DNA of 45,740 nt from an uncultured Dehalococcoidales bacterium (lineage in GTDB: Bacteria; Chloroflexota; Dehalococcoidia; GIF9; UBA5629), in NCBI GenBank assembly GCA_964582065.1, contig CAZOQG010000002.1, positions 1-45,740 of the forward strand, in the 5' to 3' direction. The notes beneath the pieces were generated by a model. The model was not told where the DNA came from. It saw only the letters and a list, made by a program, of their open reading frames with translations, and did not search any database. This document shows positions 1 to 45,740 of this stretch, piece by piece. Both the position numbers and the translations under genes were made by a program. Positions within the stretch are counted from its first letter, which is position 1, and each line of letters begins with the position of its first letter.

Positions 1-633
1 GACTATGGGTACCTCGGCAGCTCGGGCATGATTTATAGCTTCTACAGTCTGCGGCATCACTCCATCATCAGCGGCTACTACGAGTACAGCGATATTAGTA
101 GCCCGCGCGCCTCGAGCCCTCATGGCGGTGAAAGCCTGATGCCCTGGTGTGTCCAGAAAAGTGATTCTTCGCTCGTTCACCTCAGCTTGGTAAGCTCCAA
201 TATGCTGAGTAATAGCCCCTGCTTCGGAGGCAATTATGTTGCTTTGGCGAATAGCGTCAAGAAGGCTTGTCTTACCGTGGTCAACATGCCCCATGATGGT
301 AATTACTGGTGGGCAAGGAGAGAGTTTACCACCTTTTGCTGTCGCAGAGGGTTTTGTTTGAACAGGCACTGGTTGCTTATTAGCTTTGTAACCAAAATTG
401 GCCGCTATCACTGCCGCGGTGTCAAAATCAATGGCCTGGTTAATGTTGGCCATGACGCCGGTTCTCATGAGCTGCTTGATAACCTCGACTGCACCTATGC
501 CCAAGAGGTCTGCCAATTGCTTTACGCTCAGAGCCGAGGGGAGGTCAACCTGAGGCAACTCCTGTGAGCCGGAGTCAGCCCCTTGGCCATCCTTGTCTTG
601 TTTCACAATCGGTTCTTTCTTGTCGTCACTCAT
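1..633 (-). CDS. infB: Translation initiation factor IF-2, N-terminal part (gene runs off the window start)
   Basis: Absent from the ORF track because it is truncated by the window edge. My reverse translation from the ATG at 633-631 gives [17 protein letters not shown]...[48 protein letters not shown]...[20 protein letters not shown]...[18 protein letters not shown]...[15 protein letters not shown]1 (GHVDHGKT) and G3 (DTPGH) GTPase motifs are present. The start overlaps the ylxR stop as ATGA, and the order nusA-ylxR-infB is canonical. Confidence 0.9.
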
Positions 634-956
634 CCCCGGTTATCTCTCCCTGATGGCAGGCTGTTGCCGTATTGTACCAGCGCCTGGCGGTTTTCCATAG
701 TGAGCTTGGTCCGCAAAGTATATTCCAGGCGGTTACCTTTTAGCCCTGTCTCCCAGCATTCACGTACTGGGCACAAATAAGCTCCCCGGCCTGTCTTTTT
801 GCCCTTGGGGTCTATCTCTACAGTGCCAGCACTGCATACCAAACGGACCAAATCTCTCTTTGCCTTTGGTTCTCGGCAGGCCACGCAGCTACGCTCGGGT
901 ATGCGCCTATACGGCAGACTTTGCTTCTTCGAACTCCTTTTCAAGTTCGTCTTCAT
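630..956 (-). CDS. ylxR: YlxR/DUF448 family RNA-binding protein
   Basis: The track ORF 630..1091 is trimmed to the internal Met ([11 protein letters not shown]...), which lies 20 nt downstream of the nusA stop. The motif [19 protein letters not shown]...GRGAYLCP is typical of YlxR. The gene sits between nusA and infB. Confidence 0.8.
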
Positions 957-975
957 CTGGATAGCTCTCCGGTCT

Positions 976-2580
976 TCAACCTGCTTTCTTGGTTTTGCTC
1001 CCACCTTTTCTCGACTCGGCAGCCTTCTTCCCCGTCTTCTTTGCTTTAGCTGACTTTGCAGGCAGGATATCCACTTTCTCTGCTGAAGCATCTACTGTTT
1101 GGGATTGCTCCTCAAGTTTGTCTTCGGCTACCGAAGAGCTTGGTACGTACAATTGCTCTTCAAGTTCATCTTCCTCTGGATAACTCACTCGTCTTGAACG
1201 CGCTTTCTTAGCCTTGCTTCTGCCTTCTTCCGACTCTGCAGTCTTGTTGCTGCTCTTTTTTGCTTTAGCTGGCCTCGGAGGCAGGATGTCTTCGGCGAAA
1301 CGAATCTGGGGTGCCTGTGCAGGCTCGGCTGGTGACGGAATCTCCGAAGCTAAAACAAGCTCGTAGTCAGTGGAAGCTGCAGCTACCTCGGCCATTTCTT
1401 TCTCAGCTACTGGCTCTGGTTCACTGACTGGTTCTGAAGTCAGGGGTTCCTCAGCAGTGGCAAGCTCAGGGATGAGTTCCTCCAATTCGGTGGTTGTCTC
1501 CTCCGCTTCCACAGCAGCTTCTGTGACCAAACTCGCCTTCGCCGCTTCGATGGCAGAAGTGCTCTTAATATCGATTCGCCAGCCAGTTAGCTTTGCCGCC
1601 AGTCTGGCATTTTGACCCTCTTTGCCAATAGCCAGTGACAGCTGTCTATCGGGGACGCCGACCACAGCAGTGCCTTCTGCTTGGTTGAATTCCACGCTTG
1701 ATACTTGGGCTGGGCTGAGAGCATTGGCGACAAACTTTGCCGGGTCCTCATCCCATCCGACCACATCTATCTTTTCACCATTTAACTCATTTACGATGCT
1801 TTGTATTCTGATACCACGCAGCCCCACACAGCAACCTACCGGGTCAACACCCTCTTGGCGTGCTGCCACAGCCACCTTGCTTCGATAGCCTGCCTCACGG
1901 GCAACTGACTTTAGGTCTACAGTGCCGCTACATATTTCAGGGACCTCCAGCTCAAAAAGCCTGCGTAACAAGTTGCGATGCGCTCGTGACACTATTATCT
2001 GAGGCCCTCTGCTAGTTCTGGTCACGTCTAGGAGATACAGTTTCAATCTTTGTCCGATGCGATGACGCTCGTTGTGCACCTGTTCGCTGCTTGGAAGTAT
2101 TGCCTCAGCTTTGCCCAGGTCAACGTAAATCTGCTCCGGGGTAATGCGCTGTACCCTCCCAGTAACGATGTCCTCCTCTTTGCCGGTGAACTCCTCGTAA
2201 ATTGCGTGGTGCTCGGCCTCATGCAGCCGCTGTAGAATAACCTGTCTTGCTGTCTGAGCAGCAATACGCCCAGCGTTCGGCGGTGTGGATTCTATATTGA
2301 CAACTTCGCCAATCTGGGTAGTTTTGTTGATTTCCTTGGCTTCAGTGAGGGATATCTCGCGAAGTGGGTCAGTTAGCGTCTCAACCACTGCTTTCTTGAC
2401 ATAAACCTTAACTTCGCCGGTGTTGGGATCAACCTTGGCTGAGATATCTTGGCCAGCGGCGAAAGCATCTTTCCTATAAGCTGAAACGAGTGCTGACTCC
2501 ACAGCGGCCAGGACTACTCCCTTAGGCAGATGCTTCTCAGCTGACAGCTGGGTAAGGGCAACCATAAATTCAGTTTTCAT
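976..2580 (-). CDS. nusA: Transcription termination/antitermination factor NusA with a long charged C-terminal extension
   Basis: The track ORF 976..2706 is trimmed to the ATG at 2580 (MKTEFMVALTQLSAEKHLPKGVVLAAVESAL...). The S1 and KH regions are recognisable (GRVQRITPEQIYVDLG; VGCCVGLRGIRIQSIVNELNGEKIDVV; AIGKEGQNARLAAKLTGWRIDIKS). The upstream 42 codons overlap the promoter/terminator region and are unlikely to be coding. Confidence 0.9.
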   Translation of the reverse strand: MKTEFMVALTQLSAEKHLPKGVVLAAVESALVSAYRKDAFAAGQDISAKVDPNTGEVKVYVKKAVVETLTDPLREISLTEAKEINKTTQIGEVVNIESTPPNAGRIAAQTARQVILQRLHEAEHHAIYEEFTGKEEDIVTGRVQRITPEQIYVDLGKAEAILPSSEQVHNERHRIGQRLKLYLLDVTRTSRGPQIIVSRAHRNLLRRLFELEVPEICSGTVDLKSVAREAGYRSKVAVAARQEGVDPVGCCVGLRGIRIQSIVNELNGEKIDVVGWDEDPAKFVANALSPAQVSSVEFNQAEGTAVVGVPDRQLSLAIGKEGQNARLAAKLTGWRIDIKSTSAIEAAKASLVTEAAVEAEETTTELEELIPELATAEEPLTSEPVSEPEPVAEKEMAEVAAASTDYELVLASEIPSPAEPAQAPQIRFAEDILPPRPAKAKKSSNKTAESEEGRSKAKKARSRRVSYPEEDELEEQLYVPSSSVAEDKLEEQSQTVDASAEKVDILPAKSAKAKKTGKKAAESRKGGSKTKKAG

Positions 2581-2620
2581 CGAATACCGCTCGGCCCCCG
2601 GTTTTCTATTCCCTTTGTTA

Positions 2621-2650
2621 ACAAAAAAGTGGGAACTTGGCCCCACTTTT
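2621..2650 (-). terminator. Intrinsic-terminator-like hairpin in the nusA leader (possible attenuator)
   Basis: The minus strand reads AAAAGTGGG-GCCAAGTT-CCCACTTTTTTGTT. This is a 9-bp stem with an 8-nt loop followed by a T6 run. It ends about 40 nt upstream of the nusA ATG and lies downstream of the predicted promoter at 2678..2706. Confidence 0.55.
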
Positions 2651-2677
2651 CTAGATATAGTCTTAGGTTCCTTTTGC

Positions 2678-2706
2678 ACTATAACACAAGTAAAACAAAA
2701 ATGCAA
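2678..2706 (-). promoter_or_regulatory. Sigma70-type promoter for the nusA-ylxR-infB operon
   Basis: The minus strand reads TTGCAT (2706-2701), a 17-nt spacer ending in TGT, then TATAGT (2683-2678). This is a near-consensus -35 box plus an extended -10 box (TGnTATAGT). Confidence 0.5.
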
Positions 2707-2972
2707 ATGAAGCTCGCTAGCGCATCATTTGTTCATCCTCTCGCCTGTGTTTTCCAGCCACTGAGCTTGGTGACGACGTGGTAAACTTCAATTTCGGCAG
2801 TGTCCTCTGGTGCAACTTATGTTTTGAGTTCGCAAAGTGAGTTGAAAGTCCGTGTTGCGGTCGAGGGAACCCAGTGCTTACGACCAGGCGGGGACCTGAG
2901 CATCTAGGACTTGGGTTAGACTCCAGGCATGGCTCACAGTTGACTCAGGTTCAGTTCGGTATCGGACACTGT

Positions 2973-3689
2973 TCACTCTGGCGCCAGGCTGCCAAAGCGA
3001 CGCTGCCGCTGACTAAAGATAGTGAGAGCTTTGTCAATCTCTTTCTTGTCAAAGTCAGGCCACAGGACTGGTGTGAAATAGATTTCAGCGTAGGCGGACT
3101 GCCACGTCAGGAAGTTGCTAAGTCGCATTTCGCCACCAGTGCGTATAATCAGGTCAGGGTCGGGAATGCCGGCGGTATAAAGATATTGACCGACGACAGT
3201 TTCATCTACGTCCTGTGCCGGGATACCTTTGAGGATAAGACGCCGCGTTGCCTCCACAATCTCATCCCTGCCTCCGTAGTTAAAAGCTAAGCCAAGAGTC
3301 ATCCTGGTATTATCTTGGGTCAGCTCCAGAGCCCGCCTTATCGCGTCCTGCATTTTGGGCGATAGTCCGTTAAGCTTACCCAGGTGATGGATTCTTATCC
3401 CCTCTTTCTGGGCAAGGCTAATCCCTTCATCAAGCCTTTTCCCTAGGAGTCGGAACAGCCCCCTTACTTCACGTTGTGGTCGGTTCCAATTCTCAGTTGA
3501 GAAAGCATATAAGGTGAGGTAGGGGATCTTGTATTCGACAAAGACTTCAACGACATGCTGGGCGGTGGTAGCTCCCTGCTTATGCCCTACCAGTCTGGGC
3601 AGGCCGCGTTGCCTGGCCCACCGGCCGTTACCATCCATGATAATGGCTACGTGCTGAGGTAGACGCTTCAATTGCCCTGGTGACCTCAT
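2973..3689 (-). CDS. uppS: Isoprenyl transferase (undecaprenyl-diphosphate synthase family)
   Basis: HVAIIMDGNGRWA...LTLYAFSTENWNRP...IRTGGEMRLSNFLTWQSAYAEIYF are hallmark cis-prenyltransferase motifs. The product is 238 aa. Confidence 0.9.
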   Translation of the reverse strand: MRSPGQLKRLPQHVAIIMDGNGRWARQRGLPRLVGHKQGATTAQHVVEVFVEYKIPYLTLYAFSTENWNRPQREVRGLFRLLGKRLDEGISLAQKEGIRIHHLGKLNGLSPKMQDAIRRALELTQDNTRMTLGLAFNYGGRDEIVEATRRLILKGIPAQDVDETVVGQYLYTAGIPDPDLIIRTGGEMRLSNFLTWQSAYAEIYFTPVLWPDFDKKEIDKALTIFSQRQRRFGSLAPE

Positions 3690-3786
3690 TCCAGACTCAA
3701 CATCGATGGAAATCTACAATTTCTCAACAGTTCTGCTCCCGGTTATCGGTGCCAGCCAAGCCAAGTACAGAGGCTCTCGGATTGTG

Positions 3787-5121
3787 CTAGGTCTCTCCGC
3801 CTAATTTCTCAAGTTTTTCTTTGAGCTTCTTTTTCTTTGTTTCGTCCAACTCAGGCTGGTTGCGCAGAACCCGGTAATGAGGCTCAGCCAGAATCTTCTT
3901 GCCTGGCTCGAGGTCTTTTGTGAGGCAAACATGAGAACCGACAATAGAGTTTGGACCAATTCTCGTGCCAGGCATAACGCTGGCATTGATTCCGGTCTTG
4001 CAGTTATCGCCGACTATGGCGCCCAGCTTATCTCGCCCCGTATCAACGACTTCATCTCCAACCCTCACCGAGATATTCTGCTCGTCAAAACGGAAGTTCG
4101 CTAGGACCGTACCAGCACCAAATGAACAATCCTTGCCTATCACGGAGTCGCCAATGTAGCTGGAATGAAACCAGCAGCGGTCGCCGATATAGGAACTCTT
4201 GACTTCCGTGCAGTAGCCGATAACACAATCAGCGCCGATATGGCTGTAGTCTCGCACTAGAGCATTGTTGCCGATGATGCAATTGGGGCCAATGTAGACC
4301 GGCCCCCTTATTACGGCATTTTCTAGCACCCTGACATTATCGCCAATAATGACTCTGCCTTCGATAGTGGCCTTTTCTGAGATGGAAGCTGAAGCAGAAA
4401 TCCGTGGCTGACACGTATTTAAGAAATGGTTGACCACTTCGAGGATATGCCACGGGTATTTTATGGGTGCCCAGAAATCGGGATAGGGTACCACCCTAAT
4501 TTTGTATCCATCTTTGGCCAGGTTATCCAGCGCGCATTCGTAGACATCATCCCTTGTGGTTTCGACTTTTTCAATATACTCCAGGACTTTCTTGGGTTCG
4601 GTGTGGAGATGGACTAGGATGTTTACCAAGTGGCTTGGCTCCTGGCCCGGCTTCGGCTTTTCCACGATGTGTTTCAGCTCATTCGTTGAGTCTACTGCTA
4701 AATAGCCTCCAGGGAAGTAGTCCTTGACTTCATAGCCCAACATATATGAAGCAGCAGCCCTTTTTTTTCTTTCTTGGACGAGGCTGGTGTACGCCGAGAC
4801 TGTGAAAACGTCGTTGGGATTCACTACCACGATGTCCCCGTCTAGAAAAGGTTGAGCGCTTTTCAAAGCATCGGCTATACCTAACGGTTGTCGCTGTAAG
4901 GCCACTTCAATCTTGACACCGGGACTCACCCTGGTTATTTGCTCTATCTGTTCCATATTTGCCGGGTTACCGATGACTAAGAACTGGTTCAAGCCGGCTT
5001 CTTTGGCCATTTCCATCTGGTGTTCAAAGAGTGTTTTGCCTAAGAAATCGAGCAGTAGCTTGTCCTCGGTGATGGGGGACATCCTTTTACCAATACCGCC
5101 ACAGAGAAAGACTACTTTCAT
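3787..5121 (-). CDS. Sugar-phosphate nucleotidyltransferase fused to a left-handed beta-helix (hexapeptide repeat) domain
   Basis: The N-terminus MKVVFLCGGIGKRMSPITEDKLLLDFLGK matches the NTP-transferase G-x-G-x-R signature. The C-terminal half is rich in hexapeptide repeats (IGDNVRV.ENAVI.GPVYIGPNCIIGNNALV...). The substrate cannot be assigned from sequence. Confidence 0.75.
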   Translation of the reverse strand: MKVVFLCGGIGKRMSPITEDKLLLDFLGKTLFEHQMEMAKEAGLNQFLVIGNPANMEQIEQITRVSPGVKIEVALQRQPLGIADALKSAQPFLDGDIVVVNPNDVFTVSAYTSLVQERKKRAAASYMLGYEVKDYFPGGYLAVDSTNELKHIVEKPKPGQEPSHLVNILVHLHTEPKKVLEYIEKVETTRDDVYECALDNLAKDGYKIRVVPYPDFWAPIKYPWHILEVVNHFLNTCQPRISASASISEKATIEGRVIIGDNVRVLENAVIRGPVYIGPNCIIGNNALVRDYSHIGADCVIGYCTEVKSSYIGDRCWFHSSYIGDSVIGKDCSFGAGTVLANFRFDEQNISVRVGDEVVDTGRDKLGAIVGDNCKTGINASVMPGTRIGPNSIVGSHVCLTKDLEPGKKILAEPHYRVLRNQPELDETKKKKLKEKLEKLGGET

Positions 5122-5219
5122 GCTTTCATCCTACGCTTGGCCACACAATCAGGCAGACCTTTTGTCTCATTTTACTCCATTTTTCAATCTCGTGGTATTG
5201 TCTAGCATTTGATGGTCAC

Positions 5220-6410
5220 CTAATCACCCGTGGTTGCATTATTTCTTGACAGCGTCTTAATCGCCTGGGTGGGAATACTAACGGCCAAATGCTTCAGCGT
5301 CTTCAAGATAAGCTGACCATGCCAATCGAAGGAGAGCTCCTCCAACCCAGTTATGAACTGGGGTATGCCATTGTCGCTTGCAAAATTGTGCAGGCGCTCA
5401 ATCTGCCGATTGTTCAGCCTTTCATATAGTTGATGCGCCCAATAGCCGGTTCGGAGCTCCTTGCCTAGCTTGGCCCGCCACTGTTTCTGATAAGAAGCCA
5501 GTTTGGGTGCGGAGAAGTCGTTGGCTAGAAATGCCTGGTGAAGACTGTCAGCGGCCATATCAGCACATAGGAGACCGTAATATATACCGCCACCAGTGGT
5601 CGGTTTGACCTGACCAGCTGCCTCGCCGACTGCCAGTATTCGGTCAGCATATGTTCTGGGGAGAGGTCGGAGGGGAATGGCACCGTAACCCTGAACGACT
5701 TTGGCTGAGGCTATTTTGGCTTGAGCTTTCAGGTTTGACAGCAACTTGTTCAAGTAGTACTCTGGCTGCTGACGAGTCATCAGTCCGGCCAGGCCTTTGC
5801 TATCTCTGGTAGGCACCAGCCAGGCAAAACCACCGGGAGCCAGAGTCTGGTCGAAATAGACCTCCACCTCATCGACTCCGTCCATATTTACGTCGGCCTG
5901 AGCTCCAACGATAAAGTTGCTTATCTTCCCTAAATGAAGCTTACCGGGCAGAGACGAGCCAAACCCGGTGGCAATAACCGCTGTCTCGGCTTCAAATAGG
6001 CTATTCTGCCCGCAGCAGTCTGCTTCCACACGAAGACAATCTGCTCCAATCTGAATATCTGCCACCTGAGCACTGAAAAGATAATTAGCGCCTGCTGCCT
6101 GAGCTCGGCTGGCCAGTGCCCGGTCAAGCGCTGGCCGGTCAAGAATATAGGACACCGCATCATCTCGCCACAGCCTAAGCGACTTGCCTGAGGGAACGAA
6201 GAATCTGGCTGAGCTGGCTTGCCTGACAATGAGGCTATTGTCAATAGCCAGTAACTTAAGGCATTCCCTGCCAACAATGCCGGTGCAGCAAATATCCTGC
6301 CCTGCAGCCGCTTTCTTGTCCAGGACGAGTACCTTGTGGTCAAGCCGGGCTAACCTGGCAGCGAGATAGCTGCCAATCGGTCCGGCGCCAATTATGACAG
6401 TGTTATACAA
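5220..6410 (-). CDS. FAD-dependent oxidoreductase, geranylgeranyl reductase family
   Basis: The N-terminal dinucleotide-binding motif is YNTVIIGAGPIGSYLAARLARLDHKVLVLDKK. The GEAAGQVKPTTGGGIYYG motif is typical of geranylgeranyl reductases. The start is TTG with a GAGGA Shine-Dalgarno 5 nt upstream. Confidence 0.8.
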   Translation of the reverse strand: MYNTVIIGAGPIGSYLAARLARLDHKVLVLDKKAAAGQDICCTGIVGRECLKLLAIDNSLIVRQASSARFFVPSGKSLRLWRDDAVSYILDRPALDRALASRAQAAGANYLFSAQVADIQIGADCLRVEADCCGQNSLFEAETAVIATGFGSSLPGKLHLGKISNFIVGAQADVNMDGVDEVEVYFDQTLAPGGFAWLVPTRDSKGLAGLMTRQQPEYYLNKLLSNLKAQAKIASAKVVQGYGAIPLRPLPRTYADRILAVGEAAGQVKPTTGGGIYYGLLCADMAADSLHQAFLANDFSAPKLASYQKQWRAKLGKELRTGYWAHQLYERLNNRQIERLHNFASDNGIPQFITGLEELSFDWHGQLILKTLKHLAVSIPTQAIKTLSRNNATTGD

Positions 6411-6490
6411 TATTGTCCTCTAATGTATTGTGATTTCTTGAGGTGGCTTGGCGAGGCTAGAGCCCTCCTGTGCACACGTCTAATAGTACA

Positions 6491-6991
6491 CTACGGGGAT
6501 ATAACATCGATATACAGGTGGAGGGGGTCGTCGAGGTAGGGTTCATCTTCATCGTTCTTGTACAAACAAAAATCCACTCTCTGCCTTTCACCGACTACTT
6601 GAGGAATGAAACTGACTCTTTCTTCCCACCCTTCCTTGTGAGCCAGTGTGCCTACAGTTACGTTGGTTTTCTCGGTGCCCTCTATCGTTATCTTCACCAG
6701 ATAGCTGGCCGGCTGATACTCGTGGTTGACTACACCGACGACTATATCAACAGGGTCACCCAATATTACTTGCTTTGGGTAGCCCTCAGCCTTACCTTCT
6801 GTGCCCAGGATGTAGAATTCGGTAAACTTCTCGCCTTGATTTGGCGTAGCCACAAAGTAGCCAAGGCAGCCTAATGCTGCCACTATAGCTACCATCAGGG
6901 ATATAGATAAGCCTGTATCTAGCTTGCTCGTGCCTAGCCAGTTAGGCAAGCCTGCGTTCACGGAACATACCAGCCAACTATTGAGTTTCAT
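6491..6991 (-). CDS. Single-pass membrane protein resembling the C-terminal extracytoplasmic part of DUF1616 proteins
   Basis: The track ORF is trimmed to the ATG at 6991 (MKLNSWL...). One TM helix is present (LSISLMVAIVAALGCLGYFVA). It is followed by EKFTEFYILGTEGKAEGYP...VVNHEYQPASY, which I recognise as DUF1616-like. It appears to lack the usual N-terminal TM bundle. Confidence 0.45.
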   Translation of the reverse strand: MKLNSWLVCSVNAGLPNWLGTSKLDTGLSISLMVAIVAALGCLGYFVATPNQGEKFTEFYILGTEGKAEGYPKQVILGDPVDIVVGVVNHEYQPASYLVKITIEGTEKTNVTVGTLAHKEGWEERVSFIPQVVGERQRVDFCLYKNDEDEPYLDDPLHLYIDVISP

Positions 6992-7428
6992 TCCATAATC
7001 GATGCAAATTATACATAGGTGCCATCTAACCTGCAATGATTGGTTGCACTTCTCTTTGCGGCCTATGGGCAAGCGCTTATTGCCATCGCCGGAATCGCTA
7101 ACGCTTGGCGGATTGTCTTCCAGCTGGCTGACGTGGCGGTGTCCAGAGACCTATTTGCTGCCATTCTGGAGAGGATAACCCGGTTATGCCTGTCACCCGG
7201 CTGAGGACACCTGAGAGCAAGCAGGCAGCTGAAAAAGATAGGAGAAGTATCGTCTTTTTTCGGGTGGACAGCTTCGCCAGCGCTGATAGACGAGGATTCT
7301 GAGGTCTGTAGTGCACGGCTCGCATGTCCAGGACTACTGCGGGGCTCCGAGAGGGGGATTGACAACCAGGTGCCATGGATATATTATTAGTGACAAGAGC
7401 GATGAGGGTCAGGATACCTAATCGCGAA

Positions 7429-7506
7429 TTGAAATGGGAAATCCCGAATTATGGGTGAGGATCACCTCATTGTGAGTTGAAATGGGAAATCCCAAATAAT
7501 AGGTGA
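7429..7506 (+). repeat. Two 30-nt direct repeats, period 48 nt
   Basis: ttgaaatgggaaatcccgaattatgggtga (7429-7458) and ttgaaatgggaaatcccaaataataggtga (7477-7506). Both contain TGGGAAATCC, which recurs at 17993-18002. A related sequence occurs near 34112-34140. Confidence 0.8.
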
Positions 7507-7526
7507 ACCTATCGATAGTACTATTC

Positions 7527-7554
7527 TTGACAGCCCAAAATATTTTGCTACAAT
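7527..7554 (+). promoter_or_regulatory. Sigma70-type promoter for the 7608 membrane-protein gene
   Basis: TTGACA (7527-7532), a 16-nt spacer, then TACAAT (7549-7554). It lies about 55 nt upstream of the ATG at 7608, which has an AAGGAGG Shine-Dalgarno. Confidence 0.5.
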
Positions 7555-7607
7555 ATGATAAAATGAATATGCGGGGTAGCAAAAATAAAAAAGGAGGTAA
7601 TTAATTC

Positions 7608-7961
7608 ATGAAAAAAACTTGGGTATTGGTCAGTTTCATATTGTTTTGCATAGGCCTGGTACTAGCTGTTATTGGAGGTATAGTACTTCCCGCAAATGCC
7701 ATCATTGCAATGGTACTAGCAGTCTTCGGCCTGGCAATCGGGATTATCTATGTTGTCTATGCCAAACAAGTTGAGGGCTTGCATACCTTGCTTCTCGCTA
7801 CCATAGCCCTGCTGGCAATGACAGCTGCTTTCACCCCCATTGCAGTTCTGGGCGTAGGTGCAGCAGTTACCAGCATGCTCGTGAATTTTGCTGCTCTGAT
7901 GGCACCAGTGGCCCTTATTGCTGCAGCAAAAGCACTGCTAACAATAGGTATGGAGAGGTAG
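7608..7961 (+). CDS. Small polytopic membrane protein, unknown function
   Basis: The 117-aa product is almost entirely hydrophobic, with 3-4 predicted TM helices rich in A/I/L/V/G. It has a strong Shine-Dalgarno (aaaggaggtaattaattcATG) and a consensus promoter upstream. Confidence 0.65.
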   Translation: MKKTWVLVSFILFCIGLVLAVIGGIVLPANAIIAMVLAVFGLAIGIIYVVYAKQVEGLHTLLLATIALLAMTAAFTPIAVLGVGAAVTSMLVNFAALMAPVALIAAAKALLTIGMER

Positions 7962-8386
7962 CTTTAAGAAGTAGTCTAGCCTATAATCCAGAGCTAGACA
8001 AATCTCTGCAAATCCTGTATTATTGGTTATGGGGGTCACCATACCATGAGGCGTATGGTTGTTGGCCACAGGTATTCGGTTCTGGTCAGGTATGGATGGC
8101 CCCCTACTGCTGCCTCATTGAATTAGTTCATAGCCCTTAAACATATCTTCTCAACTCAAATAGCTTGCCGCAGTGCGGGCATCGAGGGCAGCACTCCTCA
8201 CATTGAGCGACTTCCCCCACCGGACCGACCGCACACTCGCCGTTATGTTCAAGCTGGCGAGGCAGGTAGATGGCGTCACATTTCTTACAATAGCGGACGC
8301 TTGGTTTTTCCCACTTAACATAGTGACAGTAATCGATATGGAAGATGCCGGCTTAATGCTGGCGCAAGCCGAAGGATAAGGAGAAT

Positions 8387-9157
8387 ATGAGAGAGATAGT
8401 AGCAGATCTCAGGGCCGAACAAGAAGCTTTGGATAGTTTTCTGTGTACGCTTAAGGACGAACAGTGGGACTTGCAAACGCCAGCGGAAGGATGGACTGTC
8501 AAGGACTCTGTTTCGCATATCGCTTACATTGACGAAGTCTCTGTTTCTTTTCTCGGAGGAGATTATGCACCATTGGATGAAGCAGCCAAGCTTGGTATGA
8601 GCTATAACGAGACTGGTCCCAAGAGAGGACGAACAATGCAACCTTCACAAATTCTGAAATGGTGGAGGGACATGAGGGGCACAATGGATGATTGTCTTGT
8701 GAAGATTGAACCCAAAACGAGGATCCCCTGGTTTGCGATGCCTATGGGCGCACGCGCATTTGCTACGGCACGACTTATGGAAACATGGGCCCACGGACTC
8801 GATTGTTATGATGCAGTAGGGGTTGAACCTGTTGATACAGACCGCCTGCGGCATGTAGCCCTGATCGCATATATGGCAAGACCTTACGCCTATCAAGTAA
8901 ACGGTTTGGAGTTACCGGATACTCCTATTCGCATAGAACTGTTGCTTCCGTCCGGCAAGGCTTGGAGTCAAGGTTCCGAAGACGCAAGCGATATTATCCG
9001 TGGAACAGCCAGGGATTTCTGTCGCGTGGCAGTTCGAAGAAGACATTGGAAAGATACAGAATTAGAGATCGTGGGTAGTGAGGCAAAGCGTTTTATCGAG
9101 ATTGTTCAGACATATGCCGGTCCGCCAGGCTCTGGTCGGAAGCCGAAAAATCAATAG
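8387..9157 (+). CDS. DinB/maleylpyruvate-isomerase-N-terminal-like family protein (TIGR03084-like)
   Basis: The N-terminus ADLRAEQEALDSFL...WDLQTPAEGWTVKDSVSHIAYIDE and the later METWAHGLD match my memory of mycothiol-dependent maleylpyruvate isomerase-type metal-binding domain proteins. An AAGGAG Shine-Dalgarno lies upstream. Confidence 0.65.
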   Translation: MREIVADLRAEQEALDSFLCTLKDEQWDLQTPAEGWTVKDSVSHIAYIDEVSVSFLGGDYAPLDEAAKLGMSYNETGPKRGRTMQPSQILKWWRDMRGTMDDCLVKIEPKTRIPWFAMPMGARAFATARLMETWAHGLDCYDAVGVEPVDTDRLRHVALIAYMARPYAYQVNGLELPDTPIRIELLLPSGKAWSQGSEDASDIIRGTARDFCRVAVRRRHWKDTELEIVGSEAKRFIEIVQTYAGPPGSGRKPKNQ

Positions 9158-9321
9158 ACCTACCATAATCTTTGAACCTTTGGTAGGCTTCTGCCAATCG
9201 ATGATCCTTTCGCATCCTTCTCATATTCTGGGGGGGGTATTCGGTCTCCCTTTCGCTGGATGTACAGTTCCGACAGTCTGTCGTATACTACCGAAATATA
9301 GTCAAATCTGGAGGTTTCGAT

Positions 9322-9672
9322 GTGAAAATATGCAGTCTGGACAAGGTCAAAAAGGTGAATCCCAACATGAAAGACGCGGAAGGCATCTGGAAACAGGTTC
9401 CTATATCGAAAGATGACGGCTCTCCATCCTTTTGCTTTCGCGTATTTACCTTTGAACCCGGCGGCCACACTCCCTTTCACAGACACCCCAACGAACATCT
9501 GAACTACATAATTGAAGGTAATGGCGTTATAGTCATGGAAAACGGTGAAGAGCGTCAGATCAGAAAAGGCGATTTTGCTCTAATCCTCCCCGACGAAAAA
9601 CACCAGTTCAAGAACAAATCCACAAGCGAGCCTATGACCATAATCTGCGCGGTTCCCAAGGAATACGAATGA
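9322..9672 (+). CDS. Cupin domain protein
   Basis: PGGHTPFHRHPNEHLNYIIEGNG...GDFALILPDEKHQF is the two-motif cupin signature. The start is GTG with a GGAGG 6 nt upstream. Confidence 0.8.
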   Translation: MKICSLDKVKKVNPNMKDAEGIWKQVPISKDDGSPSFCFRVFTFEPGGHTPFHRHPNEHLNYIIEGNGVIVMENGEERQIRKGDFALILPDEKHQFKNKSTSEPMTIICAVPKEYE

Positions 9673-9810
9673 ACCTGGACTTGATTGACAGAACCGCTCT
9701 CAGGACTCGTGATCGCATTCCACGCACACGGGTTCATCTCTTCGGCCAGTATTGAAGCAAGCTTGCATTACGACGATGCCTGTTTCGGAAACATGTGGCC
9801 CTTTGGCCTG

Positions 9811-10680
9811 TTACTGGGGTTTGGTCTCTTTTTCTACTAGGTTCCTGTAAGCTGACATAAGTCGTCGGGTTAGTGGCCCCGGTTTTGCCGAGCCGATGGG
9901 CTTATCGCCAAACCGGGTGAGGGGCATTATCTCAAGTACCGAGTTGGTTAAGAAAGCTTCCTCAGCTTCAGCGAGTTCACCTAGCGCTACTTCCCTCTCA
10001 ACCGCCTTGATTCTCAAGGATTGAGCCAATTCCAAAACCGCCTCCCTGGTGATGCCAGGTAGGGAGCCGCTTTCTAGAGAAGGCGTAACCAGCCTTTCGT
10101 TCCTTACCAGAAAAATATTGGTCGTGCTGCCTTCGGCTACAAAACCCCGCTCGTTGAGAAGGAGCGCTTCATCGGCCCCGGCTGCCCTGGCTTCTTGCCT
10201 GGCCAAAACGTTTTCCAAATAACAGGTAGACTTGAGTCGTGACAATGGCGATTGGCTGTTGCGCTGCAAAGATGACAGGACTGTACTGAAGCCTTTCTCA
10301 TAGCTTTCAGGCGCCAAGGGAGCAAGTCTTCGCACAGCAATAAATACGGTGATACCGCTACAGGTATCCGGGTTGGGGGTCATGTCACCTTCGCCAGCCG
10401 ATACAGTAAGCCTGAGACGGGCTTCGCAAAGCCTGTTTGCTTCTAGAATGTCATAACAAGCTTTTTGTAGCTCAGAAGAGGCTAGCCTAGAAGCTATACC
10501 CAGGGTCTCAGCCGACTGCTGAAGCCGGGCCAGGTGGCGGTTAAGGCGAAAGACGCAGCCGTTGTAGGCCCGCATCGTCTCGAAAAGACCGTAGCCGTAA
10601 AGGAAACCGTGGTCGAAGGGCGATAGCTTAGCCTGGGAACGGAGAACTAGGTCACTGTTAAGGTAAACAATCTCTTCCAT
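9811..10680 (-). CDS. pabC: Class IV aminotransferase fold; aminodeoxychorismate lyase by operon context
   Basis: The 289-aa product has FDHGFLYGYGLFETMRAYNG, GITREAVL and EAFLTNSV motifs of class IV PLP enzymes. It lies immediately downstream of the pabB and pabA homologues. Confidence 0.75.
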   Translation of the reverse strand: MEEIVYLNSDLVLRSQAKLSPFDHGFLYGYGLFETMRAYNGCVFRLNRHLARLQQSAETLGIASRLASSELQKACYDILEANRLCEARLRLTVSAGEGDMTPNPDTCSGITVFIAVRRLAPLAPESYEKGFSTVLSSLQRNSQSPLSRLKSTCYLENVLARQEARAAGADEALLLNERGFVAEGSTTNIFLVRNERLVTPSLESGSLPGITREAVLELAQSLRIKAVEREVALGELAEAEEAFLTNSVLEIMPLTRFGDKPIGSAKPGPLTRRLMSAYRNLVEKETKPQ

Positions 10681-10689
10681 TAGCGGACT

Positions 10690-11271
10690 TTAATGCCACA
10701 CCGGCTTAGAAAAACGAAGGAAGTTAGCCAACAGGTCGTACCCCACTTCGGTGAGAATAGATTCAGGATGTATCTGGGTTCCTTCAACTACATAATCTCG
10801 ATGTCTTACACCCATTATCTCCCCTTCATCGGTCTGAGCAGTGACCTCAAGACAGGAGGGGAAACTGTCTGGCTTGATGATCAAGGAATGGTAACGAGCT
10901 GCTGGAAATGGGTTTGCTATACCTTCATAGATAGCTTTGCCATCATGGTGGATAACAGATGTCTTGCCGTGGACTGGCACTGAGGCTCGCCCAACGACAC
11001 CACCGTAGGCGTAGCCAATGCACTGGTGCCCAAGGCAAACACCGAGGATGGAGATTTTGCCGCCAAAGTGGCGTACTACATCGTTGGAAATGCCAGCCTC
11101 CAAAGGGGTACGCGGCCCTGGAGAGATGACAATGTGGCTGGGAAGAAGTTCTCCGATTTCAGCTAAGCTGATCTGGTCGTTACGATAGACTAGCGGCTCC
11201 CAACCTAGTTCACCCAGGCGTTGAGCCAGGTTATAAGCGAAAGAGTCGTAGTTGTCGATAACCAGTATCAT
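10690..11271 (-). CDS. pabA: Aminodeoxychorismate/anthranilate synthase component II (glutamine amidotransferase)
   Basis: MILVIDNYDSFAYNL...ILGVCLGHQCIG...IHPES is a class I GATase triad. There is a 4-nt overlap with pabB. Confidence 0.85.
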   Translation of the reverse strand: MILVIDNYDSFAYNLAQRLGELGWEPLVYRNDQISLAEIGELLPSHIVISPGPRTPLEAGISNDVVRHFGGKISILGVCLGHQCIGYAYGGVVGRASVPVHGKTSVIHHDGKAIYEGIANPFPAARYHSLIIKPDSFPSCLEVTAQTDEGEIMGVRHRDYVVEGTQIHPESILTEVGYDLLANFLRFSKPVWH

Positions 11272-12710
11272 TTTGCCTCCACCGCTACTCTCGGTGCCAA
11301 GCGAAGCGCCTGAATCAGGGCCTTAGCTTTATCCAGAGTTTCCACGTATTCCGCCTCAGCGTTGGAATCATAAATAATGGCGCCGCCTACTTGGAAATAG
11401 GCTTTTCCATCTTTAATTAGAAAAGTGCGGATAACAATGTTAAGGTCGAGACTATTCCCGAAGCTGAGGTAACCAATAGCGCCGGTGTAAACGCTCCTTC
11501 TTGTCGGTTCGAGTTCATCGATAATTTCCATGGCCCGCACCTTGGGGGCACCGGTAATGGAACCTCCGGGGAAAGTAGCCTTGAGCAAGTCGATGCGATT
11601 CGTGTCGGGACGCAGCCTGCCAACAACAGTAGAAGTCAAATGGAAGACGGTGGGAAAGGTCTCAAGGATAGCCAGCTCGGTCACTCTAACCGTGCCATAT
11701 TGACACACCCTGCCCAGATCATTCCTCTCCAGGTCAACAATCATCACATTCTCAGCGCGGTCTTTACTGCTCTGAGTCAGCTCTTCAGCCAGCATTGCGT
11801 CGTCAACTGAGTCTTTGCCCCTTGGCCTGGTACCTTTTATCGGTCGTGTCTCTACCCAGTCACCATCTACGCGAAGGAATCTCTCTGGCGAGGCACCGAT
11901 GATGGTTACCTCATCGAAGTTGAGGTAGCTAGCAAAAGGGGCTGGGTTAATCTGTCTCAATCGTTGGTACAGTTCGTAGGTAGAAACGGTCAAATCGGTC
12001 TCGAAACGCTGAGAGATGTTAACCTGAAATACATCGCCGGCAGCGATATATTGTCTCACCCTGTCCACAGCTTTCATATAGCCTTCAGGAGTGAAATTCG
12101 ACTTGAGCACAGCTTTAGCTTTCCCTTCAGCGCTCCGGAAATCGGCTTCCGGCGTAGATGGGCAAGACGAAGACAGCCACCCCTTGATTTGCTCACGGCG
12201 TACTTCGGCCCTCTTTAGTCTTCGGCTCTCGCCAAGCTCGGGAAAGCCTGTGGAAACGATATAGGCTTTGCCCTCCAGATTATCAAAGGCAAGAATGGCG
12301 TCATAGAAAGCAAAATAGCTCTCCGGGAGCTGCAGGTCATCTATAGCTGTGGATGGTAGGCGCTCCACGAAGTGGCACAGGTCATAGCTCAGGTACCCCA
12401 CGGCACCACCCCAAAAGGGAATGGGTGCTGGGAAAGAGTCCAGCCTGTATGTTTCCAGCAACCTACCCAGGACATCGAACGGATTGCCCCGTTCGATTTG
12501 TTGCTCGTCTTGCCGCATGAGGGTGACCTGATTGCCTCGGCTTGTCATCACTAGAAACGGGTCGATGCCGATGAAGGAGTACCTGCCTAGCCTCTGAGGG
12601 TCCATGCCGCTGTCCAGGAAAAAGCTGTAGCGGTAGCCGTGGAACGGCTCAAAAGCTTCATGCGCAGCTAGCGGAGTAGGGATTTCTTCAATCAGGGGGT
12701 AACGGTTCAT
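11268..12710 (-). CDS. pabB: Aminodeoxychorismate synthase component I (chorismate-binding enzyme)
   Basis: SPERFLRV...TRPIKGTRPRG...ENVMIVDLERNDLGRV...FPGGSITGAPKVRAMEIIDELE are chorismate-utilising enzyme motifs. Pairing with a class IV lyase favours PabB over TrpE. Confidence 0.8.
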   Translation of the reverse strand: MNRYPLIEEIPTPLAAHEAFEPFHGYRYSFFLDSGMDPQRLGRYSFIGIDPFLVMTSRGNQVTLMRQDEQQIERGNPFDVLGRLLETYRLDSFPAPIPFWGGAVGYLSYDLCHFVERLPSTAIDDLQLPESYFAFYDAILAFDNLEGKAYIVSTGFPELGESRRLKRAEVRREQIKGWLSSSCPSTPEADFRSAEGKAKAVLKSNFTPEGYMKAVDRVRQYIAAGDVFQVNISQRFETDLTVSTYELYQRLRQINPAPFASYLNFDEVTIIGASPERFLRVDGDWVETRPIKGTRPRGKDSVDDAMLAEELTQSSKDRAENVMIVDLERNDLGRVCQYGTVRVTELAILETFPTVFHLTSTVVGRLRPDTNRIDLLKATFPGGSITGAPKVRAMEIIDELEPTRRSVYTGAIGYLSFGNSLDLNIVIRTFLIKDGKAYFQVGGAIIYDSNAEAEYVETLDKAKALIQALRLAPRVAVEAK

Positions 12711-12757
12711 TGCTCAGTTCGCCGCCGGTGCCAGTCTATTGCCCTGCATCTAGAATC

Positions 12758-13417
12758 CTATCCCCGTGCTTTTCGTGCCTCGATTGCCTGTCTTAGTCGC
12801 TGGAAAATATCAGCGCCGAGGGCCTGGATTCTTAGGTTAGTTATGGTATCGAACGGGAGGTCGTCAAAATGGCCACGGTCCTGGATATATTCAATGTGCA
12901 GTTTGCCGTCCAAATTATGAGAGTGGAACATGGCGTCGTTTTTGCCATCGAACTCCACTGGGCTAATTCGGTTCTTTTGGCACATTTTCAGGTCGAAGGC
13001 AGGAGTAGCTTTGACCCATTTCCCTTCGATATACAGCTCAGCATAACCATGGGAGGGGAATAGGTTTGTCCCCGTCAGCTCTTTTAATTTGTCGGGCATA
13101 AGATGGTTCCGAATGGCGGCAAGGTGTAGGCGGGCGGGGATGCCCACGGCTCGGGCCAATGTAGCCAGGAGCACGGCTTTTTGTATGCAGAATCCCTCTC
13201 CTACCTCCAAAACCCTACTTGCCCGGTAGTATTCAGGAAGGTCACTCAGCACATAGATGTTGTACTTAATCTCATCCCTTACGAAATAGAAAAGGCTTTT
13301 AGCTTTGTCTGCGACCTTTTCCTGACCTGCACTTAAATCTTTGGCTTTTCCTTTTATCGATTCGTTGTCGCAGTCAAATGTAGGTGTAGGTCTCAAATAC
13401 CTTTTCATTGGGTCCAT
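12758..13417 (-). CDS. Transglutaminase-like cysteine protease-fold protein, paralogue 1
   Basis: The track ORF is trimmed to MDPMKRYLRPTPTFDCDNE... The upstream part of that ORF is an out-of-frame read into paralogue 2. Candidate catalytic residues are GEGFCIQKA (Cys), SHGYAELY (His) and TPAFD (Asp). Confidence 0.8.
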   Translation of the reverse strand: MDPMKRYLRPTPTFDCDNESIKGKAKDLSAGQEKVADKAKSLFYFVRDEIKYNIYVLSDLPEYYRASRVLEVGEGFCIQKAVLLATLARAVGIPARLHLAAIRNHLMPDKLKELTGTNLFPSHGYAELYIEGKWVKATPAFDLKMCQKNRISPVEFDGKNDAMFHSHNLDGKLHIEYIQDRGHFDDLPFDTITNLRIQALGADIFQRLRQAIEARKARG

Positions 13418-13421
13418 GATA

Positions 13422-14093
13422 CTATCCGTCCAGCACTTCCTGCTGCGCCTTCTCTGGATTAATGAAGTGGTAGAACTGCTTACTAGACTCCATCTTATAG
13501 ACCTTAGCCCAGGCAGCAAGTATTTCATCCAGCGGCACATCCTCATAATAGCCATGGTCTTTGACATATTCAATATGCAATTCACCGTCCAAATTATGAG
13601 AGTGGAATATGGCATCGCGTTTGCCATCGAACTCCACCGGGATGATTCGGTTTTCTTGGCACATTTTCAGGTCGAAGGCTGGAGTCGCTTTGACCCACTT
13701 TCCCTCAACGTATAGCCCGCTATAACCGTGGTAGCTGAACAGGTCTGTCCCTATTAGCTGTTTTAGCCTGTTGGGAACGAGATGGTTTCGAATGTCAGCA
13801 AGGTGTAGACGGGCCGGGATGCCCGCAGCTCGGGCCAGGGCAACAAGGAGAGATGCCTTCTCAACACAAAATCCCCTTCCAGTTGTCAGAGTCTTACTTG
13901 CTTGATAATCTTCAAGAAGATGCACTGGTAGCGGGTTGTATTTAATCTCATCCCTTACGAAATAGAAAAGGCTTTTAGCTTTGTCTACGACTTCCTCCTG
14001 ACTTCTGGTTAGATCTTGGGATTTTTGTCTTATGGACTTGTTGTCGCAGTCAATTCTAGGTGTAGGTCTCAAATACTCTTTCACTTGGTCCAT
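13422..14093 (-). CDS. Transglutaminase-like protein, paralogue 2
   Basis: MDQVKEYLRPTPRIDCDNKS...GRGFCVEKA...YHGYSGLYVEGKWVKATPAFD. By eye it is about 65-70% identical to paralogues 1 and 3 over the first 190 aa. Confidence 0.8.
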   Translation of the reverse strand: MDQVKEYLRPTPRIDCDNKSIRQKSQDLTRSQEEVVDKAKSLFYFVRDEIKYNPLPVHLLEDYQASKTLTTGRGFCVEKASLLVALARAAGIPARLHLADIRNHLVPNRLKQLIGTDLFSYHGYSGLYVEGKWVKATPAFDLKMCQENRIIPVEFDGKRDAIFHSHNLDGELHIEYVKDHGYYEDVPLDEILAAWAKVYKMESSKQFYHFINPEKAQQEVLDG

Positions 14094-14115
14094 GATGCTA
14101 TGCCCCGTGCACTTT

Positions 14116-14772
14116 CTACTTCGCTTTTTCTGCCTTAACCAACTGGTTCAACTGTGATCGAGACCCCCACCCGTAGTCCCGAACCCACCCATCATATATC
14201 TCGTCCAGCGGCACATCCTCATAACGGCCATGGTCTTTGACATATTCAATATGCAGTTGCCCGTCTCGGTTAAGTGAGTGGAATAAGGCATCGTTCTTGC
14301 CATCGAACTCCACCGGCATGATTTGGTTCTTTTGGCACATTTTGAGGTCGAAGGCAGGAGTCGCTTTGACCCACTTCTCTTGAATGTACAACTCGCAATA
14401 GCCGTGGTATGTGACCAGGGTAGTCCCAAGCATCTCTCTTGGTTTATCGGGAAGAAGATGATTCCGAATGTCGGCGAGGTGCAGAGCCGCTGGGATGCCT
14501 GCGGCTCGTGCTAGGGCAATCAGGAGCAGCGCCTTTTGAACACACCATCCCTCTCCTATCTCCAGAATCCTGCTTGCCCGGTAGTGTTCAGGAAGGTCAC
14601 TTGGTACATAGAAAGTGTACTTAATCTCGTCCCTCACGAAATAAAAGAGGCTCTTAGCCTTGCCCGTAATTTCTTGCTGACCCTTAGTTAGGTTTTGACC
14701 TTTTTGTTTCACCGACTCGTTGTCGCAGTCGATTGTAGGTGTAGGTTTGAGATACTCTTCCATTTCTCGCAC
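14116..14772 (-). CDS. Transglutaminase-like protein, paralogue 3
   Basis: MREMEEYLKPTPTIDCDNES...GEGWCVQKA...YHGYCELYIQEKWVKATPAFD. The ATG lies only 2 nt after the sucD stop. Confidence 0.8.
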   Translation of the reverse strand: MREMEEYLKPTPTIDCDNESVKQKGQNLTKGQQEITGKAKSLFYFVRDEIKYTFYVPSDLPEHYRASRILEIGEGWCVQKALLLIALARAAGIPAALHLADIRNHLLPDKPREMLGTTLVTYHGYCELYIQEKWVKATPAFDLKMCQKNQIMPVEFDGKNDALFHSLNRDGQLHIEYVKDHGRYEDVPLDEIYDGWVRDYGWGSRSQLNQLVKAEKAK

Positions 14773-14774
14773 AA

Positions 14775-15647
14775 TTATGCCTGTAGCACCTTCTTCATGG
14801 TAAGCCCGGTTTCAGCGGGGTTAGGGACTATGTTAACTCCGGCGGAGGCCAAGGCTGCTATCTTGTCCTGAGCTCTGCCTGAACTGCCGCTGATGATGGC
14901 CCCGGCGTGTCCCATTCTTCTCCCCGGCGGAGCCGTAGCTCCAGCTACAAAGGCGACCACCGGCTTGGTTACCTTCTCCTTAATGAATTCCGCGACCTCC
15001 TGTTCTGCGGTGCCCCCAATCTCACCGATGAGCACCACTGCCTTGGTATCTTTATCTTCCTGGAAGAGTTTCAATATGTCAACGAAACTGCTGCCGGGCA
15101 GAGGGTCACCACCAATGCCAACGCAGGTGGATTGGCCGATGCCCAGGGCGGTTAGCTGGGAGACTGCTTCGTAGGTTAGAGTGCCGCTGCGGGAAACAAC
15201 GCCAACATTGCCTGGAAGGTGAATGTCGCCGACCATAAGCCCCGCCTTGCATTTTCCCGGGGAAATGACGCCGGGGCAGTTGGGGCCGATAAGGCGAGTC
15301 GACTTATCTTTGAGATAGTCATGCACCGTCACCATATCTGAAACCGGGATACCTTCGGTAATACACACAACCAGGGGAATGCCCGCATCGGCGGCTTCCA
15401 TAATAGCATCAGCGGCAAAGGCAGGTGGTACAAAAACCATGCTGGCATTAGCTCCAGTTTCCTTCACCGCCTCCCCTACCGTGTTGAACACGGCTACACC
15501 CGATACCTCACTGCCTCCCTTCCCCGGGGTAACGCCGGCGACTACTTTGGTGCCATACTCGATACACCGCTGGGCGTGAAAGCTGCCCTCACCGCCGGTG
15601 ATTCCCTGAATCAGTAACCGAGTTTTCTCGTCAATCAGGATGCTCAA
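14775..15647 (-). CDS. sucD: Succinyl-CoA synthetase alpha subunit
   Basis: [13 protein letters not shown]...[10 protein letters not shown]...[10 protein letters not shown] includes the phosphohistidine loop. The product is 290 aa. Confidence 0.95.
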
Positions 15648-15666
15648 TTGCTGCCTCCTTTGTCAA

Positions 15667-16833
15667 TTAGGAACCTTTGGCTGCTGCCACTGCCTTGCGG
15701 GCGGCGTCATAGAAGTCGGCTGCCTCAATGAAGTCTATCTTGGATTCGGCCAGGATGCGCTTACCTTCATCGACATTAGTCCCGGCCAATCTGATGACCA
15801 GTGGAACCCGGACATCCATCTGCTTATGAGCTTCAACGATGCCCTGGGCGATAACATCCACCCTTGCGATTCCGCCGAACACATTCGCTAGTATCGCCTT
15901 CACGCTGGGGTCAGTAGTGAACACCCTGAAGGCGTTGACGACACGGTCTGCGTTGTTGACGGCGCCGATATCGAGAAAATTGGCCGGGCTGCCACCAGCG
16001 TAAGTGATGAGATCCATGACTGCCATAGCCAGGCCGGCTCCGTTGACCATACAGCCAATGTTGCCATCCATCTTAACGTAGTTCTTAATCCCCAGTTCGT
16101 TAGCTCTAGCTTCAAGAGGGTCTTCCTGTTCCAGGTCATGGAGTTGCTCGATATCACTGTGGCGGAAAAGAGCGTTGTCCTCAAAGTTCAGCTTGGCATC
16201 GAGAGCCAGAAGGTCGCCATCTACTGTAACAACCAGGGGATTGATTTCGGCTAGGGAGCAGTCCTTGGCTTGAAAAAGCTTATACAGATTGGTCATCAAA
16301 CTGGTGGCTGGTCTGACCTGGGTGGGGCTTAAGTTCATTCCGTATCCCAGCTTACGGCCGTGGAAAGCTTGAAAGCCGGCCGCCTGGTCGACATAGACTT
16401 TGAGGATCTTCTCCGGGGTAGTCCGAGCTACCTCCTCGATATCCATGCCGCCGGCCTCACTGGCCATCATTACCGGCATCCGGCTGGCGTTATCGACGAT
16501 AATGCTGAGGTAAAGCTCGCGCTTCACGTCAACAGCCTTCTCCACCAGGACTTTGCTCACCGGCACCCCTTCTGGGGTTGTCTGATGTGTTACCAGCCTG
16601 GTGCCGAGTATCTCGCCTGCCAGCTTTTCCGCCTCTTCGGGGGTGTTGGCCACCTTTATGCCCCCGGCCTTGCCCCTGCCACCGGCATAGACCTGAGCTT
16701 TAATTACCACCTTACCTCCCAGCTCAGCAGCTATCTTCTTGGCTTCGGCTAGGGTGGCGGCCACTCCACCCTCAGGGACAGGGATGCCAAACTCAGATAG
16801 CAGCGCCTTAGCCTGGTATTCGTGGATCTTCAT
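15667..16833 (-). CDS. sucC: Succinyl-CoA synthetase beta subunit
   Basis: MKIHEYQAKALLSEFGIPVP...VVIKAQVYAGGRGKAGG...NIGCMVNGAGLAMA. The product is 388 aa. Confidence 0.95.
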   Translation of the reverse strand: MKIHEYQAKALLSEFGIPVPEGGVAATLAEAKKIAAELGGKVVIKAQVYAGGRGKAGGIKVANTPEEAEKLAGEILGTRLVTHQTTPEGVPVSKVLVEKAVDVKRELYLSIIVDNASRMPVMMASEAGGMDIEEVARTTPEKILKVYVDQAAGFQAFHGRKLGYGMNLSPTQVRPATSLMTNLYKLFQAKDCSLAEINPLVVTVDGDLLALDAKLNFEDNALFRHSDIEQLHDLEQEDPLEARANELGIKNYVKMDGNIGCMVNGAGLAMAVMDLITYAGGSPANFLDIGAVNNADRVVNAFRVFTTDPSVKAILANVFGGIARVDVIAQGIVEAHKQMDVRVPLVIRLAGTNVDEGKRILAESKIDFIEAADFYDAARKAVAAAKGS

Positions 16834-16909
16834 AAATTAGCCTCCTTTGCAAACGAGCGAATGGACGGAATTCTCGCAATGAAAAGCAAGTAACGCCAAA
16901 CGTTATCTC

Positions 16910-17542
16910 TTAACTTCCCATTTCGTCACATAATCGTTTAAAAATATCCTCCGCTAGTTCATAGATTTTGTCCATGAGAGCATAGCAATAGCTACTTACC
17001 TCCAAATTATCAGGCATATTTTTAGCGTCGGGTAAAGATTGAAAACACATCTTAATTCTTGTCTGTGGCAATTCTAATTTATACGCAGCGGGGACCACTA
17101 CATTGTGTGTTATTAAATTTCTCAAGCTAAAGAAATAATCGTTTTCATCACGAAAGCAGTTTATTTTGTGGCCAATTGACTTGTAGTTATGCTTTTCATT
17201 AAGGCGTTTTGATAGTTTCTTATCAAAATAAACGGCATTTTCTTTTATGCCTAGTTTGCAAATTTTGTTTAAGGCGTTAGCCAAGCAATCTAGAGAACTC
17301 TTAAAAATGAAAATGACCGCCTCTGCATTCGCTTTAAAGACTAAAGCGATGTCACGCTCCTGAGAAATCGTATTATACTGTTCTTTACCCTCTTCATACT
17401 TTTCGACAAAATATCTGGCAAAATCCAATTTTTCTTTGAAGCTATCAAGGTGTTTCTTAATGCTCGAATTGTCGATTGTTTTTTGAAATTCTTCTAAATG
17501 GGTTAGCTTTTTGATTTCAGTTTGTCTTTTTTTAATTGACAT
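16910..17542 (-). CDS. Hypothetical alpha-helical protein with an RNxxxH (HEPN-like) motif, in a low-GC islet
   Basis: The 210-aa ORF has a GGAGG Shine-Dalgarno 9 nt upstream. The DNA is visibly AT-rich (roughly mid-30s % GC by eye) relative to its flanks. The motif SLRNLITH (R141-N-x3-H146) is encoded at 17105-17122. I recognise no other family. The function call is inference. Confidence 0.6.
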   Translation of the reverse strand: MSIKKRQTEIKKLTHLEEFQKTIDNSSIKKHLDSFKEKLDFARYFVEKYEEGKEQYNTISQERDIALVFKANAEAVIFIFKSSLDCLANALNKICKLGIKENAVYFDKKLSKRLNEKHNYKSIGHKINCFRDENDYFFSLRNLITHNVVVPAAYKLELPQTRIKMCFQSLPDAKNMPDNLEVSSYCYALMDKIYELAEDIFKRLCDEMGS

Positions 17543-17589
17543 CTATATTGCCTCCAGCAGGAAAAGCTGCCTTTGTCTGTTTCTACTTC

Positions 17590-17678
17590 TGGCGGAGGGG
17601 GTGGGATTCGAACCCACGTTCGCCAAAGGCGAAAACGGTTTTCAAGACCGTCACCATCAACCACTCGGACACCCCTCC
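17590..17678 (-). tRNA. tRNA-Ser (anticodon UGA), class II with long variable arm, CCA encoded
   Basis: The minus strand reads GGAGGGGTGTCCGAGTGGTTGATGGTGACGGTCTTGAAAACCGTTTTCGCCTTTGGCGAACGTGGGTTCGAATCCCACCCCCTCCGCCA. The acceptor stem GGAGGGG/CCCCTCC, the anticodon loop CT-TGA-AA, the long variable arm and the T-loop GGTTCGAATCC are all present. Confidence 0.92.
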
Positions 17679-18557
17679 GAGCACAAAGCTAAGGGGGAGA
17701 CGGTCTCCCCCAAAACGCCAAATTCACCCAGATAGTGGACTAGACATACGGCCTCTGCTAGTGGCTACATGCTTGATTGCGAAGCTACCGGGAAGTCTCC
17801 TGCAACGATAGAATATTATACAGGGAAACTGAGCAAGTTTCTATGGTGGACAGCGTCTCATTAGCTCACGCCTTTTCTTAGAGTAAGATGTAGGTACGGG
17901 TCTTTGGACCTGAAGAGGCTGTCTGAAAACCCAGGGGGGCTTGTCCCAAGTGGGGAGCTATCATCAAGAAAACCTCCTATTTCCAACCCAAGTGGGAAAT
18001 CCAGACCGAAAGCACCACTTTCTTCCCAGCAAAGTGGGAAATGAAATCTCATGGTTCGACTTTTGGGACAGGCTGTGAAGGTCCGTCCCTACGGTTCTCC
18101 ATCCCCTGTCGGGGTGGGGTTAGGCGGAGGGGGAATCCTCATCGTCTTCGAACCAACACACGATTTGAAATTCCCTTGACTTGTATAGTGAAGTTTGGCA
18201 AGGTGTTGCTTTTGCCAGCAGCTTGAACGGCAAATCGGAGGAATACGCAGATTCAAAATGGATTTGAGAGTCTGTCATTTGACAGTTCCTGTCCCCAAAT
18301 GTTGGCAGCCCGTATTTGAAAACTGGCCGCGGACATGTACGAAATCATGCCCAAATGACGCCGCACTATTCCTGTTGATATGCTGTTGTCGTCTCACAAG
18401 AGAGTCTTCCCGAGGCCAATACTTGTCGCAACTATCTAGGCCGGAGAAACGGCCGTGGTGGAACGTGCCGAGACGGACAAAGGAGATAAGAAGGTCAAAT
18501 CACAAAGCTGCGCCTGAGGAAGAACTTCTGAAGTATGATGGGTTCCCGTCTCTTGAA

Positions 18558-19721
18558 TTAAGCTTCCGCTAAAAGTGCCTCGGCTACTATCAGCCGTCTT
18601 ACCTCAGATGTGCCGGCTCCGATCTCGATGAGTTTGGCGTCCCTCAGCAGTCGGTTGACCGGATAATCCAGCGTGTAGCCATAGCCACCGTGAATCTGGA
18701 CGGCATCCAGAGCAGCTTTGGTGGCGGCTTCAGCACAAAACAGAATTGCAGCCGCAGCTAGTTTGTGGATCTCTGTCCCCTTGCCGCCCCTTTCCGATTT
18801 CGATGCTAGGGCGGCGGCTTCGTATGCCAACAGCCTTGATGCTTCTACAGCTACATACATATCAGCCAGCTTGCCTTGAATCAACTGGAACTTACCTATT
18901 GGCTGTCCAAACTGAACTCTCTCCTTGGCATATTTCACGGATAGCTCCAGGGCTCTCCGCGCCATGCCCAGGGAAAGCCCGCAAGCCATAGCCCTTTCTG
19001 TATCCAGGCCCGACATCATCACCCCAATACCCTGGTCTTCTCCACCTAGTATATTCTGGCGAGGCACCCGGTAATCTTGGAACGACAGCTCTGCAGTTGG
19101 CGAGCCTCTATGTCCCATCTTGTCAATGTGGCTTGATGTGAAGGAGCCCTGGAAGCCTTTCTCAACTATGAAAGCAGTTATGCCTCTGGCACCTCTTTCC
19201 GGGGCTGTCTTGGCATATACTATGATAACATCAGCAATGGTACCATTGGTGATAAACATCTTAGTTCCATTGAGGATATAGTAGTCGCCATCTCTTCTGG
19301 CGGTGGTCTGGATTGATACAGCATCGGAGCCAGCGTTGGGTTCCGTCAGGGCAAGAGCGCCGATCTTCTCACCTCTACACAACGGCGGCAGGTATTTTTC
19401 TCGCTGCTCTTCCGTCCCATTCCGGTAGAGGTTGTCGCAACACAGGTTTGAGTGCGCGCCACAGGATAAAGCTATGGCAGGGCAGATTCGACTTATCTGC
19501 TCACCGCAGATAGCCTCCGCCAGGGAATCAAAGCCGGCTCCCCCATACTTCTCTGGAATTGTAATCCCCAGCACCCCCAGCTCAGCCAGCCTCTTCCACA
19601 CCCAATCAGGGAATTTGTCTTCTCTATCGATTTGCTGGGCAATCGGTTCAATCTCCTTTTCCATGAAATCATGAACCATGCTAGCTAGCATCTTGTGTTG
19701 TTCGCTCAATTCAAAGTCCAT
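18558..19721 (-). CDS. Acyl-CoA dehydrogenase
   Basis: [11 protein letters not shown]...KMFITNG...QIHGGYGY...[22 protein letters not shown] are the classic ACAD motifs. The product is 387 aa. Confidence 0.9.
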
Positions 19722-20151
19722 ATGTATCTCCTTCTGTGGCTTGATTGAAGGTTCTTGCTATGTTGAAAGACCGAGTCAGCCGCGGTTTCCTGCATTCCTG
19801 TGGCAATTATACACTCTGACGACGACAAACGCCCCCCTAGTCTCGTGTTTGTGCTTGAAAGTTCAGGACTTTGGCGCTTTCGCCCCGTCCCATCACCGCC
19901 TCATAACGGAATGACCATTCTTCAGAATCTGCCCCAAAGTACTACTTGCCATAACAGTGTAGATTCAGAGCTACTACAGTGGTAGAATAATCCCAAAAGA
20001 TGGTCAGACTTTGCGAGGCTAGGGTGGAGATGATTAAAGGCTTGCCGATGGTTAAGCTAAAGGAAATCCGTCTTGATGAAGCCAGTTACTTGATAGCTTA
20101 GCGGTCCTGTTGCACGTTAACGTTGCACTCAGGGAGACAGGAGGTGAAATT

Positions 20152-20445
20152 ATGGAGAAAAAGGGCTTTCAGCTTGGACAAGTTCTTACCACAAGGGCCA
20201 TCACCGAAAAGGTAAAAGAGAGCAAGGAGTTTGCCGAATTTGTACGGGAGAGCGTACGCGAGCACGCAAATTGCAACTGGGGCGACCTTGACGAGGGCGT
20301 GGCAGCCCAAAACAAACAGGCCCTGGAGTACGGCGGCCGACTAATCTCAACCTGGGAACACACGGAATTGCCGAAGATTTGGATTATCACCAAGCCTGAC
20401 AGGTCGGCCACCGTAATTCACTTCCCGGGGGAGCATCCGGAGTAA
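20152..20445 (+). CDS. Small conserved protein of a family I associate with plasmids/ICEs (unknown function)
   Basis: The track ORF is trimmed to the ATG at 20152, which has a GGAGGTG Shine-Dalgarno. The pattern ...NWGDLDEG....N..ALEYGGRLIS.W......IWIITKPDRSATVIHFPGEH resembles the GDWGDL...N..A...G.R..S.Y...IWIITE.DRS.TT.LLPEEY family that I recall on conjugative elements. This match is from memory only. Confidence 0.55.
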   Translation: MEKKGFQLGQVLTTRAITEKVKESKEFAEFVRESVREHANCNWGDLDEGVAAQNKQALEYGGRLISTWEHTELPKIWIITKPDRSATVIHFPGEHPE

Positions 20446-20692
20446 TACGGGCAAGGACGAGAGTTGAGGCTAGGAGTAGGTCTCCGTTCCCACCCCGGCA
20501 ACCCTACCCACCCAACCACCTCCCCTGGCCCGTAGGTATAGGCTGTTTTTCAGAACCGACCCCAAGTCCTGGCTGTTTTTTCACATGCAACTCAAATCTG
20601 GGGACATTGCATTTGGAAACCGTATCACTTCAAGCTTTCTTTCCATGACGACGGAGACCAATGTTATAATTGGGGCCCAGGAGGTGACTGCA

Positions 20693-21367
20693 ATGGAAAT
20701 CAAGGTTTTGGGAATATGTGGTAGTCCTATCAAAGGCGGTAATACCGAAGCTTTTCTCAGGCAGAGCCTTGAAGCTGCCGAAGCCACCGGCTATGCCAAG
20801 ACCGAGCTGATAACCCTGGCCGGCAAAGACATAAAAGACTGTCGTCATTGCAACTGGTGCGTCAAAAAGCAGGAGGAGGGTAAATTCTGCGCTCAGCAGG
20901 ACGATATGGTCGGAATATATCCTCACATATTAGGGGCTGATGCTTTGCTATTGGCCAGCCCTGTCTATATTGGTCGACTGTCCGGATATATGGCTTGCTT
21001 TACTGATAGGCTCCGGGCTTTCGCCTTCGGCAATATCTATGGCCAAAGACTGGGGAATAAGGTGGGTGGTGCCTTAGCTGTAAGCTGGGGAAGGAACTAC
21101 GGCATAGAGACGACACTGCTCACTATCATCTCTACATTCTTTATGATGGGAGTGATACCCGTTGGTCCGCCCCACGGTTTGGGCTCTCCTCTTGGTGCTG
21201 CCGGCCTGGCCAGTGAAGGTGGAACGGGAAAGTTCGACCCCGGAGACAAGCTAGGCGTGCTGCGAGATGAATATGGCCTTAAGGGGGCTCGGGCTTTGGG
21301 CAAGCGGGTTGCTGAAATCACCAGGTTAGTTAGAGCCGGAGAAGCTGCACAAATTGAAGGGCGATAA
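20693..21367 (+). CDS. Iron-sulfur flavoprotein-like NADPH-dependent FMN reductase
   Basis: The track ORF is trimmed to MEIKVLGICGSPIKGGNTE, with AGGAGG upstream. This is a flavodoxin-like FMN reductase N-terminus. A compact Cys cluster CRHCNWCVKKQEEGKFC (Cx2Cx2Cx9C) follows, as in Isf-type proteins. Confidence 0.7.
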   Translation: MEIKVLGICGSPIKGGNTEAFLRQSLEAAEATGYAKTELITLAGKDIKDCRHCNWCVKKQEEGKFCAQQDDMVGIYPHILGADALLLASPVYIGRLSGYMACFTDRLRAFAFGNIYGQRLGNKVGGALAVSWGRNYGIETTLLTIISTFFMMGVIPVGPPHGLGSPLGAAGLASEGGTGKFDPGDKLGVLRDEYGLKGARALGKRVAEITRLVRAGEAAQIEGR

Positions 21368-21505
21368 ACAAGTTCTTGAGTTCGCTGAGAGTGTCAAATT
21401 GTCAGCATGAGCGGCAGCGAAGGGTCTCAAGGTCGGAATGCAAAAGTTGAGGATAAAAATGCAAAATGGCAGATTGGAATTTGAAAAGCAATCCATGCCC
21501 TTTTT

Positions 21506-21640
21506 GTCATTGCGAGGAGCACAAGCGGTTGCGAGGCGTAGCCGAAGCAAACTCGGAGTGGGATTCCTCGCTTGCGCTCGGAACAAGCTCCGCAATCTCG
21601 GTAGGGGGCAATGAGATTGCCACGCTTCGCTCGCAATGAC
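21506..21640. repeat. Repeat element bounded by a 12-nt inverted repeat (gtcattgcgagg / cgctcgcaatgac family)
   Basis: gtcattgcgagg at 21506-21517 and ctcgcaatgac at 21630-21640 flank GC-rich palindromic sequence. The same family recurs at 28401-28560, with a fragment at 45440-45470. Confidence 0.7.
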
Positions 21641-21792
21641 ACTCGCGAATAAGGGCCGGCTCTAAAGGGGGGTAGAAAACAATATTTGTCATTTCAACTT
21701 TTGAGTCTGAAATTCTAAGTCAGCAATAATGAAAGGCTCAGAATGACAGCCAGGATTGATAAACGACTTCACTCGTTAGTGATGATAGAGGG

Positions 21793-23442
21793 CTAGAGTG
21801 AGTTGAGGATGCTCTCTATTTCCTCCGGGCTGTGAAAACGCCCTTCCTTTACTTCCCTGATAATACCATCGGCATCGATAAAGGAAGTTGTGGGGAAAAG
21901 CGCGGGTTGGTAAACCTCGTCAACCATTCCTTCTGAATCGAGCAGGACGGGGAAACTCAGTCCTTGGTTGTCAACAAAGCTCCTTACAGTTTCGGTGCTC
22001 TCTCTAACATTGATGGCAAGTATTACCAAGTCGTCATCTGACCATTCCTCAAAAACTGCCTGGATGTGAGGCATTTCAACTATACAAGGCTGGCACCCGC
22101 TCAGCCAGAAGTTGATCATTACTATCTTACCGCGAAGGCCGCTCAAAGTCAGGCTTTCGCCATCAATAGTCGGGAGGGTGAAATCAGGGGCGCGCATGCC
22201 TGCTCCGGTGCCGATGGGTAAGGCAGAGAGAGTTATTACTGGAAAGATATGAAGTGTCGCTTCATGTCCGGTAGCATCTTTTGACTTCAGTTCGACGTGA
22301 TAGCGCGTATAGGGCTGTAGCCCGCTCAAACTTACACTATGGTCACTGGTCGACTCGTCAAGAGATACTGTGATTGACTCCCAAGAATCAGTTATCCAAT
22401 ACTCAACCTCGCTGGTGCCAGGTTCATCAGTTTGCCACTTTATCGTGGCACTTGATTCGGCAACATTGGAAACGTCCACATGCCAAATCACTGGAGGGCT
22501 TACATCGGTTAGAGTCGTGAATGAATACTTCTTAGACAGAGCTTGATTCTCTAGGTTATAGCCAGACAACACTTGGAAGTGACACGTAGTATCGGGGGCG
22601 AGACCATGCACCGCTACGCTATGCTCAGTAACCAGGGTTCCATCGGGCGAAGTGGGTACGTGGGGGCCATGTTCAGTGTCGCATACTATGGCGTCGCTGG
22701 CAGACGGCTCATCGGTCACCCAGGTGATAATGGCGCTCTTATCCGTAGCTGAGGCCGATACATCGGAAATTGTGGGCGCTATGCTCTTCATGTCTGTATT
22801 GGTCTTTATGCTGTTGAGTATATCTTCTATTTCATCTTGGCTACTGAAATGTCCCACGGTTGCCAATCTGATAATGCCCCTGGCATCGATGAACAAATGC
22901 ACGGGGCAGCGCATGATATCGTAATCTGCGCCGACTCCTTCTGAATCAAGCAGGACGGGAAAAGTTAAACCATGTCTTGTGATGAATTCTTCGACCGCAG
23001 CGCGGTCCGCCCAAACATTAATGCCCAATATCGCCAATTCCTTTTCTGGCCATTTATCGCGGGCTCCCTGGATGGAGTGAATCTCCTGGTCTAGTCTCCC
23101 GTCGTGGTTACCAAGATCCCCCCAAAAAGTGAGCATCACCATCCTGCCCCGAAAGTCCCTCAAACTGACGTTCTGGCCATCAGTGGTTTGCAGACTAAAC
23201 TCCGGGGCTCGATTGCCGACCTCGGGACCTATTTCAGGAGCGGTGATTAATGCAACCACGCCCCAGATACCCGCTCCAAGAAGACAGACACTGATTACGG
23301 CTGTAGCAAAGACATGCTGCGGAGCAACTTTCCCTGCTGTCCTCAGGGGTGCGAAGAACCTGGAAAGTATGGCATTGGAAGACTTGGCAGCTCTGCGCCT
23401 TGATTTCCCGACTGTGTTATCCTTTTTTTTCGGCATCGCCAA
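21793..23442 (-). CDS. Membrane-anchored protein: basic N-tail, TM, degenerate (Cys-less) thioredoxin fold, 2x FN3/PAP-N-like domains, TlpA-like thioredoxin (CQPC). Referred to here as ZFT-C.
   Basis: The TM helix is FATAVISVCLLGAGIWGVVALI. The first redoxin-like domain reads MLTFWGDLGNHDG where CXXC is expected. The FN3-like repeats are SASDAIVCDTEHG...HSVAVHGLAPDTTCHF and GTSEVEYW...HSVSLSGLQPYTRYHV. The C-terminal domain is MINFWLSGCQPCIVEMPHIQAV...FPVLLD. The start is TTG at 23442 or ATG at 23436. Confidence 0.8.
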   Translation of the reverse strand: MAMPKKKDNTVGKSRRRAAKSSNAILSRFFAPLRTAGKVAPQHVFATAVISVCLLGAGIWGVVALITAPEIGPEVGNRAPEFSLQTTDGQNVSLRDFRGRMVMLTFWGDLGNHDGRLDQEIHSIQGARDKWPEKELAILGINVWADRAAVEEFITRHGLTFPVLLDSEGVGADYDIMRCPVHLFIDARGIIRLATVGHFSSQDEIEDILNSIKTNTDMKSIAPTISDVSASATDKSAIITWVTDEPSASDAIVCDTEHGPHVPTSPDGTLVTEHSVAVHGLAPDTTCHFQVLSGYNLENQALSKKYSFTTLTDVSPPVIWHVDVSNVAESSATIKWQTDEPGTSEVEYWITDSWESITVSLDESTSDHSVSLSGLQPYTRYHVELKSKDATGHEATLHIFPVITLSALPIGTGAGMRAPDFTLPTIDGESLTLSGLRGKIVMINFWLSGCQPCIVEMPHIQAVFEEWSDDDLVILAINVRESTETVRSFVDNQGLSFPVLLDSEGMVDEVYQPALFPTTSFIDADGIIREVKEGRFHSPEEIESILNSL

Positions 23443-23559
23443 CTACCCTGGTTCTCAGCCGTTGAGCTGTACTGCTCGCCGCAGGTTCTTGATTGTGTTA
23501 TCGGCGGATTGGAGGACGGTAAACATGTGGTCACATTCAGCAGCCACGATTACAGGTTA

Positions 23560-25449
23560 CTAGAGAGAGTCGAGTATCTCCTCAATTTTCTCCTGGCTGC
23601 TGAAATACCCAACCTGTACTTCCTGAATAATACCCTCAGTATCGATGAAGAAAGTAGTGGGCCATTGATTTACGCTGTAATTGGCATGGACTGCTCCTAC
23701 CGAATCAAGCAAGGCGGGGAAAGTCAATTCTTCGCTGTCCATGAAACTCCGGATAGTGTCAGCGTTATCAATTTTATTGACTCCGAGTATTGCCAATTCA
23801 TCGGCTGACCAGTTATCGGAAACCGCCTGGATGTGAGGCATTTCAGCTGCGCAGGGACCACAAGCTACAAACCAGAAGTTGACCATCACTATTTTGCCTC
23901 GAAAATCACTGAGAGTCACGTCTTGCCCGTCGAGGTTATGCAGGGTGAAGGGGGGAGCGCGGTTGCCTTCTTGATAACCTACCGGGATGGTGGGGAGAGT
24001 CTTAAATTGGTCTGCATCAGAGGTGGTTTCATTTCCGCTGGTGTCTTTCGACTTCACCCTGAAGTGATAGGTCGTGTCGGCCTCCAGGTCGGTTAGTGTG
24101 ACGCTATGGCTGGTGGTCAGCTCCTCATCCAGTGTTGTGGTTGAACCGTAATCAACGGTTGTCCCGTATTCCACCTGGCTGGTGGCTTCTTCGTCCGTTG
24201 ACCATTCAATGGTGGCGCCTGTTTCGGTAGTATCGGAGACATCGACATCCGAAATCAGCGGCGTCGTCGTATCAGCCTGGGCTGAAGTTGTGAAATCCCG
24301 TTCGTATGTCGTCTCATTTTCGCTTTCGTCTTCTGATATCAGAGTCAAGTGATAAGTCGTATTTGGGTCGAGGTCGCTTAAGGTTACAGAATGGTTAGTA
24401 ACCAAAGCCTCGTCGGGCTCTGTCCAAGTACAAACTTCACCAGGGTCGCATATCATGACCTGGCTGGTAGCTGGCTCGTCGGTCTCCCAGGTAACAATAG
24501 CCCCTGTGGCGGTTATTGACGAAAGCGACACGTCTTGGATTACCGGGGGCGTGCTATCTGGAGCGGTGGGTGGTGGTGTGGTTCCTGGCTGGGAGAATGT
24601 GTAGTACAAATAGAGGCCGAGAAAGCCTACAAACACGGCCAGGAGACCGAACGAGGAGATTCTTAGCAGCAGCCGTCGTGTCGGCGGTAAGATGCCCCAT
24701 TCTCCTGGCGCCGGGCGTGCCACTTGATACGGATAGGGGCGCCCCGGCGACAGAGGCCTCGCCGTTGCTGTCGTAACGCTGGCTGCTACTGGTGCAGCAC
24801 GTAGTGCTTGCTGCTGCATCCCACCATATGGCGTGGCAGGAGGCGGACCATAACTTGGAGGATATCCGGAACCGGGGCCAGCAGGAACGCCATGCGTGGG
24901 GTAATTATACTGAGGGCCAGTGATATAGCCTCCGCGGAATTGCTGGCCTGTAGCGCTTTGTGGCCTCGGTGGTGCCGGGCTTGGTGGTGCTGGTGGGGGA
25001 GGGCTTGGTGTGGCGAAGGGTGTAGGGGTGGCTGCTGCTGGGGCGGCGGGTGCTGCTTGGCCCTGCATCTTTTCGAGTAGCTTCTTGCCAAGAAGCAAAC
25101 CACACCTTGGGCACTGTCCGGTTGCAGGGTTAACCGCAATGCCACACTGGGGGCAATTGAGTTGGACACTTGTCTGAGGGGCTCTGGGAAACTGCTGACC
25201 AACAACAGTTTGCCGGCCGGGCGCAAGATACGTTACTTGCTGCTGCATCGCCGGGGCTGCCTGCGGCACGCCTCCATATCCGGCCGTACCACCGAGAAAG
25301 CCGCAATTAGGGCAGTATTTGGATCGGGTAGGAATAGTGCCGCCACATCTGGGGCAGCCAGGGACTAGTCTGGCACCGCATTGTAAGCAGAATTGCTGTC
25401 CTATTGCATTGTGCCAGCCACAATTAGGGCATCTGGTTATTTGCTGCAC
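23560..25449 (-). CDS. Zinc-ribbon, Pro-rich linker, TM, 2x FN3/PAP-N-like domains, TlpA-like thioredoxin (CGPC) membrane protein. Referred to here as ZFT-B.
   Basis: The N-terminus has CPNCGWHNAIGQQFCLQCG, CPRCGG...YCPNCG and CPQCGIAVNPATGQCPRCG. A P/A-rich segment follows. The TM helix is ISSFGLLAVFVGFLGLYLYY. The FN3-like repeats are ATSQVMICDP...HSVTLSDLDPNTTYHL and ATSQVEYGTTVDYG...HSVTLTDLEADTTYHFRV. The thioredoxin domain is MVNFWFVACGPCAAEMPHIQAV. The start is GTG. Confidence 0.85.
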   Translation of the reverse strand: MQQITRCPNCGWHNAIGQQFCLQCGARLVPGCPRCGGTIPTRSKYCPNCGFLGGTAGYGGVPQAAPAMQQQVTYLAPGRQTVVGQQFPRAPQTSVQLNCPQCGIAVNPATGQCPRCGLLLGKKLLEKMQGQAAPAAPAAATPTPFATPSPPPPAPPSPAPPRPQSATGQQFRGGYITGPQYNYPTHGVPAGPGSGYPPSYGPPPATPYGGMQQQALRAAPVAASVTTATARPLSPGRPYPYQVARPAPGEWGILPPTRRLLLRISSFGLLAVFVGFLGLYLYYTFSQPGTTPPPTAPDSTPPVIQDVSLSSITATGAIVTWETDEPATSQVMICDPGEVCTWTEPDEALVTNHSVTLSDLDPNTTYHLTLISEDESENETTYERDFTTSAQADTTTPLISDVDVSDTTETGATIEWSTDEEATSQVEYGTTVDYGSTTTLDEELTTSHSVTLTDLEADTTYHFRVKSKDTSGNETTSDADQFKTLPTIPVGYQEGNRAPPFTLHNLDGQDVTLSDFRGKIVMVNFWFVACGPCAAEMPHIQAVSDNWSADELAILGVNKIDNADTIRSFMDSEELTFPALLDSVGAVHANYSVNQWPTTFFIDTEGIIQEVQVGYFSSQEKIEEILDSL

Positions 25450-25557
25450 GCTGTAACCGTTTCCCGATTGCTTCGGCGCATCTTGCCCTTTCTGCTATCC
25501 ACTTGTCTTCCTGTTGTGCCTCTATTAGTTTTGCAGGACATACCGAATGTCTTCCCT

Positions 25558-25565
25558 ATTATACA
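25558..25565 (-). promoter_or_regulatory. Extended -10 element (TGTATAAT) upstream of ZFT-B
   Basis: The minus strand reads GGTGTATAATAGG, about 109 nt upstream of the GTG start. The same octamer and several leader blocks are shared with the ZFT-A upstream region. Confidence 0.4.
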
Positions 25566-25754
25566 CCTAGGCAAAGCAAAAAGTAGAACATCAAGTGCGG
25601 AACCCGTAGCCGCAAGTGATGCTGGAAGGTACGGCGACAGGCTTGATGGGCTGTATGTCGGCAGGGGCGAAGCCTGTCACAGCGCTTTAGTTTGCTCTGG
25701 CTGCACTAGAAACAAGTTAGGCAAACCGCCGAGGAGCTGATGGCAGCAAAGAAG

Positions 25755-27752
25755 TCATTGAATTCGGTCGAATACACCTTCTATTTCCGCTGCGTCGAGG
25801 AAACGTCCAATCTTGATTTCTCTGATAATTCCGTCACAGTCGATGAAAACGCTTGTGGGTACTGTCCAGATATGATAGCTATCGATAGTCGTATCTTCTG
25901 TATCAAGTAATATGGGAAAACGGAAATGCCCATATTCGTCTGTATGTCTCTCGATAATCGTTTCAATACGGTCAGTTCTGTCTCCATCAACGCATACAGT
26001 AATCACTGCCAAACATGCGCTATCATCATTTTGCCTGCATGCATCGCCATGATAAACCTCGCGAATGAAGGGAAACTCTACTACGCAGGCTCCACAACGG
26101 GTTGACCAGAAGTTAAGCAATAGCTTCTTCTTGCCCACGAACTTGGTTAAGTCAACGGTCTCACCGTCGTTGGGCGATTCGGGATCATTGGCATCATTGT
26201 ACTCTGGCAGGGATGGGATTAGTGGAGCGCGGTCGCCTACTTCGTGGCCGATAGGGATGGCGCGAAGAGTTATTAGTGTTTTGGTATTGGAGGTGGCCTC
26301 ATTTCCGCTGGCATCTACCGATTTTGCCCTGAAGTGATAGGTTGTATTTGGCTTTAGGCCGGTCAGTCGGACAGTATGGCTCTGTTTCAAGTTGTCCTCT
26401 AAGGGCGTGGTTTCGTGGCCGCCGTCAGTTTTCCAATACTCAACCTGGCTGGTGGCATCTTCGTCAGTCTGCCAGGTCATGGCGGTGCTTATGTCCGTCG
26501 GTGGGGAAACCTCGACTGCCAAAATGTCCGGCGGGGTTGTATCCTTGAGTTTGAAATATGCGGTAACGTTCTTATTCGAGTCCATAATAATCGGAATAAC
26601 GGGGATTTCTGCCGAGGAACCTGGGACATCACCCCCCCAGTGCTCGAAAGTGTAACCACTCGCGGCGGCAGCGGTCAGTGTCACCTCAATACCAGATGTA
26701 TATGTTTCATTCTCGGGAGACCGAGATACCTGTCCTCCGGCTTCGGGCTTACGGTTTGTGGCCAAGATATAGGTTTGGGCGGCGGCAGGAGGGGGAATTG
26801 GATTAGTAATAGGGTTGGCGGTTGAAGTCGAAGGCAGTGAAACATTCCCTATTTTGGTCACAGCGTAGTAGCCGCCAAGGCCTGCGATTGCAAGAAACAC
26901 GGCTGCCCAGAACCCTCGCAGTAGAAGCTGTCTCGTTGACGGTGGGATGCTCCACCCTCTCGGTGCGGGCCAGGAAGGACGCGCCGCTTTTCGTGCTGCG
27001 CTGGCTACGTTGGCTAGCGTTTGCCTTGTCCAATGCGGGATGTCCCACTCTCTCCGTTCACCGCGTGTTATTTCTGTTAGGAGCGGGCTCCGCGGCGCGA
27101 CCACATCCGGCTCTTTCGGTTCGGTGGCGGTAATTTCGTTTAGAAGCGGACTCCGTGATGGTGGAATGGTCCCTTCGCTCGCTGCAACCGGTGCAGCCGG
27201 TGTTGATTGCTCATGAGTCTTCCGAGGTGGCCCGTACATCCAGCCGCACTGTGGGCACAGTCCGGATTCTGGGTCAACGCTAGCGTCGCACTTGGGGCAT
27301 CTGTACTCGTGTGCCGCGTCAGGAACTCCAGGGGATTGCTGATGTGCAATGGTTTGTGGGCTTGGTGCCGACACAGGTCTCACTGGCGTTGGCGCAGGCC
27401 CTGTTTCTTCGAGTGTACCACTTCCTGTTGGCTGCGGAGTCTCTATAGGTAGCATCTTACCCCGGTGGTCGCAGCTCGGACAACATCCATCCGCAGTATT
27501 AACCGTGGTGTGACACCTGGGGCACATGTATTTGGGCCCCGGGTAAGAAGGTTTCGGGGATTGCTGGTGTGCAGAAGCTTGCGATTCGCCTTTATCTAAC
27601 TGCTTCCAGGGGGCATCCTGCGGAGTGCACTCCTGGCAGAAATAGGTACGTGCATTATGGGGCAACTTTGCGCCGCATTTCCTACAGAAACGCTGACCGG
27701 AGGCGTCTTCGGGCGGCACGAAATACTTGGGCTTGTGGCTCATCGGGGACAT
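25755..27752 (-). CDS. 3x zinc ribbon, TM, InlB-B-repeat-like domain, FN3/PAP-N-like domain, TlpA-like thioredoxin (CGAC) membrane protein. Referred to here as ZFT-A.
   Basis: The zinc ribbons are CRKCGAKLPHNARTYFCQEC, CPRCHTTVNTADGCCPSCD and CPKCDASVDPESGLCPQCG. RSPLL(N/T)EIT is repeated. The TM helix is GFWAAVFLAIAGLGGYYAV. YTSGIEVTLTAAAASGYTFEHWGGDV...VTAYF is an InlB B-repeat-like pattern. The FN3-like domain is ATSQVEYWKTDGG...HTVRLTGLKPNTTYHFRA. The thioredoxin domain is LLNFWSTRCGACVVEFPFIREV. Confidence 0.85.
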   Translation of the reverse strand: MSPMSHKPKYFVPPEDASGQRFCRKCGAKLPHNARTYFCQECTPQDAPWKQLDKGESQASAHQQSPKPSYPGPKYMCPRCHTTVNTADGCCPSCDHRGKMLPIETPQPTGSGTLEETGPAPTPVRPVSAPSPQTIAHQQSPGVPDAAHEYRCPKCDASVDPESGLCPQCGWMYGPPRKTHEQSTPAAPVAASEGTIPPSRSPLLNEITATEPKEPDVVAPRSPLLTEITRGERREWDIPHWTRQTLANVASAARKAARPSWPAPRGWSIPPSTRQLLLRGFWAAVFLAIAGLGGYYAVTKIGNVSLPSTSTANPITNPIPPPAAAQTYILATNRKPEAGGQVSRSPENETYTSGIEVTLTAAAASGYTFEHWGGDVPGSSAEIPVIPIIMDSNKNVTAYFKLKDTTPPDILAVEVSPPTDISTAMTWQTDEDATSQVEYWKTDGGHETTPLEDNLKQSHTVRLTGLKPNTTYHFRAKSVDASGNEATSNTKTLITLRAIPIGHEVGDRAPLIPSLPEYNDANDPESPNDGETVDLTKFVGKKKLLLNFWSTRCGACVVEFPFIREVYHGDACRQNDDSACLAVITVCVDGDRTDRIETIIERHTDEYGHFRFPILLDTEDTTIDSYHIWTVPTSVFIDCDGIIREIKIGRFLDAAEIEGVFDRIQ

Positions 27753-27861
27753 GCTATCACTACTCCCCGATTCCTTCGGTGCAACTCAGCACTTCTGCTA
27801 TCTTTATTGGTGCCTCTTTTGGGCTTATCGGTTTGAAGAAACACGGCATATACCTATCTTA

Positions 27862-27869
27862 ATTATACA
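27862..27869 (-). promoter_or_regulatory. Extended -10 element (TGTATAAT) upstream of ZFT-A
   Basis: The minus strand reads GCATGTATAATTAAG, about 110 nt upstream of the ATG at 27752. It is paralogous to the element upstream of ZFT-B. Confidence 0.4.
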
Positions 27870-28303
27870 TGCAGGAAAAACAAAGTAAAATCAACTGTAC
27901 TCGTTCAACCCATTGGCGAGGCATCTCTCTTGTCTCAAGGCTGTAGGGACGGACCTTCAGGTCTGTCCGCTTCGGACGGGCCTGAAGACCCATCCCCACA
28001 TTTGCTGTGGCACTGGGGTTGACGTTGTTTCGCTGTGCTGTCCTAAACTTTATGAGACTTCTCTTTTCGTGCGAGCCGCGTAGCGTGAGGTTTTGACCTC
28101 GTCCGATCCTACTAGGCGACCTTAGAAGGTCGCGCTTACATTCAGTGACTTGTAGCATTGTTTGCGAAATTGCTTCGCGGAGCCTGTCCCGACCTTCACG
28201 AGATTCTTCGGTCGCTACGCTCCCTGGGAATGAGAGAAGGCGAAGTGCTCAGAACCACACCAAATTGTCATTGCTACGAAAATAGATTCTCATCCTTTAT
28301 GTT

Positions 28304-28360
28304 GGGTAGATTGGAGCATCGGCTCCAATCACGCCTAGAGCAGATGCTCTAGGCTACCCT
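28304..28360. repeat. 57-nt structured repeat, copy 1 (identical to 45549-45605)
   Basis: The sequence is gggtagattggagcatcggctccaatcacgcctagagcagatgctctaggctaccct. An outer 6-bp stem (gggtag/ctaccc) encloses two perfect 8-bp hairpins with 4-nt loops (attggagc-atcg-gctccaat and cctagagc-agat-gctctagg). Confidence 0.9.
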
Positions 28361-28468
28361 TATTTTCGTCCTCCGTGGTGCCGATTGCAATAGGCATGAC
28401 TGATTGCGAGGAGCGTAAGCGACCAAGCAATCTAGGACGAAGGCGCGACTGTGAGATTGCTTCGCTTC

Positions 28469-28560
28469 GCTCGCAATGACAGGAAGGGAGAGCTCGCAAT
28501 GACAGGAAGGGAGAGCTCGCAATGACAGGAAGGGAGAACTGAGAATGACACAAGGCGAAG
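28469..28560. repeat. Tandem 23-nt repeat: 3 perfect copies plus 1 degenerate copy
   Basis: gctcgcaatgacaggaagggaga occurs at 28469-28491, 28492-28514 and 28515-28537. A degenerate unit, actgagaatgacacaaggcgaag, follows. The array is contiguous with no spacers. Confidence 0.9.
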
Positions 28561-28807
28561 CGGTCGGAATGGCCCGGAACCGAGAATACGGTATCCACAT
28601 TCTGAGTAAGACGGTATCACCTATCTGAAGGAGATAGTGAACTGGCGAGGCGACGTGATTGCCACACACTGCGTCCCAGTAGGGTAAACAGATGCACTCA
28701 GTCAGGTGTTGCAGTTGTGGTCTTATTCTACAGCGTAGACTAACGCTGATTGTGTCGATCCCTACACGTGGGCTTGTGGGTTCAGTAGCTGTTGCGCCGC
28801 CGTTCGC

Positions 28808-29158
28808 TTATTGATGGTTGTCCCTGGATTGCATAGGGCCGCTGTAGCCGCAACTTCGTTCATTTGGGCATCGTCCATATGCTTTGTTAATCCTGGCGCC
28901 ACAGCGGGGGCATGTGTATCGTGATGTCATGCGGAGAACATGCGGGGATTTTCGGGTTTCAGCGTCCTGGCGCCCTGTCAGCGGAGGAACAGTCGCCGCT
29001 TTCGCCGCCGCATTTGTTGCTCGAAGTCGGATATCCTTATGTTCCATTTGGCCAATGAAGCCACACTCCGGACAGTTTCCAGAGGCGATCTTAGTTTTGG
29101 CACCACACTTGGGGCACCTGTATCGGGACTTGAAATCATCTTGTACTTCGTGTGGCAT
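28808..29158 (-). CDS. Soluble double zinc-ribbon protein. Referred to here as ZnR-D.
   Basis: YRCPKCGAKTKIASGNCPECG and YTCPRCGARINKAYGRCP resemble the ribbons of ZFT-A and ZFT-B. No TM helix is present. The start is uncertain (ATG at 29158 or TTG at 29200), and neither has a good Shine-Dalgarno. It lies 40-80 nt downstream of the serS stop. Confidence 0.5.
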   Translation of the reverse strand: MPHEVQDDFKSRYRCPKCGAKTKIASGNCPECGFIGQMEHKDIRLRATNAAAKAATVPPLTGRQDAETRKSPHVLRMTSRYTCPRCGARINKAYGRCPNERSCGYSGPMQSRDNHQ

Positions 29159-29240
29159 ACCGTTGCGTTTCACTGTAGCACAACCGAAGTCGCACTTCAA
29201 ACGTTTACAGAAGAGCCTGTTGTGGGCTGGCTCTCAATGC

Positions 29241-30506
29241 TTATCCTGTCCGAATTATCTCTGTTCCTAGGTATGGCTTCAGGGAGTCGGGCACTGCCAC
29301 GCTGCCGTCAGCTTGCTGATAGTTCTCCAGTATTGAGATGATTACTCGAGGCAAGGCGAGCCCCGAGCCGTTAAGGGTGTGGACGAAACAGGGTTTGGCC
29401 TCGGGTCCCGGACGGTAGCGAATGTTTGCCCGCCTGGCCTGGAAATCACTGCAATTGCTGCATGAGCTAACTTCCAGCCATTCGCCGCAGCCGGGAGCCC
29501 ATACTTCAATATCGAATGACTTGGCCCCAGCAAAGCCCAGGTCGCCGGTACACAATTGCACCACTCGATAAGGGATATCTAGCCTACGACACACTTCCTC
29601 GGCATTCATCACCATCTTATCCAGTTCTTGGTCGGAGACTCCTGGCTCGGTGAATTTATAGAGCTCGACCTTGTCAAATTGATGTCCTCGTTTAATGCCT
29701 CGGGTGTCTTTGCCGGCTGCCATCTTCTCTCGGCGGAAACAGGCAGTGTAGGCAACATAATAGAGCGGCAAAGTGCCGGGCGGCAGGATTTCATCGCGAT
29801 GCAGGTTTGTCAACGGCACTTCAGCGGTAGGTACAAACCAGAAGTCATCCTCTTCATCATGGTATAGATTATCGGCAAATTTGGGCAAATTACTTGAGCC
29901 CACCATACACTCCCGTTTTACCATAAAAGGGGGATAGATTTCAGTATAGCCATGCTCATTCACGTGAAGGTCCAGCATAAAGGCGATGAGCGCCCGCTGG
30001 AGATGAGCTCCTAGTCCCTTGAGAACATAGAACCGGCTGCCGGAAAGCTTGACGCCCCGCTGAAAATCGATAATGTCCAGCCTTTCTCCCAGCTCCCAGT
30101 GGGGTAGCGGCGTGAAGGAAAAATCCGGCAACTCTCCCCAAGAGCGCACCACCACATTATCTCGTTCGTCCTCACCAACAGGCACATCGGTCGCCGGGAT
30201 GTTAGGCAACCGCAGGAGATGGTCTTCCAGCTCAGCCTCAACCTGACCTATTTCCCTCTCTAGAGAAGTAATCTTTTCGCCGATTTGGCGCATGTCGGAA
30301 ATGAGCTGAGGCGGCTTGTCTGCCATCCTGCCCAGTTGTTTGCTCACTTCATTGCGCCGAGCTCGGAGTGTCTCCATCTCGTGAAGCAACTGGCGGCGTC
30401 GCTCGTCGAGCTCTATGATTTCATCGAGTGGAGCGCTGTCGCCACGCTTTTCCAAAGCCTGGCGGATTAAGTCGGGGTTATCACGGATTAGCTTAATGTC
30501 CAGCAT
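29241..30506 (-). CDS. serS: Seryl-tRNA synthetase
   Basis: MLDIKLIR.NPD N-terminal coiled coil. FRRE....G.DTRGIKRGHQFDKVE and LNGSGLALPRVIISILENYQ are class II motifs. The product is 421 aa. Confidence 0.95.
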   Translation of the reverse strand: MLDIKLIRDNPDLIRQALEKRGDSAPLDEIIELDERRRQLLHEMETLRARRNEVSKQLGRMADKPPQLISDMRQIGEKITSLEREIGQVEAELEDHLLRLPNIPATDVPVGEDERDNVVVRSWGELPDFSFTPLPHWELGERLDIIDFQRGVKLSGSRFYVLKGLGAHLQRALIAFMLDLHVNEHGYTEIYPPFMVKRECMVGSSNLPKFADNLYHDEEDDFWFVPTAEVPLTNLHRDEILPPGTLPLYYVAYTACFRREKMAAGKDTRGIKRGHQFDKVELYKFTEPGVSDQELDKMVMNAEEVCRRLDIPYRVVQLCTGDLGFAGAKSFDIEVWAPGCGEWLEVSSCSNCSDFQARRANIRYRPGPEAKPCFVHTLNGSGLALPRVIISILENYQQADGSVAVPDSLKPYLGTEIIRTG

Positions 30507-30527
30507 AGTAGAATAGAGCGGTTCTGG

Positions 30528-32033
30528 CTATTGCGCCTTTAGTTGTGGGAAAAGGATAATCTCACGGATGGACTGCTTATCGGTCAGCAGCATTACCAAA
30601 CGGTCAATGCCTACACCCAGACCTCCAGTAGGCGGCATACCATATTCTAGGGCAAGGAGAAAATCCTCGTCGATGGCCTCGGTTTCTGGCTCCTCGGCAT
30701 CCAATTTCGCCATCACTGACTCAGTGACTTGCGTTTCTCTCTGCCGGCGGAAGCGTTCCTTTTGTTCCACGGGGTCATTGAGCTCGGTAAAGGCATTGGC
30801 AATCTCCATGCCGCCGATGAAAGCCTCGAAGCGCTCCACTAAGCGCTGGTTGTCTCGCTTTCTCTTAGCCAAAGGCGACATCTCCACTGGATAATCCATG
30901 AGGAAAGTGGGCTGTATCAGGTTGGGTTCAACAAAGGTGGAGATAAGCTCGTCTACCAGCCTGCCCCTGTCCTTGCTGGGGTCTGGCTGTATTCCCACTT
31001 GCTCCATCCTCGTCCGCAGCGAGTCAACCTCAGGATAGTCCTCGAAATCAATGCCGCAGCGCTCTTTGATTACGTCCCGCAGGGGAAGGCGTTGCCACGC
31101 AGGTGCAAGGCTGATAAGCTCACCACCGAATTTGACTTCGGTCCCGCCAACGACTTCCTTGGCAACGTGGCAGACCATGTCTTCCACCAGTTTCATCACG
31201 TCATTGTAGTCAGCGTAAGCTTGATAGCTTTCCAGCATGGTGAATTCGGGATTATGTTTGGTAGAAATGCCTTCGTTGCGGAATACACGCCCAATCTCAT
31301 AAACCTTGTCGAAGCCGCCTATTATCAGCCGTTTGAGATGAAGTTCTAAGGCGATGCGTAGATAAAGGTCCTGGTCAAGGGCTTGGTGGTGAGTCTTGAA
31401 GCGACGAGCTAGAGCACCCCCCGCCACCGGTTGTAGTACTGGAGTTTCCACCTCGATGAATCCTTGCTCATTCAGAAAACGTCGCAAAGCCGTGATGATG
31501 TGGCTGCGGAGCGCGAAAGCGGGCTTAACGTCTTCATTGGAGATTAAGTCAAGGTAGCGCTGCCGGTAGCGCTTCTCAACATCAACCAGTCCGTGCCATT
31601 TCTCTGGCAACGGTTGAAGAGATTTGGACAGGAGGGTGAAATCAGCTACCTCGAGGGTGATTTCCCCGCTCTTGGTTCGAAAAAGCTTTCCCTTGGCGCC
31701 AATGATGTCGCCGATGTCGAGTTCATCAAGGAATTCATACTTTTCGTTGGCGAGGAGGTCATGGCTGAAATGAAACTGAATCTTGCCAGAACCGTCGCGA
31801 ATATCAAAGAAGGCTATTTTCCCCATGAAGCGACTAGCTGTGATTCGACCGGCGAGACTCAATTCTGAACTCGGGACAGCCTGCGGGCTTTCTTCCTGGT
31901 GCTCGAATAGAGCCACCGCCTCTTGGGCAGTATGGCTGCGATGATAAGAGTGAGGATAAGGGTTTATCCCTCGGTCTCGGATCCTTTCCAGCTTTTCCAA
32001 ACGCTGTTGGGCAATGTGTTTCAATCTCGCCAT
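30528..32033 (-). CDS. lysS: Lysyl-tRNA synthetase (class II)
   Basis: GRITASRFMGKIAFFDIRDGSGKIQ is the OB fold. FIEVETPVLQ, RNEGIS.KHNPEFTMLE and PPTGGLGVGIDRLVMLL are class II motifs. The product is 501 aa. Confidence 0.95.
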   Translation of the reverse strand: MARLKHIAQQRLEKLERIRDRGINPYPHSYHRSHTAQEAVALFEHQEESPQAVPSSELSLAGRITASRFMGKIAFFDIRDGSGKIQFHFSHDLLANEKYEFLDELDIGDIIGAKGKLFRTKSGEITLEVADFTLLSKSLQPLPEKWHGLVDVEKRYRQRYLDLISNEDVKPAFALRSHIITALRRFLNEQGFIEVETPVLQPVAGGALARRFKTHHQALDQDLYLRIALELHLKRLIIGGFDKVYEIGRVFRNEGISTKHNPEFTMLESYQAYADYNDVMKLVEDMVCHVAKEVVGGTEVKFGGELISLAPAWQRLPLRDVIKERCGIDFEDYPEVDSLRTRMEQVGIQPDPSKDRGRLVDELISTFVEPNLIQPTFLMDYPVEMSPLAKRKRDNQRLVERFEAFIGGMEIANAFTELNDPVEQKERFRRQRETQVTESVMAKLDAEEPETEAIDEDFLLALEYGMPPTGGLGVGIDRLVMLLTDKQSIREIILFPQLKAQ

Positions 32034-32038
32034 GGTAC

Positions 32039-32506
32039 TCAGGTTACTTCGATTATTGTCAGCTTAAGCATCCCCGCCGGGGTTGGTACTTCAACTTCAT
32101 CGCCGACTTTTCTATCCAGGAGGGCTTGCCCTACCGGCGACTCGTTGGAAATCTTGCCCTCAACAGGATTCGCTTCAGCGCTGCCCACGATAGTAAATTG
32201 GTCTATCTTGCCGTCCTGATTTTGAATAAGCACCTTGTTACCAAACTCGACTACGCCTGGCAAAGATGGTGACTCTATGACCACGGCATTCTTAACGATG
32301 TTCTCCAGCGTAAGGATTCTGCCCTCGACGAAAGCCTGTTCATTCTTAGCATCATCATACTCGGCATTGTTGTCAGTGCCCCCCATCTCTCTGGCACGCT
32401 TGATCTTACCAGCTACCTCTCCCCTTCGGGCTGAAAGTAGCTCTTCCAGTTCAGATTGTAGCTTGGCTAAACCTTCTTGAGTAATCCTGATTTTCTTTTC
32501 GGTCAT
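32039..32506 (-). CDS. greA: Transcription elongation factor GreA
   Basis: The track ORF is trimmed to MTEKKIRITQEGLAKLQSELEELL...NAEYDDAKNEQAFVEGRI..LE...ISNESPVGQALLDRKVGDEV. The product is 155 aa. Confidence 0.9.
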   Translation of the reverse strand: MTEKKIRITQEGLAKLQSELEELLSARRGEVAGKIKRAREMGGTDNNAEYDDAKNEQAFVEGRILTLENIVKNAVVIESPSLPGVVEFGNKVLIQNQDGKIDQFTIVGSAEANPVEGKISNESPVGQALLDRKVGDEVEVPTPAGMLKLTIIEVT

Positions 32507-32664
32507 GTGATATTCCTCAGTTCGAAAGGTAGTAAAAAAACTGAGAGTTTGGAAACCCTCAGTCAACCGTTGAAGTTTAACATATATTATAGGCCGCTGC
32601 GGGCTGGTTGTAAAGAGCCAAACAAAATAATATAATAACCAAGTTCAGATAGTCGGGAGGGAAC

Positions 32665-33723
32665 ATGGTTGCTCTATATTTAACTTCTGTGGAAGCCGCA
32701 GGCAAAACAGCTTTGTGTGCTGGCATTGGCAGGAAGTTGCTCAGCCAGGGGAAGAAAGTAGGCTACTTTGCGCCAGTCCAGCTTTCTGAGACCAGCGGTA
32801 CAGATGGCTACAGAGACGCCGCTTTTGTGAAGGAAGCCTTCGAATTGGCGGAATCTACTGACCTGCTTTGTCCTACCCGCCTATCCCGTCGAGACCTATG
32901 GCAAAGCTTGACTGATGAGGTGGCAGACTTCACACAAAGTCTTAGACAGGCCTATGCTAACATATCACGGGGCAAAGACATCGTCCTTGTGGAAGGGCTC
33001 AGCGGTTTGGGCGTAGACAACGTGTCTACTCTGGCTTGCTATACGATTGCTGAGACACTGGATGCCAAAGTGATTGCTGTTCTCCGTTACTCTTCAACCT
33101 TAGACCCGGTAGAAATCGCACAAATAGGCAAGAAACTGGAAGGGCGGCTACTTGGGGTTGTCATTAACTTCGTGCCAGAGTTGAAGATAGAAGTGTTGAA
33201 GGGGTACATGGTATCCTCGTTTGAGGAAGCCGGGGTAAAGATCTTAGGTACGCTTCCTGAGGTCAGGAGTTTGCTTGGCGTAAGCGTCAAGGATTTGGCG
33301 GAAGTTCTAGAAGGGGAAATCCTAACTTGCCCGGATAACACTGGGGAGATAGTGGAGAATGTAATGTTGGGGGCCATGACCCCCGACTCAGGAATAGACT
33401 ATTTCAGCCGTGAGACAAATAAGGCAGCAGTGATTCGAGGCGAGCGTGCCGACATGCAGCTAGCCGCTTTAGAGACTTCAATCAAGTGCCTCATTCTTAC
33501 TGATAATTCAAAGCCCTTGCCAGCTGTTGTCCACCAGGCTGAAGACAAGCACGTGCCCATTATGATAGTAAAACAGGATATTTCTGGCGTCATAGCCGGT
33601 ATCGAAGAGGCTCTAGCCAAAACCAGCTTTCACAACCCTGAAAAGCTACGGAGGTTTGAGAGTATCCTGGGCCACCACTTTGATTTCAAAGCTCTCAGTT
33701 CGGAGCTTGGCCTGAAAGCTTAG
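32665..33723 (+). CDS. Phosphotransacetylase-N-terminal-like protein (BioD-like P-loop domain plus DRTGG domain)
   Basis: GKTALCAGIGRKL...GKKVGYFAP is followed by a C-terminal region with LILTDNSKP....A....VPIMIV, typical of DRTGG-domain proteins. No catalytic Pta domain is present. Confidence 0.65.
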   Translation: MVALYLTSVEAAGKTALCAGIGRKLLSQGKKVGYFAPVQLSETSGTDGYRDAAFVKEAFELAESTDLLCPTRLSRRDLWQSLTDEVADFTQSLRQAYANISRGKDIVLVEGLSGLGVDNVSTLACYTIAETLDAKVIAVLRYSSTLDPVEIAQIGKKLEGRLLGVVINFVPELKIEVLKGYMVSSFEEAGVKILGTLPEVRSLLGVSVKDLAEVLEGEILTCPDNTGEIVENVMLGAMTPDSGIDYFSRETNKAAVIRGERADMQLAALETSIKCLILTDNSKPLPAVVHQAEDKHVPIMIVKQDISGVIAGIEEALAKTSFHNPEKLRRFESILGHHFDFKALSSELGLKA

Positions 33724-33956
33724 TACTCTCCTCTTTCCCCAGCCATTAGAATCTCTTTTGCATGTTGAGCCAAAGAGGACGGCACCTGTATCTCTACGTG
33801 CCCCAAACCATCAATGGTAAGACCATAAACAAGGCCAGCACTCTCATAGCGAAGCATAGTCGGTATGCCTTCAGTTTCGAGGCGCCCCTTGACGATTTGT
33901 GCCTCTGGTTGGCTGCTGGCCACGTAAACCGTAATCAATCCAGCCTCTTCAGACAA
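33720..33956 (-). CDS. DUF2007-like small protein (putative signal-transducing fold)
   Basis: The 78-aa product reads VYVASSQPEAQIVKGRLETEGIPTMLRYES...VEIQVPSSLAQHAKEIL, which matches my memory of DUF2007. Confidence 0.55.
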   Translation of the reverse strand: MSEEAGLITVYVASSQPEAQIVKGRLETEGIPTMLRYESAGLVYGLTIDGLGHVEIQVPSSLAQHAKEILMAGERGEY

Positions 33957-34492
33957 GTCTACACACTCCCCTTGGTCAAAAGAATGGACGGAATAGAGAC
34001 CTTACTCAACTTCCCTCTCCTTTGATGGGAGAGGTTAGGTGAGGGTGAACAAAACTGAGAAGTGAGAAGTTAAAGGTCAAAGGCCAAAAGTCAAAATGGC
34101 AAATGGGAATACAAATAGTGAGTTTTTGCTCTTCAGAGCTAGATCACTGAACTCCTTTTTGGATTTTGACTTGTAATTTTGCATTTTACATTTCAACTCT
34201 TACATTCCTACCTGCGGACCCTTCGCTGCGCTCAGGGGGACAGTCATGCTGGTCATGTCGGGGGACCTCACACTCACAAGAATCTGAACCAACCGCTCTG
34301 GGTATTGGGTTGCCTCGTTTGGCTTCCAATGACAGCGGCCAAGGGCTCAGCGTCACAGTGACATTTATTGTGAATAGACAACTTGATGATATAGAGGCAG
34401 CCAAGATATGGGAACGTCAAGCTAAGGTACTGCGCAAGGGAATAGCTGTGAAACTCAATCTAGCGTCGGCATTAGGCAAAAGACAGCCCATG

Positions 34493-34540
34493 AGCAAAAA
34501 GCAAACCTACGTTGGAAGTGCAACAGACTTCCAACGTAGG
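34493..34540 (-). terminator. Rho-independent terminator of the Cys-rich protein gene
   Basis: The minus strand reads CCTACGTTGGAAGT-CTGTTGC-ACTTCCAACGTAGG. This is a perfect 14-bp stem with a 7-nt loop followed by TTTGCTTTTTGCT. It lies about 55 nt after the stop at 34596. Confidence 0.75.
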
Positions 34541-34595
34541 CCCTCAGGCTTTGCAGCCAATTTAGCTCTTGAGTACTTGTCTTATCCAATCCGGG

Positions 34596-35279
34596 TTATA
34601 GGCAGCCGTCACCAAAATCCTGAAGGAGATTGTCCTGGAGAGCCCAACAGTGGGCAACGCATTCCGTATGTGTGGATCCAGTGGTCCCCCAGTCGCCTCC
34701 CCAGTTCTCAGCGCCGCCGGCGCTATTGCCGAAGTGGTTCGGGTGCTCGTTGTTCCACCTTGGGTGTGGACTGATGTCACCACCACCCCAGCTCTTGTTG
34801 GCAAAGCAGAGGCTGATTCCCCAGCAGCAGCAGCAATGTGCCGTTTTATATCCCGTCGCTGCTTGGCACTCTCCATCGCTCATTCCCAGTGCTGGACAAG
34901 CCGTGGCGGCCTGGGACAGTTCGCACTCTACCGGGTCGTCGCAGCATGCCAGGCATCCTTGCTCCTCGTTACAGGAGCAGCAACCGCCTTCACAGGAAGG
35001 GATGTCACACCCCGTGACTCTTGAGCCAGGGCACAAGCCTGACAAATTACAGTTATCGTGTAACATGTCGGGATAAGCGAGGCCTGCCAGGCGAGACATG
35101 GCAGTGACCGGAGTCCTTCCCCAGTGCTGCAGGTACAAAACCACCGAATTCTCGTTGTCCTCCCACTTCACCGGATCCCAGGTGCAATCGTCACCTAAGC
35201 CTGCTGAGACAGGCGATGGTACCAGCACCAGGGACACTGCCAGCATAAAGACAAACAGGCTACCGACAATTTTCCTCAA
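34596..35279 (-). CDS. Secreted cysteine-rich protein (22 Cys, including a CCCC run), no recognisable family
   Basis: The start is TTG with a perfect AAGGAGGTG Shine-Dalgarno 7 nt upstream. The signal peptide is MRKIVGSLFVFMLAVSLVLVPSPVSA. The mature part contains CNLSGLCPGSRVTGCDIPSCEGGCCSCNEEQGCLACCDDPVEC...AHCCCCWGISLC...ECVAHC...GCL. Dedicated promoters and a dedicated terminator are present. Confidence 0.75.
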   Translation of the reverse strand: MRKIVGSLFVFMLAVSLVLVPSPVSAGLGDDCTWDPVKWEDNENSVVLYLQHWGRTPVTAMSRLAGLAYPDMLHDNCNLSGLCPGSRVTGCDIPSCEGGCCSCNEEQGCLACCDDPVECELSQAATACPALGMSDGECQAATGYKTAHCCCCWGISLCFANKSWGGGDISPHPRWNNEHPNHFGNSAGGAENWGGDWGTTGSTHTECVAHCWALQDNLLQDFGDGCL

Positions 35280-35314
35280 TTTGTCACCTCCTTATTTGAT
35301 TTGAGTTTTGATTG

Positions 35315-35343
35315 ATTCTACAAGGTCAATCAGCCTTTGTCAA
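35315..35343 (-). promoter_or_regulatory. Promoter P1 of the Cys-rich protein gene
   Basis: The minus strand reads TTGACA (35343-35338), a 17-nt spacer, then TAGAAT (35320-35315). It lies about 36 nt upstream of the start codon. Confidence 0.55.
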
Positions 35344-35346
35344 GTG

Positions 35347-35375
35347 ATTTTACAAGGTCAAAAGCTGTTTGTCAA
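35347..35375 (-). promoter_or_regulatory. Promoter P2 (tandem duplicate of P1)
   Basis: The minus strand reads TTGACA (35375-35370), a 17-nt spacer, then TAAAAT (35352-35347). It is part of a 30-nt direct repeat, 25/30 identical to the P1 copy, with a 32-nt period. Confidence 0.5.
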
Positions 35376-35395
35376 TAGGCAAAAGGTAAGGGGGC

Positions 35396-35424
35396 TTGAA
35401 AATCGTCTTTCCAATATATACAAT
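35396..35424 (+). promoter_or_regulatory. Sigma70-type promoter for speH-speE
   Basis: TTGAAA (35396-35401), a 17-nt spacer, then TACAAT (35419-35424). It lies about 80 nt upstream of the speH start. Confidence 0.45.
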
Positions 35425-35505
35425 TACAGCTTGTTGCCATCTATTCTGCGAAAGATTGGGGGTGAGAACTTCGTCAAATAAAAAATCTTAAGGAGGGACG
35501 GTGAT

Positions 35506-35883
35506 TTGAATGCTCTTGGAAGACACTTGCTACTAGAACTGAAAAATTGCGATTTGGAGGTGCTCAATGACCTAGATTATCTTAGGGATTGTCTTCATGA
35601 TGCTGCTAAACAAATCGGAGCTACTGTAGTAAATGATGCTTTCTATCGATTTAGCCCTCATGGCATAAGCGGTGTGGTAATTATCTCTGAATCCCATCTT
35701 TGCATTCATACCTGGCCGGAACACGGTTATGCCGCCGTAGATGTATTCACTTGTGGGGATTCTGTTGAGCCTGAGCGAGCTGTCAAGCCACTGGTAGAGA
35801 AGCTGGGGTCAAAGGATCCCTCTTTTATTGAGCTTAAGCGGGGTATTTTACCAGAAAGCCGGGTTGGCTGTGAGTTAAAATGA
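35506..35883 (+). CDS. speH: S-adenosylmethionine decarboxylase proenzyme (pyruvoyl-dependent, small bacterial/archaeal type)
   Basis: GRHLLLELKNCD...GVVIISESHLCIHTWPEHGYAAVDVFTCG includes the ES self-cleavage site. The start is TTG with an AAGGAGGG Shine-Dalgarno. The stop overlaps the speE start. Confidence 0.85.
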   Translation: MNALGRHLLLELKNCDLEVLNDLDYLRDCLHDAAKQIGATVVNDAFYRFSPHGISGVVIISESHLCIHTWPEHGYAAVDVFTCGDSVEPERAVKPLVEKLGSKDPSFIELKRGILPESRVGCELK

Positions 35884-36806
35884 GCGACCCAGATAACCCT
35901 GACAAAAGTAAGTGGCTGCATGATGAGGTGAGTCCTGACCTCGTTCAGCTACATAGCATTAAGCGGGTAATATATTCAGGACAAACCGAGTTCCAGTCCA
36001 TAGACATTGTTGATACCGGAAGCTTCGGCGTTTGTCTCGTGCTGGATGGTAAGATTCAGTCCAGCGAGGCAGATGAGTTCATTTATCATGAGGCTCTGGT
36101 CCATCCTGCAATGCTCAGCCATTCATATCCCGAGACGATCCTTGTTGCTGGGGGTGGCGAGGGAGCTACTTTGCGCGAGGTGCTGGCTCATAACACAGTA
36201 AAAAAGGCGGTCATGGTGGATGTCGATAGGCAGGTGATAGATGTCTGCCGTCGCTTCCTTTCCTCCTTCCACCAGGACTCTTTTGATGATTCGCGTGCGG
36301 CACTTCACTTCACGGATGCCCGAAGGTACGTACAGGAAACCAATGATAGATTCGACGTTGTCATTATTGACTTGGTTGAGCCCCTCGAGGCGGGGCCGGC
36401 CTGCCTATTATATACCCAGGAGTTTTATCAGCTCCTCAGAGAAAGATTGAATCCTGAAGGCATTGTGTCCATCCAGTCTGGAGCTTCTGGCTGGACCAAC
36501 CTGGAAAACTTCACTGCAATTATCAACACTCTGAAGAGTGTTTTTTCCGTAGTCTGCCCCTACCAGGTTTATGTTCCTTCCTTTGTTGACCTGTGGGGAT
36601 TCTCGACAGCTTCCCAGAGAATCGACCCGGCAAAGCTGTCCCCCAAGGAAGTAGATCGTAGGATTTCGACCAGGCTGTCGAGGAAGCTAAAGTCCTACGA
36701 TGGTCTTACTCACCAGGCTTCATTCACTCTCCCCAAACACCTCCGCCACCGTCTAGCCAGAACTAAAAGAATCATCACTGACAAGAAACCTATTTTTGCC
36801 TATTGA
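35880..36806 (+). CDS. speE: Spermidine synthase (polyamine aminopropyltransferase)
   Basis: QSIDIVDT..FG..LVLDGKIQSSE.DEFIYHEALVHPA...VAGGGEGATLREVL...V.MVDVD are aminopropyltransferase motifs. Confidence 0.9.
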   Translation: MSDPDNPDKSKWLHDEVSPDLVQLHSIKRVIYSGQTEFQSIDIVDTGSFGVCLVLDGKIQSSEADEFIYHEALVHPAMLSHSYPETILVAGGGEGATLREVLAHNTVKKAVMVDVDRQVIDVCRRFLSSFHQDSFDDSRAALHFTDARRYVQETNDRFDVVIIDLVEPLEAGPACLLYTQEFYQLLRERLNPEGIVSIQSGASGWTNLENFTAIINTLKSVFSVVCPYQVYVPSFVDLWGFSTASQRIDPAKLSPKEVDRRISTRLSRKLKSYDGLTHQASFTLPKHLRHRLARTKRIITDKKPIFAY

Positions 36807-36849
36807 GATTGTGACCGGACGTCCGCATCTTTTGTGGGCAGCAAGGCAG

Positions 36850-38259
36850 TCAGTGATTAAGGTGCGACCTAACCTTAGCATAACTTGCAGCGACGCCGAG
36901 CGCTTTGGCCGCAGTTTCGAGGTTAAGGTAGGCCGGCAACCCCAGCGCTTCTAGCTCGCGCGATAGCTCTTCCTTGGCTGATAATTTTGGTCCGTAAATC
37001 CAGACCGTCATCGGCTTTGAGAACTGTTGCTTCAGCCGGCGAAACATGTCAACTGTAGCTGGTGTTTGAGACGTCGAGGTGGCCCAAAAGACGATGAAAG
37101 CACAATCTACATTGCTATCAGCTAGCACTGTAGCCGCTATCGACTCAAGTGTCTGAGTGAAGTCACTAATAGATGGTGCCACCTGACCGACATCAACAGG
37201 GTTGCTGGCCAGTCTGGGCGATAGCCTGGCTAGCCTGTCAGTTGTCACAGAGGATAACTGAGCAATGGTCAGTCCATTTTCCACGGCTGCATCAATTGCC
37301 ATTATGCCAACTGCTCCAGAAACAGTGACAATGGCAATTCGGTTGCCTGCGGGCAACGGTTGGGAGGCGAAGACTCTGGGTATGTCTAAAAATTCCTGCC
37401 AGGTGTCAAGTCGAACAATCCCAGCCTGCCTGAAAGCACTATCATAGATTTGGTCGGATCCCGCCAGTGAGCCGGTATGGGAAGCCACCGCTTTGGCGCT
37501 TGCCTCGCTCCGCCCCGGTTTGAGAATCAGTACCGGCTTATGAGGCACTACCCTTCTGGCTATATCCACAAACTGCTGACCGTCCTTTATATCTTCCAGA
37601 TGCATGGCAATGACTTTTGTGGTCGGGTCAACTGCCAGATACTCAAGGAGGTCGATTTCATTAACGTCACACTTATTGCCGAAATCGCATATTTTGTTGA
37701 TAGGATAGGCGCAGTCCTCAAGGGGCAGTGCCTGTGCGCCGGTAATACCAGTCTGGGATGCATATGCTATGGTTCCTCTCTGGATTCTGTTGTAACCTGT
37801 GAAATAGGGGGTGGTCACCAAGCCACTGGCAGTGTTGACAATGCCTATTGTGTTTGGTCCGATAAGACGGATTCCGGCATCCTGGGCAATATCGACCACT
37901 TGCTGCTGGAGTCTAGCTCCTCCCCTGCCCGTCTCGGCAAAACCATCAGATACAATAATAGCCGCCTTTATTCCTTTCTGAGCACATTGCTCGATAATGG
38001 TTGGCACTACATGTGAAGGTGTGATGATAATGGCGAGATCAATGGCATCAGTGACATGGTTGACCGTAGGATAGACCGCCATACCTAGAACTTCGTTATA
38101 GGATGGGTTAATGGGATAGATATTGCCTGAGAACCCGAAATTGAGCAGGTTCTTGACTACCCCGTACCCTCCCATCCACTCTTCCTTGAAGGAGCCGATT
38201 GCGGCAACATTACGAGCTTCAAAGAATGTCCCAAGGTCACTGTTTATCTTCAATCCCAT
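36850..38259 (-). CDS. CoA-binding / succinyl-CoA-ligase-like flavodoxin domain protein (alpha-type module of NDP-forming acyl-CoA synthetases; no ATP-grasp domain)
   Basis: FFEARNVAAIGSFKE...GYGVVKNL...YPINP is the CoA-binding domain. RLIGPNTIGIVN and ASQTGITG follow. The 469-aa product resembles ACD alpha subunits or the large N-domain of Pat-type acetyltransferases. Confidence 0.75.
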   Translation of the reverse strand: MGLKINSDLGTFFEARNVAAIGSFKEEWMGGYGVVKNLLNFGFSGNIYPINPSYNEVLGMAVYPTVNHVTDAIDLAIIITPSHVVPTIIEQCAQKGIKAAIIVSDGFAETGRGGARLQQQVVDIAQDAGIRLIGPNTIGIVNTASGLVTTPYFTGYNRIQRGTIAYASQTGITGAQALPLEDCAYPINKICDFGNKCDVNEIDLLEYLAVDPTTKVIAMHLEDIKDGQQFVDIARRVVPHKPVLILKPGRSEASAKAVASHTGSLAGSDQIYDSAFRQAGIVRLDTWQEFLDIPRVFASQPLPAGNRIAIVTVSGAVGIMAIDAAVENGLTIAQLSSVTTDRLARLSPRLASNPVDVGQVAPSISDFTQTLESIAATVLADSNVDCAFIVFWATSTSQTPATVDMFRRLKQQFSKPMTVWIYGPKLSAKEELSRELEALGLPAYLNLETAAKALGVAASYAKVRSHLNH

Positions 38260-38305
38260 TGGCCTGACTGCCCTCGATTCTCCTTGAGTTCGACCCCTAT
38301 TTCGC

Positions 38306-38860
38306 TTACCTCTGCGGTTCAGTTCGGCGGAGAATCTCCATAATTATAAAGTCGTGGTCTCCGCGAATGAGCTGTCCGCAGGGAAGGAAGCCGCATTTTT
38401 CGAAGCACTTCTGCGCCCGGAGATTCCAATTCAGGGTCCTGAGGTAGACCCTTTCTAGCCCGACTTGCGAATGAATATGATTTACCAAGGTGAGTATGGC
38501 ATCGGTTCCGTAACCCTGGTTCCAGTAAGCTCTGTCACCAATCATTATGCCGATCTCGGTCTGCTTATTGGTCTTGTCTATATTGAAATAACTACAATTG
38601 CCAATGTGCCTTCCATCCATGGTTTCGATGGCAAAACGGGAACCTGGACCGGGATAGCGCAGCTCTTCAGCATAACCCTTTAGGTATTCCTCAAGGCAGC
38701 TAAGTATCGGGGGAGCGGCATCGAGGCGGCATAATTCGGTATCCGTCCGCCAACCATAATCGTTGGCGGCATCTTGGAGGTGTTTTGGGCGCAGCTTGAC
38801 CTTGTTGCCAACTAATATTGGTGGTCTGGCTAAAGGTCTAAAGATGGTAGGTCTTCGCAA
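38306..38860 (-). CDS. GNAT family N-acetyltransferase (RimJ/RimL-like)
   Basis: VKLRPKHLQDAANDYGW...EIGIMIGDRAYWNQGYGTDAI..LV.....LGLERVYL.TL.WN.RAQKCFEKCGF. The only available start is TTG at 38860, which overlaps the HEAT gene end by 31 nt. Confidence 0.8.
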   Translation of the reverse strand: MRRPTIFRPLARPPILVGNKVKLRPKHLQDAANDYGWRTDTELCRLDAAPPILSCLEEYLKGYAEELRYPGPGSRFAIETMDGRHIGNCSYFNIDKTNKQTEIGIMIGDRAYWNQGYGTDAILTLVNHIHSQVGLERVYLRTLNWNLRAQKCFEKCGFLPCGQLIRGDHDFIIMEILRRTEPQR

Positions 38861-39762
38861 AAGAGAAGCTCCTTCAAGGCGGATTTGGCTGCCTGACGGA
38901 TTCGAGGCTGAGGGTTTCTTGCCAGCTTGTTCAGGGTTTGCTTAGCTTCCTCACTGCCGATTTCACCTAATGCCTTTATGGCTGCTTCTTGAACCTGAAC
39001 ATCTTCGTCCTCGATCAGCCCGGTGAGATGAAGTACAGCCTCCTCAGCACCAAGTTCGCCACAGGCATTGGCAGCCTCGTAGCGTAGCTCAGGCTGATTG
39101 CTGCTTAGTTCGGTCAATAAAGTCGTCAGCCACGCTGAATCGCAATTGCGTCCCATGGCATATATAGCGCTGCCTTTAAGTTTGACATCATTGCTGTGAT
39201 AGGCTTCTTCTATCAGCTCCTTAACTCGTGGCAGGCTGAGAGGAGCAATAGCCTCCAAGGCTCGGCGCTTCACTTCGACTGGCTCCGTCTTGTTATCCAA
39301 GACCTCTAGCAAAGCTCTGCGAACCTTATCGGTAAAGTCAGTGGATAGCTTGTCTAACTCGCCCAGCAGGGCAAATCTGCCTAAAGCTGCGGCTGCTGCT
39401 GCCCTAACTCTGGCAGAACTATCTTGTTTCAATGCCTGCACCAGCGGACCGACAAAAATGTGATTTTCCTCCGACTCTAAGCCGACAATAGCCTGGGTTC
39501 TAACTGTTTCGTCGGGGTCACGGAGGCAAAAAACGAAGGTACTGCTGAAATCAAGCTTGAGGTCAGCTTCGCTGAGGTGGATAAGGTGAGAGATAACTTG
39601 CTGCCGCCGATTCGCATCCGCTTTGGCCCAGACTTGTTTCAGGAATTCCAGCTCCTCGCCAGAGAGGTCCGACAAGTAGGCCAATGTGGAGCTGACTAGA
39701 GGCTTGCTAGAGTCAAGGATTTCGGCGATAGGCTGCTTGTAAGAGGCTGATTCCGCTGCCAT
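38830..39762 (-). CDS. HEAT-repeat (PBS-lyase-type) protein
   Basis: Repeated units match ..VR..A..ALG.....(A/E): ARVRAAAAAALGRF, VKRRALEAIAPL, PELRYEAANACGELGAEEAV, VQVQEAAIKALGEIGSEEA and PRIRQAAKSAL. Confidence 0.75.
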   Translation of the reverse strand: MAAESASYKQPIAEILDSSKPLVSSTLAYLSDLSGEELEFLKQVWAKADANRRQQVISHLIHLSEADLKLDFSSTFVFCLRDPDETVRTQAIVGLESEENHIFVGPLVQALKQDSSARVRAAAAAALGRFALLGELDKLSTDFTDKVRRALLEVLDNKTEPVEVKRRALEAIAPLSLPRVKELIEEAYHSNDVKLKGSAIYAMGRNCDSAWLTTLLTELSSNQPELRYEAANACGELGAEEAVLHLTGLIEDEDVQVQEAAIKALGEIGSEEAKQTLNKLARNPQPRIRQAAKSALKELLFCEDLPSLDL

Positions 39763-40584
39763 CTATTCTTCCTCGTCCTCCTCCTCCTCCTCCTCCTCCT
39801 CTTCTTCCTCTGGTGGCCAAACGGGCCTGGTGTAGCGGTCGATGAATTCCCCCATAGCTTCAGCGGCCAGCCTCTTCATTTCCTCCTCTGACTCCTTAGC
39901 CACTTTGGCAAGTTCAGCCAAATTGATGTCTATGCCGAGGATTTTGGTCAGGATGGCGAGTACGGCCAAGGAGGCCTTTGGATTGGGTATTCGAGTGGTA
40001 TAACCAGGCACCTCACCTAATAGGCAGATACCATCAATTCCCCTCTCCTTGGCTACTCCCAAGAACAAGCCGTTGAGCCCAGCAATCTGAAGTTCGCCGC
40101 GAAGAACGATGTCATGTTTCTTTAGCTCTTCGATAAGTTTTTGATTCGTGGTGGCCCCCCAGACCCTTGATGGTTCGGTGTGGTGAATTCGAGCAATAGC
40201 CGCAGCACAGGTGTATACCCTTTTCACCTTGAATTTCTGACTGACATCCAAAACACAGTTGGCCAGCTCATAGCCTTTTGAGCTAGGTTGCTCATCGCCA
40301 ATAAACAAGACTATGTCCCTCTCGGAGTTGGGATTGTGCCAATAATAGAATTTGCTTTCCGGGAATTGAGGAGCTTCTACTATGTTGCCTTTGACCATAA
40401 CGCCGATGGGGTCAAAGAAATGGGAGGGTTGAATTTCCCCAATCTCTTCAGCATTTAGCTTGTCTTTCATATACCGGGCAACGATAAGTGCCACGTTTCC
40501 AATCCCAGGCCAAGCTGCAATCAGGTCACATGCCTTAGGATGTGGTTCTTTATAGAGTCTGACCGTGTCTTTCATACCTTTCAC
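39763..40584 (-). CDS. PAC2 (proteasome assembly chaperone 2-like) family protein with a 15-residue acidic C-terminal tail
   Basis: DLIAAWPGIGNVALIVARYM...VLFIGDEQP...GLNGLFLGVAKERGIDGICLLGEVPGY resembles the PAC2 family as I recall it. The tail PP-E11-D-E3 is read directly from (ctc/ttc)n at 39766-39810. The stop abuts the HEAT gene ATG. Confidence 0.6.
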   Translation of the reverse strand: MKGMKDTVRLYKEPHPKACDLIAAWPGIGNVALIVARYMKDKLNAEEIGEIQPSHFFDPIGVMVKGNIVEAPQFPESKFYYWHNPNSERDIVLFIGDEQPSSKGYELANCVLDVSQKFKVKRVYTCAAAIARIHHTEPSRVWGATTNQKLIEELKKHDIVLRGELQIAGLNGLFLGVAKERGIDGICLLGEVPGYTTRIPNPKASLAVLAILTKILGIDINLAELAKVAKESEEEMKRLAAEAMGEFIDRYTRPVWPPEEEEEEEEEEEDEEE

Positions 40585-40680
40585 CCCGCGAGTGTTTCTA
40601 TTGTCACCCGCTACGTTTGAACCCTTCGCTTTCTGTCGTTCTGTCGGGACAGACCTCTGAATCAGTCCCGACCTTTGGAC

Positions 40681-41985
40681 TTACCCTGCCTTCGTAGCTA
40701 CTGATAGACTGGAGCAGTAGAGGCAAGGAGTCCGTAGGAAACCTCCGATCCACCTTGCCTCCTGCCCTACTGCCTCAAGCTGCCCTAAGACGTGGTACAC
40801 ATTCCCAGAAACCATAGTATCTTTTACTCTGCCTGTTATCTCTCCTCTTTCTACCTTGTAGCCCAGCAGAACATTGCCACTAAAGTCCCCGTTCAGTATG
40901 TTACCCTGTTCGGCACCTATTAGCTGGTCTACAATTAGACCCTGCTTCATGTCTCTTACCATGTCCCAGAAGGAGACAGCACCTTCGCTGATAACTAGAG
41001 AGCTTGGGGATGGCGTGGGCAAACCGCCATGGCGGCTGCCATTACCGGTGCTCTGGGTATTGGCCAGAGCTGCTGTCTGTAGGTCATAGAGGAACTGTAA
41101 TACCACACCATGGTCAATAAGCGGCGTTGGCTGGCTTGGTACGCCTTCATCATCACAAGGGCAACTGGCTATCTGGTAAGGCAAGGTGGCATCATCCCAA
41201 AAGGAGAATCTCTTGTCAAAAACTTGCTTATGGCGTTTATCTCTTAGTGGTGAAACTCCGTCAAGCACTATTTTACCATTGAAAGCTGTCACCAGGGGAG
41301 CTATCAGGGCACTGGCCACTCCTCGTGGCGTGAGAATCACTCGCATCGGCCCAGTCGGCGCAACAACATTGTTCTTGGCTAGCTCTAGCTGCATGGTTAC
41401 CTCTCCAGCCACCGTCTTGAAATCAAGGACGGGATGGCACGAGCTCTGGCTATCACCAACGAAGAGCATATCATCATCTTGGATGAGGACACCTTCAAGG
41501 CTCAGGTCAAAAAAGCTCTTGTCATAGTTGGCTTGGCCTCCTGAGGAGTTGATGATGTGGACTGAAGTTATACCTTTCGTCACCGATGCTTCGCACACAA
41601 GATCGGGTGTGTGTTGTTTTATTGCAGCTATAAGTTGCTCTCCAAGCTCAGCCATGTCGTTAATAGTTGCCTCGTCTACTTGCGAATCGAAGATATCTAC
41701 CTGAGGGTAAGCCTTCGGGCTTGGGAAATCGAATTTGGCTGCGGTGCCGAATTGACAGGTCTCCATTGCCATATTGACCAGCGCTTCAGGTTCGATGAAG
41801 CCATTAGACTGCGCAAAGCCGACCTTGCCACGTTTAATGAGTCTTAGGGCAGTGCTGGTGCCTTCTTTGGTCTGGATTTGTTTCAACCGGTTGGCTTCAA
41901 AATGTACTGCGGTCATTCTGGAGGAGACTTGAAAGACTTCGGCCTGTTCGGCTCCTCTTTTGGCTCGTGATAAGATCTCTTCCAC
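40681..41985 (-). CDS. pmbA: TldD/PmbA family protein, PmbA (TldE)-type partner without the HExxxH motif
   Basis: The 434-aa product has TldD/PmbA fold motifs (GNGSRHG..PTPSPSSLVI..G; ...GDFSG.V..GYKVERGE). It is directly adjacent to tldD, and its start abuts the tldD stop. Confidence 0.8.
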   Translation of the reverse strand: MEEILSRAKRGAEQAEVFQVSSRMTAVHFEANRLKQIQTKEGTSTALRLIKRGKVGFAQSNGFIEPEALVNMAMETCQFGTAAKFDFPSPKAYPQVDIFDSQVDEATINDMAELGEQLIAAIKQHTPDLVCEASVTKGITSVHIINSSGGQANYDKSFFDLSLEGVLIQDDDMLFVGDSQSSCHPVLDFKTVAGEVTMQLELAKNNVVAPTGPMRVILTPRGVASALIAPLVTAFNGKIVLDGVSPLRDKRHKQVFDKRFSFWDDATLPYQIASCPCDDEGVPSQPTPLIDHGVVLQFLYDLQTAALANTQSTGNGSRHGGLPTPSPSSLVISEGAVSFWDMVRDMKQGLIVDQLIGAEQGNILNGDFSGNVLLGYKVERGEITGRVKDTMVSGNVYHVLGQLEAVGQEARWIGGFLRTPCLYCSSLSVATKAG

Positions 41986-43344
41986 TTAACTACCCCCGAC
42001 CAGGCAGCGGCGGATTCTTATGTGCGGACTGCCATTGGAAACAGGTAGAGGCGACTGTCCACCTTTGCCACAACCACCACCCTGATTCATTGCTAGCTCG
42101 TTGCCAATGGCGTCAATATTGCCCAGAGTAGCGAAGACATTGCCGCTGAGCACTACGGGACGGAGCAACTCGGCTACTTTGCCGTTGCGAATAATATAAG
42201 CCTCGGCGGCAGAGAAAGTAAACATTTCCAGGCTGGTTGTGCCTCCATACCAGTCCTTGACGTAGATGCCTTCTTTGATGTCGCCGAGCATATCTTCAAA
42301 AGATATCGACCCGGGTTCAATGAAGGTGTTGGTCATGCGCACTATAGGAGGGAAACGGTAGTTGAGAGCACGGGCATTGCCGGTGAGCATCTCTCCCATC
42401 TTGGCGGCTGTTTCTCGGGAGTGGAGTCTACTTTCAAGTACACCTTCCCGGATAAGGTAGGTCCTTGTTCCTGGAACTCCCTCGTCATCATATTTATAGC
42501 TACCTCGTAATCCAGGGACAGCAGCGCCATCGACAATATTGAGATGCTTGCCACCGAATCTTCGTCCTAAGACCATGATGTCTTGCAGTCGCTTGTTTTC
42601 GTAGACGTGGTCCGCTTCTGACAAATGCCCGAAGGCTTCGTGAGCGAAGACTCCAGCCAAGATTGGGTCTAGGACAACGGTATATTCGCCTCCTTTCGCT
42701 TGGGGTGCGGAAAGAAGCCTGACCGCTCGCTGTGCCATCTCCCTTACCTGCTCTTGCAAACTCTCTACGGCCGAGAAGTCGCCCTGGCTACCCAAACTCA
42801 AACCAATCTGCTGCACCTGGCCATCTTCTGCAGCTATAGCTGTTAGACGCAGGCTTAGGTCTACTTTAGTCTGTTCTATATAGGAGCCTTCGGAGTTGGC
42901 AAATGTTATCTTCCTCTGGCTGTCGTGATAGCCGATGTTCGATGTTTGAATCTTGGGCGTGCTCAGAATAATGTCGTTGTACTCATCAAGCATCTGCTTT
43001 TTTGACGCCAGAGGAACGGTCGTTGGGTCCTTCTTCGTTTCGGCAGTCACTATGTCGACTGCAGGCTCGGTTTGGCTGAACTTGCTGTCTTCCTTACCGA
43101 CAAGCCTTGCCTGCTTTACGGCTAGCTCTACCCTATCCCGTAACCCCTTGACGTTATTGAAGCTAACGAAGCCCCAGCCGCCTTTAACCAAAGCTCGGAC
43201 ATTGCCACCAAGGCTGGTTGTTCTGCCTATTTCCTCCAACCTTTGGCCACGGTAGACAATCCGAGTTACTTGGCTCTCCTCGAGCCGAATCTCGACATAA
43301 TCCGCGTTATGTCCTCTTGAAGCATTAGCAAGCTCGTTGCGCAT
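41986..43344 (-). CDS. tldD: Metalloprotease TldD
   Basis: The track ORF is trimmed to the ATG at 43344 (MRNELANASRGH...). The upstream 33 codons translate a palindromic repeat. The metal site is AHEAFGHLSEADH, and YDDEGVPG and GNARA motifs are present. Confidence 0.85.
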   Translation of the reverse strand: MRNELANASRGHNADYVEIRLEESQVTRIVYRGQRLEEIGRTTSLGGNVRALVKGGWGFVSFNNVKGLRDRVELAVKQARLVGKEDSKFSQTEPAVDIVTAETKKDPTTVPLASKKQMLDEYNDIILSTPKIQTSNIGYHDSQRKITFANSEGSYIEQTKVDLSLRLTAIAAEDGQVQQIGLSLGSQGDFSAVESLQEQVREMAQRAVRLLSAPQAKGGEYTVVLDPILAGVFAHEAFGHLSEADHVYENKRLQDIMVLGRRFGGKHLNIVDGAAVPGLRGSYKYDDEGVPGTRTYLIREGVLESRLHSRETAAKMGEMLTGNARALNYRFPPIVRMTNTFIEPGSISFEDMLGDIKEGIYVKDWYGGTTSLEMFTFSAAEAYIIRNGKVAELLRPVVLSGNVFATLGNIDAIGNELAMNQGGGCGKGGQSPLPVSNGSPHIRIRRCLVGGS

Positions 43345-43386
43345 CTTCCCGCTTTCTGAAACCCTTCTATTGTAGCAAATAGCAAT

Positions 43387-43448
43387 ATGTAGTGCGAGGC
43401 TAAAGCCTCGCACGAAACGCCAGGCGACCTTGAAAGGTCGCACTACAT
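43387..43448. repeat. Palindromic intergenic element (atgtagtgcgagg...ggtcgcactacat family), copy 1
   Basis: The sequence is atgtagtgcgaggctaaagcctcgcacgaaacgccaggcgaccttgaaaggtcgcactacat. It contains two internal hairpins, and the termini are mutually complementary. It lies 43 nt upstream of the tldD ATG. Confidence 0.85.
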
Positions 43449-43541
43449 TTTTGATTTTGTTCCTTAATCCTGTGGATTATATAGCTAATTGCGTGGACTT
43501 TTTGAGGGCCCCGTTATATACTTATTTGTGGAGGTGCCGCG

Positions 43542-43808
43542 ATGCAGTCTAGTCTCATTGGAAAGGTTGAAAAAGCCAAACGTTATGCCCAGGAGCCTGA
43601 GCGTGTTACCCTGTCAGAATTCGCCGCTAGTTTTCGCGGCGAGCACAGTAGTTATAGTGTTAGTTATAAGGATAGGAAATGGCATTGCACTTGCCACTTC
43701 TTTTCTCAGTGGGGGCTTTGCAGCCATGTGATGGCATTACAACAACTTCTTGCCGAGATGTTGCCTGAAGAAGCCCTTGCTTCGGCCGGTGGTGATTCCC
43801 CCGACTAA
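43542..43808 (+). CDS. Small standalone SWIM-type zinc-finger protein
   Basis: The 88-aa ORF has a GGAGG Shine-Dalgarno. WHCTCHFFSQWGLCSHVMAL fits the SWIM pattern CxC-x8-CxH. Confidence 0.6.
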   Translation: MQSSLIGKVEKAKRYAQEPERVTLSEFAASFRGEHSSYSVSYKDRKWHCTCHFFSQWGLCSHVMALQQLLAEMLPEEALASAGGDSPD

Positions 43809-43996
43809 CGTTTTCTATCTCTGTTTTCCGCTTTCTGTGGACAGACCTTCAGAGCTTGTCCTGAGCGAGATTCTTTGGGCGCTCCGCTCCCTCAGAAATA
43901 AAAGCCTAAATCCTGAACAATACAAAAATCCAAATGACCAAAACCTCATTGTTTAGAGATTAGAAATTCGAATTTGGGATTTGGAGAGACCTGTCC

Positions 43997-45370
43997 CTAC
44001 TTTTTTGGGGTCTCAAAACTGGTTGCATCTTTATTATTCGAGCATCTTGCGCTATAGTCTATTGCCTCGGCGACGACAAAAAGAGACCCTGTAACCAGGA
44101 TAAGGTCGGTCTTTTCAGCTAGGGCCAGAGCCTGAGGCAAAGCTCCGGAAACGTTTTCGGCTACGTTTACTTCAATGCTCAGCCTAGCAAACTTCCTAGC
44201 CAGCATTGAGGTAGAAGCTGCCCTGGGATGAGAAGAGCTGGTAACGATAACGTTTTCGGCGAGAGACTTGAGTTCTTGCGCCATGCCGGGGATGTCTTTG
44301 TCACATGATGTTCCAAACACAATAAGACACTCATTATAGTCAAAGTATTTCTTTATGGCTTCAGTCAATTTCCTCATTGAGTAAGCATTATGAGCGCCGT
44401 CGACCACTACCATAGGTTCACGGCTCAAAATCTGAAGCCTGCCCGGCCAGTCCGTGTGGCTGAATCCCTGAACCATGTTCTCGGCCGAAACCCTGGTTCC
44501 AAGGTGAGCCAAAGCTTCTAAGGCTGCCACAGCCGTAGCTGCATTTTCCAGTTGGTGGTCGCCAAGCAAAGGAATTGTCAGATTATATTTGCCGATTTCG
44601 CCCTGAACCGTGGCGAACTGCTGATACAGGTCCCCGCCCGTTCTGTGCCAGGTGACATCTTTACCGACTTGAATCAATCTTGTTTGTTGTTGACGGCAGA
44701 TTTCCTCAATTACTTCGGTTGCTTCCTTGTCTTGTGGGGAGTTGACCACTATGCATCCCGGCTTGACTATGCCTGCTTTCTCGGCAGCTATCTTGGCAAC
44801 AGTGTCACCCAGAATCTCGGTATGGTCGAGGCTCAGGGAAGTAATGACACAGACATTAGCTTGGACCACATTGGTGGCATCAAGCCTGCCTCCTAAGCCT
44901 ACCTCAAGCACCTGAAAATCCACGTGGCTCTTCTTGAAATAGGCAAAGACAACAGCTGTCAGTATCTCGAAGGTAGTCAGTTCACCATAGGCGGCCTCCC
45001 GATTCACCGCCTCGACGATTGGCTTGAGTTGTGTCACCAGAGCGGCAAAATCAGCCTCGGAAATCGAAGTGCCGTTAATCCTGATGCGCTCTCTCAGGGC
45101 GTGGAGGTGAGGGGAAGTAAAAAGTCCTGTCTTATAGCCGGCGGCGATGAGGACCTGGGCAACCATGGCTGCCGTGCTTCCCTTCCCCTTGGTGCCGGCT
45201 ATATGTACTGTCTTTGTTCCTTGGTGTGGGTTGCTTGCGGGCTGCAACAGTCTTTCCATCCGCCTCAAGTCATAGTTGCCCGAAGTATAGGCGATGCCCG
45301 GGATTTTCTCGTAGTCGGTAAAACTCAGGATATAGTCTTCAGCCTGCTGATAATCCATTTGAAGCGTCAT
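43997..45370 (-). CDS. folC: Bifunctional folylpolyglutamate synthase / dihydrofolate synthase
   Basis: HIAGTKGKGSTAAMV is the P-loop. SLDHTEILGDT, DGAHN and the Mur-ligase architecture are present. The start is trimmed to the ATG at 45370; the track uses a TTG 5 codons upstream. Confidence 0.9.
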   Translation of the reverse strand: MTLQMDYQQAEDYILSFTDYEKIPGIAYTSGNYDLRRMERLLQPASNPHQGTKTVHIAGTKGKGSTAAMVAQVLIAAGYKTGLFTSPHLHALRERIRINGTSISEADFAALVTQLKPIVEAVNREAAYGELTTFEILTAVVFAYFKKSHVDFQVLEVGLGGRLDATNVVQANVCVITSLSLDHTEILGDTVAKIAAEKAGIVKPGCIVVNSPQDKEATEVIEEICRQQQTRLIQVGKDVTWHRTGGDLYQQFATVQGEIGKYNLTIPLLGDHQLENAATAVAALEALAHLGTRVSAENMVQGFSHTDWPGRLQILSREPMVVVDGAHNAYSMRKLTEAIKKYFDYNECLIVFGTSCDKDIPGMAQELKSLAENVIVTSSSHPRAASTSMLARKFARLSIEVNVAENVSGALPQALALAEKTDLILVTGSLFVVAEAIDYSARCSNNKDATSFETPKK

Positions 45371-45393
45371 TATAGCACCAGCCAAATGACAAC

Positions 45394-45510
45394 ATGTAGT
45401 GCGAGGAATGTCAACGCGAGCTCTTTACCTCCTGTAATTGCCAGCGGAGCGAAGCAACCTAGCCTCGCACAAAACCATTGCCGAGGCAACCTTTTAAGGT
45501 CGCACTACAT
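45394..45510. repeat. Palindromic intergenic element, copy 2 (same family as 43387-43448, with a ~55-nt internal insertion)
   Basis: atgtagtgcgagg (45394-45406) ... gcctcgcac (45462-45470) ... aaggtcgcactacat (45496-45510). It lies 24 nt upstream of the folC ATG. Confidence 0.8.
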
Positions 45511-45548
45511 CGGTTAAATGCTAAACAAATTCAAGGCGCGAAATTCAA

Positions 45549-45605
45549 GGGTAGATTGGAGCATCGGCTCCAATCACGCCTAGAGCAGATGCTCTAGGCT
45601 ACCCT
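45549..45605. repeat. 57-nt structured repeat, copy 2 (identical to 28304-28360)
   Basis: All 57 nt match by direct comparison. The flanking bases differ on both sides. Confidence 0.9.
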
Positions 45606-45632
45606 ATATGAAAGCTTGGATGCTTTACCTCT

Positions 45633-45740
45633 TTAAGCTATAATTTGGCTTGAGCATTCGTGAAATTTAGTGACAAGCTTCTCAGCACTAGCCGTCGGAA
45701 TAACAGCCTGCTCTGTATTGGGCTTGACCCTGACCCGGCA
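45633..45740 (-). CDS. Possible 3' end of a minus-strand gene truncated by the window edge
   Basis: The open frame reads ...CRVRVKPNTEQAVIPTASAEKLVTKFHECSSQIIA and ends at a TAA (45635-45633). It is too short to identify. Confidence 0.25.
   Translation of the reverse strand, partial: CRVRVKPNTEQAVIPTASAEKLVTKFHECSSQIIA

Follow-up and report, generated by a model that had tools for sequence, protein, structure and literature searches.

The window analyzed here, i.e., the whole 45,740-nt stretch of an uncultured Dehalococcoidales genome, carries three consecutive minus-strand genes whose products, ZFT-A, ZFT-B and ZFT-C, end in redoxin domains of the TlpA/ResA type. On balance, we consider it likely that they represent a Chloroflexota/Dehalococcoidia-specific set of surface-displayed, CcdA-fed thiol:disulfide oxidoreductases.

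Domain architecture, fold and topology

ZFT-A (25755–27752, 665 aa), ZFT-B (23560–25449, 629 aa, starting at a conserved GTG) and ZFT-C (21793–23442, 549 aa) are intact open reading frames, and all features within them lie on the same minus strand. The N-terminal 60 aa of ZFT-B are conserved, though omitted by gene callers in close relatives, and for ZFT-C an ATG at 23436, two codons inside the reading frame, is the more likely start. The original prediction had assigned one modular plan to all three proteins; coordinates, strand, transmembrane (TM) helix, FN3 and redoxin domains bore this out, but ZFT-C has a short basic N-terminal tail devoid of zinc ribbons and an extra redoxin without CxxC.

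In ZFT-A and ZFT-B, three Cys4 ribbons each (27246–27686 and 25102–25431, the latter within disordered Pro/Gln-rich linkers) precede one hydrophobic helix (26859–26927 and 24595–24672, the latter corresponding to helix 260–285 in the AF2 model), as had been expected. The ribbons of ZFT-B scored over the Pfam gathering score (Zn_Ribbon_1/DZR), those of ZFT-A gave a weak DZR match. Behind the helix, Pfam recovered all the domains proposed earlier, namely an InlB-B-repeat (26547–26750; Flg_new_2, E = 1.3e-14) and one FN3 domain (26286–26516; FN3/Pur_ac_phosph_N) in ZFT-A and two FN3 domains each in ZFT-B (24289–24540 and 24001–24255) and ZFT-C (22513–22770 and 22267–22482). ZFT-C matched the Pfam Redoxin model as well.

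The C-terminal redoxins likewise matched the expected type, with the active-site strings FWSTRCGAC in ZFT-A (domain 25797–26216, Pfam AhpC-TSA/Redoxin; CGAC at 26085–26096), FWFVACGPC in ZFT-B (23563–23973, Pfam Redoxin, E = 2e-27; CGPC at 23851–23862) and FWLSGCQPC in ZFT-C (21796–22203; CQPC at 22084–22095). By sequence and by predicted fold, the closest solved relatives are ResA, Etrx1/2, StoA and TlpA. The FN3 and Trx domains of ZFT-B were modeled by AF2 with a pLDDT of 90–95, and the comparison with ResA gave a TM-score of 0.92–0.94 at an rmsd of 1.1–1.3 Å in Foldseek and E = 8.6e-19 in phmmer (1st9). An alignment of 18 sequences shows no variation at the ResA-type Glu (E536), located three residues past the CxxC position, or at the cis-Pro (P597). 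CxxC itself is present in all 13 A/B-like sequences of type 1 and has been lost from the five of type 2. Membrane-anchored peroxiredoxins, to which the best Pfam match (AhpC-TSA) and several source names including the JGI name “peroxiredoxin” would point, are very improbable, as the active site follows the W/F-x-x-x-C-x-x-C pattern of TlpA/ResA, the peroxidatic PxxxT/SxxC motif is absent, and ResA-type models and structures were far ahead of BCP/PrxQ (103 vs. 41 bits for ZFT-B).

Cys4 ribbons require the reducing conditions of the cytoplasm, and domains of the FN3, InlB-repeat and TlpA types usually lie outside the cell. Because of these domain habits and of flanking charges obeying the positive-inside rule, with three Arg in the seven residues preceding the ZFT-B helix and none following it and about 12 K/R ahead of that of ZFT-C, we infer a single-pass type II topology for all three proteins (N-terminus in, C-terminus out), which agrees with the placement proposed originally, i.e., ribbons inside and FN3/redoxin domains outside. 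The juxtamembrane motif W.IPP.TR.LLLR, described before as conserved, is indeed common to A and B, but in this lineage and locus L001 only, and orthologues keep just a basic RR/KR cluster. Outside the membrane, the Pro/Thr linker together with two Ig-like modules (InlB-B-repeat and/or FN3) would keep the redoxin approximately 8–10 nm off the membrane.

Divergence within the array and the link to CcdA

The order SerRS-D-A-B(-C), with D standing for the soluble zinc-ribbon gene ZnR-D, is shared by at least 15 MAGs of uncultured Chloroflexota/Dehalococcoidia, and the A and B orthogroups retain a fixed order in many MAGs at 36–96% identity. The A-type redoxins form a separate orthogroup with an A-specific insert and a nearly fixed dipeptide (CGAC in 14 of 19), and the B-type active site reads CxPC across related MAGs. 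Judged from these sequences, A and B represent two old orthogroups, each conserved on its own, and not recent local duplicates, and the “three-fold local amplification” suggested earlier was consequently wrong in emphasis, with C being found in four loci. The multi-component and sensing roles suggested along with it are speculative. ZFT-A (CGAC) and ZFT-B (CxPC) might serve different clients.

ZFT-C itself combines a TM helix containing a conserved Cys (23245–23313) with an N-proximal redoxin (22789–23220, aa 75–218), which shares 45% identity with the ZFT-B redoxin. Over the FN3-FN3-Rdx region, ZFT-C and ZFT-B are 47% identical (E = 4e-87). Orthologues were found only in L003, L017 and L027, the first redoxin always being without CxxC, and sequence comparison thus marks ZFT-C as a B-like derivative restricted to four loci. 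Its extra redoxin would be catalytically dead and could probably act as binding or scaffold module.

The reported absence of ccdA/dsbD from the window was confirmed, as phmmer with a Dehalococcoidia CcdA query gave no match among all window ORFs; neither was any trx, msr or cytochrome-maturation gene present within these 45.7 kb. Related genomes, however, feature a second, tight and same-strand cluster of the order Trx-CcdA(DsbD_TM)-small redoxin-ZnR-FN3-FN3-Rdx-further redoxins (L004, L019, L021, L022), and three MAGs contain both this and the window-type array (L021/L029, L022/L016 and L019/L032). Since array-bearing relatives have such a CcdA-linked paralogous cluster, the missing ccdA in the window is unremarkable. 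The paralogous clusters show that the family is linked to the CcdA reducing pathway, and by analogy with these relatives a CcdA-type electron source may be expected in the window's own genome. Here, a CcdA-type membrane shuttle, encoded elsewhere and fed by cytoplasmic thioredoxin, would hold the redoxin domains in the reduced state, and these could in turn reduce disulfides or other oxidized thiols of envelope or S-layer-proximal substrates.

The ZnR-FN3-FN3-Rdx protein of the CcdA-linked clusters has lost CxxC in every case. Together with domain 1 of ZFT-C, this implies that not all members are catalytic and that a binding role is possible. An improbable but related option is that the proteins are mainly structural or adhesive, with an Ig-like stalk and a thioredoxin-fold head for binding and redox activity being secondary or absent, as modules of the FN3 and InlB-repeat kinds are commonly found in surface proteins and CxxC was lost repeatedly while the fold was kept (type-2 ZnR-FN3-FN3-Rdx proteins and ZFT-C domain 1). 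Conservation of CxxC, Glu and cis-Pro in A, B and domain 2 of C over 36–96% identity, as well as the Trx-CcdA genes adjoining the paralogous clusters, argue for the oxidoreductase reading instead.

Zinc-ribbon tails, ZnR-D and gene expression

ZnR-D (28808–29158, minus strand) was found exactly where predicted, with an ATG start, 116 aa and two Cys4 ribbons (aa 15–32, 29063–29116; aa 83–103, 28850–28912), the second of which has the spacing CxxC...Cx5C. All eight Cys are invariant among 12 aligned orthologues, the protein matched Zn_ribbon_LapB in Pfam above the cut-off (31.7 bits), and its orthologues immediately follow SerRS in 16 related loci; ZnR-D is a genuine, conserved gene. AF2 modeled the ribbons with a pLDDT of 75–83 and the disordered linker joining them with less than 50. 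The collinear alignment with ZFT-A residues 74–171 (E = 7e-9) identifies ZnR-D as a free-standing paralogue of ribbons 2–3 in the ZFT-A tail.

The profile of ZnR-D retrieved 124 matches from 1.84 billion protein representatives. Of ten larger proteins examined among these, seven were (InlB)/FN3+Redoxin proteins and one was an InlB-containing protein of 407 aa without redoxin match. In this search, the two-ribbon unit was thus fused almost exclusively to FN3/redoxin proteins, which indicates a specific link between ribbons and redoxin rather than a generic anchor. The tails of A and B, with three Cys4 ribbons, disordered linkers and, in ZFT-A, two RSPLLxEI motifs (27129–27158 and 27063–27092), a cytoplasmic linear motif kept in A orthologues and some B-like family members, may constitute a family-specific interaction module. 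ZnR-D would be its soluble copy, most plausibly co-assembling with the tails or competing for a cytoplasmic partner.

The zinc-ribbon protein Ruc of Mycobacterium tuberculosis, which has a disordered tail, can be a redox switch (PMC7448276). In analogy to Ruc and Hsp33 as zinc-thiolate switches, or to membrane anti-sigma factors, the ZFT proteins could be transmembrane redox sensors, in which the external CxxC domain would read the extracellular thiol/disulfide state and a conformational or oligomerization change would be passed via the single helix to the ribbon tail, holding or releasing a cytoplasmic partner, with ZnR-D as decoy, partner or output. The specific coupling of the ribbon pair to this redoxin family, the adjoining conserved paralogue, the RSPLLxEI motifs and the existence of members without CxxC would fit. 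Nevertheless, we regard this as rather unlikely, as the array has no conserved neighbor that could provide an output, be it a transcription factor, a sigma factor or a kinase, Pfam gave no zf-HC2 or anti-sigma match, A and B strictly retain the catalytic residues expected of turnover enzymes, and the approximately 130 disordered residues between ribbons and helix (AF2, ZFT-B) offer a poor conformational route.

Between ZnR-D and ZFT-A, the supposed “repeat field” does contain repeats, but is really a 1055-bp intergenic region (27753–28807, minus strand) harboring the ZFT-A promoter, a 23-bp ×3 tandem repeat (28469–28537) and short dispersed REP/MITE-like repeats, the latter also occurring at further sites of the window and at other Dehalococcoidia loci. 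It is approximately 85% conserved in L001 and enlarged compared to about 110–180 bp in most relatives. A promoter-like site (27862–27889, minus strand; TTTACT-16-TATAAT, 10 of 12 matches in the promoter scan) includes the extended -10 element TGTATAAT (27862–27869), about 110 nt upstream of the ZFT-A ATG, and the same element lies at a similar distance (~110 nt) from the ZFT-B GTG (25558–25565, minus strand). Both are invariant in the window and L001 and visible in most type-1 loci, and the window contains only five copies, each of them on the minus strand. ZFT-A and ZFT-B each have their own predicted TGTATAAT promoter, and none of the window copies serves ZnR-D, located 1 kb from ZFT-A; a single operon does not follow from this arrangement. 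The D-A-B linkage could partly reflect the general synteny of the clade.

Comparison with known systems

The earlier statement that no characterized system shows this architecture held against NCBIfam, source names and the literature: no NCBIfam model fits the ZFT proteins, source annotations are generic (“redoxin domain-containing protein”, “peroxiredoxin”), and our literature and family searches returned no paper or curated family for ribbon-TM-stalk-redoxin proteins. A role as ResA/CcmG or TlpA equivalents in cytochrome c or cuproenzyme maturation, acting on apocytochrome CxxCH or on Cys of Sco/CoxB, is improbable, although ResA is the best match both in sequence and in structure, with StoA, DsbE/CcmG and TlpA coming next, and one source automatically named a family member CcmG/DsbE. 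A and B stay under the NCBIfam cut-offs for ResA, DsbE and TlpA, and ResB/ResC/CcsBA, Ccm or Sco genes were absent from the window and the neighborhoods examined. Moreover, neither the number of paralogues (three to six per genome) nor the long stalks and the tails in the cytoplasm characterize the maturation enzymes, and many Dehalococcoidia lack c-type cytochromes. ZFT-A, ZFT-B and ZFT-C are consequently an uncharacterized variant of the ResA/TlpA disulfide-reducing class and not a new type of system.

Domain architecture and redoxin heads

The three consecutive minus-strand genes ZFT-A (25755-27752), ZFT-B (23560-25449) and ZFT-C (21793-23442) are intact ORFs of 665, 629 and 549 aa, respectively. 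The modular plan which the original prediction ascribed to all of them holds for the reading frames, the membrane helix, the FN3 modules and the redoxin, but not for the zinc ribbons, which are missing in ZFT-C. In Pfam searches, ZFT-A featured a weak DZR match, Flg_new_2 (a divergent InlB B-repeat, E=1.3e-14), FN3/Pur_ac_phosph_N and AhpC-TSA/Redoxin, ZFT-B featured Zn_Ribbon_1 and DZR above the gathering score, two FN3 domains and Redoxin (E=2e-27), and ZFT-C two FN3 and two Redoxin stretches. A hydropathy and cysteine scan located one strongly hydrophobic helix in each protein and, N-terminal of it, three regular CxxC...CxxC sets each in ZFT-A and ZFT-B; the divergent active sites reported before were likewise recovered (RCGAC in ZFT-A, ACGPC in ZFT-B and GCQPC in ZFT-C).

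The charge bias around the helix follows the positive-inside rule with an N-in/C-out orientation. This agrees with what the modules require, as Cys4 ribbons suit a reducing compartment such as the cytoplasm, whereas TlpA, FN3 and InlB-repeat modules are at home outside. The redoxin heads are predicted to be extracytoplasmic, behind an N-terminal membrane anchor. An AlphaFold2 (AF2) model of ZFT-B, built from an 18-sequence alignment, placed the helix at residues 260-285; the ribbons were of moderate confidence (pLDDT 60-80), residues 54-94 and 133-261 came out as disordered linkers, and both FN3 domains and the C-terminal residues 490-629 scored high (pLDDT 90-95 each). The FN3 pair resembled neogenin/Ihog-type tandems in Foldseek, and a Pro/Thr linker together with two Ig-like modules would give the three proteins a stalk of an estimated 8-10 nm.

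Despite the twin-arginine look of the TRRLLLR preceding the ZFT-B helix (TRQLLLR in ZFT-A), Tat-dependent insertion was judged unlikely, since the RR pair varies among orthologues (RRFVRP, KRGFP, RQGLP, RKGGLS); the strong hydrophobicity of the TM helices in the family (mean Kyte-Doolittle 2.0-3.1) also speaks against a Tat signal. The juxtamembrane motif W.IPP.TR.LLLR, described earlier as conserved, is common to ZFT-A and ZFT-B in the window, but turned out to be lineage-specific rather than general. Within ZFT-A (26859-27000, aa ~250-298), an additional segment of the B type, PAPRGWSIPPSTRQLLLR with its helix (compare ZFT-B aa 246-285), comes after the ancestral REWDIPHWTRQ; it is found in the window and in L001, one of the homologous loci (L001-L033) from related uncultured Dehalococcoidia/Chloroflexota MAGs. 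This arrangement points to a mosaic evolution of the paralogues A and B or to gene conversion between them.

The modeled head of ZFT-B superimposed on ResA (1st9/2h1b) with an rmsd of 1.1-1.3 A and a TM-score of 0.92-0.94 (Foldseek), and its sequence matched Bacillus subtilis ResA with E=8.6e-19 at ~30% identity, followed by Streptococcus pneumoniae Etrx2, StoA, DsbE/CcmG and TlpA. It shows a TlpA/ResA/DsbE-like thioredoxin fold including the ResA-type N-terminal hairpin and central insert. The corresponding active site (W/F-x-x-x-CxxC, Glu and cis-Pro) is present in ZFT-A (CGAC), ZFT-B (CGPC) and the C-terminal redoxin of ZFT-C (domain 2, CQPC). Across the 18 sequences, the Glu three residues past the CxxC position (E536) and the cis-Pro P597 are invariant, and ribbon cysteines are conserved wherever ribbons exist; the CxxC itself is present in A/B-like sequences of window-like arrays (type 1) and absent from the five sequences of a paralogous, Trx-CcdA-linked cluster (type 2). 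The catalytic head of the array proteins is, in this respect, an ordinary member of the TlpA/ResA-like family. That the proteins act mainly in a structural or adhesive manner, as the FN3 tandems might invite one to think, appears quite improbable next to this active site.

The best NCBIfam model for all three proteins was ResA (NF002854, cut-off 170 bits), which ZFT-A (59.5 bits) and ZFT-B (103.4 bits) did not reach, and which ZFT-C exceeded (187.5 bits) only as the sum of two domains; ZFT-A and ZFT-B also stayed under the curated DsbE and TlpA cut-offs. Moreover, Pfam searches detected no resB/resC (ccsBA) families among the window ORFs or in the homologue neighborhoods examined. Low scores and missing resBC-type neighbors both argue against ResA proper or system II, and there is little to recommend a dedicated role in cytochrome c or cuproenzyme maturation, even with ResA as best model. 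Some sources label such proteins as peroxiredoxins, which is misleading, as the site reads NFWxxxCxxC, of TlpA/ResA type, and lacks the peroxidatic PxxxT/SxxC. With a BCP score of 40.7 bits against a cut-off of 140 and relative scores pointing the same way, a peroxiredoxin identity is hardly credible. No zf-HC2/anti-sigma domain was matched in the array proteins (Pfam, E<=0.01), and no sigma factor gene was found in the window neighborhood or the homologous loci. Fused reductant transporters of the DsbD/ScsB/DipZ type have a multi-pass, CcdA-like core with two essential membrane cysteines, which does not fit the single TM helix per protein, and the helices of ZFT-A and ZFT-B contain no cysteine.

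In place of ribbons, ZFT-C carries a short K/R-rich tail. Its residues 75-218 form an extra, membrane-proximal redoxin (domain 1), 45% identical to that of ZFT-B, which reads FWGDLGNHDG at the CxxC position. ZFT-C orthologues occur in four loci only (window, L003, L017, L027), and domain 1 is devoid of a CxxC in all of them. Such CxxC-less redoxin domains could serve as binding or scaffold modules. The TM helix of ZFT-C (23245-23313) retains a cysteine, Cys53, in four of four orthologues (SVCLL, GTCLF, ATCLI, GTCII). Lipoprotein processing at this residue was considered and dismissed, as the preceding residues form no lipobox and the hydrophobic stretch continues after the cysteine.

Zinc ribbons and the soluble protein ZnR-D

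The soluble two-ribbon protein ZnR-D is encoded exactly where originally predicted (28808-29158, minus strand; ATG start, 116 aa), within an ORF span of 28808-29200. Zinc-ribbon/DZR profiles (PF12773, PF13240) were supported by ZFT-B (Zn_Ribbon_1 42.4 bits, cut-off 25; DZR 40.0 bits, cut-off 27.3), and ZnR-D matched Zn_ribbon_LapB with 31.7 bits (cut-off 25.7). The ribbons of ZFT-A scored below threshold (DZR 22.9 bits), yet comprise three regular Cys4 sets. All ribbon cysteines of ZFT-A, ZFT-B and ZnR-D are conserved among orthologues, and the ribbons may coordinate a metal, either Zn or Fe.

Orthologues of ZnR-D directly follow SerRS in 16 related loci (E=1e-26 to 1e-78) and keep the eight cysteines as well as an inter-ribbon motif, G.MEHKDIRLR. 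In the AF2 model of ZnR-D (pTM 0.32), the two ribbons fold independently of each other (pLDDT 75-83), with a disordered linker between them. The protein is collinear with ZFT-A residues 74-171, i.e., with ribbons 2 and 3 at equal spacing (E=7e-9). Searching 1.84 billion representative proteins with a ZnR-D profile gave 124 hits, only ~5 of them free-standing D-like clusters. Ten larger hits were checked: the whole two-ribbon unit aligned in nine, seven combined (InlB)/FN3 with Redoxin, and one was an InlB-containing protein of 407 aa with no redoxin match. These hits tie the two-ribbon unit specifically to the redoxin family and argue against the idea of a generic N-terminal anchor used for many ectodomains of Chloroflexota membrane proteins; they are also the strongest support for the functional connection between ribbons and redoxin that was sensed earlier. 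An apparent ribbon match in an 880-aa ORF of L017 proved to be FtsK, probably a low-complexity match.

A further cytoplasmic feature, the linear motif RSPLLxEI, is kept in ZFT-A orthologues and some B-like family members, where ERREW.FP and then a basic cluster lie between it and the helix. In three loci (L014 9986-10384, L026 11249-11644 and L028 11209-11640), a free-standing protein of ~130-145 aa is encoded just upstream of a B-like gene and contains the N-terminal ribbon module of the B type twice (DZR 79.9 bits for L026, the sole one checked against Pfam). These could either be soluble ribbon proteins of another kind than ZnR-D or result from the splitting of a gene.

Most plausibly, the tails of ZFT-A and ZFT-B and ZnR-D would mediate cytoplasmic protein-protein interactions, serving assembly, localization or regulation. 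A more far-reaching option is that they constitute a metal- or thiol-responsive module controlling, or controlled by, the external redoxin head. We regard such a module as rather unlikely; if true, it would represent an undescribed, Dehalococcoidia-specific single-pass transmembrane thiol-redox signaling or assembly system, operating alongside CcdA or independent of it. A transmembrane redox sensor in general is an unlikely reading as well, if a little less so.

Occurrence, gene neighborhoods and transcription units

ZFT-B has 406 significant homologues in a collection of 5.8 billion proteins, and those with a name are 'redoxin domain-containing protein' entries from Dehalococcoidia/Chloroflexi MAGs. 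When one genome per GTDB species was scanned, full-length matches came only from uncultured Chloroflexota/Dehalococcoidia MAGs; outside Chloroflexota the FN3 part alone matched. Mapping the domains of all fetched loci with phmmer resulted in two conserved contexts. Type 1 follows the order LysRS-SerRS-ZnR-D-A-B-(C)-(FMN reductase)-...-SucCD in at least 15 MAGs, with 36-96% identity for ZFT-B. ZFT-A orthologues form a distinct redoxin orthogroup: 14 of 19 read CGAC, and an insert peculiar to A, Y.D.NPE.SPN, lies N-terminal of the active site. ZFT-B orthologues carry CxPC. A, B and C being individually conserved orthogroups, the array paralogues are ancient, and a recent origin of the three-fold local amplification proposed before can be discarded. 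The paralogue-specific CxxC dipeptides are in turn consistent with different clients for the three proteins.

The type-2 context (L004, L019, L021 and L022; partial in L023-L025) is a tight, same-strand cluster, located at 8293-13805 in L004, which encodes a thioredoxin, CcdA (DsbD_TM), a small redoxin (CKEC or CADC) whose signal resembles a lipobox, a ZnR-FN3-FN3-Rdx protein, an FN3-FN3-Rdx protein (CSAC) and a double redoxin. Its zinc-ribbon member has always lost the catalytic cysteines. This adjacency to Trx and CcdA links the family to the classical reducing pathway from thioredoxin via CcdA to TlpA-like proteins. Three MAGs carry both contexts, namely VGNX01 (type 2 in L021, type 1 in L029), JADHXB01 (L022 and L016) and VGNY01 (L019 and L032), and CP070642.1 combines type 1 (L012) with a partial type-2 cluster (L025) with no CcdA within 10 kb. 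The absence of ccdA from the window ORFs, noted earlier and confirmed here, is hence unremarkable, given that three type-1 MAGs carry a Trx-CcdA cluster elsewhere, and we infer that CcdA is encoded elsewhere in the source genome.

On balance, we lean toward ZFT-A, ZFT-B and ZFT-C being surface-displayed thiol:disulfide reductases of the ResA/TlpA class, mounted on Ig-like stalks, whose heads would be reduced through CcdA and which would serve different clients.

Convergent to the array, an FMN_red-family flavoprotein with a CRHCNWC motif is encoded at 20585-21367 (plus strand), and this neighbor recurs in many type-1 loci (L001, L007-L009, L017, L020, L029). Downstream of SucCD, at 12758-14772 (minus strand), lie three tandem transglutaminase-core paralogues of 289, 223 and 218 aa; the first two ORFs overlap by ~200 nt, so that one start is probably mis-set. 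Relatives have two such genes conserved there. A DUF1616 ORF at 6491-7072 (minus strand) covers only profile positions 128-294 of 307 and may be a truncated gene or have a mis-set start.

In the window and L001, an extended -10 box, TGTATAAT, lies invariantly ~110 nt upstream of the ZFT-A and ZFT-B starts, followed by a similar leader. It is also visible upstream of A and B in most type-1 loci, where it was read by eye; the window copies were confirmed separately. This 8-mer occurs five times in the window, always on the minus strand (7008-7015, 17815-17822, 19806-19813, 25558-25565, 27862-27869), with ~1.4 copies expected by chance on both strands. Four copies precede tRNA-Ser, an acyl-CoA dehydrogenase, ZFT-B and ZFT-A, and one more is located close to where the 6491-7072 ORF starts. 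The box is probably a strong promoter signature of the source organism. ZFT-C starts 117 bp after ZFT-B with no such box in between and may therefore be co-transcribed with it. ZnR-D is separated from SerRS by 82 bp, but from ZFT-A by 1 kb; together with the separate boxes of A and B, this makes D-A-B-C a syntenic group, not demonstrably one operon. The GTG start of ZFT-B, for which gene callers cut ~60 aa in close relatives, is supported by the conserved N-terminal ribbons and the conserved start context.

What had been called a repeat field between ZFT-A and ZnR-D is a 1055-bp intergenic region that does contain short dispersed repeats and a 23-bp tandem repeat in three copies; further copies of its short repeats are scattered over the window and over other Dehalococcoidia loci. 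The window also has two identical copies (28304-28360 and 45549-45605) of a 57-bp element with a double hairpin, AGGGTAGCCTAGAGCATCTGCTCTAGGCGTGATTGGAGCCGATGCTCCAATCTACCC, which is present at 91-94% identity in the Dehalococcoidia MAG loci L023 (382-445) and L011 (4258-4290). It had no Rfam match at the gathering threshold, at which tRNA-Ser was the only match in the window; a structured RNA and a mobile repeat of small size are both conceivable. A palindromic REP/MITE-like unit (..CATTGCGAGCGAAGCGAAGCAATCTC..) at 28450-28550 and 21612-21641, partly arranged as the 23-bp tandem repeat, is dispersed over many Dehalococcoidia loci (e.g., L005, L006, L012, L026, L033) and creates spurious ORFs such as 28335-28669.

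Significance and comparison with known systems

How thiol redox state is controlled outside the cytoplasm is well understood for Proteobacteria and Firmicutes. For Chloroflexota/Dehalococcoidia, which possess unusual envelopes and abound in deep lakes, aquifers and anoxic sediments, it is to our knowledge practically unexplored. The array family predicts several stalked surface reductases per Dehalococcoidia genome, a mixture of catalytic and catalytically dead redoxin domains, and a specific cytoplasmic zinc-ribbon module, with its soluble copy, tied to stalked reductases. If the ribbons regulate or organize the reductases, this would assign a concrete role to the common, functionally undefined 'N-terminal zinc ribbon-TM' architecture. 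If not, annotation would still gain, as entries named 'redoxin domain-containing protein' could be specified as stalked ResA/TlpA-like reductases and sorted into defined orthogroups (A, B and C).

As the original prediction had it, no characterized system was recognized: full-text literature and NCBIfam yielded no paper or curated family for the ribbon-TM-FN3-redoxin architecture. With ResA/StoA of B. subtilis, which are membrane-anchored, extracytoplasmic and reduced by CcdA, the ZFT-B head has the fold, CxxC, Glu and cis-Pro in common. Like ResA, the array proteins are predicted to have an N-terminal anchor and an outside catalytic domain, and their relatives adjoin Trx-CcdA in related MAGs. 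However, ResA is an anchor followed by a Trx domain (~180 aa), whereas ZFT-A and ZFT-B add a three-ribbon tail of 250-290 aa and a two-module Ig-like stalk; here, moreover, three paralogues and a soluble ribbon protein are found, without resBC nearby and with ZFT-A and ZFT-B below the ResA cut-off. Bradyrhizobium TlpA and DsbE-CcmG are periplasmic reductases with a membrane anchor and belong to the same thioredoxin-like subfamily. They match less well (TM-score ~0.65; 48 bits vs. a cut-off of 230), act on Sco, CoxB or apocytochromes and carry neither ribbons nor FN3.

Arabidopsis SOQ1 consists of a stromal HAD domain, a TM helix and lumenal Trx-like, NHL and C-terminal domains, and is CCDA-dependent. 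Its layout is analogous in that the reducing side carries a soluble domain, the membrane is spanned once, and a TlpA-like Trx and beta-rich modules lie on the oxidizing side, and ZFT-B gave a weak sequence match to SOQ1 (7djj). Given the HAD domain instead of ribbons, the other accessory domains and the eukaryotic thylakoid, this is an analogy only.

Cytoplasmic N-terminal Cys4 ribbons on single- or multi-pass membrane proteins of monoderm bacteria are common and functionally undefined, e.g., in ZnR-PspC and YdjG (PMC11237479), and the Clostridioides difficile ribbon-TM protein CD2243 has a soluble partner, CD2242 (bioRxiv 10.1101/2024.03.08.584076). Compared to such DZR/Zn_Ribbon_1-TM proteins, the two-ribbon unit of the array is a distinct subfamily tied to redoxin ectodomains. 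In Ruc (Rv0991c), a soluble, redox-regulated zinc-ribbon chaperone, a small ribbon plus a disordered region form the redox switch (PMC7448276). ZnR-D is likewise small and combines ribbon with disorder, but has two ribbons and no linkage to chaperone genes. A possible connection of DZR with ECF sigma factors in the literature was dropped, because the protein in question was an unrelated one from a phage.

[quoted passage not shown] Both by sequence and by structure, Etrx2 (4hqz, 2yp6) and Etrx1 (4hqs) rank among the top matches of the ZFT-B head, and the array resembles them in its predicted surface TlpA-like reductases, several putatively CcdA-fed paralogues and a monoderm-type envelope. Unlike ZFT-A and ZFT-B, the Etrx proteins are lipoproteins with neither stalk nor cytoplasmic domain, and their client MsrAB2 is encoded alongside, whereas no msr gene is found near the arrays in the window and related-locus neighborhoods. 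In function, the closest analogies to the array would be this pneumococcal system, Etrx1/2-CcdA-MsrAB2, and ResA/StoA together with CcdA.

What the first reader, a model, noticed from the sequence alone, without database searches (positions are those of the whole stretch)
34596..35279. Orphan secreted protein with 22 cysteines including a CCCC run
**Seen in sequence**
- The 227-aa ORF has a perfect Shine-Dalgarno (AAGGAGGTG, 7 nt upstream of a TTG start).
- It has a typical Sec signal peptide, MRKIVGSLFVFMLAVSLVLVPSPVSA.
- It has its own terminator with a 14-bp stem.
- The mature protein has 22 Cys, an even number. Most are concentrated in a ~100-aa core: CNLSGLCPGSRVTGCDIPSCEGGCCSCNEEQGCLACCDDPVECELSQAATACPALGMSDGECQAATGYKTAHCCCCWGISLC.
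- A Gly/Trp/His/Asn-rich segment follows (WGGGDISPHPRWNNEHPNHFGNSAGGAENWGGDWG), then two more Cys pairs.
- I recognise no family.

**Inference**
- Candidate roles are a disulfide-knotted extracellular protein, a thiolate metal (Cu/Zn/Cd) binding or storage protein, or a precursor or scaffold needing dedicated oxidative folding.
- The three exported TlpA-like redoxins about 5.4 kb away are possible folding partners. The intervening genes are housekeeping (serS-lysS-greA), so this link is speculative.
Basis: partly seen in the sequence, partly recalled or inferred. Interest (0 to 1): 0.65.

Follow-up and report, generated by a model that had tools for sequence, protein, structure and literature searches.

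The report
Hyper-expressed secreted disulfide-rich protein family
This is a real, very strongly transcribed gene for a small exported protein held together by about eleven disulfide bonds; it founds an unnamed family found only in one group of uncultured anaerobic Dehalococcoidia, and its function is still unknown.

Summary
The ORF at 34596-35279 (-) is as described: 227 aa, TTG start, GGAGG ribosome site, Sec-type signal peptide, 22 Cys including CCCC, and a strong terminator.

It is not an orphan. There are 162 protein clusters and 62 species-level genomes, all uncultured Dehalococcoidia/Dehalococcoidales. The gene is single-copy and always sits between speH-speE and DUF2007-DRTGG-greA-lysS-serS. 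No Pfam, NCBIfam, PDB sequence or Foldseek relative exists.

Across 179 members the Cys count runs from 13 to 36 and is even in 93%. Cysteines appear and vanish strictly in pairs, many times independently. Examples are 202/213 (109 both, 0 single, 70 neither) and the two middle Cys of CCCC (66/2/0/111). This argues for disulfides and against thiolate metal clusters.

All 66 loci with enough upstream sequence carry TTGACA-N17-TAnAAT, and all listed carry GGAGG. 63 of 65 have a terminator. Lake metatranscriptome contigs cover exactly this gene at depth 25-89, against 5 or less for neighbouring genes. Peat, bioreactor and outdoor metatranscriptomes match, within a 9-kb homologous locus, almost only the homologue.

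dN/dS is about 0.15. The best reading is an abundant extracellular, probably envelope-associated, disulfide-stapled protein with a conserved Trp/His/Asp/Glu surface. The link to the neighbouring redoxins is not separable from block synteny.

The parts
34596..35279 (-). CDS of the Cys-rich exported protein (227 aa, TTG start, TAA stop at 34596-34598)
   Evidence: ORF list and sequence. 58 full-length homologues with a single-sequence query and 162 clusters with a profile. Median dN/dS is 0.155.
35202..35279 (-). Signal peptide, residues 1-26 (MRK / 17-residue hydrophobic core / PSPVSA; predicted signal peptidase I cut after A26)
   Evidence: Read from the sequence. P21 and A26 are at least 90% conserved. 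There is no lipobox Cys and no twin-arginine motif. SignalP was not run.
35052..35201 (-). Conserved N-terminal segment of the mature protein, residues 27-76 (VKWEDNENSW.LYLQHWGRTP..AMSRLAGL). It holds core C32.
   Evidence: This segment is under the strongest constraint, with median dN/dS 0.067. Invariant or near-invariant residues are K38 W39 N42 S45 Y49 L50 W53 G54 T56 P57 A60 M61 R63 L64 G66 L67 P70. C32 is lost together with C207 in at least 13 members.
34824..35051 (-). Cys-rich middle region, residues 77-152. It is variable in sequence and length, but core Cys 83, 96, 100, 103, 113, 119, 128, 138, 149 and 152 are kept.
   Evidence: Mean top-residue frequency is 0.50 for residues 77-148, against 0.70-0.78 in the conserved segments on either side. 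This is the best-modelled part of the AF2 model, with pLDDT 73-86.
34824..34835 (-). CCCC run, residues 149-152. It is an invariant C-x-x-C whose two inner positions are either both Cys or neither.
   Evidence: Tetrapeptide counts among 179 members: CCCC 62, CSGC 32, CGFC 27, CAGC 16 and others. For columns 150/151: both Cys 66, one only 2, neither 111, with 26-28 parsimony changes. In 7 of 8 close-relative contrasts the switch is both to neither.
34629..34823 (-). Conserved C-terminal segment, residues 153-217 (WG.SL.FANKSW ... HPNHFG ... GGDWG..G..H.EC ... W.LQDN). It carries the H179/H182/H204/E206/D196 cluster and core C207.
   Evidence: Residues conserved at 90% or more are W153 G154 S156 L157 A160 K162 W164 H182 G184 G194 G195 D196 W197 G198 G201 H204 E206 C207 W212 L214 Q215 N217. 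The 'HHHED' combination occurs in 141 of 179 members.
35285..35293 (-). Shine-Dalgarno AAGGAGGTG
   Evidence: Sequence. GGAGG is present upstream of the start in all listed homologous loci.
35315..35343 (-). Proximal sigma-70-type promoter, TTGACA-17-TAGAAT (11 of 12)
   Evidence: Promoter scan: 6 sites found against 1.4 expected in shuffles. A TTGACA-N17-TAnAAT promoter at 10 of 12 or better is present in 66 of 66 loci with enough upstream sequence.
35347..35375 (-). Distal tandem promoter, TTGACA-17-TAAAAT (11 of 12)
   Evidence: Promoter scan. RNA contigs reach 35323/35324, which lies upstream of the proximal promoter's expected start site, so the distal promoter is probably used. Six loci show two such promoters.
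34493..34543 (-). Intrinsic terminator: 17-pair stem, 7-nt loop, then GCTTTTTGCT
   Evidence: Terminator scan. A hairpin of -16 to -33 kcal/mol followed by a T tract lies within about 70 nt of the stop codon in 63 of 65 homologous loci.
34566..35324 (-). Span of the transcript contigs in lake metatranscriptomes
   Evidence: Contigs span 34568-35324 (X6, depth 38), 34566-35323 (X7, depth 25) and 34566-35291 (X9, depth 89). The X10 contig spans 34297-35139 (depth 50). Neighbouring genes are at depth 0-5.

Best explanation
**Shown**
- The gene is a monocistronic unit built for very high expression: tandem near-consensus promoters, a GGAGG ribosome site and a strong terminator.
- It is heavily transcribed in situ.
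- It is a single-copy gene at a fixed position in one clade of uncultured, anoxic-habitat Dehalococcoidia.

**Inferred from sequence rules**
- The product is exported by Sec and cut after A26.
- This gives an acidic protein of about 21 kDa (pI 4.4) with few aliphatic residues.

**Inferred from family evolution**
- All 22 cysteines form intramolecular disulfides: 6 core bonds plus 5 accessory ones.
- Three core bonds are assigned from co-loss: C32-C207, C83-C152 and C103-C128.
- The accessory bonds are C77-C91, C101-C158, C109-C112, C211-C226 and a probable vicinal C150-C151 inside the invariant C149-x-x-C152.
- C32-C207 ties the two best-conserved segments (residues 27-76 and 153-217) into one domain around a variable, disulfide-stapled middle.

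**Inferred with least support**
- The conserved Trp-rich surface with H179/H182/H204/E206/D196 is the working site. It would bind a ligand, a metal or an envelope polymer.
- The expression level points to a stoichiometric role. The protein would be an abundant, protease- and reductant-resistant extracellular or envelope-associated component, not an enzyme or a metal store.
For: **Real, conserved gene**
- 58 homologues with a single-sequence query and 162 clusters with a profile.
- 62 GTDB species genomes, all Dehalococcoidia MAGs.
- An exhaustive phmmer run over 1.84 billion representatives finds only this tight family.
- Median dN/dS is 0.155.
- The position is identical in all 69 loci.

**Disulfides**
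- The Cys count is even in 167 of 179 members, over a range of 13-36.
- Paired columns, given as both / only first / only second / neither: 202-213 at 109/0/0/70 with about 31 changes each; 150-151 at 66/2/0/111; 167-219 at 33/0/2/144; 68-74 at 126/0/1/52; 188-208 at 85/0/3/91; 101-158 at 12/0/0/167.
- Among disjoint pairs of relatives at least 80% identical, 23 of 23 differ at 202/213 as both versus neither. For 150/151 the figure is 7 of 8.
- Core Cys are lost as the pairs 32+207, 103+128 and 83+152.

**Expression**
- RNA contigs in four lake metatranscriptomes cover 34566-35324 at depth 25-89, against 5 or less for neighbouring genes.
- For the homologue in L051, contigs from peat, bioreactor and outdoor RNA runs map almost only to the gene.
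- A promoter is present in 66 of 66 loci, GGAGG in all listed loci, and a terminator in 63 of 65.

**Export**
- The signal peptide is conserved.

**No known fold or family**
- all found nothing.
Against: - No protein-level evidence exists. Secretion, signal cleavage and the disulfides are all inferred.
- The structural or envelope role rests only on abundance, export and cross-linking. There is no anchoring motif: no SLH domain, LPXTG motif, lipobox or C-terminal sorting signal. A free protein could diffuse away.
- The AF2 model is mediocre (pLDDT 60.7, pTM 0.59), and its coordinates could not be inspected for Cys-Cys geometry.
- Contig k-mer depth is a rough proxy for expression. A different small membrane-protein gene in the window (7608-7961) is 8-10 times deeper.
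- Three transcript contigs end at 34566, upstream of the predicted terminator.
- Twelve of 179 members have odd Cys counts.
Confidence: 0.55

Rival explanations
1. It is a diffusible scavenger or carrier. The conserved H179/H182/H204/E206/D196 cluster binds a trace metal or small cofactor outside the cell, and the holo-protein is recaptured. This would be a hemophore- or zincophore-like logic.
For: H182, H204, E206 and D196 are at least 95% conserved, and the 'HHHED' combination occurs in 141 of 179 members. The protein is small, soluble, acidic and very highly expressed, with no anchor.
Against: No receptor, ABC transporter or regulator lies beside the gene in any of 69 loci; the neighbours are housekeeping genes. 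The promoter looks constitutive and near-consensus, not like a metal-regulated one. The site geometry is unknown because the model is weak there, with pLDDT of about 47-60.
Confidence: 0.2
2. It is a thiolate metal-binding or storage protein, metallothionein- or Csp-like.
For: The mature protein is 11% Cys, with CC, CxC and CCCC motifs.
Against: Cysteines are gained and lost in strict pairs, including sequence-distant pairs such as 32-207, 101-158 and 167-219. Counts are even in 93% of members. The protein is exported unfolded by a Sec-type signal. Only 12 of the 13-36 Cys are conserved.
Confidence: 0.05
3. It is a dedicated substrate or partner of the three membrane-anchored TlpA-like redoxins 5-13 kb away, which reduce or isomerise its disulfides.
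For: A redoxin gene follows serS in 47 of 47 loci that reach far enough. The redoxins have cytoplasmic zinc ribbons, one transmembrane segment, fn3/PAP_N domains and a C-terminal redoxin domain with CQPC, CGPC or CGAC, so they face outside. An 11-disulfide protein plausibly needs isomerase help.
Against: The whole block is syntenic, including serS, lysS, greA, speHE and HEAT/GNAT genes, so co-occurrence says nothing specific. The genes are in separate transcription units, with a terminator after the Cys-rich gene and opposite or separated orientation. From established knowledge, TlpA/ResA-type proteins are reductants for cytochrome c or copper-site maturation, not oxidative folding catalysts. 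The redoxin genes are weakly transcribed (depth 0-2.5), while the Cys-rich gene is at 25-89.
Confidence: 0.1
4. It is a secreted antimicrobial, toxin or protease inhibitor used in competition or defence.
For: It is small, disulfide-rich, secreted and stable, and the middle region is variable.
Against: It is a single-copy gene at one fixed locus in every genome of the clade. There is no immunity, transport or mobile-element context. Purifying selection acts throughout: dN/dS is 0.13 even in the variable middle. Single members gave one isolated, sub-threshold Pfam hit each (PT-VENN, Nodulin_late), which is noise.
Confidence: 0.07
5. It is a spurious ORF or a non-coding transcript.
For: It has a non-ATG start and no annotated family. 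Long antisense ORFs overlap it on the plus strand at 34166-34774 and 34630-35076.
Against: There are full-length protein homologues at 41-79% identity with conserved motifs. dN/dS is 0.155. The ribosome site, promoter and terminator are conserved on this strand in more than 60 loci.
Confidence: 0.01

Closest known systems
Cysteine-rich envelope proteins of wall-poor bacteria (chlamydial OmcA/OmcB outer-membrane complex; planctomycete YTV-type cystine-rich wall proteins). Recalled from knowledge, not tested experimentally here.
   Same: Abundant, exported, Cys-rich proteins whose disulfides give mechanical and chemical stability to the cell surface. They are lineage-restricted.
   Different: There is no sequence relation: no Pfam hit for any of 114 members. 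In those systems intermolecular cross-links matter. Here the even counts and paired evolution point to intramolecular bonds. No lipid or membrane anchor is present. An envelope location is not shown.
S-layer and major surface protein genes of monoderm bacteria, such as Lactobacillus slpA. Recalled from knowledge.
   Same: A monocistronic unit with tandem strong promoters, a strong ribosome site and a strong terminator. It is among the most abundant transcripts, and the product carries a Sec signal.
   Different: S-layer proteins are usually larger than 40 kDa and almost free of Cys. They carry SLH, CWB2 or similar anchoring domains, and none is found here.
Eukaryotic disulfide-rich secreted folds (thaumatin-like with 16 Cys in about 200 aa, granulin, knottins, snakin/GASA)
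   Same: Similar size or Cys density. The fold is held by many disulfides rather than a hydrophobic core. The number of bonds is evolutionarily plastic.
   Different: No Pfam match to any of them. No Foldseek match to the PDB or to viral models. The Cys spacing differs.
Proteins with vicinal (adjacent-Cys) disulfides, such as methanol dehydrogenase Cys103-Cys104 and nicotinic receptor alpha Cys192-Cys193. Recalled from knowledge.
   Same: Residues 150 and 151 behave as a coupled adjacent pair that comes and goes together.
   Different: Here the pair is facultative (present in 37% of members) and sits inside an invariant C-x-x-C. The bond itself is inferred, not observed. In CCCC members the connectivity of all four Cys could instead be rearranged.
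Metallothioneins and copper storage proteins (Csp)
   Same: High Cys content with CC and CxC motifs.
   Different: This protein is exported by Sec, its cysteines evolve in pairs, and only part of them is conserved. Csp proteins are four-helix bundles, whereas this model is mostly irregular.

Membership tests
Sec-dependent secreted protein with a signal peptidase I site | N-terminal basic n-region, hydrophobic h-region of 10-20 residues, small residues at -3 and -1, and no Cys at +1 | tested here: met
   MRK / IVGSLFVFMLAVSLVLV / PSPVSA followed by G. V at -3 and A at -1. A26 and P21 are at least 90% conserved. This is a rule-based reading; SignalP was not available.
Bacterial lipoprotein | Lipobox L-x-x-C with Cys at +1 of the mature protein | tested here: not met
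   The first Cys is residue 32, and no lipobox is present in any member.
Tat-exported protein | Twin-arginine motif S/T-R-R-x-F-L-K in the n-region | tested here: not met
   The n-region is MRK in this protein. The family shows RK, KK or RR without the rest of the motif.
Disulfide-bonded (oxidised) extracellular protein | An even number of Cys, and gain or loss of Cys in pairs across homologues | tested here: met
   167 of 179 members have an even count. At least eight column pairs have phi of 0.93-1.00 with repeated independent switches. Core Cys are lost as pairs.
Disulfide-bonded (oxidised) extracellular protein | Disulfides observed chemically or in a structure | not testable with these tools
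   This needs a mass shift on reduction, non-reduced peptide mapping or an experimental structure.
Metallothionein / thiolate-cluster metal store | Conserved Cys acting as independent metal ligands, with no requirement for pairing; usually cytoplasmic | tested here: not met
   Cysteines evolve in pairs and only 12 are conserved. A signal peptide is present. No metallothionein Pfam hit.
Any curated protein family (Pfam-A, NCBIfam, PHROGs) or solved structure | A significant profile or fold match | tested here: not met
   Pfam gave only sub-threshold noise for this protein and for 114 members. NCBIfam gave 0 hits. The best PHROGs E-value was 0.22. The PDB profile search gave a best E-value of 2.9. 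Foldseek against the PDB and against viral models gave 0 hits.
S-layer / cell-wall-anchored surface protein | A recognisable anchoring module (SLH, CWB2, LysM, LPXTG or similar) | tested here: not met
   No such Pfam domain in any of 114 members. The C-termini are short and variable.
Thioredoxin-fold CxxC oxidoreductase | A thioredoxin fold with W-C-x-x-C at the N-terminus of a helix | tested here: not met
   No Thioredoxin or Redoxin Pfam hit. The motif here is C-x-x-C-W. C152 is co-lost with C83, which suggests C152 is bonded to C83 rather than to C149.

The most novel reading that the evidence does not exclude
The family is the major surface 'armour' protein of this Dehalococcoidales clade and has a previously unseen fold. 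The number of disulfide staples (about 6 to 18, from 13-36 Cys) would be tuned repeatedly during evolution. A facultative vicinal disulfide inside an invariant CxxC would act as a strain or redox element. That would make it a functional analogue of the chlamydial and planctomycete cystine-rich wall proteins, in an anaerobe living in reducing water.
Probability: 0.2. Interest if true: 0.75.

Novelty: new variant of a known kind. Interest (0 to 1): 0.55.

Why it matters
Dehalococcoidia of anoxic lakes, peat and sediments are abundant, and the members of this clade are known only as uncultured MAGs. One of the two most transcribed genes in this 45.7-kb window, and by far the most transcribed in its own neighbourhood, is a protein that no database can name.

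Knowing what it does would fill a hole in how these cells build or defend their surface, or how they acquire something scarce. The family is also a clean natural experiment in disulfide evolution. Dozens of independent paired gains and losses on one scaffold include an adjacent-Cys pair inside a CxxC. This gives a disulfide map that can be tested directly. It also raises the question of how an anaerobe oxidises 11 or more disulfides outside the cell.

For annotation, the family deserves its own model. Its invariant promoter, ribosome site and terminator could serve as a strong expression cassette for this phylum.

Tried and rejected
- **Family searches.** Pfam, NCBIfam and PHROGs on the protein, and Pfam on 114 members, gave only isolated sub-threshold hits (DUF1263, PT-VENN, Nodulin_late, DLH). 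I rejected these as low-complexity noise.
- **Exhaustive phmmer.** The only non-family hit, P0071 (837 aa), is an fn3-repeat protein matching by composition. I rejected it.
- **Search for a relative lacking the gene.** I looked for a genome that keeps the neighbourhood but lacks the gene, using DRTGG-protein homologues. The listed hits go down only to 57% identity, and all three I examined carry the gene. L067 first looked like a gene-less case from its gene calls. tblastn then showed the Cys-rich sequence fused behind a truncated speE, so I withdrew that inference.
- **N-glycosylation sequon N161-K-S.** It is not conserved (NKS in 92 of 179, GKS in 38), so I dropped it.
- **The 550-bp gap between the terminator and DUF2007.** It has no conserved element. 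It contains a copy of a dispersed repeat and is absent from other loci.
- **High RNA depth at 28.0-28.7 kb.** This comes from short matches of a multi-copy REP-like element, not from a local transcript.
- **Literature.** Searches found no paper on this family.
Full report
**1. The observation**

The minus-strand ORF at 34596..35279 encodes 227 aa from a TTG start.
- AAGGAGGTG lies at 35285-35293, and its GGAGG core ends 7 nt before the start codon.
- The N-terminus MRKIVGSLFVFMLAVSLVLVPSPVSA has the n/h/c layout of a Sec signal with V-S-A at -3..-1. There is no lipobox and no twin-arginine motif.
- The pattern scan finds a terminator at 34543..34503 (17 pairs, 7-nt loop, T-rich tail). It also finds two tandem promoters on the same strand: TTGACA-17-TAAAAT at 35375..35347 and TTGACA-17-TAGAAT at 35343..35315, each 11 of 12. 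In total 6 promoter-like sites were found in the region, against 1.4 expected.
- The protein has 22 Cys.
- The mature part is 201 aa, 21.4 kDa, pI 4.4, 11% Cys, 13% Gly, with 9 Trp and 8 His and few aliphatic residues.

**2. It is not an orphan, but no database can name it**

- A single-sequence search returned 58 homologues at 41-79% identity. A profile search returned 162 clusters. All are 'hypothetical' with no Pfam domain, and the named ones come from Chloroflexi/Dehalococcoidia MAGs.
- An exhaustive phmmer run over 1.84 billion cluster representatives found only 19 representatives, all of them this family or fragments of it. The one exception is a compositional hit to an fn3-repeat protein.
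- A scan of one genome per GTDB species found 62 loci. All are in uncultured Dehalococcoidia/Dehalococcoidales MAGs from lakes, peat, sediments, groundwater and soils, with one locus per genome.
- Pfam, NCBIfam, PHROGs, a PDB profile search and Foldseek against the PDB and viral models all gave nothing.

**3. Position in the genome**

All 69 homologous loci have the same gene order. It runs HEAT - GNAT - (CoA ligase) - speE/speH on the opposite strand - Cys-rich gene - DUF2007 - DRTGG/BioD-like gene on the opposite strand - greA - lysS - serS - redoxin genes.
- The gene is therefore a fixed, single-copy part of this clade's chromosome.
- The neighbours are housekeeping genes and give no functional hint.
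- A TlpA-like redoxin follows serS in 47 of 47 loci that reach far enough.
- In the window there are three such redoxins. Redoxins B and C have cytoplasmic zinc ribbons. All three have one transmembrane segment, fn3/PAP_N domains and a C-terminal redoxin domain, with CQPC, CGPC or CGAC active sites.
- Because everything in the block co-occurs, this says nothing specific about a partnership.
- I found no relative that lacks the Cys-rich gene. L067 seemed to lack it, but tblastn shows the sequence fused behind a truncated speE.

**4. It is coding and under constraint**

For 446 pairs of loci with dS between 0.1 and 1.5, the median dN/dS is 0.155.

| Region (residues) | Median dN/dS |
|---|---|
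| Signal peptide (1-26) | 0.156 |
| 27-76 | 0.067 |
| Cys-rich middle (77-148) | 0.128 |
| C-terminal part (149-227) | 0.194 |

Conservation is highest outside the Cys-rich middle.
- The N-terminal motif is VKWEDNENSW.LYLQHWGRTP..AMSRLAGL.
- The C-terminal motifs are CWG.SL.FANKSW, HPNHFG, GGDWG..G..H.EC and W.LQDN.
- H182, H204, E206 and D196 are at least 95% conserved, and H179 is conserved in 79% of members.

**5. The cysteines are disulfides**

I aligned 179 distinct full-length members.
- The Cys count runs from 13 to 36 and is even in 167 of them.
- Twelve positions form a conserved core: 32, 83, 96, 100, 103, 113, 119, 128, 138, 149, 152 and 207.
- The other Cys columns come and go strictly in pairs:

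| Column pair | Both Cys | One only | Neither | Parsimony changes per column |
|---|---|---|---|---|
| 202-213 | 109 | 0 | 70 | about 31 |
| 150-151 | 66 | 2 | 111 | 26-28 |
| 167-219 | 33 | 2 | 144 | 19 |
| 68-74 | 126 | 1 | 52 | 12-13 |
| 188-208 | 85 | 3 | 91 | 6-7 |
| 101-158 | 12 | 0 | 167 | 4 |

- The parsimony changes were counted on a tree built only from non-Cys columns.
- Pairs 77-91 and 109-112 behave the same way but less cleanly. Pair 211-226 did so in the first, smaller alignment.
- A control that does not depend on the tree agrees. Among disjoint pairs of relatives at least 80% identical, 23 of 23 that differ at 202/213 differ as both versus neither. For 150/151 it is 7 of 8.
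- Rare losses of core Cys also come in pairs: 32+207 in at least 13 members, 103+128 in at least 9, and 83+152 in at least 7.

For the window's protein this gives 6 core and 5 accessory bonds.
- Core bonds assigned: C32-C207, C83-C152 and C103-C128. Three further core bonds among C96, C100, C113, C119, C138 and C149 remain unassigned.
- Accessory bonds: C77-C91, C101-C158, C109-C112, C150-C151 and C211-C226.
- C32-C207 ties the two conserved segments together.

The CCCC run is not peculiar to this protein.
- The invariant motif is C-x-x-C-W-G.
- The inner dipeptide is CC in 62 of 179 members. In the others it is SG, GF, AG and so on.
- The simplest reading is a facultative vicinal disulfide, but this is inference.
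- This pattern is what disulfides predict. It is not what independent thiolate ligands predict.

**6. Expression**

The window's DNA occurs in lake-water metagenomes and, strikingly, in many small lake metatranscriptomes of 20-170 Mb.
- In four of them, assembled RNA contigs cover 34566/34568 to 35291-35324 at k-mer depth 38, 25 and 89. In X10 the contig spans 34297-35139 at depth 50.
- All neighbouring genes from 32 to 38 kb are at depth 0-5. So is the rest of the window, with two exceptions.
- The first exception is short cross-matches of a dispersed repeat. The second is an unrelated small membrane-protein gene at 7.5-8.3 kb, which is even deeper.
- The homologue in L051 is from a fen MAG. 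RNA contigs from peat, a bioreactor and an outdoor sample match, within a 9-kb stretch, almost only the Cys-rich gene.

The expression signals are built into the family.
- TTGACA-N17-TAnAAT, at 10 of 12 or better and mostly 11 of 12, occurs 56-96 nt upstream of the start codon in 66 of 66 loci.
- GGAGG is present in all listed loci.
- A hairpin of -16 to -33 kcal/mol plus a T tract follows the stop codon in 63 of 65 loci.

Caveats:
- Contig depth is a rough measure.
- Contigs carry no strand information.
- Three contigs end at 34566, about 20 nt before the terminator stem. This may reflect processing, or poor read-through of the hairpin in library preparation.

**7. Structure**

- AF2 with 36 sequences failed, at pLDDT 44.
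- With 114 sequences and the mature protein only, it reached pLDDT 60.7 and pTM 0.59. The model is mostly irregular with four short helices. Its best-modelled part is residues 70-120 of the mature chain, at pLDDT 73-86.
- No fold match exists.
- I could not read the coordinates, so predicted Cys-Cys distances were not checked.

**8. What it most likely is**

- **Shown:** a real, conserved, single-copy, monocistronic gene with very strong expression signals and strong in-situ transcription.
- **Well supported by inference:** Sec export, and an all-disulfide state with 11 bonds here.
- **Weaker inference:** the protein works in stoichiometric amounts outside the cell, as a stable surface-associated or secreted component. 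Its conserved Trp/His/Asp/Glu face would be the binding site.

I put about 0.35 on an envelope or structural-protective role and about 0.2 on a diffusible metal or cofactor scavenger. Smaller weights go to the redoxin-partner, antimicrobial and thiolate-store ideas. A spurious ORF is excluded.

**9. Comparison with known systems**

- In logic it resembles the cystine-rich wall proteins of chlamydiae and planctomycetes, and S-layer genes in the way it is expressed.
- In chemistry it resembles eukaryotic disulfide-rich secreted folds.
- It is a member of none of them. Every testable membership criterion failed: no domain, no anchor and no fold match.
- It is best called a new, unnamed family within the broad kind 'bacterial secreted disulfide-rich proteins'.

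**10. Verdict**

'Orphan' is wrong, and the metal-thiolate and redoxin-partner ideas are not supported. Interest is moderate to good. The family is an abundant 'dark' protein of an uncultured lineage with an unusually clear signal of disulfide evolution and a directly testable bond map, but its function remains unknown.

Noticed in passing
window 7465-8312 (ORF 7608..7961, + strand): RNA contigs from the same four lake metatranscriptomes cover this stretch at depth 180-836 (about 97% identity), 8-10 times deeper than the Cys-rich gene. It holds a 117-aa very hydrophobic ORF with roughly four membrane helices and no Pfam hit. This is a second hyper-expressed unknown gene.
   Followed up: partly
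window 21400-21641, 27942-28550, 34176-34242; also near 8312, 39779-39811, 43413-43448 and 45549-45609: A dispersed REP-like element with a palindromic core (...GATTGCTTCGCTTCGCTCGCAATGACA...) and a 23-nt tandem repeat (three copies, 28469-28550). Many unrelated RNA contigs share only these 20-60 nt and then diverge, which creates false 'joints' and false depth at 28.0-28.7 kb.
   Followed up: partly
L067:7405-8628 (GCA_042573975.1, contig JBHPAN010000022.1): A called 407-aa 'spermidine synthase' is really speE residues 1-196 followed on the same strand by residues 6-218 of the Cys-rich protein. The spe genes are inverted relative to all other loci. This is either a real inversion or fusion, or a mis-assembly.
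   Followed up: partly
window 21793-27752 (three genes, - strand): Three paralogous membrane-anchored proteins with fn3/PAP_N domains and a TlpA-like redoxin domain carrying a CxxC (CQPC, CGPC, CGAC); two of them also have several cytoplasmic zinc ribbons. A small zinc-ribbon ORF lies at 28808-29200. At least one redoxin gene follows serS in every related locus that reaches that far.
   Followed up: partly
window 34566 (- strand RNA 3' end): Three independent RNA contigs stop at 34566/34568; in two of them (X7, X9) sequencing adapter abuts the end. This is 30 nt after the stop codon and before the terminator stem (34543-34503). A fourth contig reads through to 34297. Possible causes are 3' processing, hairpin-limited library coverage or partial read-through.
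   Followed up: no
start codons of the family (66 loci): Despite consensus promoters and GGAGG sites, most members start with GTG or TTG rather than ATG, as judged by the nearest in-frame start codon to the alignment.
   Followed up: no
window 34166-34774 and 34630-35076 (+ strand): Long antisense ORFs of 202 and 148 aa overlap the gene. They are most likely by-products of the GC-rich, Cys/Gly-codon-rich coding strand, and nothing supports them.
   Followed up: no
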